From: an uncultured Myxococcales bacterium
Lineage (GTDB): Bacteria > Myxococcota_A > Bradymonadia > UBA7976 > UBA1532
Reading direction: 5' to 3'
DNA: 64,000 nucleotides
NCBI GenBank assembly: GCA_903847385.1
Contig: CAINDO010000261.1
Location: 108-64,107, forward strand
Shown: positions 1-64,000 of the stretch, in pieces
How the letters are laid out: each line of letters opens with the position of its first letter
Position numbering within the stretch: the first letter of the stretch is position 1
Notes under the pieces: model-generated
What the model was told of the DNA's origin: nothing
Seen by the model: only the letters and a program-made list of their open reading frames with translations
Database searches by the model: none
Program-made: the position numbers and the translations under genes

Positions 1-1757
<1,757 letters not shown>

Positions 1758-2069
1758 CTTCTCTCTCCTTGTGATGCCTCGAGCCCGGGGACGACGATGG
1801 GCGTCCGATGTCCGGTGCCGAGAGGCGCATCCATGCGCGCGTCGATGTTCACCCGGATCGGCTCCCATTGCCAGTTGTCGGATCGGCTTCGATCAGTACG
1901 GTAGAATTACGGCACAAGTGGAATCGAATTGGTAGATTATCCTTGAGCTGTTCGTAAGTCCGCCGATAACTTGATCACCTGATACTCCACGGGGGGGAGA
2001 GCCTCGCCCGTGGTCCATTCCCGGTGCGTCCGGATGCTCGGTCTGTCCGCAGGCCCTACGGAGAGGTGA

Positions 2070-5000
2070 ATGAAAAAACAGAGTGTGCTCGCGTCGCTCG
2101 GCCTTGGGGCCGCCGGCCTCGTGGCGATGGCCGCCCCCGCCCAGGCGCAGCAGGCGCCCTTCAATGTCGTGACCGCGCCTTGGGTGCCCACCCGGCCGGA
2201 CGTGCCCCATGAGGGCGTGGACCAGCAGTGGCACTTCTTCCAGGCGACGGCTCGCGGTGGCAACTGCGCCAACGTGGAGTACCGCTGGGACTTCACCGGC
2301 GACGGCACCTGGGACACGAACGGCGGCAACTTCGCGCCCGCTCAATCCCGCTGGAACCTCGGGCCCGCCGGCGGCCAGAAGTTCACCTATCCGGCGCAGG
2401 CGGCGGACCGCCTCTTCGTCGCCCGCGTCGAAGGACGCTGCGGCGCCGAGACGGACACGGCCGAGTTCCCGATCCGCGTTCGCGTCAACCCGACGCGGCC
2501 GCAGCGGCTCAACCGCGCGATCTCGAACGGGCTCTGGTACGGCCACCTGCAGCTCAATCGCGACGTGGCCAACACCCGCGCCTGGTGGACCGACACGCCG
2601 GACACCGCCGCGCTGGCGCAGGCGTTCCTGAATCGGGGCCACCGGGCGACGATCGACCCCGAGACGGACCCCTACCGCGAAGACGCGCTCTGGATGATCA
2701 ACTTCCTCCTCACGCGTTACGTGACGGTGGACATCCGCGGGGGCAACGTCGGCGGCGTGAACCCGGACATCAACGGCAACACGTTCGGCCTGCGGACGGA
2801 TCGCGGCAACTCGAACTACTACGGCGGCCCGCACCTCGAGGCGATCTCGAGCTGGGGCGACATGGACTACATCACCCCGGCGGGCTCTTCCGCCAACGTC
2901 GCCGGTCGTCGGCTGGGTGATGTCGTTCAGGACGCCGCCGAATACTTCATGTGGTCGCAGAGCCAGATCGCCTTCAACGGCGACTACGCCGGCGGCTGGA
3001 ACTACGGCGAGAACGACGGCGCCATCGACAGCTCCCAGGTGGGCTGGGCGGCCGTGGCGCTCTTCTCCGCCGAGTTGAACGCCGGCGTGGCCATCCCGGA
3101 CTGGGTCAAGACGCGCACCTACAACGGCGTCGCCTACAACGACAACAACCGTGGTGGCGCGCCCGCCGGCGCGTACGGCTACCAGAGCTCCGCCGACTAC
3201 CCGGGCAGCCACCCGCGCTCGGGCGCCATGCTCAACGCGCTCGGCTTCTCGCTGTCGCGCAACCGCAACGACCCGCGCGTCGCGGCGACGGTCAACTTCA
3301 TCGGCAACAACTTCGACAACCGGACGGCCGGCGATCCCTGGGAGGGCCGTCACCTGGATCCGGGCGCGCCGGCCAGGGCCAACTACTACGGCCTCTACCA
3401 GATCACGAAGGGCATGCGCTCCTTCGGCGAGCCCATCCGCCTGATCGGCAACGCTCAGATCGACTGGTACGCCCGTTACTCGGACTTCCTGATCCGCACG
3501 CAGAACGCCGATGGCGCCTGGTTCAACGACGATCTGTGGATGGGCGCAGTTCCGCTCGTCCACGGCCTCGCGCTGCTGATCGCCATCCCGACGATCTTCG
3601 AGACGCCCCCGGTCGCGGTTGCGGACGCCAGCCCCGTGCTGGCCGGCCCCGGTGACGAGATCACCTTCACCCACGTTCACTCGTACGCCGCGGATCCGTC
3701 CGTCCCGTTGATCAGCTACCGCTGGAACTTCGAGGACTTCCCCACCGGCCTCGACCTGAACAACGACGGTCTCTTCGACGCCCCCGGCGAGCACGCCCCC
3801 GAGGACGCGAACAACGACGGCCAGGTCACCGGCGACGAGATCGTCTGGGACTTCGAGACCGCCGATCCCGACGCGCGCCCCACCTTCACCTACGATCCGC
3901 CCGGCCTCGACTTCGGTGAAGAGGTCCAGTACCGCGTGACGCTCCAGGTCGTGGACCGCCTCAATCGCACCGCGATCGACGACGAGTCGGTGCGCATCCG
4001 CGTGTCGATCATCAACCACCCGCCGGTGGCCCTGCCGCACCCGAGCGGTGACCCGGACCGCGCCTACGAGGTCGTCCCGGGCCGCACCTACACGCTGGAC
4101 GGCAGCCGCAGCTACGATCCCGACTCCGACGACCTCCCGGCCGCCGGTTTCTCCGCCGACGTGATCACGAGCTTCGGCTGGGACACGGACGGCAACGGCT
4201 CGTTCGACCGCGACGGCGACCGGATCGACTTCACCGTGCCCGCCAACTGGCAGGCCGGTGAGAATCGCAGCATCCAGTTCCGCGTGTGCGACGACGGCCA
4301 GTGGGTCGGCACGCTCGACGCGGCCTGCCCGGGCGGCGACTGCACGCTCTGCGGCGAGCGCTCCGTCCGCTTCGACGTCGTGCCCAACCAGCCGCCCGTC
4401 GCGGCGGCCATGCCGAACGTCGTCGATGTCGAGGAAGGTGGCGTGAGCGCCACCTCGCCCGCCGATTCGGTCGACCCGGACGGCGGCGCGTTGAGCTACG
4501 AGTGGTCCTGCGACGAGGCGCTCGCCGCCGACGTCGACGCCGACGGCACGCTCCACGTGAGCGCCCGTGACCTCGACGCACCCGCCGACGGTCTGCTCTA
4601 CAGCTGCTTCCTCACCGTGACCGACGACCTTGGCGCCGCGGACGTGACCGAGGTCGTCATCCGCATCACCAACGCCTCGCCCATCGTCGAGCGCCTCGAC
4701 GTGGCCCGGACCGCCGACGAGGGCTCGATCGTGCCCGTGAACGTCGGCGCGTCGGACGCCGCCCCGGCCGATCAGGCCGTGCTGACCTATGGGGTCGACT
4801 GCGACGGCGACGAGATCCTCGACGTCTTCGATTCGGGCTCGCCCGTGCTCGACTGCAGCTGGCCCGACGAGGGCGTGTTCACCGGCACCGTGGTCGCGAT
4901 GGACGACGACGGCGGCGTCGGCCAGGACATCTTCGTCATCGAGATCCTGAACGTCGCGCCCTCGATCGACCCGGTCGTCTGCCCGGCGGCCACCGAAGGC

Positions 5001-7004
5001 ACGCCGGTCGCCATCAACCTCCGCGTTCGCGATCCCGGCGTGCTCGACGACATCACCTGCGCGCTCGTCGCGCCGGTGCCCTCGGGCGCCGGCCTGAACA
5101 ACTGCCTGGTCATCTGGACCCCGACCTACGCTCAGGCCGTCCGCGGCCTCGTCGACTTCGTCGTGGGCGCCAACGACGGCGACGGCGGCGAGGCGACGTC
5201 CCGCTTCCAGTGCCGGCCCCGCTGGCTGGACGAGGACGGCGACGGCATCGCCGACACCTGGGAGGACCAGAACGACGTCCAGGACCCCACGGGCGACCCG
5301 GACGGCGACGGCCTGACCAACCAGGACGAGTTCGACCTCGGCACGGATCCGCACGTCTTCGACGGCGCCACCCCGCCCGTGCTGATCGACCCGATCGGCG
5401 GCGAGGCCGTGAACTCCACGACGCCGCCCCTCGTGCTCCGCAACGCCCGGGACAACAACCCCCGCGGCCAGGGTCTGCGCTACGAGTACCAGGTCTACGC
5501 GGACTCCTCGCTGCGCCAGCTCGTGACGGTCTCCGACCTGGTCATCGAGACGGCCAACAACACCGCGTGGCCCGTGCCCGCCGGCTTCCTGATGGAGAAC
5601 CACACGTACTGGTGGACGGCCCGCGCCAACAACGGTCTGGCCTTCGGCAACGCGCCGAACCCCGAGTCCTTCGTGGTCAACGCCCTCAACGAGGCGCCCA
5701 GCGTGCCCTCGATCCTCCGCCCCGAGAACGGCGACTCCGTCGGCTCCCGCCGGCCCACCATCGTGGTGGACAACGCCTCCGACCTCGACCCCGGGGACGA
5801 AATGCTCGACCTCGAGTGCGAGATCGCCACGGACGACGCCTTTGGTGACGTCGCGGCCCGCCCGGCCGGCGCGCAGTCGCCGGACGGCTCGACGGCCCTC
5901 GCCCTGGAGCAGGACCTCGACGAGCACACCGAGTACTTCGCCCGCTGCCGCGCGGTCGACCCCCAGGGCGAGTACAGCGCCTGGTCGGACGTCGTCAGCT
6001 TCACCATCGACACCGGCAACCAGCCGCCGACGGCCCCGACCTGCCTCAGCCCCGCGCTCGACGAGGTGGTCCGCCAGCTCGACGGCATCTCGCTCATCGC
6101 CGGCAACGCCTCGGATCCCGAGGGTGACTCCCTGACCTACCGCTTCGAGATCTCCAACGATCCGACCTTCCCGGCCGACACGACCATCACCTCGGCCGAG
6201 CTGCCGGAGGGCCTCGCCGGCGAGACGATCTTCGCCGTCGAGGCGATGCTGCAGGACAACACGTTCTACTTCTACCGCGTCCGCGCCCGCGATGGGCGGG
6301 CCGCCGGCCCCTCGTGCACGTCGCGCTTCCGCGTCGACCTCGTGAACGAGCCCCCGTCGGTCCCGACGCCCATCAATCCCTGGATCGACACGGTGTCCGA
6401 GCCCACGCCCCGCTTCGTGTGGGCCGAGTCCACGGATCCCGAAGGCGACGACATCACCTACGAGACGATCCTCTACACCGACGTGGAGCGCACCCAGGAG
6501 GTCTGGCGCGGCCGGACGGCCTTGACCAACATCGACTACGATGGGGTCGAGCGCCTGCCTGGCGGCGACTACTGGTGGCAGGTTCGCGCCGAGGACGAGA
6601 TCGAGGGTCACAGCTCGGAGTGGTCGATGCTGATCCACTTCATCGTGCCCGGCGAGGTCGTCCCCCCGGCCGACGCGGCGCCCAAGCCGGACGCCACGGT
6701 CGTCGACGCCACCGTCGAGGTCGACGCGACCGTCGACGCGACGACCCCCGCGGCCGACGCCGCCACCGTCGAGGCCGACGCCACCGCCCTGGAAGAGGAC
6801 GCCGTGGTCGCCGAGCAGGACGCCGCGCTCCCGGAGCAGGACGCCGTCCCCGAGGCGGACGCCGTCACCGAAGAGCGGAAGATCTCCCGCAGCGTCTCCG
6901 GCGCGGGCTGCAGCACGGCCGTCCCGGGCACCCGCGGGACCACCGCCGCCCTCGGCCTGATGCTGGTCGCTCTGGCGGGTCTCGCCCGCCGCCGCCGCCG
7001 CTGA
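2070..7004 (+). CDS. Large MYXO-CTERM-anchored surface protein: prenyltransferase/squalene-cyclase-like alpha/alpha barrel plus PKD/Ig/FN3-like repeats
   Basis: GGAGAGG RBS; signal peptide; GGWNY, DSSQVGWA, QNADGAW QW-like motifs; YRWDF/YEWS PKD motifs; NxxPxxP FN3 linkers; acidic DA-repeat stalk; C-terminal GCS...AALGLMLVALAGLARRRRR. Confidence 0.82.
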   Translation: MKKQSVLASLGLGAAGLVAMAAPAQAQQAPFNVVTAPWVPTRPDVPHEGVDQQWHFFQATARGGNCANVEYRWDFTGDGTWDTNGGNFAPAQSRWNLGPAGGQKFTYPAQAADRLFVARVEGRCGAETDTAEFPIRVRVNPTRPQRLNRAISNGLWYGHLQLNRDVANTRAWWTDTPDTAALAQAFLNRGHRATIDPETDPYREDALWMINFLLTRYVTVDIRGGNVGGVNPDINGNTFGLRTDRGNSNYYGGPHLEAISSWGDMDYITPAGSSANVAGRRLGDVVQDAAEYFMWSQSQIAFNGDYAGGWNYGENDGAIDSSQVGWAAVALFSAELNAGVAIPDWVKTRTYNGVAYNDNNRGGAPAGAYGYQSSADYPGSHPRSGAMLNALGFSLSRNRNDPRVAATVNFIGNNFDNRTAGDPWEGRHLDPGAPARANYYGLYQITKGMRSFGEPIRLIGNAQIDWYARYSDFLIRTQNADGAWFNDDLWMGAVPLVHGLALLIAIPTIFETPPVAVADASPVLAGPGDEITFTHVHSYAADPSVPLISYRWNFEDFPTGLDLNNDGLFDAPGEHAPEDANNDGQVTGDEIVWDFETADPDARPTFTYDPPGLDFGEEVQYRVTLQVVDRLNRTAIDDESVRIRVSIINHPPVALPHPSGDPDRAYEVVPGRTYTLDGSRSYDPDSDDLPAAGFSADVITSFGWDTDGNGSFDRDGDRIDFTVPANWQAGENRSIQFRVCDDGQWVGTLDAACPGGDCTLCGERSVRFDVVPNQPPVAAAMPNVVDVEEGGVSATSPADSVDPDGGALSYEWSCDEALAADVDADGTLHVSARDLDAPADGLLYSCFLTVTDDLGAADVTEVVIRITNASPIVERLDVARTADEGSIVPVNVGASDAAPADQAVLTYGVDCDGDEILDVFDSGSPVLDCSWPDEGVFTGTVVAMDDDGGVGQDIFVIEILNVAPSIDPVVCPAATEGTPVAINLRVRDPGVLDDITCALVAPVPSGAGLNNCLVIWTPTYAQAVRGLVDFVVGANDGDGGEATSRFQCRPRWLDEDGDGIADTWEDQNDVQDPTGDPDGDGLTNQDEFDLGTDPHVFDGATPPVLIDPIGGEAVNSTTPPLVLRNARDNNPRGQGLRYEYQVYADSSLRQLVTVSDLVIETANNTAWPVPAGFLMENHTYWWTARANNGLAFGNAPNPESFVVNALNEAPSVPSILRPENGDSVGSRRPTIVVDNASDLDPGDEMLDLECEIATDDAFGDVAARPAGAQSPDGSTALALEQDLDEHTEYFARCRAVDPQGEYSAWSDVVSFTIDTGNQPPTAPTCLSPALDEVVRQLDGISLIAGNASDPEGDSLTYRFEISNDPTFPADTTITSAELPEGLAGETIFAVEAMLQDNTFYFYRVRARDGRAAGPSCTSRFRVDLVNEPPSVPTPINPWIDTVSEPTPRFVWAESTDPEGDDITYETILYTDVERTQEVWRGRTALTNIDYDGVERLPGGDYWWQVRAEDEIEGHSSEWSMLIHFIVPGEVVPPADAAPKPDATVVDATVEVDATVDATTPAADAATVEADATALEEDAVVAEQDAALPEQDAVPEADAVTEERKISRSVSGAGCSTAVPGTRGTTAALGLMLVALAGLARRRRR

Positions 7005-7028
7005 GCCCCGCGGGCCCCACCGCGGGGC
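7004..7028. terminator. GC-rich hairpin between convergent genes
   Basis: GCCCCGCGG-loop-CCGCGGGGC immediately after the stop codon; no long U tract. Confidence 0.5.
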
Positions 7029-7062
7029 CCTTCCCGTCGTCCCGCCACCCGCGCTCGCCCGC

Positions 7063-9018
7063 CTAGACGCTTCGTCCCACCCGCCAGCCCGACTCCATCG
7101 CCTCCAGAATCGTCGCCGGCTCCTGGGCATCGCCCAACAGCGTGACCCGGGGATCGCCGTGCACGTCCGCCCACTCGGCGGGCGCGCGCACGCCGATGGC
7201 GAGCACGACCAGGTCGGCGGGGGGCAGCGTCTCGGCGGGGCGGCCCTTCCGATCGGCGAGGAGGACGGCGTCCGCACCCACGGAGGAGACCGTGCGGCCG
7301 GTCGCCACGCGGACCCCCGCGTCCTCCAGCCGCGCCGCGAGCAGCGCGCGAACGCTGGAGGGCAACCCGAGCCCGACCTTGGGCCGCTTCTCGACCAGCG
7401 TGACCTCGGGGCGGGGGTCACGGTGGATGAACGCATCGGCGACCTCACAGCCCTCGGGGCCGCCGCCGACGACGAGCACGTGTCGACGGGGCGTCGGATC
7501 GGCCAGGGCCGCCTCCGGGTGCAGGACCGGCGACGTCGCGCCCAGGCCCTCGATGGGCGGCGCGGGGTTGGCCTCTGCGCCGACGGCGATCAGGATCACG
7601 TCCGCGGGATCGGCGAGGACCTCGGCGGGCGTCAGCCGGCGACCGAGTTCGACGTGCACGGGGGCCTCGGCGAGCGTGCGCCCGAGCCAGTCGGCCAGGG
7701 CGCCGAACGCGGCCTTCTCCGGGGGCACGCCGCTCGCGCGCACCTTGCCGCCGACCGTGTCATCGGCGTCCACCAGGCGGACACGATGGCCGCGGCGGGC
7801 CGCCTCGACGGCCGCGAGGATGCCGGCGGGCCCGGCGCCGACGACCAGGATGTCCCTGGCGTGTTCAACGGGCGCGGGCGCGACGGTGACCCGCCCCGCC
7901 TGTGGGTTGACCAGGCACCGCACCGGGCCCTGGGTGACCGACTCGGCGCACCGGTTGCACGCGACGCAGGGGCGAACGGCGGCCTCGTCGCCTGTGGCGA
8001 GTCGGGCGGGGAGCTCCGGATCGGCGATCAGCGCGCGACCCATCGCGATGAGATCGGCGTCGCCGCGAGCCAAGACGGCCTCGGCGAGCTCGGGTCGGCG
8101 AAAACGCCCCACCGCGATCACGGGCACGGCGAGGCCGGCCGCGGCCAGGTGTCGGCGCACGCTGCCCGCGAGGTCGGCATAGGTCGCCTCGGGCAGGTAG
8201 TACGCCGGCATGTTGTAGCGGTAGCTCTCGTAGTTGCAGGCGCTGATGGAGAGCGAGGTCGCGCCGGCCCGGACCAGCGCCTCCGCGTGCTGCGCCGCCA
8301 GGTCCGGCGTGATGCCGCCCTCGACGCGCTCGTCCGCGCTGAGGCGGCACTGCACCGGGAACTCGGCGCCGCAGCGCGCCCGGATGCGGCGGACGATCTC
8401 GACGGCGAAGCGGGTCCGGCCGGCCGTGTCACCCCCCCAGGCGTCATCCCGGTGGTTGCTGTAGGGGCTCAGGAACTGGCACACGAGGTAGCCGTGCGCC
8501 ATGTGGAGCTCGACACCGTCGGCGCCGGACCGCTGCGCTCGCGCGGCGGCGTCGGCGAAGGCGGTGATGGTCTCCTCGATCTCGTCGGGCGTCATCGACC
8601 GCGGCGGATCCCGCATGACCGGGCAAGGGATGTCCGAAGCGGACAGCGGCTGCCCGCCGGCGAACTGCGACACGGTCTGTCGCCCGGCGTGCGAGAGCTG
8701 GGGAAAGATGCGACCGCCGACCGCGTGCACCCGCGCGATCAGGCGCGCCCAGCCCGGGTCGGCGGTGTCGTCCGCCCACATCGCCATCCAGGGCGACAGG
8801 CGCCCGCGCGGAGACACCGCCACGTTGCCCGTGATGATCAGACCGGCGCCACCGGCCGCCCGGGCGACGTAGTGGTCCTCCATCGCCTGTGTCACATGGC
8901 CGGTGGCGTCCGCCAGCGACGGATCCATGGCCGGCATCACGATGCGGTTCGGCAGCGTCAGCGGGCCGAGCGCGCAGGGGGAGAAGAGGGTGGGCCAGCG
9001 CTCGGGCCCCGTCCTCAT
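7063..9018 (-). CDS. NADH:flavin oxidoreductase (OYE / 2,4-dienoyl-CoA reductase FadH/BaiCD-like) with Fe-S and FAD domains
   Basis: Start MRTGPERWPTLFSP at ATG 9018 overlapping the upstream stop (ATGA); LPNRIVMPAM, ELHMAHGYL, NHRDDAWGG, CVACNRC...C, VVGAGPAG. Confidence 0.88.
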   Translation of the reverse strand: MRTGPERWPTLFSPCALGPLTLPNRIVMPAMDPSLADATGHVTQAMEDHYVARAAGGAGLIITGNVAVSPRGRLSPWMAMWADDTADPGWARLIARVHAVGGRIFPQLSHAGRQTVSQFAGGQPLSASDIPCPVMRDPPRSMTPDEIEETITAFADAAARAQRSGADGVELHMAHGYLVCQFLSPYSNHRDDAWGGDTAGRTRFAVEIVRRIRARCGAEFPVQCRLSADERVEGGITPDLAAQHAEALVRAGATSLSISACNYESYRYNMPAYYLPEATYADLAGSVRRHLAAAGLAVPVIAVGRFRRPELAEAVLARGDADLIAMGRALIADPELPARLATGDEAAVRPCVACNRCAESVTQGPVRCLVNPQAGRVTVAPAPVEHARDILVVGAGPAGILAAVEAARRGHRVRLVDADDTVGGKVRASGVPPEKAAFGALADWLGRTLAEAPVHVELGRRLTPAEVLADPADVILIAVGAEANPAPPIEGLGATSPVLHPEAALADPTPRRHVLVVGGGPEGCEVADAFIHRDPRPEVTLVEKRPKVGLGLPSSVRALLAARLEDAGVRVATGRTVSSVGADAVLLADRKGRPAETLPPADLVVLAIGVRAPAEWADVHGDPRVTLLGDAQEPATILEAMESGWRVGRSV

Positions 9019-10286
9019 GCGTCCTCCAGCGTTCGCCCGAGGGACTCCAGCGTGAGCACGCAGGTCTGGCCACCGAGGCCGGCCGAGTGCACGGCGCTGC
9101 GCAGCACCCGCGTGGCGCGCGGCGCGTCCGTCACGAGCGCGAGGGCGGCGGCGCTCGGGTCGATGTCGTTCAGGCCCACGATGGGGGGGACTGTCTGTAC
9201 GCGCATCGATTGCAGCGCCAGGGCGAGCGAGAGGCCGCCGGCGGCGGAGATGCTGTGACCCAGGCCGCCCTTGTCGGCCGTGATCGCCGGCCGATGCGCG
9301 CCGAAGAGCGTGCCGAGCGCCTCGGCCTCGGCGGCGTCGTACCGCGGGTTGCCGTTGCCGTGTGCGTGCACGACGTCCACGTCCTCGGGGCGCCAGTGGG
9401 CCACCTGAAGCGCCTGTTTGAACGCCGCGACGATGGCGCGCGGATCGCAGCCGCTCAGCCCCCGCAGGGCCGTGGCGTTGCCCAGGCCCGTGATCCGGGC
9501 GATGGGCTGCACCCCGCGTGCGGCGGCGTGGGCGGCGCGTTCGAGCACGAAAAACGCCGCGCCGTCCCCGGGCAGGAAACCGTCGTGGCTTCGGTCGAAG
9601 GGGTGGGGGGCGCTCTGCGCGCTGAGCACGCCCAGCCGGCCGAAGCCGGTCAGATGTTCGGGGTTCACGGCGGCGTCCGACGCGCCGGCGATGATCACGT
9701 CCGCGCGGTCCTCGGCCAGGGCCCAAGCGGCCTCGCCGACCGCCTGCAGCGCGCCCACGCCCGAGTTGCAGTAGTTCGTGTTGATGCCCTGGGCGTCCAG
9801 GAGCGCGCTGGCATAGCCCAACACGTTGTTGGACAGGCCCTTGAGCAGCCAGAGCGGGTTGACGACCGGCATGCCTTCGGCGGCGAATCGCCGGGCATCG
9901 TAGTGGTCGTCCACGCTGGCTCGCTCGAGGGCCGGCACCAGGTCGCCCATCTCGCCGAACGCCGTGCCGGCGCCCACGAACATGCCCAGTCGCTCCGGGT
10001 GGGTGCTCTGGGGCGTGAGGGCCGCGCTCTGCACGGCCAGCTTGATCGCGGCGAGTCCGTACTGGACCGCCGGGGTCATGAGCTTCAGGTTCTTGCGGTT
10101 CTCGATCCAGTCCTTGCCCTGGAACCCCTTGATCTGACAGCCGTATTTCGTGGGGAACGGGCCGGTGTCGAAGCCGCTGATGGGCGCGGCCGCCGACTCG
10201 AGGCGGCACAGCCGCTGATGGATCTCCGCGGCGTCGAAGCCGAGGGGCGAGATGACACCGATGCCGGTGATGACGACGCCGTTCAT
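9015..10286 (-). CDS. Beta-ketoacyl synthase-like protein lacking the catalytic Cys (chain-length-factor-like)
   Basis: MNGVVITGIG...; NTNYCNSGVGALQAVG aligns with NLTTSTACTSSAQSIG of the neighbouring KS, giving Cys->Gly; HGNG and KGGLGH retained. Confidence 0.82.
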   Translation of the reverse strand: MNGVVITGIGVISPLGFDAAEIHQRLCRLESAAAPISGFDTGPFPTKYGCQIKGFQGKDWIENRKNLKLMTPAVQYGLAAIKLAVQSAALTPQSTHPERLGMFVGAGTAFGEMGDLVPALERASVDDHYDARRFAAEGMPVVNPLWLLKGLSNNVLGYASALLDAQGINTNYCNSGVGALQAVGEAAWALAEDRADVIIAGASDAAVNPEHLTGFGRLGVLSAQSAPHPFDRSHDGFLPGDGAAFFVLERAAHAAARGVQPIARITGLGNATALRGLSGCDPRAIVAAFKQALQVAHWRPEDVDVVHAHGNGNPRYDAAEAEALGTLFGAHRPAITADKGGLGHSISAAGGLSLALALQSMRVQTVPPIVGLNDIDPSAAALALVTDAPRATRVLRSAVHSAGLGGQTCVLTLESLGRTLEDA

Positions 10287-11218
10287 GAGCCGAGCTCCGT
10301 GAGAATGCCGTTCAGATCGGCCTCTTCGTCCAGGGTGGCGGCGGGCGCCTTGCGGGCGAGACGCTTCACGTGGGTCAGGTTGCTGCGGCCGGGGCCGAGG
10401 TGCCAGAAGCGCTCGATGCCGTGGTCGAGCATGGACTGGAGGCTCTCCTTCCAGCGGACCGCGCCGGTCACCTGCCGGACGAGCCGGTCGCGGATCGAGG
10501 CGGGATCGGCGTCGGCGGCGTCGAGCCAGGCCGCGTCCACGTTGGCGACGTAGGGGTGGGCCAGGGGACCGACGGCGACGCCGGCGAGGGCCTCCGCGAG
10601 TCGCTCGGCGGCCGGGGCGAGCAGGCGACAATGGAACGGGGCCGAGACCGTGAGGGGCGTGACCATCGCGCCCTGCGCCTCGAGGCGGGCGATGGCGCGG
10701 CCGACGGCGCCGGCCTCCCCGCTGATGACGGTGAGTTGGGGCGCGTTGTAGGCGGCGGGCTCGCACACCCCGTCGGCGGCGGCGCAGGCTTCGGCCACGG
10801 CGGCGTCGTCCGCGCGTTGGATGGCCGCCATGGCGCCCACTCCGGGGGCGACGGCGGCCTGCATGAACTGACCGCGCAGGCGGCACAGGCGGACGGCGTC
10901 CGCGAAGTCGAGCGCGCCGGCCGAGACGAGCGCGCCGTATTCTCCGAGCGAGTGCCCGGCGACGACCGTCGGGCGGAAGCCTCGCACCTCGAGCACACGC
11001 CAGGCGGCGCAGGCGACGGTCAGGACGGCCGGCTGCGTATTCTCCGTGAGGTCGAGCTCAGCGGCGGGACCCTCGAGAATCAGCCGAGTCAGCGGGAGTT
11101 CGAGCGCCGCGTCCGCGGCCTCGAAGACCGCGCGGGCCTCGGGGAAGCGGTCCAGGACGACGCGCCCCATGCCCACGTACTGCGTGGCCTGACCGGCGAA
11201 GAGCAGCGCGGTCCGCAC
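10283..11218 (-). CDS. fabD: Malonyl-CoA:ACP transacylase
   Basis: FAGQATQ, TENTQPA, GHSLGEY, VSAPFHC motifs. Confidence 0.92.
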   Translation of the reverse strand: MRTALLFAGQATQYVGMGRVVLDRFPEARAVFEAADAALELPLTRLILEGPAAELDLTENTQPAVLTVACAAWRVLEVRGFRPTVVAGHSLGEYGALVSAGALDFADAVRLCRLRGQFMQAAVAPGVGAMAAIQRADDAAVAEACAAADGVCEPAAYNAPQLTVISGEAGAVGRAIARLEAQGAMVTPLTVSAPFHCRLLAPAAERLAEALAGVAVGPLAHPYVANVDAAWLDAADADPASIRDRLVRQVTGAVRWKESLQSMLDHGIERFWHLGPGRSNLTHVKRLARKAPAATLDEEADLNGILTELGS

Positions 11219-11221
11219 GAC

Positions 11222-13390
11222 TCAACCTCCCTGCACGTCGGGGTGGCCCACGACCAGGGCGGCGTTCTGCCCACCGAAGCCGAAGGAGTTGCTGACGGCG
11301 ATGTCGATGGTGGCCGCCCGGGACGTCTGCCCGACCAGGTCCAGGTCGATGCGGGCGTCCACCTGCCGCAGGTTCGGATTCGGCGGAAGGTGTCCAGTGG
11401 CGAACGCGGCCAGGCAGGCGAGCAGCTCCACGGCGCCGGCGGCGGCGATGGTGTGGCCGATCTGTGCTTTCGCGCTGCTCACGGGCGGTGCGGCGGCCCC
11501 GAACACGCGCCGGATGGCCTGGGACTCGATGGCGTCGTTGAGCGGTGTGCCCGTGCCGTGGGCGTTGATGTAGCCGACGCGACCCCCCTCGACGCCGGCG
11601 TCCGACAGGGCGCGTCGCATCGCGCGTTCGGCGCCCGCGCCCTCGGGGTGGGGGGCGGTGACGTTGAATGCGTCCGAGCTCGTGCCGTGGCCGAGCAGCA
11701 GGCCGTGCACCCGGCGCCCCGCAGCGCGGGCGCGCGCGAGGGGCTCGAGGACGTAAAACACGCCGGCCTCGCCCATCACGAAGCCATCGCGGTGCTGGTC
11801 GAAGGGCCGCGCGGCCGTCGCCGGATCGGCGTTGGGGGTCGTCGCGCCGAGCAGGATGAACGGCAGGAGACCGAACGGATGGACCATCGAGTCGGCGGCC
11901 CCCGCCAGCACGACCTCGGCCTCGCCGCGGCGCAGGACGTCCACCGCGTGACCGATCGCGGCGGCGCCGGCGGCACAGGCGCTGAAGTGGTGCGAGCGCA
12001 AGCCGCGCAAGGCGAGGTGCGCGGCGACGAGGTCCATGGGCCGCTCGACGGCGTGGCGGCGCGGGGCTTGGGGGCTGGCGGACGCGGGCGACCGGCCGAA
12101 TTTCGCGTAGTCGAATCGACCGTCGGCGTCGAGGAACGGCAGGCAGTCCTCTTCGAGCTCGCGCAAGCTCACGCTCGACAGGCCCGTGCCGTAGATCAGC
12201 GCCGCGCCGCTCGGCAGGGCCTCACCGAAGTCGGCGACCGCGGCGAGCGCGGCGGCGATGGCCAGCTCACCTTTGCGGTCGTCGAGGCCGCGCATCTGCG
12301 CGGCGAGCGGCTCGGGGAGCGACTCGGCGTCGAAGTCGGGCACCTCGCAGGCGAGCTGCACGGGGAACCCGGCCCGGGGGAACGCCCGGATGGTCGCGAC
12401 GGCGGACTCACCGGCGACGAGGCGCGCCATGAAGCCGGCGGCGTCCCCGCCGAGGGGCGTGCGCAGGCCGATGCCGGTGATCGCGATGGCCTCGGGGGCG
12501 GACTTGACGTGAACGGCGGGGGCCTTCGCACGGCCGACGGCGGTGTCCGGCGCCTCGAGCTGGACGACCAGCGAGAGCAGCGCCTCCGCTGCGCCGGCGC
12601 GCCCGAATGGCGCGGGCGAGGGCGTCGCGTCGAGCAGGTGGCGTGCGGTGCCGAGCGAGACCGCGCCCCGCGCCTCCGCCGACGCCTGCGTCTCCAGCAC
12701 GACGACCACGGCCGCCTCGGCCACGGCGTCGACCTCGCCCCGACGAAACGCCGAGACGCGGTCGGGGAAGTCGATGGCGGCGTCGGCCGCCGCCACGATG
12801 CAGATCGCGGCGCGCCCGCTCTCCAGCGCGTACAGCGCCTCGCGCAGCGCCTGCGGCCCGCCCGCCATGCCGGCGCACAGCGCCATGCCCGGCCCGTGCA
12901 GGCCGAGCGCGATGGCCACGTGCGCGTGGCTCATGTTCGGGAGCGTCTTGATCGAGGACAGCGGGTTCATCTGCCGCAGGCCCTCTTCGGACAGCCGCGG
13001 AAGGTCGACCCGGTCACCGTCCCGGCCGCGCGAGACCGTCGGCAGGACGTCGTCCATGTTGCCCGGCTCCTGGCCCACGGCCACGAAGAGCCCGGCGTCC
13101 TCCAGGAGGGGCGAGCCCTCGAGCCCGGCGGCGCGCACGGCCATCTGCGCGGCGGCCGAGGCGAGCACGTTGGCCCGCGCCATGAGCTTCAGATCCTTGC
13201 GGCGACGCACCCAGGCGCCGGGGTCGAAGCTGGCGGGGGCCCGCGCGATCCACGGCCGCTCCAGCGCGGGCCGCTCGTCGTCGGGCGGCGGCGCGGCGAC
13301 GGCCTCGGCGGCTTCCCAACGGCGCCGGATCTCGCCGACCTCCGTACCGTAGGGCGTGACGAACCCCAGGCCGGTGACGACGATGTTCAC
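11222..13390 (-). CDS. Fusion of a truncated non-catalytic KS-like (CLF) domain and an intact FabF-type ketosynthase
   Basis: GTG start overlapping the upstream TGA (GTGA). N-domain has VVTGLG, RKDLKLM and GMALCAGM (Cys->Met), no HGTG. C-domain from about 12490 has IAITGIG, FSACAAG, HGTGT, KAQIGH, SNSFGFGG. Confidence 0.85.
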   Translation of the reverse strand: MNIVVTGLGFVTPYGTEVGEIRRRWEAAEAVAAPPPDDERPALERPWIARAPASFDPGAWVRRRKDLKLMARANVLASAAAQMAVRAAGLEGSPLLEDAGLFVAVGQEPGNMDDVLPTVSRGRDGDRVDLPRLSEEGLRQMNPLSSIKTLPNMSHAHVAIALGLHGPGMALCAGMAGGPQALREALYALESGRAAICIVAAADAAIDFPDRVSAFRRGEVDAVAEAAVVVVLETQASAEARGAVSLGTARHLLDATPSPAPFGRAGAAEALLSLVVQLEAPDTAVGRAKAPAVHVKSAPEAIAITGIGLRTPLGGDAAGFMARLVAGESAVATIRAFPRAGFPVQLACEVPDFDAESLPEPLAAQMRGLDDRKGELAIAAALAAVADFGEALPSGAALIYGTGLSSVSLRELEEDCLPFLDADGRFDYAKFGRSPASASPQAPRRHAVERPMDLVAAHLALRGLRSHHFSACAAGAAAIGHAVDVLRRGEAEVVLAGAADSMVHPFGLLPFILLGATTPNADPATAARPFDQHRDGFVMGEAGVFYVLEPLARARAAGRRVHGLLLGHGTSSDAFNVTAPHPEGAGAERAMRRALSDAGVEGGRVGYINAHGTGTPLNDAIESQAIRRVFGAAAPPVSSAKAQIGHTIAAAGAVELLACLAAFATGHLPPNPNLRQVDARIDLDLVGQTSRAATIDIAVSNSFGFGGQNAALVVGHPDVQGG

Positions 13391-14646
13391 GCCTGATACC
13401 GCCCCACGGCCAGGGTGCCGTTGCTCCCGCCGAACCCGAACGCGTTCGAGAGGGCGACGTCCACCCGGGTGGCGCGGGCCTCGCCGGGCACGTAGTCCAG
13501 CGGGCAGGCCGGATCGGCGTGTTCGTAGTTGAGCGTTTGCGGGATCAGGCCCGTCGAGATGGCCTTCACGCAGACGATCAGCTCGACGGCGGCGCAGGCC
13601 GCGACCAGGTGGCCCATCATCGACTTGGTGGACGAGACGGGGACCTTGTACGCGGTCTCGCCCAGCGCCCCCAGGATGCCGGCGGACTCCGAGGCGTCGT
13701 TCTGTTGCGTGCTGGTGCCGTGGGCGTTGATGTAGTCGATGTCTTCGGGCTTCAGGCCCGCGTCCTTCATCGCCATGACCATGGACTGGCGGGCGCCGCG
13801 GCCGTCGGGCGGGCTGTCGGTGATGCGCCAGGCATTCGCCGAGCAGCCGTAGCCCAGGAGCTCGGCATGGATTCGGGCGCCGCGGGCGAGCGCGTGCTCC
13901 AGGCGCTCGAGCACCAGGAACCCCGCGCCCTCGCCGAGGACGAAGCCGTCCCGCGTGCGGTCGAAGGGGCGGCAGGCGGCCTTGGGGTCGTCGTTGCGCT
14001 GCGAGAGCGCGCCGAGGAGGCCGAAGCCCATGACCATCAGCTCCTCGACCAGGCGGTCCGTGCCGCCGGCGAGCATCACGTCGGCGTCCCCGCGCCGAAG
14101 AATGCGCACGGCGTCGCCGATGGACTGCGCGCTGCTGGTGCAGGCGGTGCTCGTGGTCAGGTTCGGGCCGGCGGCCTGGTTCAGGTGGGCCAGGAGCGTG
14201 GCGGGGTAGAACGCCGCCATCACCAGGAACTCCTTGGGGTCCACCGTGCCGAAGGCCTCTTCGGGCGAAGTGCGCTTCAACGCCTTGATTCGCTCGGCCA
14301 CAAGGGGCAGATCCGGGCGGCTGACCTCGGCGCCCACGCTCACGCCGAAGCGGAACGGGTCGACCTCGCCGGGCTTCAGGCCGGCGTCCGCCATGGCCTC
14401 GGCCGCCGCGGCCGCCGCGAAGGCGCTCTTCGGGTCGGACCAGTGGGCGTAGCGGCCGGGCAGGTCGATGTCCGGCGTCTCCTGGATCTCGGCGGCGAAC
14501 TTCGTGGGGAAGCCCGAGGCGTCGAATCGCTTGATGAAGTCCACCGCGGAGCGGCCCTGAATCAGGCCCTCCCAGGTCCGGGCGACGTCCGGACCCATGG
14601 GGGTCACGCAACCGAGGCCGGTGATCACCACCCGCGATCGTTTCAT
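13387..14646 (-). CDS. fabF: Beta-ketoacyl-ACP synthase II (FabF-like), intact Cys-His-His triad
   Basis: MKRSRVVITGLG, TSTACTSS, HGTST, KSMMGH, SNAFGFGG. Confidence 0.9.
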   Translation of the reverse strand: MKRSRVVITGLGCVTPMGPDVARTWEGLIQGRSAVDFIKRFDASGFPTKFAAEIQETPDIDLPGRYAHWSDPKSAFAAAAAAEAMADAGLKPGEVDPFRFGVSVGAEVSRPDLPLVAERIKALKRTSPEEAFGTVDPKEFLVMAAFYPATLLAHLNQAAGPNLTTSTACTSSAQSIGDAVRILRRGDADVMLAGGTDRLVEELMVMGFGLLGALSQRNDDPKAACRPFDRTRDGFVLGEGAGFLVLERLEHALARGARIHAELLGYGCSANAWRITDSPPDGRGARQSMVMAMKDAGLKPEDIDYINAHGTSTQQNDASESAGILGALGETAYKVPVSSTKSMMGHLVAACAAVELIVCVKAISTGLIPQTLNYEHADPACPLDYVPGEARATRVDVALSNAFGFGGSNGTLAVGRYQA

Positions 14647-15149
14647 CCGCGCTCCCGCAGTGCCGCGTTCCATGCTTTGTAGCCCGGCCACATCTGGCTC
14701 AGGTTCTCGCGTTCGAGCCGCTCCAGCGTCGCCTGCGCCTCGGGCGTGTCGAGGTCGCCCGGGTTGAAGACGAACACGAGCTCGGCCTCCGTCGTGATCT
14801 TGCCGTCGAGGCGGGCGGCGGCCTTGCAGATGGCCGACTCGTCGCGCAGCTCGAGGATCTGCGTCTCGAGTTCGAGCGCGACGCCCGGCGTGACGAAACG
14901 CCGGAACTTGGCCTTCTTGACGATGCTGATGATGGGCCAGACCCACCGGGCGTCGTTCTGGAAGACCGTGACCTCGATCAACTTGCCGGAGAGCTGCGCG
15001 AGCGCTTCGATCTGAAGCACCCCCGGCAACACCGGAAAGCCGGGAAAGTGGTCGGCGAAGTAGTCTTCGCTGGCGGCCACGCCTTTGAAACCGCGGGCTT
15101 TTTCACCCGGCACGAGCTCGACGATTCGATCCAGGAAGACCCAACGCAT
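14643..15149 (-). CDS. fabZ: 3-hydroxyacyl-ACP dehydratase (FabZ family)
   Basis: FLDRI, HFPGFPVLPGVLQIEALAQ, KFRRFVTPG. Confidence 0.85.
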   Translation of the reverse strand: MRWVFLDRIVELVPGEKARGFKGVAASEDYFADHFPGFPVLPGVLQIEALAQLSGKLIEVTVFQNDARWVWPIISIVKKAKFRRFVTPGVALELETQILELRDESAICKAAARLDGKITTEAELVFVFNPGDLDTPEAQATLERLERENLSQMWPGYKAWNAALRERG

Positions 15150-15276
15150 GGGTCGGAACCTTAAACGCCGCGCCCCGCGGATTCAAGCACCGCATCCGGG
15201 CACGCGCGGCCATTGACGAACGCGCCCGCGCTGCGCAATGTGGGGCATCGACAGCACCCGTGCCCGGGGAGAACTC

Positions 15277-16074
15277 ATGCCCGAGATGATCGTCAAGCAG
15301 GACGCCGTTCGCAGTCAGGCCACGCTGAAGAAGGTCGAAGAAGAGATCGACCAGAAGCAGAGCAGCGGCAACTCGCAGCAGAGCTACGCGCGCAACGAGC
15401 AGGTCAAGGCCCAGGCCAAGAAGCAGGCCGAAGAGGCCGAGACCCGCAAGAAGCTCCAGCAGAGCGAGAAGAAGGTCGTCGGCCTCGAGAAGAAGAAGCA
15501 GCAGCTCGAGAAGAAGGCCGCCGGGCAGAAGAACCAGGGCGAGAAGGCCGAGCAGTCGCCGGCCGAGAAGTCCCGGACCGAGCAGCACGACAAGAAGAAG
15601 GTCTCGGCCAAGAAGGGCGAGGACGCCGCCAAGGCCAACGAGGAGAAGCAGGAGAAGGTCAAGGCCGCTAAGGTCCCCGACAAGGAGTCCGTCAAGGCCG
15701 CCAAGGAGAAGACGGACGAGGCCGAGAAGGCCAAGGAAGAGGAGACCGTCGAGGAGGTCAAGGCCGACAAGAAGGAGGAGGAGGAGGAGAAGGACGAGAG
15801 CGCCAAGCCCTCGGCCGCCTCACTCGCCAAGGTCAAGGGCAAAGCGAAGCCCGACGCGGCCGCCGCCCAGCTCAAGGTCGTCAAGGCCAACCTCGGCAAG
15901 GCCTACCAGGAGCAGCAGGCCCTCACGCGGCAGTTGATCTCCATCCTCAACGGCCTCGCCGGCCTCGAGACGAACCTCGAGAAGCGCCGCAAGCTGCAGG
16001 GCGAGGCCAAGGCCAAGCTGCCCGAGCAGTTGCACAAACTCGACCACAAGGTGGCCGACCTCAAGCGCGGGTGA
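15277..16074 (+). CDS. Hypothetical Lys/Glu/Gln-rich, highly charged protein (coiled coil or disordered)
   Basis: GGGAGA RBS before ATG 15277; strong AAG/GAG codon usage; no signal peptide or known motif. Confidence 0.75.
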   Translation: MPEMIVKQDAVRSQATLKKVEEEIDQKQSSGNSQQSYARNEQVKAQAKKQAEEAETRKKLQQSEKKVVGLEKKKQQLEKKAAGQKNQGEKAEQSPAEKSRTEQHDKKKVSAKKGEDAAKANEEKQEKVKAAKVPDKESVKAAKEKTDEAEKAKEEETVEEVKADKKEEEEEKDESAKPSAASLAKVKGKAKPDAAAAQLKVVKANLGKAYQEQQALTRQLISILNGLAGLETNLEKRRKLQGEAKAKLPEQLHKLDHKVADLKRG

Positions 16075-16083
16075 GCCGGGGCC

Positions 16084-17307
16084 TCAGGCCTTCGGACCAC
16101 CCTCGACGACGCGGCCCTTCCAGACCGCGCCGCGCCCGGACTTGATGCGCCAGGCGCTGTTCCAGAACACGGCCAGCACGATCAGCATGCCGAGGGGGAA
16201 CGTCCAGAACAGGCCCCATCGGTACCCGTGCGTCCGGTGTCCGACGGCGTCCGTGGCCAGGATGAGGCCACATGCCACGGCCTCGAGCCCCAGAAACAGC
16301 GGCTCGAAGGGCAGGCCGGCGGCGAGATAGGCCAGGTTCTTGGCCAGGAGGACGAAGGGCAGCAGGCTCGACGCGAAGAGCAGCAGCGTGACGATCGCCG
16401 TGGCGATGAGGCTGTACCCGAGGGCCGGGAAGAGGTTCTTCGTCCAGCCCTGCCAGATCTCGTTCAGGCCCGTGTACATGCGGCAGGAGAACACGGCGGG
16501 ACCGTAGTAGAGCCGGTACCGGACCTTCTCCTGCTTGGCGCGTTTGGCGAAGTCGACGTCGTCCAGGACGCTGCCCTTGATGGCGGCGTGCCCGCCGAGG
16601 CGATCGTAGGCGTCCCGCCGGAACAGCAGGCACTGGCCGTTGGCCAGGGCGCGCTCGTGCTCGGGATCGTTGACCTCGGGCAGGGGATTGCCGCCGGCGA
16701 TGACCGCGCCCATGCGCGTCTGAACGACCCGCTCCCAGAACGACTCGACGGTCAGGCGGCCGAGCGCGCTGGCCATCTCGGCCTCTTGCGCGATCACGCG
16801 CCCGAGCAGACGCTGGAGGCCCCCGGGCGTGACCCGGACGTCCGCGTCCAGAAAGAGGAGCCAGTCACCCGTGGCCGCGGCCTGCCCCAGATGCAGTGCG
16901 TGCGGCTTGCCCAGCCAGCCCGGCGGCGGGTCGGCGCCCTGGACCACGCTCAGGCGACGCTCCGACCCGGCGATGCGGGCCAGGATGTCGCCGGTCCCGT
17001 CCGTGGAGCGGTCGTCGATGGCGACGATCTCCAGCGGTCCCGGCCAGCCGGCGTCGAGAATGCTTCGGACGCAGGCCTCGATGTTCGAGGCCTCGTTGCG
17101 CGCCGGGATCAAGACGGTCAGAGACGGGCAGGGCTCGGGCAGGGGATCCGGCGCCGTGTCCGCCGTGAGGCTGACCTCCGGGGGCTGGACGTCCCCCCGC
17201 AGCATCTTGAGGAGATTGGCTCCCCAGGCCGCGCAGAGGAGCCCGAGGCCGCCGACGGAGGCCCAGTGGCCGAGGGTCGCCGAGAGTGTCGCGGGGGATG
17301 CTTCCAT
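16084..17307 (-). CDS. Membrane GT2 glycosyltransferase (CrtQ/HpnB-like, lipid acceptor)
   Basis: LIPARNE, DDRSTDGT, GWLGKPHA, LFLDADV, ANGQCLL, DDVDF, RMY...WQGWTKNL; C-terminal TM helices. Confidence 0.88.
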   Translation of the reverse strand: MEASPATLSATLGHWASVGGLGLLCAAWGANLLKMLRGDVQPPEVSLTADTAPDPLPEPCPSLTVLIPARNEASNIEACVRSILDAGWPGPLEIVAIDDRSTDGTGDILARIAGSERRLSVVQGADPPPGWLGKPHALHLGQAAATGDWLLFLDADVRVTPGGLQRLLGRVIAQEAEMASALGRLTVESFWERVVQTRMGAVIAGGNPLPEVNDPEHERALANGQCLLFRRDAYDRLGGHAAIKGSVLDDVDFAKRAKQEKVRYRLYYGPAVFSCRMYTGLNEIWQGWTKNLFPALGYSLIATAIVTLLLFASSLLPFVLLAKNLAYLAAGLPFEPLFLGLEAVACGLILATDAVGHRTHGYRWGLFWTFPLGMLIVLAVFWNSAWRIKSGRGAVWKGRVVEGGPKA

Positions 17308-17407
17308 GGGGAGAAGTACTTTACTCCAGATCAGTGCAAGTTCTGGGCGTTTACTGGGCTTTCACCTTTGAAGTAGATTGCGGCCCATACAGAGTCGGGG
17401 AGACACC

Positions 17408-20400
17408 ATGGTTCTCAAGAAGTTGAGTCTCGCGGCCACCTTGGGCGCGCTCGTGCTGACCGCCTGCGGCAAAGACGCAGGGGGGGGTGACGAAAACGCG
17501 GGCGGGGCCGGTGGGGCGGGCGGCGACATCGTCGGCGCCGACATCGGCGGCGGGGCGGGCGGCAGCGTCGCCCGACCGGACGCGGCCATCGAACCCGACG
17601 CGCGCCTCGCCGCGTGCTCGGACGGCGCGGACAACGACGCCGACGGCAAGACGGACGCCGACGACCCCGGCTGCGCCAACCCCAGCGACATCGACGAGAC
17701 CGATCCGCCCGCGCCCCCGGCCTGCGGCGACACGATCGACAACGACCAGGACGGCTACACGGACTTCCCGGGCGACCCCGGCTGCGGTTCCGCCCAGGAC
17801 ACCACCGAGGACAACCCGCCGCAGCCCCCGCAGTGCAACAACGGCATCGACGACGACCACGACAACCTGGTCGACGAGCAGGATCCCGGGTGCACCAGCC
17901 CCGCCGACCCCTCCGAGGAAGATCCGGACGAGGCTCCGGCCTGCCTGGACGGCGTCGACAACGACGGCGACGGCATCGCCGACTTCCCCTTCGATCCGGG
18001 CTGCCGCAGCGCCGGTGACTCGGACGAGCTCAACCCGCCCAACGCGCCGGCCTGCGCGGACGGGGACGACAACGACGGCGACGCCCTCGTCGACTATCCG
18101 GACGATCCGGGCTGCACCGGCGCCGGCGACTCCGACGAAGAGGACAAGGCCGTGCGCCCGGCCTGCGCGGACGGGCTGGACAACGACCGCGACGGCCACA
18201 TCGACTACCCCGACGACGACGGCTGCCAGGCGGCGGCCGACTACGACGAGCGCGGCAGCTGCGGCGATCGGTACGATCCGCCCGTCGTGATGGCCGGCGT
18301 GCCCGTCGTCACGGACATCAGCCGCGGCGTTTTCCGCAGCCACGGCACCTGCGGTGGCCAGGGCAACCCCGAGACGGTCTTCCTGTACCGCGTCGAGCGC
18401 CGCCTCGAGGCCCTGGAGATCACGACGGTCGGTGAGGGCACCACGGTCGCGACGACCCTCTACGTGCGCCGCCAGGCCTGCCTGGACGACGCCGCCGAGG
18501 TCGGCTGCGACCGCGAGCCCGACGGCCTCATGCCGCCCGGCCACGCGCTGCGCATCGAGAACCCGGATCGCGGCGACTACTACATCTTCGTCGACGGCGT
18601 CGCCGGCGCCGCCGGTCCCGTGCAGTTGACGGTCAACGAGGTCCAGCAGGCCGAGTGCCTCAACGGCGTCGACGACGACGGCAACGGGCGTGTCGATTAC
18701 CCCTCGGACCCCGGCTGCGACGAGGCACAGGATCGCGACGAGACGGCCCCCGCCGATCCGCCCGCCTGCGCCAACGACGAGGACGACGATGGCGACGGCG
18801 CGGTCGACTACCCCCTGGACTTCGGCTGCATCTCCGCCGCCGGCAACAGCGAGGTCGACCGCTGCGGTCAGGGCGTGCGGTTCCAGGAGTTCCCGGCCGA
18901 CCGCGACTTCGTGCTCGGCGACACCTCGATGGGCACCAACGAGATGTCCGGGTCCTGCGGTGGCCGCAATCAGAAAGAGATCATTTTCCACTACTCCAAC
19001 CCGTTCAACGCGCGTTTGACGTTCAGCACCAACCACCCGGAGACGACGGTGCCGACGGTCGTCTACGGACGACGCGACTGCGACGGCGCCGAGCTGCCCG
19101 CGCCGGCCGGTTGTGACGACGGTGCGCTCGGCGGCATGCAGCACGGTCGCATCACGATCGACCGCGCGGCCGTGGGCGACTACTGGATCATCGTCGACAC
19201 GACGCTCGGTCAGGGTGGTCCCTTCAAGCTCTCCGTGGACGTCCGCCGCCTCGATCCGGGGTGCGTCGACGGCCGCGACAACGACGGCGACGGCGCGGTG
19301 GACGGTGACGACCCCGGCTGCGAAGACGCCGCCGACGAGGACGAGGCCGATCCGCCGGCCAACGCGGCGCGCGCGGCCTGCCGCAATGACGCCGACGACG
19401 ACGGCGACGGCTTCATCGACTTCCCCTACGATCCGGGCTGCTCCGCCCGCGGCGACGCCGACGAGGCCGATCCCGAGGTCGTCCCCCAGTGCGCGAACGG
19501 CGCGGACGACGACGAGGACACGCGCTTCGACTTCCCGCTCGACCCCGGCTGCCAGAGCCGCGGCGACGACAATGAGCGCAACCCGGTGCCCGCGCCGTTG
19601 TGCGGCAACGCCATCGACGACGACATGGACGGCCGCGCCGACTACCCGCAGGACCCGGGCTGCTACGCCGCCGGCGACGCGACCGAGGTCGACCCCGACA
19701 TCGATCCCACCTGCAGCAATACGCTCGACGACGACCGCGACGGCATCGCCGACTTCCCCTTCGATCCGGGCTGCGAGGCCGCCGGCGATCCGGACGAGAC
19801 GGACCCGGCCCCCGAGGACATGCCGGCCTGCAGCAACGACATCGACGACGACGACGACGGCGTGCCCGACTTCCCGCTCGATTTCGGTTGCGGCTACGCG
19901 GCGGACCCCTCGGAGACGGGCGCGGCCTTCCCGCCGCAGTGTGGCAATGCCCGCGACGACGACGGCGACGGCCGCACCGACTTCCCCGATGATCCGGGCT
20001 GCCGCTTCGCCGCGGACAACGACGAGGTCAACATGGGTCGCCTGCCCCCGCGCTGCAACGACGGCGTGGACAACGACTTCGACGGCCTCACCGACTTCAG
20101 CGACCTCGGCTGCCTGGACGCCGAGGACGACAGCGAGGACGACGGCGCCGAGATCCCGCTCTGCGGGGACGACGTGGACAACGACGGCGACGGCAGCACC
20201 GACTGGCCGGACGACGTGGGCTGCCAGGCCCGCGGCGACCTGACCGAGGATCAGGGGTGCCGCCCCGCCGTGGAGACGCCGCTGGTACCGCGCAACGGCA
20301 CCGTGTCGGGCATGACCGTCCTGGACGGCCCGGACAACTACACGAGCCGGTGCGGTGGCCGCCAGGCGCCGGAGGCCGTGTACAAGTACGTGCTCGCCGC

Positions 20401-21274
20401 CCAGGCCAACGTCACGTTCAGCCTCGACAATCCGGGCACGGACTTCCCGGCGATCATCACGCTGCGCAACGACTGCGAGGAGCCGTCGTCCGCCATCACC
20501 TGCGCCGGCAACTTCGCCAACCCGGTGCCGACGATCACGCTGAACAACGCCGATCCCGGCGAGTACTACATCTTCATCGACGGCGGCGGCCCGGAGCGCT
20601 GGGTCTCCAGTGGCAACCCGATCGCGTTCCCGGCCAGCCCGGACAACTTCCAGGCGCAGCACCAGGACCTCCAGGCCAACGGCTGGGGTGACGGCGGCAA
20701 CGACGCCTTCGACACGTTCGGGACGACCTCCCTGACCTTCAATGGTGCCGAGCAGCAGCTCGACGTCTCCATCGGCGAGCGTCAGGTGGCGGTCAACGGT
20801 TACAACCTGACCATCACCAGCGACTGGGCCGCCCAGAACGTCTGGCGCGTGCGCCTCTCGCCGCAGCAGGACTTCGACGAGCGCCCGGTCACCGTGCGCG
20901 TCGGTTCGGTCGCCGGCGGTGGCGGCAACTACGGCTGCGACCGGGCCTGTTTCACCCCGCGGATGGGTCAGTTCCAGGGTCGCGACTTCAACTACATGAC
21001 CAGCACGGACGCCTCCGATCCCGACTCCGTCGTGATGCTGTTCCCGAGTGACCCCGAAGAGCAGGGCAACGCGGTCTTCCAGACGCAGAACGACAACCTG
21101 CAGGTCGACGCGACGAACGTGAAGCTCCCCGTGACGTTCTACGTGGCGCTCACCAACGGCAACCTCGACGACGCGGCGGACTCGCTGCTGTCCGACCTCG
21201 AACTCCAGGCCGGCCCCGGCGGTCCCGACGCGGCCCGCTTCGGCAACTTCGAGCTCTCCGTCCAGGAAAATTGA
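17408..21274 (+). CDS. Large lipoprotein with 17 Cys/Asp-rich Ca-binding repeats and three PPC-like beta-sandwich domains
   Basis: Lipobox LVLTAC; repeat Cx(D/N)GxD(N/D)DxDGxxD(F/Y)PxDPGC....DxxE; GSCGG...GDYYIFVDG PPC-like units. Confidence 0.82.
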   Translation: MVLKKLSLAATLGALVLTACGKDAGGGDENAGGAGGAGGDIVGADIGGGAGGSVARPDAAIEPDARLAACSDGADNDADGKTDADDPGCANPSDIDETDPPAPPACGDTIDNDQDGYTDFPGDPGCGSAQDTTEDNPPQPPQCNNGIDDDHDNLVDEQDPGCTSPADPSEEDPDEAPACLDGVDNDGDGIADFPFDPGCRSAGDSDELNPPNAPACADGDDNDGDALVDYPDDPGCTGAGDSDEEDKAVRPACADGLDNDRDGHIDYPDDDGCQAAADYDERGSCGDRYDPPVVMAGVPVVTDISRGVFRSHGTCGGQGNPETVFLYRVERRLEALEITTVGEGTTVATTLYVRRQACLDDAAEVGCDREPDGLMPPGHALRIENPDRGDYYIFVDGVAGAAGPVQLTVNEVQQAECLNGVDDDGNGRVDYPSDPGCDEAQDRDETAPADPPACANDEDDDGDGAVDYPLDFGCISAAGNSEVDRCGQGVRFQEFPADRDFVLGDTSMGTNEMSGSCGGRNQKEIIFHYSNPFNARLTFSTNHPETTVPTVVYGRRDCDGAELPAPAGCDDGALGGMQHGRITIDRAAVGDYWIIVDTTLGQGGPFKLSVDVRRLDPGCVDGRDNDGDGAVDGDDPGCEDAADEDEADPPANAARAACRNDADDDGDGFIDFPYDPGCSARGDADEADPEVVPQCANGADDDEDTRFDFPLDPGCQSRGDDNERNPVPAPLCGNAIDDDMDGRADYPQDPGCYAAGDATEVDPDIDPTCSNTLDDDRDGIADFPFDPGCEAAGDPDETDPAPEDMPACSNDIDDDDDGVPDFPLDFGCGYAADPSETGAAFPPQCGNARDDDGDGRTDFPDDPGCRFAADNDEVNMGRLPPRCNDGVDNDFDGLTDFSDLGCLDAEDDSEDDGAEIPLCGDDVDNDGDGSTDWPDDVGCQARGDLTEDQGCRPAVETPLVPRNGTVSGMTVLDGPDNYTSRCGGRQAPEAVYKYVLAAQANVTFSLDNPGTDFPAIITLRNDCEEPSSAITCAGNFANPVPTITLNNADPGEYYIFIDGGGPERWVSSGNPIAFPASPDNFQAQHQDLQANGWGDGGNDAFDTFGTTSLTFNGAEQQLDVSIGERQVAVNGYNLTITSDWAAQNVWRVRLSPQQDFDERPVTVRVGSVAGGGGNYGCDRACFTPRMGQFQGRDFNYMTSTDASDPDSVVMLFPSDPEEQGNAVFQTQNDNLQVDATNVKLPVTFYVALTNGNLDDAADSLLSDLELQAGPGGPDAARFGNFELSVQEN

Positions 21275-22524
21275 ACGTCTTCGTCCAGCCCACCGGGCGG
21301 CGCATCGATCCCTTCGGTGATCCGCCCGGCGAGGTCCTCATCCTCAATCGACCGCTCTCGGCGTGGCAGCACGACGCCCTCGTCGGCGCCGGGCTCACGC
21401 CCATCGACCGCCCGCAAGCCCCCTGCCTGATCATCCCGGACGCCCTCTTCACGACGAGCGGGGCCCTGCGCGCCTTCGTCGAGGGTGCGGCCGGGCGAGA
21501 CGCCGTGCTGGTGCTGAAGCAGTCCGTCTACGGCAAGAACTCCGTCCCCGTGCAGCCCGGCGTGACGCCCTGCGACCTCGGGTGGCGGTTCGAGGAGATC
21601 CGCTTCGCCTCCGGTCGCGGCGACCCGCCCGTGGACGTCGTGGTCGACCCGGACGAGCAGGTCGTGAAGATGCCACTGCCGACGCACTACGTGGGCAGCG
21701 GTGAGATCGAGATCCCGTTCCCGCGGCACCCGCTGATGACGATCCACCATTGGGTCCACATCCTGTGGGCCAACCAGGTGGCGGGGAGCATCGAGCTGCG
21801 TGCCACGCCGAAGTGGAAGTTCATCCTGACGGGCCTTTGGGCGCTGCTGCGGGCGCGGTCGTTCAACCGCTGGCGCCTGCTCGGCAAGGCCAACACCATC
21901 GGCAAGAACTGTGACATCCACCCCACCGCCATCATCGAGGGCAGCACGCTGGGGGACGGCGTCAGCGTCGGCCCCTATGCCCGCGTGCTCTTCAGCCGGT
22001 TGGGTGACAAGGTGGGCGTGATGGCCGGCGCGATGGTCGAGGCCTGCACGCTCGGCGATCGCTCCATGATCAGCCAGCAGACGGTCGTCCGCTTCTGTGT
22101 GCTGTACCCCGAGGCCATCGCCAGCCAGTACCTGATGCAGCAGTGTGTTTTGGGCCGGCGGGCCGTCACGACGGGCGGCGCGTTCAGCATGGACCTCAAC
22201 TTCGATGGTCCCATTCGTGTGCCGCTCGACGGCAAACTCCACTCCACCGGGACACAGTTTCTGGGGTCCGCCTTCGGCCACGGCGCCCGCATCGGGACGG
22301 GGCACTGGTTGGCCAGCGGACGCGCGGTGCCCAACGAGACCTTCCTGATCCGCGACCCGCGGCAGGTCATCGCGCGGATCTCGCCGGCCCTCGCCGGGCA
22401 GGGGCCCCTGATCAACGATCAGGGCACGCTCCGTCCGCTCGCCGTCGGCCCGGATCCGGAGACGACCGCTTGGGTGCGCCGCGTGCTCGGCACACCCTCG
22501 GGTGGGCCGACCGGGGAGGGCTGA
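21271..22524 (+). CDS. Degenerate nucleotidyltransferase-like N-terminus plus left-handed beta-helix (hexapeptide) domain
   Basis: TTG overlaps the upstream TGA; ILNRPL motif; IGKNCDIHPTAIIEGSTLGDGVSVGPYA hexapeptide repeats; GSAFGHGARIG. Confidence 0.72.
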   Translation: MNVFVQPTGRRIDPFGDPPGEVLILNRPLSAWQHDALVGAGLTPIDRPQAPCLIIPDALFTTSGALRAFVEGAAGRDAVLVLKQSVYGKNSVPVQPGVTPCDLGWRFEEIRFASGRGDPPVDVVVDPDEQVVKMPLPTHYVGSGEIEIPFPRHPLMTIHHWVHILWANQVAGSIELRATPKWKFILTGLWALLRARSFNRWRLLGKANTIGKNCDIHPTAIIEGSTLGDGVSVGPYARVLFSRLGDKVGVMAGAMVEACTLGDRSMISQQTVVRFCVLYPEAIASQYLMQQCVLGRRAVTTGGAFSMDLNFDGPIRVPLDGKLHSTGTQFLGSAFGHGARIGTGHWLASGRAVPNETFLIRDPRQVIARISPALAGQGPLINDQGTLRPLAVGPDPETTAWVRRVLGTPSGGPTGEG

Positions 22525-22529
22525 GGCGC

Positions 22530-24164
22530 GTGGCGGTCCTGGCCTGGCTCCTGGTCGGCCTCGCGGTCGCCGGTCTGCTCGGTCGCGCCCGTCCGGGGCT
22601 CTTGGCCCTGCCCGGGCCCGTGGGCGACGACCTCGTGCCCCGGTATGCGCTCGTATGGCCCGACCCGACGCCCCCGCCGGAGCTTTCGCCGTCGCCGGAC
22701 GCGGTCTTTTCGACGCTGGACGAGGCCGCCGCCAGCGGGCATCGCCAGATCCTCGTGCTGGGGGCCGGCGTGCGGCCGTCCGCGGACCTGCCGCGTCGCC
22801 TGCTGGCCTGCGGCAGCGACTTCGTCTCGGTCTTCCCGGAGCCCGCCGACACCGCCACGGCCGAGGAGTGCTGGCTGCGCGACTTCGCCGGAGCGGGCCG
22901 TGTGGCCGATCCGGCGTCCGCGGCGGGGTTCGCCGATCCGCGATGTGTCTGGCTCCGTTTGACCGACCTGGCGCTGCCGGGCGAGGGGACACAGCCGCTC
23001 CTTCGCGCGGCCCGGGCGCGCAAGGCCCATGGGCTCACGGTCGCGCTGCGCGCCGGACGCGACGCGGAGGGGGCGCCCCTGGTCACGGGCCCGTCCCTCA
23101 CGCCGGCCCAGTGGCAGGCCGGCCTCACCGACTGGTTGCTCGGTGACCCGGTGCTCCGGGCGCTCGTCGGCGGGCTGCCCGTGGCGGTGTCCCTCATGGC
23201 GCTGGCGTGTCTTCTCTGGCCGGAGACGCGGGCGACCGCGCTCTTGTACTTCGGGCTGGGGGGCATGGCACGTGGGTGGCGCGCCCTGGAGTGCCGCTTC
23301 GGGGCCGGGCTTGTCGTCACGGGCCTCTGGGCCGAGCCGGCGCTGGCCCTGCGAATCCTCGCGGACCGTCGCCCGGCGCCACCCGTCGAGTTCCCCCGCG
23401 TGCCCACCGGGCCGACGCCGCGGCTGACCGGCCCGCAGGCCGCGCTCCACGGGCTGGACGCTCGCCTGGACGCGTCCGCGGTCCTGCACCTGGCCCGGCG
23501 ACTGGGTGGAGCCTCGCTGGTCATGGAGCAGCTCTACGGGAATCGGCCGAGCGGGCAGACGCGCTTCGGGCGCGTCGTCGATCGTTGGGTGCACGCCTCG
23601 GCCGGCGCCCGGGCGCTCCGGCATCGTTGCCTCTCCGTGGCCGAGCTGGGCCGGGCCCTCGAACCGCGGAGCCTGCTGTCCGTGCCGGGCGGCTCCGGCC
23701 GCGACGCCGCGGCCATCGGCGCGCTTCAGACCGTCCTGGTCGATCCGGACCCCGTCGCCCGTTCCTTGGCGGCCACGGTGTGCCCGTCGGCCGAGATCGT
23801 CAACGGCACGGTCGAGACGAGCCCCGTCGGGCCCTTCGACCTGGCCATCTACGTCGGCCTGGCCGAGTACCTGGACGACGCCGAGGTGGTGCGCCATCTG
23901 GTGATGCTGCGCGCGCGGCTGGACAAAACGGGGGCGCTCATCACCTCCACGACGGCGCCGCATCCGGACCAGGTCTTCATGGCCGAGCGCCTCGGCTGGC
24001 GGACCCGCGCGCGGCGCCACGACGCGTACGCTGCGCTCCTGGACGCGGCGGGCTATCGCGTCGAGCTGCGCAGCGCCGATCCGCACGGGATCCAGTGGAT
24101 CTTCCTGGCCCGCCCGATCGGGCAGCGCGGCTCGGGGCCGGCGCCGGCCGTGTCAGGGGTTTGA
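22530..24164 (+). CDS. Fusion of an inactive GT2-like membrane domain and a class I SAM methyltransferase (YnbC C-terminal-like)
   Basis: GTG start with TM helix; region aligns by eye to the GT2 at 16084; C-terminal LYGNRPSG..FGRVVDRW, SVPGGSGRD, VDPDP, VGLAEYL. Confidence 0.7.
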   Translation: MAVLAWLLVGLAVAGLLGRARPGLLALPGPVGDDLVPRYALVWPDPTPPPELSPSPDAVFSTLDEAAASGHRQILVLGAGVRPSADLPRRLLACGSDFVSVFPEPADTATAEECWLRDFAGAGRVADPASAAGFADPRCVWLRLTDLALPGEGTQPLLRAARARKAHGLTVALRAGRDAEGAPLVTGPSLTPAQWQAGLTDWLLGDPVLRALVGGLPVAVSLMALACLLWPETRATALLYFGLGGMARGWRALECRFGAGLVVTGLWAEPALALRILADRRPAPPVEFPRVPTGPTPRLTGPQAALHGLDARLDASAVLHLARRLGGASLVMEQLYGNRPSGQTRFGRVVDRWVHASAGARALRHRCLSVAELGRALEPRSLLSVPGGSGRDAAAIGALQTVLVDPDPVARSLAATVCPSAEIVNGTVETSPVGPFDLAIYVGLAEYLDDAEVVRHLVMLRARLDKTGALITSTTAPHPDQVFMAERLGWRTRARRHDAYAALLDAAGYRVELRSADPHGIQWIFLARPIGQRGSGPAPAVSGV

Positions 24165-24255
24165 CGCCCTTCGGCGACGCTTTGACGCCGTTTGGTCGAT
24201 TTTGACCTGATTTCAGGGGGTTGGGGGGCTTCGGCCCGCTGGCACATCCCGTGCA
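24160..24255 (+). promoter_or_regulatory. Probable sigma54 promoter with upstream direct repeats and an IHF-like site
   Basis: TTTGACGCC at 24160 and 24181 (TTTGACC at 24201); TTTCAG-GGGG-TTG at 24211-24223; TGGCAC-ATCCC-GTGCA at 24240-24255 with GG-N10-GC spacing. Confidence 0.62.
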
Positions 24256-24267
24256 AAACGGGACGCC

Positions 24268-25386
24268 ATGGCGATTCAAGTCCCCCAGAAGAACCAGTCC
24301 GAGTCCGCGGCCGACCTGGCGCTGACGCTCAGCGACCTCCTCTACAGCCAGGGCGAGCGCACCCGCGCCCGGGCGCTCCTGGAGCTCTTCGAGCCCGGCG
24401 AGCGCGACGAGCGCCTCACGACCCGGTTGGCGGACGACGCGCTCGAGCAGGGCGACGCCCCCCGCGCGCTGAAGCTGCTCGCCCGCGTGTGGGAGGGCGG
24501 CTCGCTGAACCCCTACGTCGAGGCCCGCCTCGCCCTGGCGGCCCTCGCCGTCGGTCTGACGGACGTCGTCGAAGCGCTGACCGAGGCGCCGACGCGCTCG
24601 ACGGAGCACGCCATCGTGCGGCTCATCCACGCCGCCCAGCGTGGCGAGCAGTTCTCCGTGGCCGGCGTGGCCAGCGCGTCCGAGACCGTGTTCGCGATTC
24701 GCAGCCACCTGCGCATCCTGGCCGTCTGCGGGCGACACGACCTCGTCGAGGCCGTCGCGCAGGCCCACCTCGATCTGCCCGGCATTCAGACGGCGCTCCA
24801 CGGCCTCCCGCGGGAGGCCGCGCCGAGCCACGAGCTCATCAAGGTCGACATCGACGCCGCCCGTGAGACCTTCACCGCGCACTGGCGCGGTCCCGGTGGC
24901 CTCGCGGCCTCGAACTGGGCCTGGGCCGTCGCTCGTGAAATCGGGGTGGGGGAGCAAGTGCTGCTGCTGACGCCCTGGCCGCAGGCGCTGCGCGGGCTCC
25001 TCTCGCACGCCCACGTGACGGCGGTCTCACCCGCGGCCGGCCCGGGCGTGGACGTGATCGCCGAGCCCGAGCGACTGCCCTTCGCGCCGGCGCGTTTCCA
25101 GCACGTCGTGGCCGCCGACTGGCTCGGCGCCGCGCTGAACCCCGAGGCTGCCCTCCAGTCGATGGCCGGGGCGCTGATGCACGACGGACAGCTGCACGTG
25201 CTCTGCGCCGGGCCCGCCGGGGCCGGTGAGCAGGGCATGACCTTCGCCCCGCGCACCCTCGTTCGGCTCGCCGAGCGGGTGGGGCTGCTCGAGCCGCACG
25301 CGCTCGCGCGTCAGGCGAGCGGCCTGCCTGCGCAGGGGGCCGACGCGGAGATCACGCTGCTGCGCGCGATGCGCCGCGTGGTCTGA
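24268..25386 (+). CDS. TPR-like helical protein with a degenerate methyltransferase-fold C-terminus
   Basis: Helical repeats (GDAPRALKLLARVW); ERLPFAPARFQHVV and LMHDGQLHV resemble MTase motifs; no GxG SAM loop. Confidence 0.6.
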   Translation: MAIQVPQKNQSESAADLALTLSDLLYSQGERTRARALLELFEPGERDERLTTRLADDALEQGDAPRALKLLARVWEGGSLNPYVEARLALAALAVGLTDVVEALTEAPTRSTEHAIVRLIHAAQRGEQFSVAGVASASETVFAIRSHLRILAVCGRHDLVEAVAQAHLDLPGIQTALHGLPREAAPSHELIKVDIDAARETFTAHWRGPGGLAASNWAWAVAREIGVGEQVLLLTPWPQALRGLLSHAHVTAVSPAAGPGVDVIAEPERLPFAPARFQHVVAADWLGAALNPEAALQSMAGALMHDGQLHVLCAGPAGAGEQGMTFAPRTLVRLAERVGLLEPHALARQASGLPAQGADAEITLLRAMRRVV

Positions 25387-25392
25387 AAATGC

Positions 25393-25425
25393 GAAACCCC
25401 GCGACGGAGACCGCCGCGGGGTTTC
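25393..25425. terminator. Probable bidirectional intrinsic terminator
   Basis: GAAACCCCGCG...CGCGGGGTTTC hairpin between a convergent CDS and tRNA. Confidence 0.75.
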
Positions 25426-25431
25426 AAGAAG

Positions 25432-25505
25432 CGCACCCGGCAAGATTCGAACCTGCGACCTACGGCTCCGGAGGCCGGCGCTCTATCCAGCTGAGCTACG
25501 GGTGC
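25432..25505 (-). tRNA. tRNA-Arg (anticodon CCG), CCA not encoded
   Basis: GCACCCGTAGCTCAGCTGGATAGAGCG-CCGGC-CTCCGGA-GCCGT-AGGTCGCAGGTTCGAATCTTGCCGGGTGCG cloverleaf. Confidence 0.96.
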
Positions 25506-25516
25506 ACAGCGCGGCG

Positions 25517-25587
25517 TTTATCGGCGACACGGACCGACGTGTCAAGTCTTCTCTGCACTTGATCACGCAAATGCACTGTGCTACAAC
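25517..25587. promoter_or_regulatory. Divergent sigma70-type promoters for tRNA-Arg (-) and rpmB (+)
   Basis: Minus strand TTGACA (25540-25545)-17-GATAAA; plus strand TTGATC (25559)-17-TACAAC (25582) with extended TG. Confidence 0.55.
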
Positions 25588-25635
25588 GCGCGCCCTGTCA
25601 ACTCGCCCAGTGCCGACATCTTAAGGAGCAAGAAC

Positions 25636-25842
25636 GTGGCTCGTCGCTGTGAAATCTGTGAAAAAGGCCGTCAGGTGGGCCACAAGGTCAGCCACTCGAA
25701 CATCAAGACCACCAAGGTCTGGCTGCCCAACGTGCAGAAGGTGCGCGTGGTCCTGAACGGCAAGCCCGCTCGGCTCACCGTTTGCACCCGCTGCATCCGC
25801 TCGAACAAGATCGAGAAGCGGCCCGAGATTACCGCCGCTTGA
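25636..25842 (+). CDS. rpmB: 50S ribosomal protein L28 (Zn-binding type)
   Basis: AAGGAG RBS; MARRCEICEK...VSHSNIKT..WLPNVQ...VCTRC. Confidence 0.96.
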   Translation: MARRCEICEKGRQVGHKVSHSNIKTTKVWLPNVQKVRVVLNGKPARLTVCTRCIRSNKIEKRPEITAA

Positions 25843-26227
25843 GGCGGGCGATCACCTCGATCTCCACCCGCACGTCCTTCGGCAACCGCGCGACCTGCAC
25901 CGTGCTCCGCGCCGGTTGCGGGGCGGGCAGGTAGCTTCCGTAGACCTCGTTCACGGACGCGAAGTCGTTCATATCGAGCAGGAAGATCGTGCTCTTGAGC
26001 ACGTCGGCCAGGCTCGAACCCGAGGCCTCCAGCAGGGCGCCGATGTTCTTCATCACCTGCGCGGCCTGCTCGGCGCCGGTCTGCCCGACGACGGTCATCG
26101 TCTGCGGGTCGAGCGGGATCTGGCCGCTGCAGTAGACCACGTCCCCGTGGATGATGGCCTGCGAGTAGGGGCCGATGGCGGCCGGCGCGTTCTTCGTACT
26201 GACCGTCTGCTTCGGGGCGTCGCTCAT
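25829..26227 (-). CDS. ridA: RidA/YjgF family enamine deaminase
   Basis: APAAIGPYSQA, SGQIP, PARSTVQVARLP, VEIEVIA. Confidence 0.93.
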   Translation of the reverse strand: MSDAPKQTVSTKNAPAAIGPYSQAIIHGDVVYCSGQIPLDPQTMTVVGQTGAEQAAQVMKNIGALLEASGSSLADVLKSTIFLLDMNDFASVNEVYGSYLPAPQPARSTVQVARLPKDVRVEIEVIARLKRR

Positions 26228-26250
26228 GTCGTTCTCCGGATTCGAAGGGC

Positions 26251-26278
26251 AAAAAAAAGGGGCCGCCGCAGCGACCCC
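26251..26278 (-). terminator. Rho-independent terminator after hpf
   Basis: Minus strand GGGGTCGC-TGCG-GCGGCCCC-TTTTTTTT. Confidence 0.88.
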
Positions 26279-26298
26279 GAGGACGACGGCCTGAGGGC

Positions 26299-26643
26299 TC
26301 AGGCCTGGGGGTTGGGCACCTCGGGCGTGTTGGCGCGGATGCTCTGGGCAGGCTTGCGATCCGCCTCGGCCTTGTGCAGCGCCTTCGTGACCTGACGATC
26401 GATCTTGGCGAGGGCCTCGTCCGCCGCCTTGATCAGGTCCGCGCCCGTACCGTCCGCGTCGAAGGAGTGTTTGGCCGCGTTGAAGTGCGCGTGGCAGTTG
26501 AAGGCGTCGCCATCCTGGGCCAACGCGATCCGGACCTGCAGCTTCTGACCCAGGCGCGTCTCGAACTTGGCGAGCTTCTGCTCGATGCGCGTGCGCAGGG
26601 CCTCCGAGGGCGTCACATCCTTACCGACGATCTCCAGATTCAT
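26299..26643 (-). CDS. hpf: Ribosome hibernation factor (short HPF/RaiA family)
   Basis: GGAGG RBS; MNLEIVGKDVTPSEALRTRIEQKLAK...DLIKAADEALAKIDRQV. Confidence 0.82.
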   Translation of the reverse strand: MNLEIVGKDVTPSEALRTRIEQKLAKFETRLGQKLQVRIALAQDGDAFNCHAHFNAAKHSFDADGTGADLIKAADEALAKIDRQVTKALHKAEADRKPAQSIRANTPEVPNPQA

Positions 26644-26708
26644 CCGGTCCTCCCAGGCGATGAAGGTGTGCTCCACCCGCACCGCGTCATGGCGCTACCC
26701 GGTCCAGG

Positions 26709-27248
26709 CTAGAGGAGCACTCGAACGCCCGCACCGAAGTTGAAGATGAGGACGCTACCGTCCTTGGGCAAGTCCCCGCCCGCAAAGAAATACTCGGCCT
26801 CGACCAGGGCGATGGCCCCGAGCGACTCCGAGAAGCGATAGATGGCCCCGCCGTCGAGCTCGAGCCCGATGAGCGTGCCCGGGGTCACGTAGATCGGAAC
26901 GCCGGCCCCGATGAGGAAATTCCAGGGCGACTCGCCGCGGATGAGGCGGACCTGGGGCGTCACGGCCACGGCCGGCTGGTCCTCGAGCTGGAAGGTCAGC
27001 CCGGCGCCCCACTCGCTGCTCCAGTCGTTGTCGAGCACGAAGCCGACGTCCAGGTCGAGGAACGCCGGGTTGCGCTTGCTGATCGCCTCGGCGTCCGGCC
27101 CCGGGGCGCGGCGGACGCCCGTGCCCAAGGTGGCGTCCACGGCCAGATTCAGCGCCTGCGCAGCGCAGGGCACTGGAACAAGTGGCACGAGGCATGCACT
27201 GATGAGCGTTACGCGCGCGACGAATTGGCGATTGGAGCGTTGCCTCAA
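26709..27248 (-). CDS. Small outer-membrane beta-barrel-like hypothetical protein (start uncertain)
   Basis: Alternating amphipathic strands, C-terminal FNFGAGVRVLL; possible TTG start at 27248 or GTG at 27188. Confidence 0.6.
   Translation of the reverse strand: MRQRSNRQFVARVTLISACLVPLVPVPCAAQALNLAVDATLGTGVRRAPGPDAEAISKRNPAFLDLDVGFVLDNDWSSEWGAGLTFQLEDQPAVAVTPQVRLIRGESPWNFLIGAGVPIYVTPGTLIGLELDGGAIYRFSESLGAIALVEAEYFFAGGDLPKDGSVLIFNFGAGVRVLL
27183..27198 (+). promoter_or_regulatory. Probable sigma54 promoter for the downstream lipoprotein
   Basis: TGGCACG-AGGC-ATGCA with GG-N10-GC spacing, about 130 bp upstream of ATG 27330. Confidence 0.5.
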
Positions 27249-27329
27249 GGCGACCTTCGCGCGGGGTACATGGCCTGGGATCGACGATAGCGTGACGATC
27301 CAGTGGCGGCAAGGAATTCGGGGAGACGC

Positions 27330-28382
27330 ATGGTCGGCAATTTCTGGCGGCGATTGGGGGCGCGAGCGCTCGTGGCGACGACGGCGTTGGCCTTCGCCAC
27401 GGGCTGCGACGGCGGCGGTTGTCAGCTCCACAGCGACTGCAACGCGGACCAGCAGTGCGTCGAAGGGCGCTGCGAAGAGGCCTGCTCGGACGATTACGAC
27501 TGCGTGCTCGGCGAGGCTTGCGTCTCGGGGGCCTGCGTGGTCGCGCCGGACGCCGTTCGGCCGCGGCCCTGCAACCCGGAGACGAGCGAGGCCGGCTGCC
27601 CGGACACGTCGAGCCCCCCGGACGCGGCCATCGACGCGACGCTGCCGGACGCGGCGCTCCTCGATGCGCTCGTGGCCGACATGGGGACACCCGACGCTGG
27701 AGACGCGGGAGACGCCGCGGCGGACGGCGGCGGCGTGACCGATGGCGGGCCGGACACCGACGCGCTCGGACCCGACAGCAGCGTGACGCCCGGCGACATC
27801 GACTTGACGGGCACCTACGCCGTGACCCGTACCGTGGACCTGACGAACGACGACCAGTTCACGGAAGGGGACGTCGCGCACTTCATCGCCAACCTGACCC
27901 GCCTTGCCGATCATGCCCGCTACCGGCTCGACTTCATCGATCCGGAGGGCCACGCGCTGAGCTCCGAGGTGGCGCTCGATTTCCGCTCCCCCGAGGGGCC
28001 CCACAACTACCAGTTCCGGTACGAGCGGCCCATCGACCTTCCGCCCCCTGGCTGCATGGCCTTCGAGGAGACCTTCGAGCGCGGCCAGGTGGACACGATG
28101 GTGCCGGAGACGACCCTCGACGGTCAGCAGATCCTGCACGGCCAGTACGAGGGCGACCAATGCGCCGAGGCCGATCGGCTGACGAACTTCACCGTGCGGT
28201 GGGTGCGCATCCCGACGCCGGTGCCGCCGGGCGACGCGGGCGTCGGCGGCGACGCGGGCCCCGGGGACGCGGGAGCGGGCGATGCGGGACCGGGCGACGC
28301 TGCGGTGGCGCCGGACGCGCTGCGGGTCGTCGACTTCGGCCCGCTGCCCGACGCGTTCAGGCCAGATGCAGTCGTACGTTGA
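27330..28382 (+). CDS. Cys-rich lipoprotein with DAG-rich linkers
   Basis: Lipobox AFATGC; CxxxxDCxxxxxCxxGxC repeats; PDAG/GDAG low-complexity tracts. Confidence 0.75.
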   Translation: MVGNFWRRLGARALVATTALAFATGCDGGGCQLHSDCNADQQCVEGRCEEACSDDYDCVLGEACVSGACVVAPDAVRPRPCNPETSEAGCPDTSSPPDAAIDATLPDAALLDALVADMGTPDAGDAGDAAADGGGVTDGGPDTDALGPDSSVTPGDIDLTGTYAVTRTVDLTNDDQFTEGDVAHFIANLTRLADHARYRLDFIDPEGHALSSEVALDFRSPEGPHNYQFRYERPIDLPPPGCMAFEETFERGQVDTMVPETTLDGQQILHGQYEGDQCAEADRLTNFTVRWVRIPTPVPPGDAGVGGDAGPGDAGAGDAGPGDAAVAPDALRVVDFGPLPDAFRPDAVVR

Positions 28383-29241
28383 AGTAGATGAGGCCGATGG
28401 CCAGCGCCAGGTAGAGGGCGATCACGACCTGCATGCCGCGGTCCGTGAGCACGACCTCCGTCGGTGAGCCGCCCTTCTGGTGCAGGTGCACCAGATACAG
28501 GTAGCGGAAGATGCCGAACAGCACGAGCGGCACCGTGAGCACCAGGCCGTTGGTGCCGACCTTCTCCACCGTGCGCGGGTCGATGGTGTAGAGCGCGTAG
28601 CTCATCACCGTCATCGAGGCCAGGGCGGCCACCATCTTGTCGATGAACTGCAGGGAGTAGTGCGCCAGGTTGCCGCGGTGCGAGATGGCGTCCTCGCCCA
28701 GGCTCTCGAGCTCGTGCCGGCGTTTGCAGAACGCCAGGAAGAGCGAAATAAAGAACGTGCAGATGAGCAGCCAGAACGAGATGTCCACCTCGATGGCGAA
28801 GGCGCCGGCGGTCACGCGGAACAGGAAGCCGAGCGCGATCATGAAGACGTCGAGCAGCACGAAGTGCTTGAGCCAGACCGAGTAGGCCAGGTTCATCACC
28901 GCGTAGGTGGCCAGCACGACCCCCGTGGCGGTGTTCAGCCAGAAGGCGATGCTCAGGCCGATGGGCGCCAGGATCAGGGACAGGATGATCGCGTTCGTCC
29001 GGGAGATGGCGCCGCTGGCGATGGGGCGCTGGCTCTTCTTCGGGTGGATGCGGTCGCGCTCGTAATCGGCGACGTCGTTGACGAGGTAGATGGCGCTGGC
29101 GACGAGGCAGAAGGCCCCGAAAATCGTCAGCGTCTGGAGGCCGTGCTCGCGGTTCGTCAGGTTTCGAGAGAAGACGAGAGCCGCGAAAACAAAGACGTTT
29201 TTGACCCACTGGTGGGGGCGGAGGGCGCGGAGGTAATGCAT
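28357..29241 (-). CDS. UbiA-family decaprenyl-phosphate phosphoribosyltransferase-like protein
   Basis: LRPHQWVKN, YLVNDVADYERDRIHPKKSQRPIASG, KRRHEL, GGSPT; multiple TM helices. Confidence 0.88.
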   Translation of the reverse strand: MHYLRALRPHQWVKNVFVFAALVFSRNLTNREHGLQTLTIFGAFCLVASAIYLVNDVADYERDRIHPKKSQRPIASGAISRTNAIILSLILAPIGLSIAFWLNTATGVVLATYAVMNLAYSVWLKHFVLLDVFMIALGFLFRVTAGAFAIEVDISFWLLICTFFISLFLAFCKRRHELESLGEDAISHRGNLAHYSLQFIDKMVAALASMTVMSYALYTIDPRTVEKVGTNGLVLTVPLVLFGIFRYLYLVHLHQKGGSPTEVVLTDRGMQVVIALYLALAIGLIYFNVRLHLA

Positions 29242-29317
29242 TGCGTCGGGATTAGCACATTTTTGGCTTGCCTTGGAACCATCCCGGTGATAAAAGCCCG
29301 GCACACTTTGCTGACGC

Positions 29318-29392
29318 GGGCGATTAACTCAGCGGTAGAGTGCTTCCTTCACACGGAAGAAGTCACAAGTTCAAATCTTGTATCGCCCACCA
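29318..29392 (+). tRNA. tRNA-Val (anticodon CAC), CCA encoded
   Basis: GGGCGATTAACTCAGCGGTAGAGTG-CTTCC-TTCACAC-GGAAG-AAGTCACAAGTTCAAATCTTGTATCGCCCACCA. Confidence 0.97.
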
Positions 29393-29426
29393 AAAACCCC
29401 GGCCGACCTGGCTGGGGTTTTTTTTT
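29393..29426 (+). terminator. Rho-independent terminator after tRNA-Val
   Basis: AAAACCCCGGCC...GGCTGGGGTTTTTTTTT. Confidence 0.88.
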
Positions 29427-29535
29427 GATTTCAGCCGGACGTGTGAAGAATTTGCGATTGTCTCGCGTCCAGGATTCGGGTTTGTTACGGCCCGCAGTGC
29501 CTGTGCAACAACCGGAAATCCAGAGGGGATTCACG

Positions 29536-30168
29536 ATGATGACGAAGAGTGCAGCGATCCTGGCGGGGGCGATGGTCATGGCGGCGGCGAGCCCCGCGGC
29601 GGCCCTGGGGCTGAAGTACGGCGTGCGCGCTGGTTACGGCATCGGGATGCCTGATCCGGACAAGGGCATCGACAGCGCCTCGGTGCTGGACGTCGGCGGC
29701 GCGGTGATGCTCGACCTCGCGATCCTCGGCCTCGAGGTGGACCTGCTCTACAACCGCCAGACGACGACGTCCAAGGTCGACATTCTCGGCACCTCCAAGA
29801 CCTTCGATGGTGTCCAGAGCAACATCGCCATCCCGGTCCTCGCGCGCGGCAGCTTCCCGCTCATCCCGGCCTTCCTGAGCCTGGATTTCGGCGGCGGCCT
29901 CGAGCCCCGCTTCCCGATCGGCGCGTCCTTCGACGGCAAGGACGAGATCGACAACGGCACGGGCGGCAAGACCAAGCTCGTCGACAGCCTCGAGTCGATG
30001 TACCTGTACCTGCCGATCTTCATCGGCGCGACGCTCGACCTGAAGCTCCTGACGGCGAACCTGGACATTCGCTACGAGCGCCAGCTCACCGCCCACATCA
30101 AGAAGGACAAGGGCGACGAGGACGCGCGCTTCCACGAACTCGTCTTCATGGCCGGCGTGCTGTTCTAA
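29536..30168 (+). CDS. Outer-membrane beta-barrel (porin-like) protein
   Basis: GAGGGG RBS; signal peptide ending AAA-LG; YGVRAG, LEVDLLY, LDIRYE; terminal Phe. Confidence 0.75.
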   Translation: MMTKSAAILAGAMVMAAASPAAALGLKYGVRAGYGIGMPDPDKGIDSASVLDVGGAVMLDLAILGLEVDLLYNRQTTTSKVDILGTSKTFDGVQSNIAIPVLARGSFPLIPAFLSLDFGGGLEPRFPIGASFDGKDEIDNGTGGKTKLVDSLESMYLYLPIFIGATLDLKLLTANLDIRYERQLTAHIKKDKGDEDARFHELVFMAGVLF

Positions 30169-31364
30169 TCAGCCGCTCTCACGACGCCGGCCGCGAGCAG
30201 GGCGTCGACCTCCGCGGGTGAATAACCCGCCTCGCTCAGCACCGCGCGGGTGTCTTCACCTTGCCGCGGTGCCGGGCGCACCGCCGTCGGCGGCTCCGAC
30301 CCGGGCAAGAGCTTCGGGTTCGGGAAGAGGTGCAGGAACTCTGCGCCCTCGGCCGCGTTGTGATGCGTGCCGAACAGGCCCCGCGCCTTCGCGTGGGGCG
30401 TCGCCCGGGCCTCGTCCAAGGTAAGCACGGGCTCGATGCAGCAGTCGTGTTTCGCCAGGAACTCGACCCACGCGTCCCGCGTCCGCGAGGCGAAGAGGGC
30501 CGCCAGCTCGGCCTCCACGGCGGTCCTGCGCGCGCCCGTCGCGTAACCTTCGGGGCCCAGCTCGGGGCGCCCCACGGCCTGGCAGAAGGCCATCCAGAAC
30601 TTGGGCTCGAGGGCGGCGACGGCGAGCGTCTGCCCGTCCGCGCAGCGCCAGGGCCGGTAGCAGAGCAGGGCGCCGGCGAGCTCGTCGGCACCGGGCGAAT
30701 CCACGCGCGCGCCAGCGAAGGCCTTGGCCTGGAGCATGATGCCCAGGCCGGCGACGCCGTCCGCCATGGAGGCATCGACCAGGCGGCCACGGCCGGTGCG
30801 GGTGCGCTCGTGCAGCGCAGCCAGGATGCCGAGCACGGGGTAGAGCGCGCCGCCGGCGATGTCGGCGACCTGCACACCCGGGAGCACGACGCCGGCCTCG
30901 GGGGTGCCCGTGACGCCGGCGAGACCCGCCAACGCCAGGTAGTTGAAGTCGTGCCCGGCCTTGTCCGCCAGGGGCGAGTCCTGACCGTAGCCGCTGATGG
31001 CGCAGTAGATTAGGCGGGGGTTGGCCGCCATCAAGGCGTCCGGTCCCAGCCCGAGCCGGGCCATCACGCCGGGGCGGAAGCTCTCGATGAGCACGTCCGC
31101 CTCGGCCACGAGGCGAAGCAGGATCTCGCGGCCGGCCGCCTGCTTCAGGTCCAGCGCGAGCCCCCGCTTGTCGCGGTTCAGCGCCGCGAAGACGGCCGAC
31201 ATGCGGCCGCCGAGGGGCGGGAAATAGCGCGCGTAGTCGCCGCCCTGCGTGTCCTCGATCTTGAGGACCGTGGCGCCGAGATCGGCGAGCAGGAGCGAGG
31301 CGAAGGGGCCTGGGAGGAGTCGCGAGAGGTCGAGGACGCGGAGGTCGTCGAGGGGGCGGGACAC
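30165..31364 (-). CDS. CaiB/BaiF family III CoA-transferase, alpha-methylacyl-CoA racemase-like
   Basis: PLDDLRVLDLSRLLPGP, NRDKR, ESFRPGVM, GHDFNYLALAG, ADIAGG. Confidence 0.88.
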   Translation of the reverse strand: MSRPLDDLRVLDLSRLLPGPFASLLLADLGATVLKIEDTQGGDYARYFPPLGGRMSAVFAALNRDKRGLALDLKQAAGREILLRLVAEADVLIESFRPGVMARLGLGPDALMAANPRLIYCAISGYGQDSPLADKAGHDFNYLALAGLAGVTGTPEAGVVLPGVQVADIAGGALYPVLGILAALHERTRTGRGRLVDASMADGVAGLGIMLQAKAFAGARVDSPGADELAGALLCYRPWRCADGQTLAVAALEPKFWMAFCQAVGRPELGPEGYATGARRTAVEAELAALFASRTRDAWVEFLAKHDCCIEPVLTLDEARATPHAKARGLFGTHHNAAEGAEFLHLFPNPKLLPGSEPPTAVRPAPRQGEDTRAVLSEAGYSPAEVDALLAAGVVRAAD

Positions 31365-31378
31365 GGCGGGGAGGGGCT

Positions 31379-31705
31379 TCAGCCGCCGAGGACGGAGCCG
31401 AGCTTCATGGCGAGGCCCATGTTGCCCGACACCTGGAGCTTGCCCATCATGAACAGCTGCGGACCGGGGACCTTGCCCTGGACGAGGTTCACGAAGTCGG
31501 CGGAGCCGACGGTGATCGTACAATCGGCGGCCGCGGCGGCGCCGGAGGAGACCTTGCACTCCTTGAGGTCGACCACCCACTGACCGCCGTCGTCGCCCGT
31601 CACGTTGAACTGGTAGACGGCGTCGATCTCTTTCGCCTTCGCCTGCTGGGCCGGGTTCTGGAGGCGGGTGGCGATCTGGTTCTCGAAGATTTCCTGGGGG
31701 GTCAT
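31379..31705 (-). CDS. SCP2 sterol/lipid-binding domain protein
   Basis: YQFNVTG..GGQWVVDL, ADCTI, LFMMGKLQVSGNMGLAMKL. Confidence 0.9.
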   Translation of the reverse strand: MTPQEIFENQIATRLQNPAQQAKAKEIDAVYQFNVTGDDGGQWVVDLKECKVSSGAAAAADCTITVGSADFVNLVQGKVPGPQLFMMGKLQVSGNMGLAMKLGSVLGG

Positions 31706-31735
31706 GTGGGTCTCCCGATGGATGGCCGATGGAAA

Positions 31736-31798
31736 ACTGAATCACGATTCAGTCGGTGCGAGGCCGGGAGGTTAGTCACCCCGGTCCCGCACTGTCAA
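31736..31798 (-). promoter_or_regulatory. Sigma70-type promoter plus perfect palindromic operator upstream of SCP2
   Basis: Minus strand TTGACA (31793-31798)-18-TAACCT; ACTGAATC-AC-GATTCAGT at 31736-31753. Confidence 0.6.
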
Positions 31799-32591
31799 CG
31801 GCCTGTGCGGCCCGATGGGCGCGGCACACGCCGCGGCGGCCTTCGGCCAGGAAACCGAGGAACGAGCGCACTTCGGCGTGCGCGGAGAGGGCCTCGAGCT
31901 CGGCGAGCGTGACGGCGTCACGACGGCGCGCGGCGGGGCCCGTCAGGCGCAGGCGGAACGCGCGGTGGAGGGCGTCGCGGACGTCGCGGGGGAGCCCGGC
32001 GCGCCGAAGCCCGGTCACGTTGAGGCCGTAGAGACGCGCGTGGTCGCCGACGGCCAGGCAGTACGGTGGCACGTCCTGGCTCACCATGGCGTTGGCGGCG
32101 ACGAAGGCCAGCGCGCCGACGCGGGCGAACTGGTGGACGGCGGCATGCCCGCCGAGGCCGGCCCGGTCGTGGATCTCCACGTGCCCGGCGAGGCTGACCC
32201 CGTTGGCCAGCGTGACCGCGTCCCCCAGCATGCAGTCGTGGCCGACGTGCGCGCCGGCCATCAGCAGGTTGCCGGCGCCGAGGCGCGTGACGCCACCGCC
32301 GTGGGCGCTGCCGCGCGAGACGGTCACGTGCTCGCGGAAGACGTTGTCCGGGCCGCAGACGAGCCGCGTGGGCGCGTCCGACGGCGTCCGGCGGTCCTGG
32401 GCGTCTGCGCCAATCACCGCGAAGCTGTGCACGTGGCACCCGGCCCCGAGCGTCGTGTTCGGCCCCACGATGGCGTAGGGATGGAGTACACAGCCCGGCC
32501 CGATCACCGCGCCGGCGCCGACGACGACCCCCGCAGCGAGCTGTGCGGTCGCATCGACGCGCGCGGAGGGGTCGACGAGCGCGCGCATCAC
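31776..32591 (-). CDS. lpxA: Acyl-ACP--UDP-GlcNAc O-acyltransferase
   Basis: Hexapeptide repeats, [43 protein letters not shown]. Confidence 0.92.
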
Positions 32592-33559
32592 GGCTCCACC
32601 AGGCGGCGCAGGCGCGCGATGCGGCGCAGTCGGGGGCGGTTCGGCTCCGCGGGGTGACCGCTGTATTCCCCGCCGGCCGGCAGGCTGTGCGTGACCCCGC
32701 TCTGGGCGGCCACGCGGGCACCGCGACCGACGACGGCGCCCCCGGCGACCCCGACCTGGCCACCCAGGACGACACCCGCCTCGACCACGGCCCCGCCGGC
32801 CAGGCCGACCTGCCCGCAGAGCACCGCGCCGGCGCCGACGCGGGCGTTGTGGCCGACCTGCACCAGGTTGTCCAGGTGGGCGCCCCGGCCGATGCGCGTC
32901 TCTCCGAGCGTGGCCCGGTCGACGCAGGTGTTGGCCCCCAAGGTGACGGCGTCCTCGATGACGACCCGCCCCACGTGGGGGAGGCGCCCGGCGGCGTCCA
33001 GCCCGAAGCCCGTGGCGCCGACGACGGCCCCCGGCCCGATCAGGCAGTCCGCGCCGACGACGCAGGCGTCGAGCACTGTCGCGCGGGGATGGAGCACGGT
33101 CCGCGCGCCGATTTCCGCGCCGGCGCCGACGAAGGACCCGGCCGAGAGCGAGACGTCGTCCCCCAAGCGCGCGCCGGGACCGACGAAAACGAACGGTCCG
33201 ATGCGCACGCCGCTCCCCAGGCTTGCGGTGGGATCCACCGCCGCGCGCGGGTCGATGCCCGGGGCGGGCCTCGCGAGCGGCTCTGGCACGTTCAGGAGGC
33301 GCAGGCTGCGGGAGAGCGCCTCACGCGGCGCGTCGGCGGCGAGAACCGCACATCCGTCGGGGACGTCGGCCGCGAACCGGGGGTCGATCAAGACCGCGCC
33401 GGCCCGCGTGTGACGAAGTTCGGGCAGGAACCTGCGCTGAATGCACAGCGCGAGGTCGCCCGGCCCGGCAGCGTTCAGCTCGGCGACCCGCGAGACGAGG
33501 CGCTCGGGATCACCCGTCAGGCGAGCCGGCAGCGCGGCGGCGAGATCGCCGAGCCGCAC
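32588..33559 (-). CDS. lpxD: UDP-3-O-acyl-glucosamine N-acyltransferase
   Basis: [33 protein letters not shown]. Confidence 0.92.
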
Positions 33560-33565
33560 GGCCGC

Positions 33566-34093
33566 TTATTTGCCTTCGCCCGCGTTGTAGCGGCGGATCA
33601 GCTCGTTCGTCAGGTCGAGCGCGCTCTCGGCCCAGAGCACCGAGGACTCGGTCTTCTCGAAGATCATCGTCCACTTCTGCTCTTTGCCCATCTTCTCGAG
33701 AATCCGGGCCATGCGCTTGAAGATGTCCTTGGTGAGCTCGGCCTCTTTGCCGGCGAGCTCCTTCTGCAGCGTCGCGTAGATCATCTGCAGGCGGCCGAGC
33801 TTCTCGGCAAGCTCCTCCTCACGCTGGCGGCGGATGTCTTCCTTCATCATCGCCTTCTGCGTGTCGAAGTCCGCCTTGGCCTTCTTCAGGCCCTCCTGCT
33901 CGCTGTCGAGCTGCTTCTGCTTGTCGCTCTTGAGCTTCTCGAGGGTGGCCTTGGCGGACTTGCCCTCGTCCACCTCGAGCAGCGCGCGCTGCATGTCGAC
34001 GTAGGCGATCTTGACCTCTGCCCGGGCGGCCGTGGCGCCAATGAGCAGGTAGAGCATCGAGGACAGGAGGAAACGGGCGCGGAAGGTCATCAC
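33566..34093 (-). CDS. skp: OmpH/Skp periplasmic chaperone
   Basis: Signal peptide, KIAYVDMQRAL, coiled coil, DLTNELI; located between bamA and lpxD. Confidence 0.92.
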   Translation of the reverse strand: MMTFRARFLLSSMLYLLIGATAARAEVKIAYVDMQRALLEVDEGKSAKATLEKLKSDKQKQLDSEQEGLKKAKADFDTQKAMMKEDIRRQREEELAEKLGRLQMIYATLQKELAGKEAELTKDIFKRMARILEKMGKEQKWTMIFEKTESSVLWAESALDLTNELIRRYNAGEGK

Positions 34094-34100
34094 GACACTC

Positions 34101-36442
<2,342 letters not shown>

Positions 36443-36446
<4 letters not shown>

Positions 36447-37159
36447 GGGTTGGCGCCCTCCTCGAAGCCGTTCACGAGGCCGCCGTCCTTCATGCGCAGG
36501 CAGCGCGGCAGGTTGCGCGCGAGTTCGGCGTTGTGGGTGACGATGAGCATGGCCGTGCCGTACTCCGTCGTCAGCGACTGGAAGAGCTCATGGATGCCCG
36601 CGCTCGTGCGGCTGTCCAGGTTGCCCGTGGGCTCGTCCGCCATGAGCAGCCTGGGCTGACCGACCAGCGCGCGGGCCAGCGCGACGCGCTGCTGCTCGCC
36701 GCCCGAGAGTTCGCCGGGTCGGTGCGTGAGCCGGTGCGAGAGACCGACGCGCTCGAGCCAGTTCTCGGCGAGCGCGCGGGCCTCGTTGCGTCGGACCCGC
36801 CGCATCAGGAGAGGCATCATCGCGTTCTCCAGGGCGGTGAACTCCGGCAGCAGGTGATGGAACTGGAACATGAACCCGATGGTGCGGTTGCGGAATTCCG
36901 CGAGCGCGCGACCGTTCATCTGGGTCACGTCCTGCCCGGCCACCTTGATCTCGCCGCCCGTGGGCGCATCGAGCGTGCCGAGGACGTGTAGCAGTGTGCT
37001 CTTGCCGGCGCCGGACTGGCCGACGATGGCGACCTGCTCGCCGCGGTGGACGGTGAGGTCGATGTGGCGGAGGACCTCGATCTGGGCGCCCTCGTGGAGG
37101 AAACGCTTGGAGAGGCCGCGCACCTCGAGCAGCGGCGTGGCGGGGTCGAGGGCGGTCAT
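36443..37159 (-). CDS. lolD: Lipoprotein-releasing ABC transporter ATPase
   Basis: [40 protein letters not shown]. Confidence 0.93.
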
Positions 37160-38778
37160 TCGGCGCAGAGTCCCTCGACCGGGCGGAGCCGGGCCGCGTA
37201 GAAGGCCGGGTAGAGCGTGGAGATGACGCTGATCGCCAGCGCCACCAGCACGATGGCGACGACGTCGACCGCGCGCACGTCCACGGGGATGTTGGGCAGG
37301 TAGTAGACGGAGCCGTCCATCGGCAGCTTCACGGCGGAGAGGCCGAAGCCGAGCGAGAGGCCGAGCGTCGCGCCGACGAGCGCGCCGAGGGCGCCGTTGA
37401 ACAGGCCCTGGCTCATGAAGATGCGCACGATGCTCGCCTGATGCGCGCCCATGGCGTTGAGGATGGCCACCTGACGGCGGCGTTCGATGATGGTCATGAC
37501 CAGGGTTGCCGTGATCGCAAACGCGGCGAGCAGGATGTTGATGCTGAGGACCAGGAACATGGCGATCTTCTCCAGCTTCAGGGCGCTGAACAGGTTGCTG
37601 TTCAGCTCCTGCCAGTCCGAGACGCGAACGCCCGGGCCGAGCTTCTCCTGAAGGTGGTCGCGTACGGTTCGGGCCTGGTCGAGGTCGACGACGCGCACCT
37701 GAATGCCGCCGGCGACGTCGCCGAGCCCGAGATAGTGCTGGAGAGCGCCGAGGCTCGTATAGGCGAGGCGCGTGTCGAATTCCAGCATGCCGGACTCGAA
37801 CCAGCCCGCGAGGCGGAACGGACGACTCTTGGGGATGGGGCCGTTGGGGCCGAGATCGCCGAAGGGCGAGACGACGTTGACCGACTCGCCTTGCCAGAGG
37901 TTCAGGTTGCGGCGCAGTTCGGCGCCCATCATCACGGCAGGGAGCAGGCGGCGGCCGTCCGGGCCCTTGGGGGCCGAGGGCGCCGGGAAGCCCATGTCGG
38001 CATCGATCAGTTCGGGATCCGGCGGGGGCGGCTCGGGCGGGGCGTCCTCGGCCTGGGCGGCCAGGCGTTGGCGCTCGCGGCCCTCGGGCACGTCCCCCAG
38101 GGAGGGGTGGTCGTTCAGGTCGAAGGGCTTGACCATCTCCGGCTTGTCGAGGGCCTCGAGCTTGCCCTCTTTCACCGTCTCGGGGAGCCGGTTGGCCTGC
38201 CCGACCGTCTGAACCTCGATGCCCTTCAGCAGCGCCGGCTGGAGATTCGTCGGGGAGGTGAGCATCACCTCCGTCTGAATGAACGGCGTCGCGCCGAGCA
38301 CCCCCTCGACCGTGCGGGCCTGGGCGGCGAGGTCCGTGTAACCCTCGAGGTACTGCCCGCCCTCGGCCGCGTCGATGACGATGTGCGCCTGCGTGTCGAC
38401 GATCTTCGTGCGCAGGTCCTTCTGAAACCCGTTCATCACGCCGAGGACCAGGATGACCTCCATCACGCCGATGGCCACCATGAAGGCGCTGAAGGCGCTG
38501 AACGACGTGAGGAACGTGTTGAGCGCGCCGAAGAGCGTGATGCAGAAGCCGATGGCCAGAAACGCGCCGCCGGCCCCGAGCGCGATCATCGGCCCCTGGG
38601 AGCGGGGCGCGAAGAGCGAGCTGGCGACGCTGTCACTGCCGAAGGCGGCGACGCCGAGGCCCACGCCGAGCCCGCCGAGGACCAGCAGCCCGAGCCCGAG
38701 CAGGAGCACCTGGGGGCGACGCTTCACCCGCAGCAGGTAACGCCAGCCGACGAAGCTCTCGAAGGGGCCGGCCCACAA
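37156..38778 (-). CDS. lolC: Lipoprotein-releasing ABC transporter permease (LolC/E/F family)
   Basis: [47 protein letters not shown]; Pro-rich periplasmic insert. Confidence 0.88.
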
Positions 38779-38784
38779 GGCGAC

Positions 38785-40260
38785 TCACCCCTCCGGACGC
38801 ATCAGAGGGAAGAAAAGGACGTCCCGGATCGAGGGGCTGTTCGTCATCAACATGACGAGGCGGTCGATGCCGATGCCCTCACCGGCGGTCGGGGGCATGC
38901 CGAACTCGAGGGCCCGGACGAAGTCCTCGTCCATCGGGTGGGCCTCGTCGTCGCCCTTCTCGCGGTTCTGCACCTGCGAGTCGAAGCGCTCGTACTGGTC
39001 GACCGGGTCGTTCAACTCGCTGAACGCGTTGGCGATCTCGCGTCCGGCGACGTAGAGCTCGAAGCGGTCGACCAGGCGGGGGTTCGTGTCCTTCTTGCGG
39101 GACAGAGGCGAGACGTCCAGCGGGAAGTCCGTGACGAAGGTCGGCTGGATGAGCAGGTGCTCCGCCGCGGCCTCGAACACGGCCATCTGCAGGTACCCCA
39201 GGGGCATCTGCGCCGTCTTGGGGATCTCGTAGCGCGCGGCGGCCGCCAGCAGGGCGTCGCGGTCCTCGACGTCCGCCTCGGGGATGCCGGCGTGTTCGAT
39301 GAGGCCCTGGTAGACGGACAGGCGGCGGAACGGCGCCTCGAAGGAGAGGGTGTGCTCGCCGTAGGGGATGACCGCCGTGCCGTGCATGTGCACGCAGAGG
39401 CCGCTCAGGAGGGTCTCGGTGAGATTCATGAGGTCTTCGTAGTTGGCGAAGGCCTCGTAGAACTCCAGCGCGGTGAACTCGGGGTTGTGCCGGGTGGACA
39501 CGCCCTCGTTCCGGAAGTTCTTGTTGAGCTCGAAGACCCGGTGCAGGCCGCCGACCACCAAACGCTTGAGGTTCAGCTCCGGCGCGATGCGCAGGTAGAG
39601 CTTCATGTCGAGCGCGTTGTTGTGGGTGACGAAGGGGCGCGCGGCCGCGCCGCCGTAAAGCGACGCCAGCATGGGCGTCTCGACCTCGAGATAGTCGCGA
39701 TCTTCGAAGAAGCGGCGGATGTACGACACGATCCGGCTGCGGGCCTGGAACGTGCGGCGGGTCTCCTCGTTGACGATCAGATCGACGTAGCGCTGCCGGT
39801 AGCGGACGGCGACGTCCGTCAAGCCGTGCCACTTCTCCGGCAGGGGGCGCAGGGTCTTGGTCAGGATGCGGAACGACCGCGCCTTGACCGAGAGCTCGCC
39901 CTTGCGGGTGCGCATCATCACGCCGCCGGTGCCGATGATGTCGCCGACGTCCAGGTGTTCGAGCCGCTGGAAGTCGAGCTCCGGCAGTTCGTTCTGGAAG
40001 AGGTTGACCTGGATCTCCGTGCTCCGGTCGAGCACGACCAGGAAGACCACCTTGCCCATGCGGCGCACGGCCATGACGCGGCCGGCGAGGGCTATGGCAA
40101 TCGCGGCCGCTTCCAGGGTCTCGGCGTCCTTGTCGGCGTGCTCCGCGAGGAGGTCGGCCGCCAGGTGCGTGACCCGGAAATCATTGGCGTAGGGGTCGTC
40201 TCCAAGGGCGCGCAGCGCGTCGGCTTTTGCCTTGCGCTGGCTGATGATCGTCTCTTCCAC
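38785..40260 (-). CDS. lysS: Lysine--tRNA ligase (class II)
   Basis: GGAGG RBS and GTG 40260; RYRQRYVDL, YGGAAARPF, LRIAPEL, FRNEG..HNPEFT, GMPPTAGEGIGIDRL. Confidence 0.97.
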   Translation of the reverse strand: MEETIISQRKAKADALRALGDDPYANDFRVTHLAADLLAEHADKDAETLEAAAIAIALAGRVMAVRRMGKVVFLVVLDRSTEIQVNLFQNELPELDFQRLEHLDVGDIIGTGGVMMRTRKGELSVKARSFRILTKTLRPLPEKWHGLTDVAVRYRQRYVDLIVNEETRRTFQARSRIVSYIRRFFEDRDYLEVETPMLASLYGGAAARPFVTHNNALDMKLYLRIAPELNLKRLVVGGLHRVFELNKNFRNEGVSTRHNPEFTALEFYEAFANYEDLMNLTETLLSGLCVHMHGTAVIPYGEHTLSFEAPFRRLSVYQGLIEHAGIPEADVEDRDALLAAAARYEIPKTAQMPLGYLQMAVFEAAAEHLLIQPTFVTDFPLDVSPLSRKKDTNPRLVDRFELYVAGREIANAFSELNDPVDQYERFDSQVQNREKGDDEAHPMDEDFVRALEFGMPPTAGEGIGIDRLVMLMTNSPSIRDVLFFPLMRPEG

Positions 40261-40325
40261 CGCGGTGCCTCCGGCGAGCGAGCGGCGCACCGTATCCGCA
40301 TGTCCCGCCGGGATCAAGCACAGAT

Positions 40326-40568
40326 ATTTTCACAGCAATTCACAACTTATCCACAGGCGAGGGCGCCGCAGCGGGGCATGACGCGTCGCGTCAGTCTCGT
40401 GAGTTTTGAGTCGTCCCACGTTGGGTGATGATGTGGGTCTTCGAATGATTTCATGGACTTGCAAATCGCCATGCGGTTTTACGGCGATGGGATGTCCATG
40501 GGAAACGCGTCACGGGTCGCGCGATTGACCGAACAAACGGTCATGCCTGTGGATAAAACTGGGGATAA
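40326..40568. promoter_or_regulatory. Cluster of DnaA boxes flanking an IHF-like site (oriC-, datA- or DARS-like element)
   Basis: ATTTTCACA 40326, CAATTCACA 40336, TTATCCACA 40347; TGTGGATAA 40548, TGGGGATAA 40560; TTTCAT-GGAC-TTG at 40449. Confidence 0.7.
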
Positions 40569-40607
40569 CGTGAATCGAAGTAGGAAATGGGGCAGGGAGG
40601 TAAGATT

Positions 40608-41751
40608 TCAGTCGACGTCTTGAACGTCGCGTGCCTGCGGAGCTTCGCCGGCGTGCATCAAAAGGAAGGACTGCACGGCGCCGGTGAGGTCGCCGTCGAG
40701 GAAGCCGCGGGTGTCGCTGGTCTGCCAGCCGGTGCGCAGATCCTTCACCATTTGATAGGGGTGGAGGACGTAGCTGCGGATCTGGCTGCCGAAGTCGATC
40801 TTGGCCTTGCCGGCGTACAGGGCGTCGCGCTCGTCGTTGCGCTTCTGCAGCTCGAGCTCGTAGAGCTTGGACTTGAGGAGCTTCATCGCGGTCGAGCGGT
40901 TCTTGTGCTGGCTGCGCTCGGCCTGGCAGGCGACCACCACACCCGTGGGCAAGTGGGTCAGCCGGACGGCGGAGTCGGTCTTGTTGACGTGCTGACCGCC
41001 GGCGCCGCTGGACCGATAGGTGTCCACGCGCAGATCGCCCTCGTTGACCTCGATCTCGATGGAGTCGTCCACCTCGGGCAGCACGGAGACGCTGGCGAAG
41101 CTGGTCTGGCGGCGCTTGTTGGCGTCGAAGGGCGAGATGCGCACGAGACGGTGCACGCCGTTCTCGGCCTTGGTGTACCCGAAGGCGTGGTCACCCTCGA
41201 CGCGCAGCGTGGCGCTCTTGATGCCGGCGGTGTCGCCGCCGAGCTCGTCGGTGACCTCGACCTTCCAGCCCTGGCGCTCGCAGTACCGCAGATACATGCG
41301 CAGCAGCATCTCGGCCCAGTCCTGGCTCTCGGTGCCGCCGGCGCCGGCGTTGATCGCGATGAAGGCGGCGGCACGGTCGTGCTTGCCGCTCATCATGCGC
41401 TCGAACTCCATCTTCTCCAGCGTGCGCTCGGCCGCTGCCAGCGCGCCCTCGGCCTCACCGAGCAGCTCCTCGGACGGGTCCTCCTGGTACATCTCGAGGA
41501 AGACGCCCGTGTCGTCGAGCCCTGCGCCGACCTTGGTGAGCAGGTCGAGCTGGGTCTTCATCTCATTGCGCTCGCGCAGGAGCTCCTGAGCCTTCTCCTG
41601 GTTGGACCAGAACTCGGGCTGCGCGCTCAGGTGGTCGAGCTCTCCGACGCGTTCGATCTTTCGATCGGCGTCAAAGAAACCTCCGCAGCTTGAGGAGCCG
41701 CTCGCGGCTCTCGTTGATGCGCGTGTCGAACTGGCTGGGGTAGCTCGCCAT
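40608..41751 (-). CDS. prfB: Peptide chain release factor 2, with programmed +1 frameshift
   Basis: ATG 41751 MASYPSQFDTRINESRERLLKLRRFL, then CTT-TGA-C at 41676-41670 with GGAGG 3 nt upstream; downstream frame has SPF and GGQ motifs. Confidence 0.97.
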
Positions 41752-41807
41752 GGGACGCTCCTGTCAGGCTTTGAGGGGCGCCGATATACGAGAAGGGCGG
41801 GCGACGG

Positions 41808-42332
41808 TCAATACACCGTGAAGGTGAGGCCGAAGTTCAGCGCGTTGAACGCGGCGGCGTCGTAGAAGTGGTGCTGGAAGTCGACGCCCACACCCACGGC
41901 GAGGTCGGCATTGGCCCAGAACTCGTAGCCCAGGCCGCCCCCGACGCCAAGGCCGGTGCCGCCGTCTCCCGCCTCCAGCGAAGCGTGGGCGACGCCGCCC
42001 TTCAGCCGCACGAAGAGGTCGCCGACGGGGAAGAGGTTCACGCCGACGAACCCGGTGACGAGCGTCGTCTCCGCGCCGAGCTGCTGCGTCAGGCCCATGT
42101 CGAAGTCGAGGGTGAGGTTCTGCGTGAGCCCGCCGCCGATCCGGCCGTCGATGTTGAGCCCGGCCTTCGTCTCAGCGCCGGTCGTGTCGGCCTTGCCTGC
42201 GCCGAAGCCGAGGCCGCCGCCGTAAAAGATGCCGGTGCGGTCCCGGTAGGCGTCCAGCGCGAAGGCGGGCCCGGCGGCCAGGGTGGTCAGCGTGGCGGCG
42301 GAGAGGGCGAGGGCGACGACGTTCGATTTCAT
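41808..42332 (-). CDS. Small outer-membrane beta-barrel protein
   Basis: Signal peptide ending AFA, Gly-rich amphipathic strands, GLGYEF, terminal Tyr. Confidence 0.75.
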   Translation of the reverse strand: MKSNVVALALSAATLTTLAAGPAFALDAYRDRTGIFYGGGLGFGAGKADTTGAETKAGLNIDGRIGGGLTQNLTLDFDMGLTQQLGAETTLVTGFVGVNLFPVGDLFVRLKGGVAHASLEAGDGGTGLGVGGGLGYEFWANADLAVGVGVDFQHHFYDAAAFNALNFGLTFTVY

Positions 42333-42365
42333 GGCACGATTCCTCGTTCAGAAGTCTGCGGAAGA

Positions 42366-43730
42366 TCAGCGGAAATCGGAGAAGTTCAGCACCGCGAAGC
42401 CGCCGGGCGCGACCTCGACCGTGCCCGTTCGGTTGAACCCGCCCAGGCGGACGTTCACTGTGTGACGGCCAGCCGGGACCCGGGCGCGGGCGACGTGAAT
42501 CCGGCTCGGGAGCGTCACCCAGCTGCGGGTGTCCGGCGTGTCCGCCGCCGTCATGGCGCCTTCCACGAGCAGGCCGGCGAGCAGCCCGACGGGGCCGCTC
42601 CCGCTGGCCTTGCGGGCGACGGCGTTGGTGGCCTCGCCCGCGATGGCGCGGGTGATCATGCGGACGATCGCGGCGGCGATGATGCCGCCCTGGATCTCGT
42701 CGAAGGTGTCCATCACGCGGTCCTCGATGTCGAGGGCCTCGCCGCCGACCATGGGTTCGCGCTCGTCGAGCACGACCTGCACGTTGGACCAGCGGCTCTT
42801 GGTGGAGCGCTTGAGCTTCGGATAGTTGACCCACTTCAGCAGGCCCTTGAGCGCGAACTCGTTGGCGCGTCGCTGGTCCGCCGGGCTGAGTCGAGCCCCG
42901 GGGCCGGGCGCCGTGGCGACGACGACGGCCGCACCGATGGGCAGGCGCTCTGCGACCTTGTAGGGCGCCATGCCGACCTGGACCACCACCAGGACCTCAC
43001 CGGACTGAGCGTCGTCCGTGGGCAGCGTGACGGGCGTGGCCAGCAGCTCCTTCAGCCGATCATCGGTGAGTCCGCTGCGTGCGGCGAGGCGTCGAGCGGC
43101 CTCGGCCAGACCGGGCACGCCCCCCGCGGCGGCAGCGTCTCCGTAGTACCGCATCGCCTCCTGAGCGTTGCCGTCCACCTCGAAGGCGAAACCGGCGAGG
43201 AAGCTGCCGAAGGCCATCAGGCCGGCGGACTTGGCGCTCTTGTCCTTGAAGTACTTGTCGTTGATCTGGAACCGACGGGCCTCGATCTTCGCGCCGTTGG
43301 CGTCCCCACGGACCAGGTAGTTGATCAGGTTGAGCGTGTTGATCAGCAGCTTCTCGTGCGGCGGCGTGCGGTACACGCCGGAGTCGTCCGAGAAGACCCA
43401 CTTGCCGATGTCGCCGGCGGTGTCCGACGTGAAGTCGATGACCTCGATGTTCTTGTCGGCGGTCTCGAAGTCCCGGGCGGACAGGTCGTGGCGCCCCATG
43501 GCCTGGAGGATCGTCGCGCGCTCCAGCAGCAGCAGCGCGTTGTCGCCCGAGGTCTTCTTGGGCAGCTCTTCGGGCTTGGAGACGTCCATCGCCTTGTCGA
43601 CGGCGGCGAGGGCCTGCTCGGGGCGACCGGCGGTCATGGTCTTGCGGAAGGCCTCGCTCGTGGAAGCGTAGCCGCCGCAGCCGCTCAGGAGCATCGCCCC
43701 CAGGAGCGCGAGGCAGAGGGCGCGCAACAT
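42366..43730 (-). CDS. TPR-containing lipoprotein (COG3014-like)
   Basis: Lipobox LLSGC; LLLERAT, YRTPPHEKLLINTL, EARR, DTRSWVTLP. Confidence 0.8.
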   Translation of the reverse strand: MLRALCLALLGAMLLSGCGGYASTSEAFRKTMTAGRPEQALAAVDKAMDVSKPEELPKKTSGDNALLLLERATILQAMGRHDLSARDFETADKNIEVIDFTSDTAGDIGKWVFSDDSGVYRTPPHEKLLINTLNLINYLVRGDANGAKIEARRFQINDKYFKDKSAKSAGLMAFGSFLAGFAFEVDGNAQEAMRYYGDAAAAGGVPGLAEAARRLAARSGLTDDRLKELLATPVTLPTDDAQSGEVLVVVQVGMAPYKVAERLPIGAAVVVATAPGPGARLSPADQRRANEFALKGLLKWVNYPKLKRSTKSRWSNVQVVLDEREPMVGGEALDIEDRVMDTFDEIQGGIIAAAIVRMITRAIAGEATNAVARKASGSGPVGLLAGLLVEGAMTAADTPDTRSWVTLPSRIHVARARVPAGRHTVNVRLGGFNRTGTVEVAPGGFAVLNFSDFR

Positions 43731-43734
43731 GGCC

Positions 43735-44352
43735 TTACTTGATCAGGCCCTTGGTGAGCGTCGCCTTGTTCTGCCACCGGATGGCACCGGTCTCGACCTC
43801 GATGACCTGCATGTAGAGCATGTACTGGACCCGGCGCTCGCCGTCCGTCTTCTCGTCCGAGGAGCTCATCTTGCCGGTCACGAAGTAACCCGCGCCGAGC
43901 TGGCGGCCGAGCTGGGCGGCCTTGTCCTGATCGAAGACGGCCGACTGCTGGTACTTGAGCTCCTGCACGAGCTGCATCTGGCGCTCGTGGCTGATGACCG
44001 TGACGGTGCCGCTGTTGACGAGCTCCGTCTCGAAGTCGGCGAGCAGCGCGTTGAGCTGGTCGTCGATGTGCTCGGAGGTGTCGTTCTTCACCTGGAAGAT
44101 GGCGACGGTGGCCTCCTTGCCGTCCTTCGCGGCGTCCTTCCAGCGGGTGACGGCGGCGCTGCCCAAAAGGCTCTTGATGTTGTCCTTGAAGAGCTGCTCG
44201 AGGTCCATCTTGTCCAGGCCCGTGGACATCACGGCCTTGTCGAGATCCGGGTTGTCCGAGCCGCGGACGTAGGCCGGGCCACCGCAGGCCGACAACGAGG
44301 CGACCAGCGAGAGGCCGGCCAGGAGCGTGTGGAAACGGGAGTGCGTGCGCAT
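43735..44352 (-). CDS. lpoB: Penicillin-binding protein activator LpoB-like lipoprotein
   Basis: Lipobox LSAC; VKNDTSEHID, LGRQLGAGYFVTG, VETGAIRW. Confidence 0.75.
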   Translation of the reverse strand: MRTHSRFHTLLAGLSLVASLSACGGPAYVRGSDNPDLDKAVMSTGLDKMDLEQLFKDNIKSLLGSAAVTRWKDAAKDGKEATVAIFQVKNDTSEHIDDQLNALLADFETELVNSGTVTVISHERQMQLVQELKYQQSAVFDQDKAAQLGRQLGAGYFVTGKMSSSDEKTDGERRVQYMLYMQVIEVETGAIRWQNKATLTKGLIK

Positions 44353-44482
44353 GGAGAGTGTTCCTCGGAAGGCCGATTGAGGTCGGACTGCGGCCGCAGG
44401 CGCGTGGGCCCGCGGGGTTTCGGCGCCGGAGATTAGCACCGCACCCGACCGATTCAAGCGACGCATCGGCCGGGTCGGAAAT

Positions 44483-45652
44483 TCAGTCTTCGGCGGCCTG
44501 GTCGACGCCGATCTTCTCGAAGACGAGGTCCTCGACCGTGCGGCGGCCGATGTTCCACAGCGCTTCGCGGTCGCGGCAGCGGCCGAACAGGCCGAGGGGG
44601 ATGCGGAAACCGCCCTTGTTGCGGCGCCCGCCGCCGTAGTGGCGGCCGGTGGAGTCCGTGCCGAAGACGGTCTTCAGCCAGGTGTCCGGGTCGATGGTGT
44701 GGCTCACGGTGCGCAGCGAGCCGTCGACGACCTCGCCGTTCACGATGCCGAAGACGAGCGCGGTCTCGACCCCCTCGTGGCGCAGGAGAAAGTCCGCCGC
44801 CTGCCCGATGCCGTCGCGGTCTTCTTCACGAACGAAGCCGACGCCGGCGAGCAGGAACGTGCCCCGGATCTGCTTGTTGTTCAGACCCTTCTGGATGATC
44901 TCCATCGTGCGGGCGGTGATCGACTGCTTGCTGATGATGCGGAGCAGATCGTTGTCCAGGAACTGCCGCAAATAGGCCGCCGCGCGGTAGTCGATGGGGT
45001 AGGCGAGCAGGAAGTTGTCCGTGTCCGTGCGGATGCCGTGCATCAGCGCCGTCGCCAGGCGGGCGTCCTCGGCCACGCCGGGGCGCAGGCCGAACGGGGA
45101 GTGCTCCAGGTATTCCGCGTAGATGCTGCTCGTGGCGCCGGCCTCCTCGCGGATGTCGAGGAAGCGGGCGTCGAAGCCGCCGACGACCTTGTGGTGGTCG
45201 ACGAAGGTGAGCACGGGGGGCGCCTGGGGCAGCCGGACGGGCAGGTGGGGCGTCTGCGTGTCCACGAACGAGGTGAAGTCGTAGCTCGACAGGTCCATGC
45301 CCTCGCGGAACTGGCGCAGGTCGGCGTCGAGGCTCTTCACCAGCGCCCGGTTCTCCGGGTGGCTGATCTCGTCGAAGAAGACGATGGTGCACTCGATGTC
45401 GTGGGCGCGGGCCAGGTGGCGTTGGGCGATGGCGCTGCCGATGCTGTCCGGATCGGGGTGCCCCTTGATCACGATGAGCAGGCGGCTGCCCCGGGCGGCC
45501 TCGAGCGACTCGAGCAGCTGCTCCACGCGGGCGCCGGCGTCGTTCGCGGGCATGGGCGGTGGGGGCGGCGTGAGGTCGACGGGGCGTTCGAGGGGGGCGA
45601 GGGCCGTGTGCTCGCCGGTGACGGCGGGCTTGCGAGCGGCGAGGGGGGGCAT
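44483..45652 (-). CDS. DHH/DHHA1 family phosphoesterase
   Basis: HPDPDSIG, VDHH, GIRTDT, GSLRT, GGGR. Confidence 0.88.
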   Translation of the reverse strand: MPPLAARKPAVTGEHTALAPLERPVDLTPPPPPMPANDAGARVEQLLESLEAARGSRLLIVIKGHPDPDSIGSAIAQRHLARAHDIECTIVFFDEISHPENRALVKSLDADLRQFREGMDLSSYDFTSFVDTQTPHLPVRLPQAPPVLTFVDHHKVVGGFDARFLDIREEAGATSSIYAEYLEHSPFGLRPGVAEDARLATALMHGIRTDTDNFLLAYPIDYRAAAYLRQFLDNDLLRIISKQSITARTMEIIQKGLNNKQIRGTFLLAGVGFVREEDRDGIGQAADFLLRHEGVETALVFGIVNGEVVDGSLRTVSHTIDPDTWLKTVFGTDSTGRHYGGGRRNKGGFRIPLGLFGRCRDREALWNIGRRTVEDLVFEKIGVDQAAED

Positions 45653-45761
45653 GTTCAGAAACTCCCGGGGAGGGCGGCCCGTGCGCGCCGAGGCGTGGGG
45701 CCGACGAACGAAGCGCGACACCGTAACGGCGGCCGCGCCCGCATGCAAGCAAGGCCCGGGC

Positions 45762-46424
45762 TCAACCGAAGACCTCGACCGAGGCTCCGGTGACCGCCTT
45801 CGGGGCCGCCGCGAGGAATGCGATGAACTCGGCGACGTCCTCGGGGCTCATGTCCGGGGCGAAGCCGCTGCCGACGAGCATGTCCGTCTCCACGCTGCCC
45901 GGGGACACGGCGACGACCACGACGCCGGCCGCCTTGACCTCGGCGGCGAGGGCGCGGGTGAGGCCGAGCAGGCCGGCCTTGCTGGCACAGTACGCCGAGA
46001 GGCCCGGCGTGCCCGAGGTCGCGCTGATGCTGGAGACGTTGAGAATGCGCCCGGCGCCGCGGGCCAACATGCCCGGCAGGACGCCGCGGGCGAGCAGGAA
46101 CGGGGCGCGCAGATTCACCGCCATCACGTGGTCCCAGTCGGCCGTGGCGTGACCCTGGACCGTGTGGCGGTGGACGATGCCGGCGTTGTTCACGAGCACG
46201 TCCACGGGGCCGAGGCTCAGCTCGACCGTGTCCAGCGCGGCGTGGATCTGGGCCTCGTCCGCCAGATCGCACTCGATCGCCAGCGCGCCGAGCTCGTCGG
46301 CGAGCGCGAGGAGGCCGGGCGACGGGCGCGCCAGCAAGGCCAGCCGATGGCCGTCCCGGGCGAAGCGCCGCGCACAGGCGGCGCCGATGCCGCGACTGGC
46401 GCCGGTGATCAAGACGATGCTCAT
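45762..46424 (-). CDS. Short-chain dehydrogenase/reductase
   Basis: TGASRGIG, NNAG, YCASK; ATG overlaps the folE stop. Confidence 0.9.
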   Translation of the reverse strand: MSIVLITGASRGIGAACARRFARDGHRLALLARPSPGLLALADELGALAIECDLADEAQIHAALDTVELSLGPVDVLVNNAGIVHRHTVQGHATADWDHVMAVNLRAPFLLARGVLPGMLARGAGRILNVSSISATSGTPGLSAYCASKAGLLGLTRALAAEVKAAGVVVVAVSPGSVETDMLVGSGFAPDMSPEDVAEFIAFLAAAPKAVTGASVEVFG

Positions 46425-46990
46425 GCGCAGGGAGTTCCCGCCGGCACGCCGGGCAAGACGTCTGCGCGACCCGTCAGGGTGCCGGCGGCCAGACGGGTGT
46501 TCAGGCGCGCGCCGCGGGGCTCGCGGCCCTGGAGGACCAGGCACAGGTGCTCCGCGTCGATGGCGCAGGCGGCGCCGCGGGCGCCCAGGTGCGTCATCAG
46601 GGCGTCCACCAGGGCGCCGGTCAGGGCCTCCTGCAGGACCAGGCGGCGCGACAGGCAGGCGACGAGACGCTCGAGCCGGCCGAGGCCCACGATGCGGCCC
46701 GCCGGCTCGTAGGCCAGGTGCACGCGGCCGTGGTACGGCAGCAGGTGGTGCGGACACATGCCGTGGAAGGGGATGTTCGTCAGCGTGACGATGGCCCCCG
46801 CGGTGTCCGGCATGGGCTCGCCGAGCGCCTCGGCGGGCGTCGTGGTGTAGCCCGAGGTCAGGTTGTCGCGCCAGAGGGTGGCGACGCGCTCCGGCGTGCC
46901 GAGCTGCTCGGCGTCCGCGGGGATGGCGAGCGACCGAAGGAACTCGGCCGTGGCGGCGACGAGCGGGGCGGCGGGGGCGCTGGGGTTCAG
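46421..46990 (-). CDS. folE: GTP cyclohydrolase I, apparent non-canonical CTG start
   Basis: TPERVA..W...SGY, MCPHHLLP, VGLGRL, RLVLQE, AEHLC; frame is open to CTG 46990 with AGGAG 5 nt upstream. Confidence 0.85.
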   Translation of the reverse strand: MNPSAPAAPLVAATAEFLRSLAIPADAEQLGTPERVATLWRDNLTSGYTTTPAEALGEPMPDTAGAIVTLTNIPFHGMCPHHLLPYHGRVHLAYEPAGRIVGLGRLERLVACLSRRLVLQEALTGALVDALMTHLGARGAACAIDAEHLCLVLQGREPRGARLNTRLAAGTLTGRADVLPGVPAGTPCA

Positions 46991-47388
46991 GGGAGCTCCT
47001 CGCGGGGCGGACGCGCCCGCTTGCCCGGCTTCGGGGGCGGGGGCGCCGCGGGGATCTCCCGCAGCGGCTCACCGCGCTCGTCGAGCATCACGCTGCTCTT
47101 CGGCAGCGTGTGGACCACCAGGCCGGGTACCACGCGTTGGCAGCAGGCGCGGCCCCAGTCCGGCGCTTCGGCGTCGGGCGCGCGAAACTCGAACGCACAG
47201 CAGCCGATGGTGTCGTTGAAGCAGAAGCGGCTCCAGTCGCAGGTCATGCGGCCGAGCTCGAACTGAATGTACTGGAAGGCCCGGATGAGCGGGATGTCGT
47301 CCGGAACGTCGAAGGTCAGCCCGCCGATGTGGATCGGGACGAGTCGGGTGATCTCCCCGTAGATGGCCTTGTTCGGACCGCCGCTCAC
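46987..47388 (-). CDS. Small Cys-rich protein, possible 2Fe-2S ferredoxin-like fold
   Basis: IHIGGLTFDVPDD..LIRAFQ, FCFNDTIGCC...RACC; coupled to folE. Confidence 0.55.
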   Translation of the reverse strand: MSGGPNKAIYGEITRLVPIHIGGLTFDVPDDIPLIRAFQYIQFELGRMTCDWSRFCFNDTIGCCAFEFRAPDAEAPDWGRACCQRVVPGLVVHTLPKSSVMLDERGEPLREIPAAPPPPKPGKRARPPREELP

Positions 47389-47480
47389 GCCTGCACCCGG
47401 GTTGCACTCGACGTCACGCTGACTGACTCCGACCGGTGCCGCTCATGGCACGAAAAACGACAGTAACCCCAAACCACGAT

Positions 47481-48317
47481 TCACGCGAGAGAGAAGGGAT
47501 TCGGGGCCCGGGCGCGCAGACGCTCCAGGGCCTCGGGTCCGACGCCGTGGTCGCCGGGACGCGGCTGGCCCTCGAGGGTGTGGAAGTCCGCGCCGCCGCT
47601 CGCGTCCAGGCGCAACAGCCCGGCGATGCCTGCGTAGCGCGACACGCGCTCGGCGTCGTGGGCCGGGTGCCGAATCTCGATCGCGTCGAGGCCGAAGTCG
47701 GCGAGGACCGGGATCTGGTCGTCGATGTCCTCGATGCCCGGGTGGGCGAGGCTGGCCACGCCGCCGGCGCCGTGAATCAGCTCGATGGCCGCGCGGGCCT
47801 CGAGGGGCTTGGAGGGCACGTAGGCCGGCGCGTCCCGGCCGAGGAAGCGCCGAAAGGCCTCCTCGACGTGACCGACGTGGCCCGCGGCGACCAGGGCCCG
47901 CGCCACGTGCGGGCGACCGACGTTCGAAGCGCGCCCGCCGGCCTCGGCCACGATGGCCTCGGCGTCGATGGGGCAGCCGAGCGCGGTCAGGCGGGCGGCG
48001 ATTTCGCGGACACGCTCCTGCCGCTGCAGGGCGCGCCCCGCCATGACCTGCGCCAGCGTGGGGTCGTCCGGGTTCAGGAAGAGGCCGAGGATGTGGATCT
48101 CGTGCCCGAGCCAGGCGCTGATCTCGATGCCGGCGACGATCTGAAGCCCGTGGGACCGTGCGGCGCGGGCGGCCGCGTGCACGGCGCCCGTCGTGTCGTG
48201 GTCCGTGACGGCGAGGCATCGCAGGTCCTGCGCCGCGGCGAGCGCGACGAGCGCCTCGGGGGAGAGCGTGCCGTCGGAGGTCGTCGTGTGGCTGTGGAGG
48301 TCGGCGTGCCAGGTCAT
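47481..48317 (-). CDS. PHP-domain phosphoesterase (YciV/TrpH-like)
   Basis: DLHSHTTTSDG, TDHD, GIEIS, HILG, GRPH, AHP, GGADFH. Confidence 0.92.
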   Translation of the reverse strand: MTWHADLHSHTTTSDGTLSPEALVALAAAQDLRCLAVTDHDTTGAVHAAARAARSHGLQIVAGIEISAWLGHEIHILGLFLNPDDPTLAQVMAGRALQRQERVREIAARLTALGCPIDAEAIVAEAGGRASNVGRPHVARALVAAGHVGHVEEAFRRFLGRDAPAYVPSKPLEARAAIELIHGAGGVASLAHPGIEDIDDQIPVLADFGLDAIEIRHPAHDAERVSRYAGIAGLLRLDASGGADFHTLEGQPRPGDHGVGPEALERLRARAPNPFSLA

Positions 48318-48424
48318 CGCAACCAGAAGATACCTCAGCGCGTCATTGCGGTCCGACCCGTCGTCGGTTTTTCATCATCGAACCGAAGAGACGCGCTCTC
48401 CGCATCGACCGAGCGAGGAACCCC

Positions 48425-48931
48425 ATGTCCGATTCCGCCGTTTCCCCCGAGATCTCCAGCCCGCCCGCCGTCGGGGCGCCGGCGCCCGACTTCACGCTCG
48501 TCGCCGAGCCCGGCGGCGAGACCAGCCTCGCCAGCCTCCGGGGCCGGCCCGTGGTGCTGTACTTCTATCCGAAGGACAACACGCCCGGCTGCACCACCGA
48601 GGCCTGCGACTTCCGCGACCGCCACGACCGGCTCACGGCCGCAGGTGCGGTCGTGCTGGGCGTCAGCCGCGACTCGGCGCGCAGCCACGCCGGCTTCCGC
48701 GCCAAACACGGCCTGAACTTCCCGCTGCTCGTGGACGCCGACGCCGCGCTCCACCGCGCCTATGGCGCCTGGGGCGAGAAGACGCTCTACGGCAAGAAGA
48801 GCATCGGGCCGCTGCGCGCCACGGTGCTGATCGACGCCGCCGGGCGCGTCGCCCGGGTCTGGCCCAAGGTCAGCGTGAAGGGCCACGTCGACGAGGTCCT
48901 CGCCGCCGTGCTGGCGCTCCCGAGCGCCTGA
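48425..48931 (+). CDS. bcp: Peroxiredoxin BCP/PrxQ
   Basis: YFYPKDNTPGCTTEACDFRD. Confidence 0.95.
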   Translation: MSDSAVSPEISSPPAVGAPAPDFTLVAEPGGETSLASLRGRPVVLYFYPKDNTPGCTTEACDFRDRHDRLTAAGAVVLGVSRDSARSHAGFRAKHGLNFPLLVDADAALHRAYGAWGEKTLYGKKSIGPLRATVLIDAAGRVARVWPKVSVKGHVDEVLAAVLALPSA

Positions 48932-48940
48932 GCCACGTCT

Positions 48941-49246
48941 TCAGAAGGCGTCCGGCACCCGCGGGGTCTGCCACTCGCCCTCGCCGACCCAGAGTCGGAC
49001 GACCATCGGCCCCTCGGGCCCGTGGGAGAGGTCGAAGGTCACCGGCATGCCGGGCTTGAGGTCGCCGGAGCGCGTGACCATGCCCGAGACGTGCACGAGC
49101 CCCGTGTGGAACGGCAGGACGCGGCCGTCGCGGGCCTGAATCGTGCCGCGCTCGCGCGAGGGTTCGATCGTACGGACGCGTCCGGCCCAGGCGTTGGTGT
49201 CGGTCAGATCGGGCTCGTCGGGGTTCGAAGGGGCTGACGGGTTCAT
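48941..49246 (-). CDS. Small cold-shock/OB-fold-like protein
   Basis: GRV...RGTI..DG..LPFH...LKPGMPVTFDL..GPEGP resembles the CSD pattern. Confidence 0.55.
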   Translation of the reverse strand: MNPSAPSNPDEPDLTDTNAWAGRVRTIEPSRERGTIQARDGRVLPFHTGLVHVSGMVTRSGDLKPGMPVTFDLSHGPEGPMVVRLWVGEGEWQTPRVPDAF

Positions 49247-49330
49247 CGCGGCGAAACGCTCTGTTATCCTGGGGAGTCGATTCTACTCTATATCGCCGAT
49301 CCGCATCGGCACAGTGGGAGATTGGTGGCA

Positions 49331-49903
49331 ATGGCCGTCCTGGAAGTCCTGGCGTACCCGAACGAATTCCTCCGCAAGAAGGCGCAGCCGGTGACCCGGT
49401 TCGATGAGCCCCTGCGCACCTTGGTCAAGGACATGGAGGACACCATGGCCGCCGAAGACGGCGTCGGCCTTGCCGCCACGCAGATCGGCGCGGATCTGCA
49501 GCTCCTGCTGGTGCACCCCTACGCGTTCAAGGGCGACGAGGCCAGGGACGAGCCCGTGCTCGTGGTCATCAACCCCGAGGTCGCCTGGGAGAGCCCGGAG
49601 CGCATCACGGCGGAGGAGGGCTGCCTGTCGTTCCCGGACGTGTTCATCCAGGTCAGTCGGCCGGCCAAGGTGCGCATTCGTGCGCTGGACCTCGAGGGGC
49701 GCCCCTTCGAGGTCGAGGGTGAGGGCCTCGGCGCGCGCGCGCTGCTGCACGAGGTCGACCACCTCAACGGCGTGGTGATGATCGACCACGTGAGCTTCCT
49801 GTCGCGCCAACGAGCGCTCAAGAAGCACCAGAAGAATCAGGCCGATCTGGTGGCGGCGGCCAAGAAGAAGAAGGCCGAGGCCGCCAAGGCCCCGAAGGTC
49901 TGA
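49331..49903 (+). CDS. def: Peptide deformylase
   Basis: GVGLAATQ, EGCLS, HEVDH motifs. Confidence 0.96.
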   Translation: MAVLEVLAYPNEFLRKKAQPVTRFDEPLRTLVKDMEDTMAAEDGVGLAATQIGADLQLLLVHPYAFKGDEARDEPVLVVINPEVAWESPERITAEEGCLSFPDVFIQVSRPAKVRIRALDLEGRPFEVEGEGLGARALLHEVDHLNGVVMIDHVSFLSRQRALKKHQKNQADLVAAAKKKKAEAAKAPKV

Positions 49904-49913
49904 CCCGCGCGGG

Positions 49914-50450
49914 TCAGCGGTGGGACACGGCGCAGGGCGGGCCCTCGGCGTTGTCGCGCACCTGGTAGTCGCGCGCCTTGCGGGCAAGGAGCTGCTCCTT
50001 GCGGACCCAGGCGCTGTCCCGGTCGTAGACCGGCGCGGCGTGGATGCCGGTGTCCATGCGGATGGCGTCGCAGGGGCACGCCTCTTCGCACATCCCGCAG
50101 TAGATGCAGCGCAGCTCGTCGATCTCGAAGCGGATCGGGAACTTCTCGCGGCCCGTGTCCTCGTGCTCGCCGGCGACGATGTGGATGCACTTCGCCGGGC
50201 AGGCCGTGGAGCACATGAAACACGCCACGCAGCGCGGATCGCCATCGTCGCGCTGAAGCAGGCGGTGCTGACCGCGCCAGCGGGGCGAGTAGGGGATCTT
50301 CACGTCCGGGTAGGAGATCGTGACCGTCTCCTTGCGCCCGAACAGGTTGTTCACGAAGTGGCGAGTCGTGATCTTGAGGCCCTCGAAGATGGCGGGCAGG
50401 TAGACCCGCTCCGCGAAGCCATCACCGATTCGCTGCATCACCTTGGCCAT
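49914..50450 (-). CDS. nuoI: NADH-quinone oxidoreductase subunit I (2x[4Fe-4S])
   Basis: GGAGG RBS; VTISYP, RWRGQHRL, CVACFMCSTACP, RCIYCGMCEEACP. Confidence 0.9.
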   Translation of the reverse strand: MAKVMQRIGDGFAERVYLPAIFEGLKITTRHFVNNLFGRKETVTISYPDVKIPYSPRWRGQHRLLQRDDGDPRCVACFMCSTACPAKCIHIVAGEHEDTGREKFPIRFEIDELRCIYCGMCEEACPCDAIRMDTGIHAAPVYDRDSAWVRKEQLLARKARDYQVRDNAEGPPCAVSHR

Positions 50451-50605
50451 CGAATCCTCCGCTCCTGCGCGCTTCGTGGGGGTGTCGACCCACGGAAAAG
50501 ATGCGCGATTTCTCGACGGGATTCGGGCCAATGTCAAGGCCGCGGGAGAATGTTTGCGTGGTGTGATGATGTAGGTTAGGGTGGTCGAAAGTAAGGAGGA
50601 CAGCG

Positions 50606-50941
50606 ATGCAGAACGAACGACGCACCCATCCCCGGCTCTCTTTCGGCGGCAAGGCGTACCTCACCTACGACGGCCGCTGCCGCTGCGAGAACGTCACGGA
50701 CGTCTCCGCCGAGGGCCTGTTCCTCGAGACCGGCGCCCGCATCCGCGAGGGCAAGCAGGTCAAGGTGTTCCTGCCCCTGCTCGTCGAGGACAACTGGCGG
50801 CTCTGCCTGCTCAAGGGCGAGGTCGTCCGGCGCGTGGGTGAGAAGGGCGCCACGGGCCTGGGCATCCAGTTCCTGCCCGGTGAGATCGACACCCGCAGCG
50901 TGCTCCAGAGCTACGTCTCTCAGCAGACCGCCACCTGCTGA
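50606..50941 (+). CDS. PilZ-domain (c-di-GMP-binding) protein
   Basis: AAGGAGG RBS; ERRTHPR and DVSAEG motifs, GEVVR, GLGIQF. Confidence 0.88.
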   Translation: MQNERRTHPRLSFGGKAYLTYDGRCRCENVTDVSAEGLFLETGARIREGKQVKVFLPLLVEDNWRLCLLKGEVVRRVGEKGATGLGIQFLPGEIDTRSVLQSYVSQQTATC

Positions 50942-50946
50942 GCCGG

Positions 50947-51064
50947 GGTGCTCCATTCCGGAGCACCTGGCGCGGTGAACCGATCCATTCTGGATCGGTT
51001 CCGGATCGAACGACCGACGGAAACGGCCGAATCCGGGCATTTCGGGCCCGGCACGGGCGTTGCT
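50947..51064 (+). promoter_or_regulatory. Sigma54 promoter with two palindromic enhancer-like sites
   Basis: GGTGCTCC-ATTCC-GGAGCACC (50947-50967) and GAACCGATCCA-TTC-TGGATCGGTTC (50977-51001), centres 32 bp apart; CGGCACG-GGCG-TTGCT at 51049-51064. Confidence 0.75.
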
Positions 51065-51134
51065 CTGATTCCCCCCGACACGACGCAAGGCCGGCCCGAT
51101 GGACGGGTCGCCCGCGGCGACGGGGGAGAGTCCG

Positions 51135-51967
51135 ATGGACATTCGATTCTGGGGCGTTCGGGGCAGCATCGCGGTCAGCGGCCCGCGCTACACGCGGACC
51201 GGCGGCAACACCACCTGCGTCGAGCTCTCGCACGACGGGGCGCGCCTCATCCTGGACGGCGGGACCGGTCTGCGGGCGCTCGGGGAGAGCCTCGGCTTCG
51301 CCCCCCTGGAGGCGACGCTCCTGTTCACGCACCTGCACTGGGACCACATCCAGGGCGTGCCGTTCTTCGGCCCGGCGTTCCACCCGGAGTCCCGGTTGAC
51401 GCTGGCCGGTGTCCCCCGGGCGACGGGGACGGTGCGCGAGGCCCTGGCGGCGCAGATGCGGCCGCCGACCTTTCCCGTGACGCTCGACCGGCTGGTCGGC
51501 GCGCGGCGGTTCGTGGACGTGCCGCGCACGGGTCCGCTCGAGTTCGGGCCGTTCCGCGTCACGCCCCTGGAGCAGGACCACCCGGACGGGGTGGTGGCCT
51601 ACCGCATCGAGGCCGGCGGCCGCAGCGTCGTGTTCGCCACGGACTGCGAGCACCGCGAGGGCGCGGGCGAGGGCAGCGAGAGCGCCCGCGCCATGGCCAC
51701 CTTCGCCCGGGGCGCGGACGTGCTGATCCACGACGCGCAATACACCACGGACGAGTACTTCGGTCGCCGCGGCCCGCCCCGCCTGGGTTGGGGGCACTCC
51801 ACCGTGGACGACGCCGTCGCGATCGCGCGCCGTGCGGACTGCGGGCGCCTGGCGCTGTTCCACCACGATCCCGGCCGGGACGACGACGCCGTCGAGGCGC
51901 TCGAGCGGGTCGCGCGCGCGCACCTGCCCGGCGCCTTCGCCGCCCGCGAGGGCGAGGGGATGTCGCT

Positions 51968-51971
<4 letters not shown>
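51135..51971 (+). CDS. MBL-fold metallo-hydrolase (RNase Z / phosphodiesterase-like)
   Basis: FWGVRGS, GGNTTC, DGGTG, THLHWDHIQG, TDCEH, WGHS, FHHDP. Confidence 0.88.
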
Positions 51972-53518
<1,547 letters not shown>

Positions 53519-53605
53519 GGCGGCCGTGTCGGCTTTGCGTTGACTCCCGGTGTGAAATCGGTTGGAACGAGTATCCGTTCCGCATCGGGCTCGCGGGGAC
53601 CCGCA

Positions 53606-55705
53606 TTGAACAACGCCGGCCGCTTGTTTCTTCTGTCCGTCGTGCCGCTGGCCACAGCGTGCGCCGGACTGTTCTGGTTCTTCGTGGTGCGCTTCGAGAT
53701 CTCCGCCGAGCGCGCGATGGAGCGGCGCGCCGTCAGCACCGCCGAGGTCATCGCCCGGGCCGAGTCGCCGGCGCTCGTGTATGAAGACGTCCGCGAGGCC
53801 GACATGCAGCTCGGCACGATCCGGCAGTCGCCGGACGTCGCGTACGCCGTCGTGCTCCAGGCCAGCGGCCGCGTGCTGGCCGCGGTGGCGCCGGAGCGGC
53901 GACCCGAGGTGATCACCCGACCGGAGAACGGTCCCGAGCTGCGCTGGTCGCCCCATCTCCTCCACGTCACGGCCCCCATCGACATCCCCTCGGGTGAGAA
54001 GGGCACGCTGGCGATGGGGTTCACGCTCGACGAGTTCCACGCCGAGCGTCGGGCGACGATGATGGTGGCCGGCGCGGCGGTGGGCATGGTGCTGCTCGGC
54101 GGCGGCATCCTGAGCTGGCTCATGGCGCACTATCTGGCGCGCCGGCGCGCCGCCGAAGCGGCCCAACGGCGCTCCGAGGAGAGCTTTCGCGCGCTCATCG
54201 AGACGCTGCCGGACGCCATCCTCATCGAGCGCAACGGTGTGATCGTCTACTCGAATCCGGCCGCGGTCCGCTACCTGGCCGTGGCCCACGCGGACGAGAT
54301 TCACGGCCGCCCGGCGACGGAGTTGCTCGCCGTCGACACCCTGCAACGGGAGTCGCTTCGGCTGGAGCGCATTCACGAGGGCGGCAGCCCGCTGTATCTG
54401 CCGGAGGCGAAGCTGTTGCGGCGCGACGGCTCGTCCATGGCGGCCGAGGTGCTGGCGCTGCCGCTGGTGTTCGACGGTGCGCCGGCCGGCGTGCTCGTGG
54501 CCCGCGACCTCACCGAGCGGCGGCGCATTCAGGCGCAGCTCATCCACGCCGACCGGATGGCCTCGATGGGCACGATGGCCGCGGGCGTCGCCCACGAGAT
54601 CAACAATCCGCTCGCCTACGTGACGACGAACCTGACCTTCGCCCTCGACGCCGTGGAGCAGCAGAGCGGCGGCCCGGAGAACGATGAACTCCGGCAGGCG
54701 TTGTGCGAGGCGATGGAGGGCGCCGAGCGGGTCCGCCACATCGTTCAGAGCCTCAAGGCTTACTCCCGCGCGGAGGACGAGACGGTCGTCGCCGTCGACG
54801 TCGAGCGCGCGTTGGACGCCGCGATCAGCATCGCTCGGGCCGAGATGAAGCCCCGTGCCGAGCTGTTGCGCAATCGCGGGGACGTGCCCCCGGCCGCCGC
54901 CCAGGAGTCGAGGCTGGTCCAGGTCTTCGTGAACCTCCTGACCAACGCCGCCCAAGCCATCCCGGCGGGCGATCCGGCGAAGAACCTGATCGAGGTCTCG
55001 ACGACGCGGCTCGCCGACGGTCGGATCTGCGTCTCGGTGGCGGACTCGGGCGGTGGCATCTCGCCGGACCACCTGCCGCGGCTCTTCGACCCGTTCTTCA
55101 CGACAAAACCCGTGGGCGAGGGGACCGGCCTCGGTCTGTCGATCTGTCAGGGCATCATCCACGGCCTCGGGGGCGAGATCCGGGTGCAGAGTCGTGTCGG
55201 CGAGGGCAGCCGCTTCGAGGTGCTGCTGCGCACGAGCGAAGCGGCGCTTGCCGCGGGGCCGAGCCCGAGCCCTGCGCCGGTCACACCCGCGGCCCAGGTG
55301 CAGGCCCGCCCTCGGTTGCTGGTGGTCGACGACGAGGTCCGGATCGCCCAGTCCATCGGGCGGCTCTTCTCGCGCGAGCTGCGTGTCGTCTCGGAGCTCG
55401 ACGGGCGCCGCGCGCTCAACCGCCTCAAGGACGACCGCGACTTCGACGTGATCGTCTGCGACCTGATGATGCCGGAGATGAGCGGCATCGAGCTCTTCGA
55501 CGAGATACGCCGCCTTTCGCCTCGCCTGGCCCGTCGGGTGATCTTCCTGACCGGCGGGGCGTTCACGGCCGAAGCCAGCGCGTTCCTGGACTCCGTGCGC
55601 AACCCCGTCGTGGAGAAGCCCTTCGACGCCGCGCAGCTCCGCTCGGTGATCGACGATGTCCTGCGGCGCACGGGCGAACACGCGGCCCTGTCGCCGAAGA
55701 GCTGA
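53606..55705 (+). CDS. Membrane hybrid sensor histidine kinase (PAS-HisKA-HATPase-REC); start uncertain
   Basis: Two TM helices, [38 protein letters not shown]...DLMMP...KPF. Confidence 0.9.
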
Positions 55706-55714
55706 CGCCGGCGC

Positions 55715-57274
55715 TCAGGCGGCGCTTGCCCGTTCGCGGGCCGGCCGCGACGACTCCACCCACCGGACGCCGGCCGCCAGCAGCGCCTGCCGCAGCGCGG
55801 GTTCGGGCGGGGGGCCGAGGGACACGGCGACGACGCGCCGCTTGTGGGCCCGGCACAGCGCGAGGGTACGCACGGCCGGCCCGTCCGGCCGCAGACCGCT
55901 GAAGTCCGTGAGCAGCACCAGGGTCTCGGCGGCGCCGGCCACGAGGCTGCGCGACAGCGCCTGCGAGAGGCCCGTCTCCGCGGCGTCCGGAGCGGTCGCG
56001 CGGCGATAGGGCAGCGGGATCGCGTGGAGCGCGCAGTAGAGGCGCAAGCGGGCCGAGGCGAGGTCCGTGGCAGGGCGCGACTTGCCGAAGAGCGCGGCAT
56101 GGCCCCGGTCCCGCTCGCGCGCGACCACCTGGCTCACGTGGGTGAAGATCGCCGACTCGTCGTAGAGCTCGCGCACGGGATCGACGAGCACGTCCGCCTG
56201 GGACAACCGCGCCAGGTCGTAGGGCAGACGGCGCAGCGAGAGGCCCTCCTGCCGCTCCAGGAGTTCGCCCACGCGTGCGAACAGCTCGGCGTCCGAGATC
56301 TCGGTGAGGTCCGCGTCCACGACCCGCGTGACGTCCAGCAACTGCTGGAGCAGGCGCTGGGCGTGCGGTCGCCCCGTGTCCGGCCGGATGTGCGCGACGA
56401 CGCGATGGTCGTAGGTCGTGAGCCCCACCCGTTCGCCCGAGGCCAACTGCAGCAGGGCCGCCGCGAGGTCGATGCCGGCGTCCAGGGGGGTCTGCCCGGG
56501 CTCGCCGTCGCGCATCGTCCGGCCGATGGCCAGGACCACCTGGAAGCGCCGCATCGACTCGTCCTCGTTGGCGCGCACCAGCCAGCGCTGTCGACGGGCG
56601 GAGGCCTTCCAGGCGATGGCCTTCAGGGGGTCGCCCGGCACGTACTCGCGCAGCTCGCGCAGCTCCAACCCCGAGCCGCTCTGGCGGTCGAGGTGGCGGC
56701 CCTCGCGGTCTCGGACCGCGCCGATGCGGTTCAGGAGCGCGGCGGCCGTCGAGGCCGGCACCGGGCGCGGCCCGGCGTGGATGAGCAGGGGCAGGGGGTG
56801 CCACCGGGACTGCGTCGTCAGGCCCAGGGCATCGCCGAGGGTCAGGCGGCAGCCCCAGACGCGCCAGAGGCCCGCTCGCGGGAGTGTGAAGGTCACGGCG
56901 AACTCGCCCTGCGCCTGTCCCGGGGCGTCGAGCGTCAGGGCGTCGACGCCGACGGGCGAGGGCCCTGAGACGAGTGGCTCGACGCGAAGGCCACGGGCGT
57001 CGCCCCGGGCCTGCGTCCGGACCCGCAGCCCGAGTGTCGTCGGCTGCCCGCAGGCCTTCATCGGCACGGCCTCGGAGGCCCAGGACAGGTCGATGGCGTC
57101 GAGGCGATCCGAGGCCGCGCGTCCCCAGCCGAGCGCGAGCGTGGCCAGCCCCACCAGCGCGGCGCCGGCGGCGGCCACCCACGGCGCTCCGGCCGTGGCT
57201 GCGATGAAGAGGAGCGCCACCCCCGCCGCGACGACGGCGCGACCGCGCGCGTTCAGGGCGACGGGCGTGGACAC
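55715..57274 (-). CDS. DUF58 (VWA-like) protein
   Basis: ELREYVPGDPLKAIAWKASARR, VGLTTYD, LVLLTD; N-terminal TM pair. Confidence 0.85.
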   Translation of the reverse strand: MSTPVALNARGRAVVAAGVALLFIAATAGAPWVAAAGAALVGLATLALGWGRAASDRLDAIDLSWASEAVPMKACGQPTTLGLRVRTQARGDARGLRVEPLVSGPSPVGVDALTLDAPGQAQGEFAVTFTLPRAGLWRVWGCRLTLGDALGLTTQSRWHPLPLLIHAGPRPVPASTAAALLNRIGAVRDREGRHLDRQSGSGLELRELREYVPGDPLKAIAWKASARRQRWLVRANEDESMRRFQVVLAIGRTMRDGEPGQTPLDAGIDLAAALLQLASGERVGLTTYDHRVVAHIRPDTGRPHAQRLLQQLLDVTRVVDADLTEISDAELFARVGELLERQEGLSLRRLPYDLARLSQADVLVDPVRELYDESAIFTHVSQVVARERDRGHAALFGKSRPATDLASARLRLYCALHAIPLPYRRATAPDAAETGLSQALSRSLVAGAAETLVLLTDFSGLRPDGPAVRTLALCRAHKRRVVAVSLGPPPEPALRQALLAAGVRWVESSRPARERASAA

Positions 57275-57278
57275 GTTC

Positions 57279-58226
57279 TCAGCGGCTCCCGGGGCCGCGG
57301 AAGGGCACTGCGCGAAGGACCTCGGCGATGACGTCCTGGCCGGACAGGCCGTCCAGCTCCGCCTCGGGTGTGATGAGCAGCCGGTGGGCCAGCACCGGGC
57401 TCGCCAGACCGCGGACGTCGTCGGGCAGCACGAAGTCGCGCCCGGCCCAGAAGGCCATGGCCTTGGCGGCGCGCATCAGGCCGAGGCCCGCACGCGGGCT
57501 GGCGCCCAGACGAACACGCGGATGTTCGCGCGTGGCGGTCACGAGCGAGACGATGAAGTCCTTGATCTCGGGCGCCACGTGGAGTCGCGCGGCGGCGGCG
57601 CGGAGCGCGAGAATGCTCGCCGGATCCAGCACCCGGGGCACGGAGGGCACCGGCTGGTCGTACGTGTCCAGGATTCGGCGTTCGTCCGCGGTGCTCGGGT
57701 AGCCGATCTCGATCTTGAGCAGGAAACGGTCGACCTGCGCCTCGGGCAGGGGGTAGACCCCCTCCTGCTCGAGCGGGTTCTGCGTGGCCAGGACCAGAAA
57801 GGGGTCCGGCAGCGGCAGGGTGTCGCCCTCGATGGTGACCTGCTGCTCCTGCATCGCTTCCAGGAGCGCGGACTGCGTCTTGGCCGGGGCGCGGTTGATC
57901 TCGTCGCCGAGCACGACGTGCGCGAAGACGGGGCCGCGGCGCAGGACGAAGGCCTGGTCGCGCTGGTTGAGGATGTAGGCGCCGGTGATGTCGGCCGGGA
58001 GCATGTCCGGCGTGAACTGGATCCGCCGGAAGTCGCCGCCGAGCGTCGCCGTGAAGGCCCGCGCCAGCGTGGTCTTCGCCACGCCGGGCACGCCCTCGAG
58101 CAGCACGTGGCCGGGCGCGACCAGGGCCGTCAGCAGCAGGTCGAGCGTCTCGGGGGCGCCGATCCAGACCCGCGACAGCGCGTCGTGCACGTGGCGGCGG
58201 AGGGCGGGGGCGGAGAAGGTGCTCAT
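57279..58226 (-). CDS. moxR: MoxR-family AAA+ ATPase
   Basis: GHVLLEGVPGVAKT, RIQFTPDMLPADI, DEINRAPAKTQSALLEAMQE, ATQNPLEQEGVYPLPEAQVDRF. Confidence 0.93.
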   Translation of the reverse strand: MSTFSAPALRRHVHDALSRVWIGAPETLDLLLTALVAPGHVLLEGVPGVAKTTLARAFTATLGGDFRRIQFTPDMLPADITGAYILNQRDQAFVLRRGPVFAHVVLGDEINRAPAKTQSALLEAMQEQQVTIEGDTLPLPDPFLVLATQNPLEQEGVYPLPEAQVDRFLLKIEIGYPSTADERRILDTYDQPVPSVPRVLDPASILALRAAAARLHVAPEIKDFIVSLVTATREHPRVRLGASPRAGLGLMRAAKAMAFWAGRDFVLPDDVRGLASPVLAHRLLITPEAELDGLSGQDVIAEVLRAVPFRGPGSR

Positions 58227-59203
58227 CGGGGCTCGGTCCTCGAAGGGGGGGCGTTCGTGGGCGGGGGGGCGTCGGGCCGGGGCCGGGGGCCCGGGAACCG
58301 TGGGCCCGTGGGGCGCCGGCGGCTCCCCGCGCCGGGAAACACCGCCAGCGCGTAGATACATGTCGCGGCGAGCAGCAAGGCCACAAAAAAGCGCACGGCG
58401 GGGTCGTCGGGGCGGGCCGTCGAGAGCCGCGCGAGCCCGCGATTCAAGGTCGCGGCGCCCCCGAGCTTCTCGTCCGGCGGCGCGACGCCGGCGTAGTCGC
58501 CCTGCGTCGAATCCGCGCCGGCGAGCAGGTGCACCGGGCGGGTCCCGTCCTCGGCCAGCCAGGCCATGGCGTTGGCGGCGAAGCGCGCGTTCTCCGGGAC
58601 GGCCTGCATCAGGTTGATGAACAGGCTCGAGTCGGCGAGCACGAGGACCTCACCATTGCCCACGCTGAGCTGGAACGCGAAGGGTGCGCCGTCGGCGTAG
58701 CGCACGGCGGCGTCGAGCGGCGTCTCGGCGAACGCGCCGGGGTGGTTCGTGACGAGGCGCTCGACGCCATCGAACACGCCCGCCGTCGTCGGCGTCAGCA
58801 CCACGAAATCCGGATGGCCGGGCAGCGTGGTCTGCCCACTCCGCGGCGCCGGTGCGCTGCGCAAGCCGAGGCCGGCCCAAAGCTCGGCCGAGGCCTCGCC
58901 CTCGTCCGCGACGAGCAGGCGGCCGCCCTCGCGCACGAACCGGAGCAGCGGCTCCGCGGGCACGGGCCTCTCCGGGGCGATGACCGCCACGCCGGACTTC
59001 GGGCTGAGCGAAGCCAGATCCAGCGGTCCCGTCCGGACGTCGAGGCGCGCGCCGCGGCCCGCGCCGAGCCAGCGCGTCAGGCCCGTCCAGTCGGGGCTCT
59101 CCGTCTGTACGGCCTCGGCGACGGGGCCCTGCGCGACCGCGGTGCGTGGCCCGAGCAGCGCGAGACCGAGGGCGAGCGCGGTGATGCGCGACCGGCGCCT
59201 CAT
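58223..59203 (-). CDS. DUF4350-like exported protein with C-terminal TM helix
   Basis: Signal peptide; FVREGGRLLVADE, GEVLVLADSSLFIN, NARFA; TM near the C-terminus. Confidence 0.72.
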   Translation of the reverse strand: MRRRSRITALALGLALLGPRTAVAQGPVAEAVQTESPDWTGLTRWLGAGRGARLDVRTGPLDLASLSPKSGVAVIAPERPVPAEPLLRFVREGGRLLVADEGEASAELWAGLGLRSAPAPRSGQTTLPGHPDFVVLTPTTAGVFDGVERLVTNHPGAFAETPLDAAVRYADGAPFAFQLSVGNGEVLVLADSSLFINLMQAVPENARFAANAMAWLAEDGTRPVHLLAGADSTQGDYAGVAPPDEKLGGAATLNRGLARLSTARPDDPAVRFFVALLLAATCIYALAVFPGAGSRRRPTGPRFPGPRPRPDAPPPTNAPPSRTEPR

Positions 59204-60837
59204 CCGGCCCGCCCCCGTCGGAAGAGCTCGGTCAAGGCGGTGGCGTCGGCGTCAATTTCCAGAAGGAGCGAGACGGTCGGCTCGTCGGCCCCGAAACACC
59301 CGCTCTCGACGGCCTCCGTGAAGCGGTCGACCAGCGCGCTCGGCGCGCCGCGCCGGACGAGGTCGACCGCCGACTGTCCCGGCGTCTCGCGACCGAACTT
59401 CAGAACGGGGCGGCCGGCGGCGGCGAGGACCGCCTCGTGCCGCGCCTGGATGCGTGCCCGCGGTGTTTGCAAGTGAATCACGACATGGGCGCCCGGGGGC
59501 ACGTGGCACGCGTGCCCATCCGGGGCGAACCCCTCGGCCTCCGTCCAGATCCACTCGCCCGGACCCGCGAGCACTGCGCGGCCCTCGTCGTCCGTCTCGG
59601 TGACGGGCCCGGGGGATGGCGGGTTCATCAGGCTGGGGGCGGTCCCGCCCTGGAGAAGGCGGACTCGGGCCCGAATCGGTGCGCCCGTGGCCTCGGCCCG
59701 GACCTCGACACGCAGGAGGCCGTCGTCGACGGGGGGCGCGCGGCGCACGAAAGGCGGAGGCGGCGGCACGCGCGTCGGCACGGGTGAGGGCGCCAGCGGT
59801 CGGGGTCGGCGACGCCAGGCCGCGGCGAAGGCGGCGAGCGCGCCGACCGTCGCCGGCGCGATGAACCATGCGGGCGAGGGGGGCGGTGGCGGCACGACCT
59901 CGACGCGTTGGGCCGCCGAGAAAGCGGTGCGCAGCGACGGCTCCGTCGGGGCGACGAGCGCGCGGATCTCGAGCTTGCCGGCGGACAGGGTGTCCGCGGC
60001 CAGCGTGATGCTGAAGCGCCCCTGTTTGTCCGTGGTCGTGCCACCGACGGGGTCCCCCTCGGCCGTGAGGACGACCGGGAGCGCCTCGCCGGGGGCGCCC
60101 TCGACGCGACCCGAGGCCGTGAGCACCGCGCCCGGCTCCAGGCGGGGCGGGAGCGCATCGAGCGTCACCCGGGGGGTCACGCAGGCGGTGAGCGTCTGCT
60201 CCGCGCGGGCAGGCAGGTGGTCCTCGTCGCCGGCGAAGGTGACCACGAGCCGGTGGGGGCCGCGACCCAGATCCCGGGCCGTCAAGTGGATCTCGCCGTC
60301 CGCGTCCGTAGGCAGCGCGGACAGTTGCTGGGCGTCGAGGGCGACCTGCAGCGACAGCCCTGCGCGCGGTGTGCCCCGACGGTCGACGGCGCGCGCGCCC
60401 AGGTCCAGCGGCACGCCCGCCTCCGCGGCCTCCGGCGCCTGCAACTGCAGCTCGACCTCGGCGCGCCCGACGGTGACCTCGCCCTCGGCGGCGGCGGAGC
60501 CGAGCAACGCGCTGCCCGGGAACCGGACCCCGACCTTGTGCGCGCCGCTGCCCTGGGTCACGAGGGTCGCCCGGAAGTGACCCTGCGCGTCCGTCGTCGC
60601 CGAACGGGCGCTCTCGGCGCCCACCTGGATCTCGACCTCGGCGCCCGCGACCGGTTGGCCGAGGTTGTCGCGCAGGTTGCCCTCGACGTCGACCCGCAGG
60701 CCGCGCGTGACGGTGAGCAGCTCCGTCAGCGACGCGCGGGCCTTGACGACGATCTCCGGCTCGGCCGAGGCGGTGCGCGGCGGGCCCAGCCCGAGGACGA
60801 TCGCCAGAAAGGCGGTGAGAGCGGCGGAAAGTCGCAC
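59200..60837 (-). CDS. Type I membrane protein with Ig-like ectodomain repeats and a cytoplasmic C-terminal domain
   Basis: Signal peptide; repeated TTDxxGxF / VxFxG Ig-like units; TM AWFIAPATVGALAAFAAAW followed by RRRPR; about 200-aa tail. Confidence 0.72.
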   Translation of the reverse strand: MRLSAALTAFLAIVLGLGPPRTASAEPEIVVKARASLTELLTVTRGLRVDVEGNLRDNLGQPVAGAEVEIQVGAESARSATTDAQGHFRATLVTQGSGAHKVGVRFPGSALLGSAAAEGEVTVGRAEVELQLQAPEAAEAGVPLDLGARAVDRRGTPRAGLSLQVALDAQQLSALPTDADGEIHLTARDLGRGPHRLVVTFAGDEDHLPARAEQTLTACVTPRVTLDALPPRLEPGAVLTASGRVEGAPGEALPVVLTAEGDPVGGTTTDKQGRFSITLAADTLSAGKLEIRALVAPTEPSLRTAFSAAQRVEVVPPPPPSPAWFIAPATVGALAAFAAAWRRRPRPLAPSPVPTRVPPPPPFVRRAPPVDDGLLRVEVRAEATGAPIRARVRLLQGGTAPSLMNPPSPGPVTETDDEGRAVLAGPGEWIWTEAEGFAPDGHACHVPPGAHVVIHLQTPRARIQARHEAVLAAAGRPVLKFGRETPGQSAVDLVRRGAPSALVDRFTEAVESGCFGADEPTVSLLLEIDADATALTELFRRGRAG

Positions 60838-60921
60838 CGGCGCAGCCTACCGTGGGCGCCCCTCGCGGTCACGCTTGACGGTCGCGCCCCGTGCGAACGA
60901 CGCTCGGCACGGAGGCACGCC

Positions 60922-61710
60922 GTGCTGCGATACATCGGGTCCGCCAGTGGCGCATGGGCGCTCGTCTTTGCGTTCGCCGCGGCGGTCGCCGGGCTCGGGC
61001 CGCCCCCGATCGTCGGGTTCCTGGTCGCGTATGCCGGTGTGGCAGGCGCGACGCTCGTCGCCGGTGCGCTCGCCGGACGTTCGAGCGCCGGTCGCCGCGG
61101 CCTTCTGCCCTTTGCCGGGGCGGGCATCGCGACGGTCGCGCTGGCGGGATACCTGCCCGCCGACGCCTGGGGCGCGCTGCTCCACGGCGGCGCGCTGCTC
61201 GTCGCTGCGTGCGGGGTGGGGGGCCTCCTCGGGCGCGAGGTCGTCGACCCCCGACACCTGTGGCCCCTGGTGATCGTGGGCGCGTCGGCGGACCTCTGGA
61301 GCGTGACGGCCCCCGAGGGCCTGACCCGCAGCCTGCTCGAGGGCGAGGGGCCGGTCGCGCTCGCGGCCGTCGTGCTGCACCTGCCCGTATTCGACGGCGA
61401 GTCGGTCGCGCCCGCCCCGATCCTCGGCGTCGGCGACCTGCTGTTCACTGCGTTCCTGCTCGGCGCGGCGGCGCGCCTCGGGCTCTCGCCGCGGCGGTCC
61501 CTCGGCGGCCTGCTGGTCGGGTTCGGGCTGTGCCTGGCCGGCCTGCTCGTGCTGCAGGTGCCGCTGCCGGCGCTGCCATTCATCGCGCTGTGTTTTGCCG
61601 CGGCGCACGGGGCCGCCGTGCGACCGCGCCGGGCGGAGCTGGCGATGGCCGTCGGTTTTGCGCTCGTCCTCGCCGCCGCCGGGGGCCTGTTCGCGCGCAT
61701 CGGGGCCTGA
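60922..61710 (+). CDS. Polytopic membrane protein with presenilin/SPP (GxGD) aspartyl protease motifs
   Basis: About 9 hydrophobic segments; SADLWSVTAPEG, ILGVGDLLF, PLPALPF in the correct order; start position approximate. Confidence 0.72.
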   Translation: MLRYIGSASGAWALVFAFAAAVAGLGPPPIVGFLVAYAGVAGATLVAGALAGRSSAGRRGLLPFAGAGIATVALAGYLPADAWGALLHGGALLVAACGVGGLLGREVVDPRHLWPLVIVGASADLWSVTAPEGLTRSLLEGEGPVALAAVVLHLPVFDGESVAPAPILGVGDLLFTAFLLGAAARLGLSPRRSLGGLLVGFGLCLAGLLVLQVPLPALPFIALCFAAAHGAAVRPRRAELAMAVGFALVLAAAGGLFARIGA

Positions 61711-61787
61711 ACCGCGGGGCGAACGGCGGGTCCGGCTTCCCTTTGCCGCCGCCCTTTGCGATAACCGCGCGCTCGGCACCCGCACCC

Positions 61788-64000
61788 ATGAAGCTCAAGC
61801 GCCTCGACATTCACGGCTTCAAGTCGTTCTACCACCGCACGACGGTGGTGTTCGACGATGGGATCACGGCCGTGGTCGGCCCGAACGGGTGCGGCAAGTC
61901 CAACATCGTGGACTCGTTGAAGTGGGTCATGGGCGAGCAGGGCGCCAAGGCGCTCCGCGGCGGCTCCATGGAGGACGTCATCTTCAACGGCACCGGCCAG
62001 CGCGGCCCCATGGGCATGTGCGAGGTGCGCCTGACGTACGTGAACGACGGCTCCACCGAGGTGCCCGCGCGTTGGAAGGACGTCGAGGAGATCGCGATCG
62101 AGCGCCGCATGGAGCGCTCCGGCGGCTCGGATTACTTCATCAACAAGGTCCGGGTGCGCCTTCAGGACGTCCACGACCTGCTCTCGGGCATGGGCGTGGG
62201 CGGTCAGCGCGCCTACGCGATCATCGAGCAGGGGCAGATCGGCCGCATCGTCAGCGCACGCCCGGAAGAGCGCCGCACGATCATCGAAGAGGCCGCCGGC
62301 ATCACGCGCTACCGGGTCCGCAAGAAGGTCGCCGAGCGGAAGATGGAGGAGACGCGGCTGAATCTGGAGCGCGTCGCCGACATCATCGGCGAGGTCGACG
62401 GGCAGCTGAAGTCGCTGCGACGTCAGGCGAAGAAAGCCGAGCGTTACAAAGAGTACCGCGTCGAGGCGCGCCACCTTCAGCTCAAGGCCGCGGTCTGGGA
62501 GTACCACCACCTGCAGGCGGACCACGCCGGCCTGATCGCGCGGGTCGAGTCCCTGGCCGCCGGCGAGGGGGACGCGATCCGCGCGCTCGAGACGGCCGAG
62601 GCCCACCGGGCGGCGGTCAAGCTCGAAGAGCAGGGGACGGAGTCGCGCGCACGCGCCCTCGCCGGACAGTTGGCCGGCGCCGAGAACGACGTTCGCCTGG
62701 CCGAGGGTCAGCTCGAACTGCTCGGCCGTGAGGCACAGGGCACGCGCCAGCGCCTGGAGACGGCGCGCGTCGAGCGCGGGCGCGCCGCCGAGCGCATCGC
62801 CGAGCTGACGGCGGAGCGCGAAGAGGCCGAGGCGCGCGTCGCCTCTCTGGACGAGGAGGCCTCGGGAGACGCCTCGGATCTCCCGCGCCTCGACGCCGAA
62901 CTCCAGGGGGTCCAGACGGAGCTGAGGGCGGCGCGCGACGCCTCGGAGCAGCACAAACGCGCCGCGTCCGAGGCCGCGCAGATGATCGTCCGCGCCCGCG
63001 CCGTGCGCGACGCGGCCTCGCGGCGTGAGCAGGAGCTCCTGGCCCGCGCCGTGTCCGCTCAGGACGAGGTCGAGTCGCTGATTGCCCAGCGCGACGTCCT
63101 CGCGCGCCAGCTCCGCGAGTCACAGGACCGCTTGCGGCAGGCGGACGAGCAGGTCGAAACGGCCCGCACGGAGCGCGATGCGGCCGAGGCGACGCGCCTC
63201 GCGGCCGAGGGCGAGGCCCGCGCGGGTGAGGACCGCGAACGGCGCGCAAGGGAGCACCTGGCCGGCACGCGCAGCCGCCTGCGCAGCCTGGAGGAGCTCG
63301 AGGCCCGGCGCGAGGGCGTCGGCGAGGGGCCGCGCGCCGTCCTCGCCCGCGGCGCCGAGGCCGGTGTGCTCGGCCTCGTCTCGGAGAACCTGTCCCCGCC
63401 CGCCGAGCTCGAGAAGGCCGTCGCCGCCGCGCTCGGGCCCCGCCTGCAGGCCGTCGTCGTCACGGACCTGGGCCGCGCGGGTGCGGCCGCGGACCTGCTG
63501 CGCGGGCAAGGGCGCGGGCGCGGTACCTTCGTATCCGCCCAGGCGGAGCCCTTGCCGGTCCCCGTGGCGCCGGTGCGGCCGGGTGTGCGGGGTCGGCTCG
63601 TCGATCTGCTCGGCGCGCAGGGCCTGCCCGCGGTGCTCGTCGGCGACGCGCTGCTCGTCGAGGATCTGGCCGTGGCGCTGGAGATCGCGCGGGAGGGCGC
63701 CTGGCCCGGCTGCGTGGTCACGCTCGAGGGCGACCGGGTGGACGCGCCGGCCTGGGTGACGGGCGGCCACGGCGGCGCGGACGCGGCCCCGCTCAGCCGA
63801 CGCCGCGAGATCCGCGAGCTCACCGCCGCTGCGACCACACTCGAGGCCGAGGCCGCCGAGGGTCAGGCCGCAGCCCAGGCGCAGCGCGCCCTCGCCGCCG
63901 ACGCCCGCGCCCGCCGCGAGACCGCCGCCCGGGCCCTGCAGGATGGTGAGATCCGCCGCGCCGAGGCCCGCAAGGACGCTGCCCGCTACGAGGCCGATCT
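61788..64000 (+). CDS. smc: Chromosome segregation protein SMC (5' part; runs off the window)
   Basis: MKLKRLDIHGFKSF, VGPNGCGKSNI, LRGGSMEDVIFNG, IIEQGQI, EEAAGI, coiled coil and hinge GRGTF. Confidence 0.96.
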   Translation, partial: MKLKRLDIHGFKSFYHRTTVVFDDGITAVVGPNGCGKSNIVDSLKWVMGEQGAKALRGGSMEDVIFNGTGQRGPMGMCEVRLTYVNDGSTEVPARWKDVEEIAIERRMERSGGSDYFINKVRVRLQDVHDLLSGMGVGGQRAYAIIEQGQIGRIVSARPEERRTIIEEAAGITRYRVRKKVAERKMEETRLNLERVADIIGEVDGQLKSLRRQAKKAERYKEYRVEARHLQLKAAVWEYHHLQADHAGLIARVESLAAGEGDAIRALETAEAHRAAVKLEEQGTESRARALAGQLAGAENDVRLAEGQLELLGREAQGTRQRLETARVERGRAAERIAELTAEREEAEARVASLDEEASGDASDLPRLDAELQGVQTELRAARDASEQHKRAASEAAQMIVRARAVRDAASRREQELLARAVSAQDEVESLIAQRDVLARQLRESQDRLRQADEQVETARTERDAAEATRLAAEGEARAGEDRERRAREHLAGTRSRLRSLEELEARREGVGEGPRAVLARGAEAGVLGLVSENLSPPAELEKAVAAALGPRLQAVVVTDLGRAGAAADLLRGQGRGRGTFVSAQAEPLPVPVAPVRPGVRGRLVDLLGAQGLPAVLVGDALLVEDLAVALEIAREGAWPGCVVTLEGDRVDAPAWVTGGHGGADAAPLSRRREIRELTAAATTLEAEAAEGQAAAQAQRALAADARARRETAARALQDGEIRRAEARKDAARYEAD

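Follow-up and report, generated by a model that had tools for sequence, protein, structure and literature searches.

Presenilin- and signal peptide peptidase (SPP)-type proteases hold a central place in eukaryotic signalling and in Alzheimer's disease, and mechanistic work on them leans heavily on a single archaeal homologue, PSH. A gene within a 64,000-nucleotide stretch of DNA from an uncultured Myxococcales bacterium (the whole stretch analysed, hereafter the window) raises the question of whether an enzyme of this kind is also encoded by bacteria. From the letters of the window, the gene had been predicted to encode an active gamma-secretase-like protease with the three presenilin motifs in presenilin order, a group of enzymes (A22) described in that prediction as characterised in eukaryotes and archaea. 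That description stands for the characterised enzymes, since neither a characterised bacterial A22 enzyme nor any mention of a bacterial or prokaryotic presenilin was found in the searchable literature (the phylogeny of Raut, Glass & Lieberman 2021 may describe bacterial relatives). However, an ESM Atlas cluster in which 24% of members carry PF04258 is 61% bacterial. The evidence assembled below suggests that the protein is probably a stand-alone, cofactor-independent GxGD intramembrane aspartyl protease, and that its family is a bacterial branch of the presenilin/SPP clan (MEROPS A22-like) that has diverged from the known members and carries no annotation.

A gene hidden beneath a longer reading frame

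In the list of open reading frames, the gene forms the 3' part of a 600-aa frame (59908-61710), the first 338 codons of which overlap, in antisense, a 545-aa gene on the opposite strand (Table 1). GC content by codon position in this extension (0.92/0.57/0.79) departs from that of positions 60922-61707 (0.83/0.57/0.91), and Arg makes up 19% of its residues compared with 5% in the 262-aa gene. Close homologues begin with MLRYIG, the same start as that of the 262-aa protein, and homologues without internal stops occur in 20 of 41 related genomes. The membrane-protein gene is real and lies hidden beneath a longer false reading frame, just as had been supposed of a spurious extension of about 340 aa.

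Table 1. Features of the presenilin/SPP-like gene and its surroundings (positions within the window)
Feature	Position	Strand	Basis or remark
Divergent neighbour, 545 aa: signal peptide, Ig-like/CarboxypepD_reg domains, one TM, C-terminal domain	59200-60837	-	Pfam
Spurious 338-codon 5' ORF extension	59908-60921	+	ORF list; antisense to the real gene at 59200-60837
Shine-Dalgarno-like GGAGG	60911-60915	+	6 nt before GTG; direct sequence reading
Gene for the 262-aa presenilin/SPP-like membrane protein	60922-61710	+	GTG start, TGA stop; translation
D124, first catalytic-candidate Asp, helix 5 (residues 110-129)	61291-61293	+	Homologue conservation, HMMER alignment
Predicted beta-hairpin (residues 151-157 and 162-169), ending at GxGD	61372-61428	+	DSSP, both AlphaFold models
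GVGD (G169-D172), start of helix 6	61426-61437	+	Aligned to PS1 G382-L-G-D385
PAL (P216-A217-L218), start of helix 8	61567-61575	+	Aligned to presenilin PAL
Downstream smc, N-terminal part, running off the window	61788-63998	+	Pfam SMC_N, SMC_hinge; 77 nt after the stop

Motifs and their conservation

The translation of the gene contains ADLWSVTAPEGLTR, which includes D124, and the other two motifs also lie where they had been placed (LGVGDLLF at 61423-61446 and LPALP from 61564). The presenilin strings with which they had been compared (YDLVAVLCPKGPLR, LGLGDFIF, and LPALP) are present in the HMMER alignments to PS1 and PS2 chains. Around D124 the motif reads A-D-L-W-S-V-x-x-P-x-G, with Pro at D+7 and Gly at D+9, the spacing seen in presenilin D-L-V-A-V-L-C-P-K-G; the residue before D124 is Ala, not Tyr as in the YD-type motif. 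An alignment of 165 homologues shows D124 in 159 of the 161 sequences without a gap there, and beyond it S127 in 160, G133 in 155, and P131 in 106. In the GVGD motif, G169 and D172 are each kept in 163 of 164 and G171 in 132 of 165, the remainder carrying A, T, or S, and P216 is kept in 161 of 163, A217 in 134, and L218 in 159 of 163. Among the 17 closest homologues, none of the seven motif positions varies. Conservation of the Asp residues among homologues had been set as a test of the original prediction, and the near invariance of both residues, of the GxGD context, and of PAL upholds the view of a polytopic protein with its motifs in presenilin order.

These counts bear on whether the protein is a protease at all. 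A true homologue of the presenilin/SPP fold could instead serve as a scaffold, leak channel, or lipid-facing protein in which the motifs are structural, a reading that would suit the altered helix architecture relative to solved A22 enzymes, the replacement of the second Gly of GxGD in 33 of the 165 members, and the lack of a substrate-like partner gene conserved across the family in the loci examined. Known pseudoproteases, however, usually lose their catalytic residues, and here the two Asp residues survive in ~98-99% of the 165 diverged homologues, as do Gly169 and Pro216/Leu218. Because such conservation is what a catalytic site would be expected to show, a protease is preferred and a homologue without a protease role is considered unlikely; the word 'active' in the original prediction is a reading of the same residue conservation, which suggests, at the level of sequence, that the enzyme may function.

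By themselves, the bare GxGD...PAL motifs do not exceed what chance could produce in a genome of 71% GC. Of its 30,029 six-frame open frames that reach 150 aa or more, 118 contain GxGD followed after 35-55 residues by PAL. Six open frames of the genome match the fuller pattern D-x6-P-x-G...GxGD...PAL, and only in this gene does it lie in a hydrophobic protein. Chance is exceeded by motif conservation among homologues and by the profile and fold matches described below.

Family profile and sequence searches

A profile built from 17 sequences yielded nine matches among PDB sequences at E<=10, all of them presenilin-1/2 or SPPL2a (best 4.5e-5). With a 129-sequence profile searched against 177,635 distinct PDB sequences, nine matches were obtained at E<=1, again all presenilin-1/2 or SPPL2a, with best E-values of 1.3e-5 for PS1 (C-terminal fragment), 1.8e-5 for PS2, and 4.7e-5 for SPPL2a. 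The alignments are in register, with GxGD on GxGD, PAL on PAL, and the first Asp on presenilin YD. The significant sequence match spans only ~53 residues, from GxGD to PAL; in the segment around the first Asp, HMMER aligns D to the YD of PS1/PS2, P to P, and G to G with a weak score of 2.7-5.7 bits. A single-sequence phmmer search against the PDB gave PS1 at E=0.081 and the unrelated cytochrome c6 at E=0.66. When the 129 members were scanned individually against Pfam, Presenilin was the family most often matched (21/129, best 1.8e-5), followed by Peptidase_A22B (8/129, best 6.1e-4), and every non-A22 family was matched by one member only.

Curated family models do not recognize the 262-aa protein: it scores 5.7 bits against the PF01080 cut-off of 34.3 (Pfam, Presenilin E=7), PF04258 and PF06550 gave no match to it in Pfam searches, and no NCBIfam model matches it. 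Across the whole 9.5-Mb genome, the Presenilin Pfam model at E<=10 touches nothing but this gene's GxGD-PAL stretch, with a weak score of 8.4 bits. The archaeal PSH model PF06550 found nothing in this genome at E<=1, none of the 129 family members, and, at E<=0.001, nothing in 301 genomes from the phylum, whereas it did detect the Haloferax and Methanosarcina controls. The family is therefore not simply archaeal PSH transferred into bacteria.

Members of the family were detected in 20 of the 301 genomes sampled from the phylum, and 312 clusters (50% identity) match it at E<=1e-3. Names given by the source are available for four of the 25 members listed across 10 clusters, and all four read 'hypothetical protein'. 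A word-indexed search with the 129-sequence profile returned 13 known members only and no bridge to annotated families. In longer members (308-583 aa), sub-threshold matches to HisKA_7TM and PGPGW were the only domain matches seen, and no informative fused domain was found. The family carries no annotation and is very probably related, at a distance, to presenilin and signal peptide peptidase.

Predicted structure and fold comparison

Two confident AlphaFold models were obtained (pLDDT 89.5 and pTM 0.88; pLDDT 94.4 and pTM 0.91), and DSSP assigns the same nine helices and beta-hairpin to both. The hairpin sits in an acidic loop of 40 residues that connects the two Asp helices. Predicted helix 110-129 contains D124 and GVGD opens helix 170-186, so that the two Asp residues are assigned to helices 5 and 6, where the presenilin fold has them on helices 6 and 7. 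Each Asp lies 2-5 residues away from the loop-side end of its helix, the same end in these two adjacent helices. One helix (190-211) separates the GxGD helix from the PAL helix (218-233), which PAL precedes, and beyond the PAL helix there is one more helix.

Comparison of the models with presenilin structures had been proposed as a check, and the leading Foldseek matches in the PDB were all SPPL2a or PS1 for both models (ranks 1-8 for the first; ranks 1-9, with probability 0.84-1.00 and PS1 chains at ranks 3-9, for the second). SPPL2a was the top match of both (E 4.3e-3 and 3.9e-3, probability 1.00), and matches outside A22 had probabilities of 0.15 or lower for the second model. The E-values are modest (best 3.9e-3, none <=0.001), and global TM-scores are 0.36-0.44, with ~15 A rmsd across full-length alignments. 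Local superpositions of the core range from 2.4 to 6.7 A, including 2.4 A over 65 columns at 31% identity for the PS2 C-terminal fragment and 4.2 A over 151 columns for PS1. Archaeal PSH (4hyg_C) ranked 13th for the first model (E 0.95, probability 0.30), and 4hyg was absent from the top 50 of the second.

The similarity in profile and in fold is specific to A22 proteins. An alternative is a resemblance by convergence or chance, in which an unrelated nine-helix membrane protein (e.g., a transporter) has come to contain D, GxGD, and PAL because the high-GC proteome is rich in Gly, Ala, Leu, and Pro. Such a resemblance would be consistent with the 118 open frames noted above, with a Foldseek search in which no E-value is <=0.001 and global TM is ~0.4, and with the failure of all curated family models. 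An unrelated protein would nevertheless have to account for a profile that, at E<=1, finds A22 proteins only among the 177,635 PDB sequences with motifs in register; for A22 Pfam families being the only ones matched by more than one member; for the top eight or nine fold matches of two models all being A22 at probabilities up to 1.00, with transporters at <=0.15; and for Pro and Gly spacing after the first Asp equal to that of presenilin. Convergence or chance is, on this evidence, distinctly unlikely.

The usual bacterial GxGD enzymes are A24-type prepilin and preflagellin peptidases (A24/FlaK, PF01478), which like this family are polytopic GxGD aspartyl proteases of bacteria or archaea. A24 enzymes are not known to carry PAL, which this family conserves, and have their Asp residues in or near cytoplasmic loops. 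A divergent member of this group would share the GxGD motif and would be unsurprising as a bacterial polytopic membrane protein, but the family has no detectable profile similarity to it: PF01478 is matched by none of the 129 members at E<=0.1, and hhalign gives a probability of 0.1% between the family profile and one of the genome's own A24 proteins. The genome has three other places above the PF01478 cut-off, and no pilin or secretion genes are adjacent to the gene. An A24 identity, named at the outset as an outcome that would speak against the prediction, was not seen; the relationship is rejected as highly improbable.

Topology and orientation

The mean number of Lys and Arg residues per loop over the 129 members is 1.27 for the N-terminus, 0.60 for L1-2, 2.09 for L2-3, 0.56 for L3-4, 1.43 for L4-5, 1.23 (in 39 residues) for L5-6, 2.65 for L6-7, 0.53 for L7-8, and 3.75 for L8-9, and the inter-Asp loop L5-6 has a mean net charge of -1.26. 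Loop charge alternates across the membrane helices. In SPP, the loop between the Asp helices is on the non-cytoplasmic side, and presenilin is inverted. Because loop charges over the 129 members follow the positive-inside pattern, the inter-Asp loop is predicted to be periplasmic, which is the SPP orientation and the inverse of that in presenilin. The predicted topology has the N-terminus inside and nine helices, with the C-terminus outside because of the one extra helix after the PAL helix. The label 'gamma-secretase-like' in the original prediction is therefore not the most fitting one, given the orientation predicted from these charges.

Comparison with known A22 enzymes

Human SPPL2a (PDB 9k92/9k93) and other SPP/SPPL enzymes (MEROPS A22B, PF04258) share with the bacterial family the order of helix Asp, GxGD, and PAL, the single helix between the GxGD and PAL helices, and the predicted orientation of the catalytic core, and the bacterial family is presumably cofactor-independent as they are. 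It differs from them in its predicted inside N-terminus, in having four helices, not five, ahead of the helix with the first Asp (a difference in helix count around the core that applies to all solved A22 enzymes), in the extra helix after the PAL helix that leaves the C-terminus outside, in the absence of a PA domain, and in not reaching the PF04258 cut-off (weak matches in 8/129).

The best sequence matches are to presenilin-1/2, the catalytic subunit of gamma-secretase (MEROPS A22A, PF01080; PDB 5a63, 7y5x, 2kr6). D-L-x-x-V-x-x-P-x-G, L-G-x-G-D-(L/F), and (L)-P-A-L-P are presenilin-like in the bacterial family, and 44 residues separate D172 from P216 compared with 48 between D385 and P433 of PS1 (alignment coordinates). 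In contrast to presenilin, the bacterial family is predicted to have the opposite orientation, and the protein is 262 aa long rather than ~450-467 aa, without the long cytosolic loop and with no sign of endoproteolysis. To our knowledge, no nicastrin, APH-1, or PEN-2 partners are to be expected in bacteria. Archaeal PSH/MCMJR1 (PF06550; PDB 4hyg), for which MBP-TMD fusions and C100 have served as model substrates (PMC2947513), is likewise prokaryotic, stand-alone, of similar size, and equipped with the same three motifs, but the fold match to it is weak and its Pfam model, as noted above, matches no family member.

Gene neighbourhood

The divergent 545-aa neighbour is the first gene of a DUF4350 / MoxR AAA_3 / DUF58 operon (55715-60837). 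Of 19 loci compared, six preserve the arrangement DUF58<MoxR<DUF4350<Ig-like/TM protein <> presenilin/SPP-like gene > smc, and two further loci, probably a single contig since their statistics are identical, show just the pair of this gene and smc. Neither arrangement is seen in the remaining 11 loci, two of which come from the same taxonomic family. Neighbours at other loci, counted at distant loci only where the Pfam match was clear, include an FHA/sigma-54 activator (two loci), FtsY, and an AAA+VWA_CoxE pair. All loci with either arrangement are close to the lineage of this genome, i.e., the adjacency is conserved within one Myxococcota family only, and for that reason neither a functional partner nor the type I neighbour as a substrate is claimed.

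Proposed mechanism

Catalysis, the geometry of the two Asp residues, orientation, and substrate class are features that we infer for the preferred protease reading. By analogy with solved A22 enzymes, D124 in helix 5 and D172 at the start of helix 6 would lie at similar depth near the periplasmic face, where the pair could activate a water molecule, and the beta-hairpin leading into GxGD together with PAL at the start of helix 8 may shape a substrate-docking site. With a periplasmic inter-Asp loop, N-in (type II-oriented) TM helices would be the expected substrates, such as leftover signal peptides or signal-anchored proteins. Two observations speak against a role in general signal-peptide clearing: the genome already carries S49 SppA-type and M50 S2P genes, and the family was detected in only 20 of the 301 sampled genomes.

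Implications

A small (262 aa), cofactor-free bacterial relative of presenilin and SPP, predicted to have the SPP-type orientation on a helix scaffold of another kind, would offer a new and tractable model enzyme. It would also constitute a fourth class of bacterial intramembrane protease beside S2P, rhomboid, and A24, and the family bears on when the GxGD/PAL catalytic core originated. There is in addition an annotation gap, given the 312 matching clusters and the four named members, all of which are called 'hypothetical protein'. A more far-reaching view, held here tentatively and with more doubt than belief, is that the family is one clade of a large bacterial presenilin/SPP branch invisible to family models, combining presenilin-like motifs with the SPP orientation on a rearranged scaffold (4+2+3 versus 5+2+2 helices) and acting in regulated intramembrane proteolysis of N-in proteins (e.g., signal-anchored regulators) rather than in bulk signal-peptide clearance. 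If such a branch exists, presenilin-type di-aspartyl intramembrane proteolysis would be a native bacterial trait rather than something invented by archaea and eukaryotes.

Delimitation of the gene

The presenilin/SPP-like gene shares its frame with a longer entry in the ORF list, whose 5' part lies opposite a well-supported gene. In this part, the GC content by codon position is atypical (0.92/0.57/0.79) and arginine makes up 19% of the residues, bearing out the original prediction that about 340 aa of the ORF are a spurious extension. From the GTG onward, the GC content by codon position (0.83/0.57/0.91) follows the normal coding pattern for a 71% GC genome, and 74% of the residues are A, I, L, V, F, G, M, or W. 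The limits in the table were adopted because of this GC pattern, the spacing of the GGAGG, and the MLRYIG start common to the protein and its closest homologues. The positions originally predicted for the three motifs agree exactly with the translation.

Coordinates of the features discussed (nucleotides of the window unless a locus in another genome or protein residues are indicated)
Feature	Position	Strand	Description
Presenilin/SPP-like gene	60922-61710	+	262 aa, GTG start (translation, codon GC, homologue starts)
600-aa frame in ORF list	59908-61710	+	5' 338 codons antisense to real gene
GGAGG	60911-60915	+	Six bases ahead of GTG at 60922
D124 codon	61291
LGVGDLLF	61423-61446
LPALP	from 61564
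Operon gene 1	59200-60837	-	545 aa, opposite the false extension; signal peptide, Ig-like/CarboxypepD_reg domains, one TM
Operon gene 2	58223-59203	-	DUF4350
Operon gene 3	57279-58361	-	MoxR-type AAA_3 ATPase
Operon gene 4	55715-57274	-	DUF58/VWA
1360-aa ORF	51599-55681	-	GC3 0.77
Overlapping ORF	53540-55705	+	GC3 0.91
smc	start 61788		77 nt 3' of presenilin/SPP-like gene
FHA-domain gene, L017	34-1692	-	Sigma-54 enhancer-binding protein
FHA-domain gene, L046	9174-10874	+	Sigma-54 enhancer-binding protein
ftsY (SRP receptor), L049	6458-7969	-	About 59 nt after presenilin-like gene, same strand
Helices 1-5	residues 2-24, 29-52, 58-75, 82-104, 110-129		D124 on 110-129; both AlphaFold2 models
Loop between Asp helices	hairpin 151-157, 162-169		Two short helices + beta-hairpin, leading directly into G169-x-G-D172; both models
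Helices 6-9	residues 170-186, 190-211, 218-233, 237-261		PAL just ahead of 218-233; both models

Conservation and distribution of the family

The bare motifs are not beyond chance in the source genome. Among 30,029 open frames of the whole genome (all six frames, 150 aa or longer), 118 contain GxGD followed 35-55 residues on by PAL, and the fuller pattern D-x6-P-x-G...GxGD...PAL occurs six times, the other five occurrences being Arg-rich off-frame junk. What carries the case is therefore the conservation among homologues, together with the profile and fold comparisons.

A word-indexed search returned 17 related proteins, none carrying a precomputed Pfam domain, and phmmer, run exhaustively over 1.84 billion cluster representatives, returned 312 at E<=1e-3 (100 at <=1e-10, 15 at <=1e-30), most of them 240-290 aa long. 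Both aspartates, on whose conservation the predicted activity depended, are nearly invariant in a MAFFT alignment of 165 homologues (D124 in 159/161 non-gap rows, D172 in 163/164), as are G169 (163/164), P216 (161/163), and L218 (159/163); S127 is kept in 160 rows, G133 in 155. GxGD has its second Gly in 132/165, the remainder having A, T, or S at this position. Of 25 members listed for 10 clusters, four bear a source name, all as 'hypothetical protein', and two of these are NCBI records (Polyangiaceae and Candidatus Ozemobacteraceae). Some members (P0084, 583 aa; P0103, 428 aa; P0110 and P0170, 383 and 450 aa) have long additional N- or C-terminal membrane regions with sub-threshold Pfam similarity only (HisKA_7TM, E 9e-4; PGPGW, 2e-4); they may be true fusions or gene-call artefacts.

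A narrow profile detects one copy in each of 20 of 41 related genomes (19/24 of the same taxonomic family, 0/16 outside that family but within the order or class). Of the 301 genomes sampled from the phylum, a broad profile matches 23 at E<=1e-3; 20 of the matches are full-length and strong, and three, short and near 5e-4, were discounted. The named records that contain related loci are MAGs with the titles Myxococcota, Bradymonadia (three), Sandaracinaceae, Polyangiales, and one Pseudomonadota, and the nearest ESM Atlas clusters (scores 0.95-0.96) are hypothetical proteins, commonest in Armatimonadota.

Genomic neighborhood

A four-gene operon (55715-60837) lies upstream of, and divergent from, the gene. 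The C-terminal 70 residues of its first product, 545 aa long, secreted and anchored in the membrane, have no Pfam hit, and by eye we take them to resemble the DUF4129 pattern; DUF4129 is often found alongside MoxR operons of this type. The order operon, presenilin/SPP-like gene, smc recurs in 6 of the 19 loci examined, and two further loci, probably one contig, keep the smc pair without the operon; the other 11 have neither arrangement and varied neighbors. Since both arrangements are limited to close kin of the source lineage and the neighbors elsewhere vary, no functional link was drawn from context.

At two loci from other Myxococcota lineages (L017 and L046), an FHA-domain gene divergently adjoins the presenilin-like gene, an adjacency that could reflect kinship (synteny) rather than function. 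The ftsY adjacency at L049 is a single case from the same taxonomic family. Beyond the operon, no Pfam model matches the 1360-aa ORF, whose GC pattern is that of non-coding sequence, and the overlapping plus-strand ORF is probably the real gene there, convergent with the MoxR operon.

Relationship to known proteases

Single-sequence searches gave hints only (Pfam Presenilin, E=7; PS1 C-terminal fragment, E=0.081). Searched against the PDB, a 17-sequence profile had nine matches at E<=10 (best 4.5e-5) and a 129-sequence profile nine at E<=1 (PS1 1.3e-5, PS2 1.8e-5, SPPL2a 4.7e-5), all of them presenilin-1, presenilin-2, or SPPL2a. In these alignments GxGD falls onto GLGD and PAL onto PAL; the first-Asp segment, A-D-L-W-S-V-x-x-P-x-G against Y-D-L-V-A-V-L-C-P-K-G, is weak (2.7-5.7 bits), with the Asp, Pro (D+7), and Gly (D+9) in register. 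When the 129 members were scanned individually, Presenilin matched 21 (best 1.8e-5) and Peptidase_A22B eight (best 6.1e-4), other Pfam families matched one member each at most, and no NCBIfam model was matched by more than one. The archaeal SPP model PF06550 matched none of the 129, nor the source genome, nor any of the 301 sampled genomes of the phylum (Haloferax and Methanosarcina controls were positive).

The source genome has three places above the cut-off of the A24 (prepilin peptidase) model. Similarity of the family to A24 was rejected, in keeping with the original prediction: Peptidase_A24 matched 0/129 members, and when the family profile was compared by hhalign with one of the genome's A24 proteins, the probability was 0.1%.

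Predicted structure

AlphaFold2 models built from the 17-sequence alignment (model 1; pLDDT 89.5, pTM 0.88) and the 129-sequence alignment (model 2; pLDDT 94.4, pTM 0.91) have identical secondary-structure elements. As anticipated, Foldseek ranks 1-8 (model 1) and 1-9 (model 2) against the PDB are exclusively SPPL2a or presenilin-1 chains, headed in both by SPPL2a (9k92; E 4.3e-3 and 3.9e-3, probability 1.00, TM 0.40), with unrelated membrane proteins at probability <=0.15, though the match is partial (nothing at E<=0.001; full-length rmsd about 15 A; TM 0.36-0.44). Locally, the core superposes on the PS2 C-terminal fragment at 2.4 A (65 columns, 31% identity) and on PS1 at 4.2 A (151 columns). 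Archaeal PSH (4hyg) came up with model 1, no higher than rank 13 (probability 0.30).

Topology and orientation

Mean K+R counts over the 129 members alternate loop by loop (N-terminus 1.27; L1-2 0.60; L2-3 2.09; L3-4 0.56; L4-5 1.43; L5-6 1.23; L6-7 2.65; L7-8 0.53; L8-9 3.75), and the net charge of L5-6, which is 39 residues long, is -1.26. Under the positive-inside rule, this pattern places the N-terminus in the cytoplasm. The D124 helix is accordingly predicted to run from inside to outside, the acidic hairpin loop to be periplasmic, the GxGD helix to return inward, and helix 8 to carry PAL at its periplasmic start.

In presenilin, the loop between the Asp helices is cytosolic and type I substrates are cut; in SPP/SPPL, the core is inverted and type II substrates are cut. 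The chief correction to the first reading therefore concerns its term gamma-secretase-like: the family combines motif details like those of presenilin with a predicted core orientation of the opposite, SPP type. In its predicted fold, the first helix of SPP is missing and one is added after the PAL helix (4+2+3 versus 5+2+2). This arrangement fits SPPL2a as the best fold match and probably explains the low global TM-scores.

Assignment and possible role

Excerpts of the MCMJR1 paper (PMC2947513) and of two reviews (PMC9263693, PMC7593790) regard A22 as eukaryotic and archaeal. A full-text literature search found no characterized bacterial A22 enzyme, and 'bacterial presenilin', 'prokaryotic presenilin', and 'presenilin homologs in bacteria' are absent among the matches listed; the phylogeny of Raut et al. 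2021, outside the scope of this search, may bear on the point. The original statement that A22 enzymes are characterized in eukaryotes and archaea holds as far as this search shows. An ESM Atlas cluster named 'signal peptide peptidase domain-containing', which ranks 28th (score 0.87) and is to be taken as a lead only, has PF04258 on 24% of its members and is 61% bacterial.

The protein agrees with A22 in its motif-level definition and in specific, significant profile similarity, but reaches no curated family threshold and matches the solved folds only in part, and is therefore a variant rather than a plain A22 member. Taken together, sequence and models make it likely that the gene encodes an intramembrane aspartyl protease of GxGD/PAL type, active and stand-alone, from a divergent bacterial presenilin/SPP branch, with a predicted SPP-type orientation on a rearranged helix scaffold.

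Other membrane proteases are plentiful in the source genome: besides the A24 matches, M50 site-2 protease domains are matched 10 times and S49 SppA-type domains five times, at three loci. The presence of such S49 and M50 genes and the patchy distribution of the family together speak against an indispensable part in general signal-peptide clearing and in favor of a more specialized role of the presenilin/SPP-like protein.
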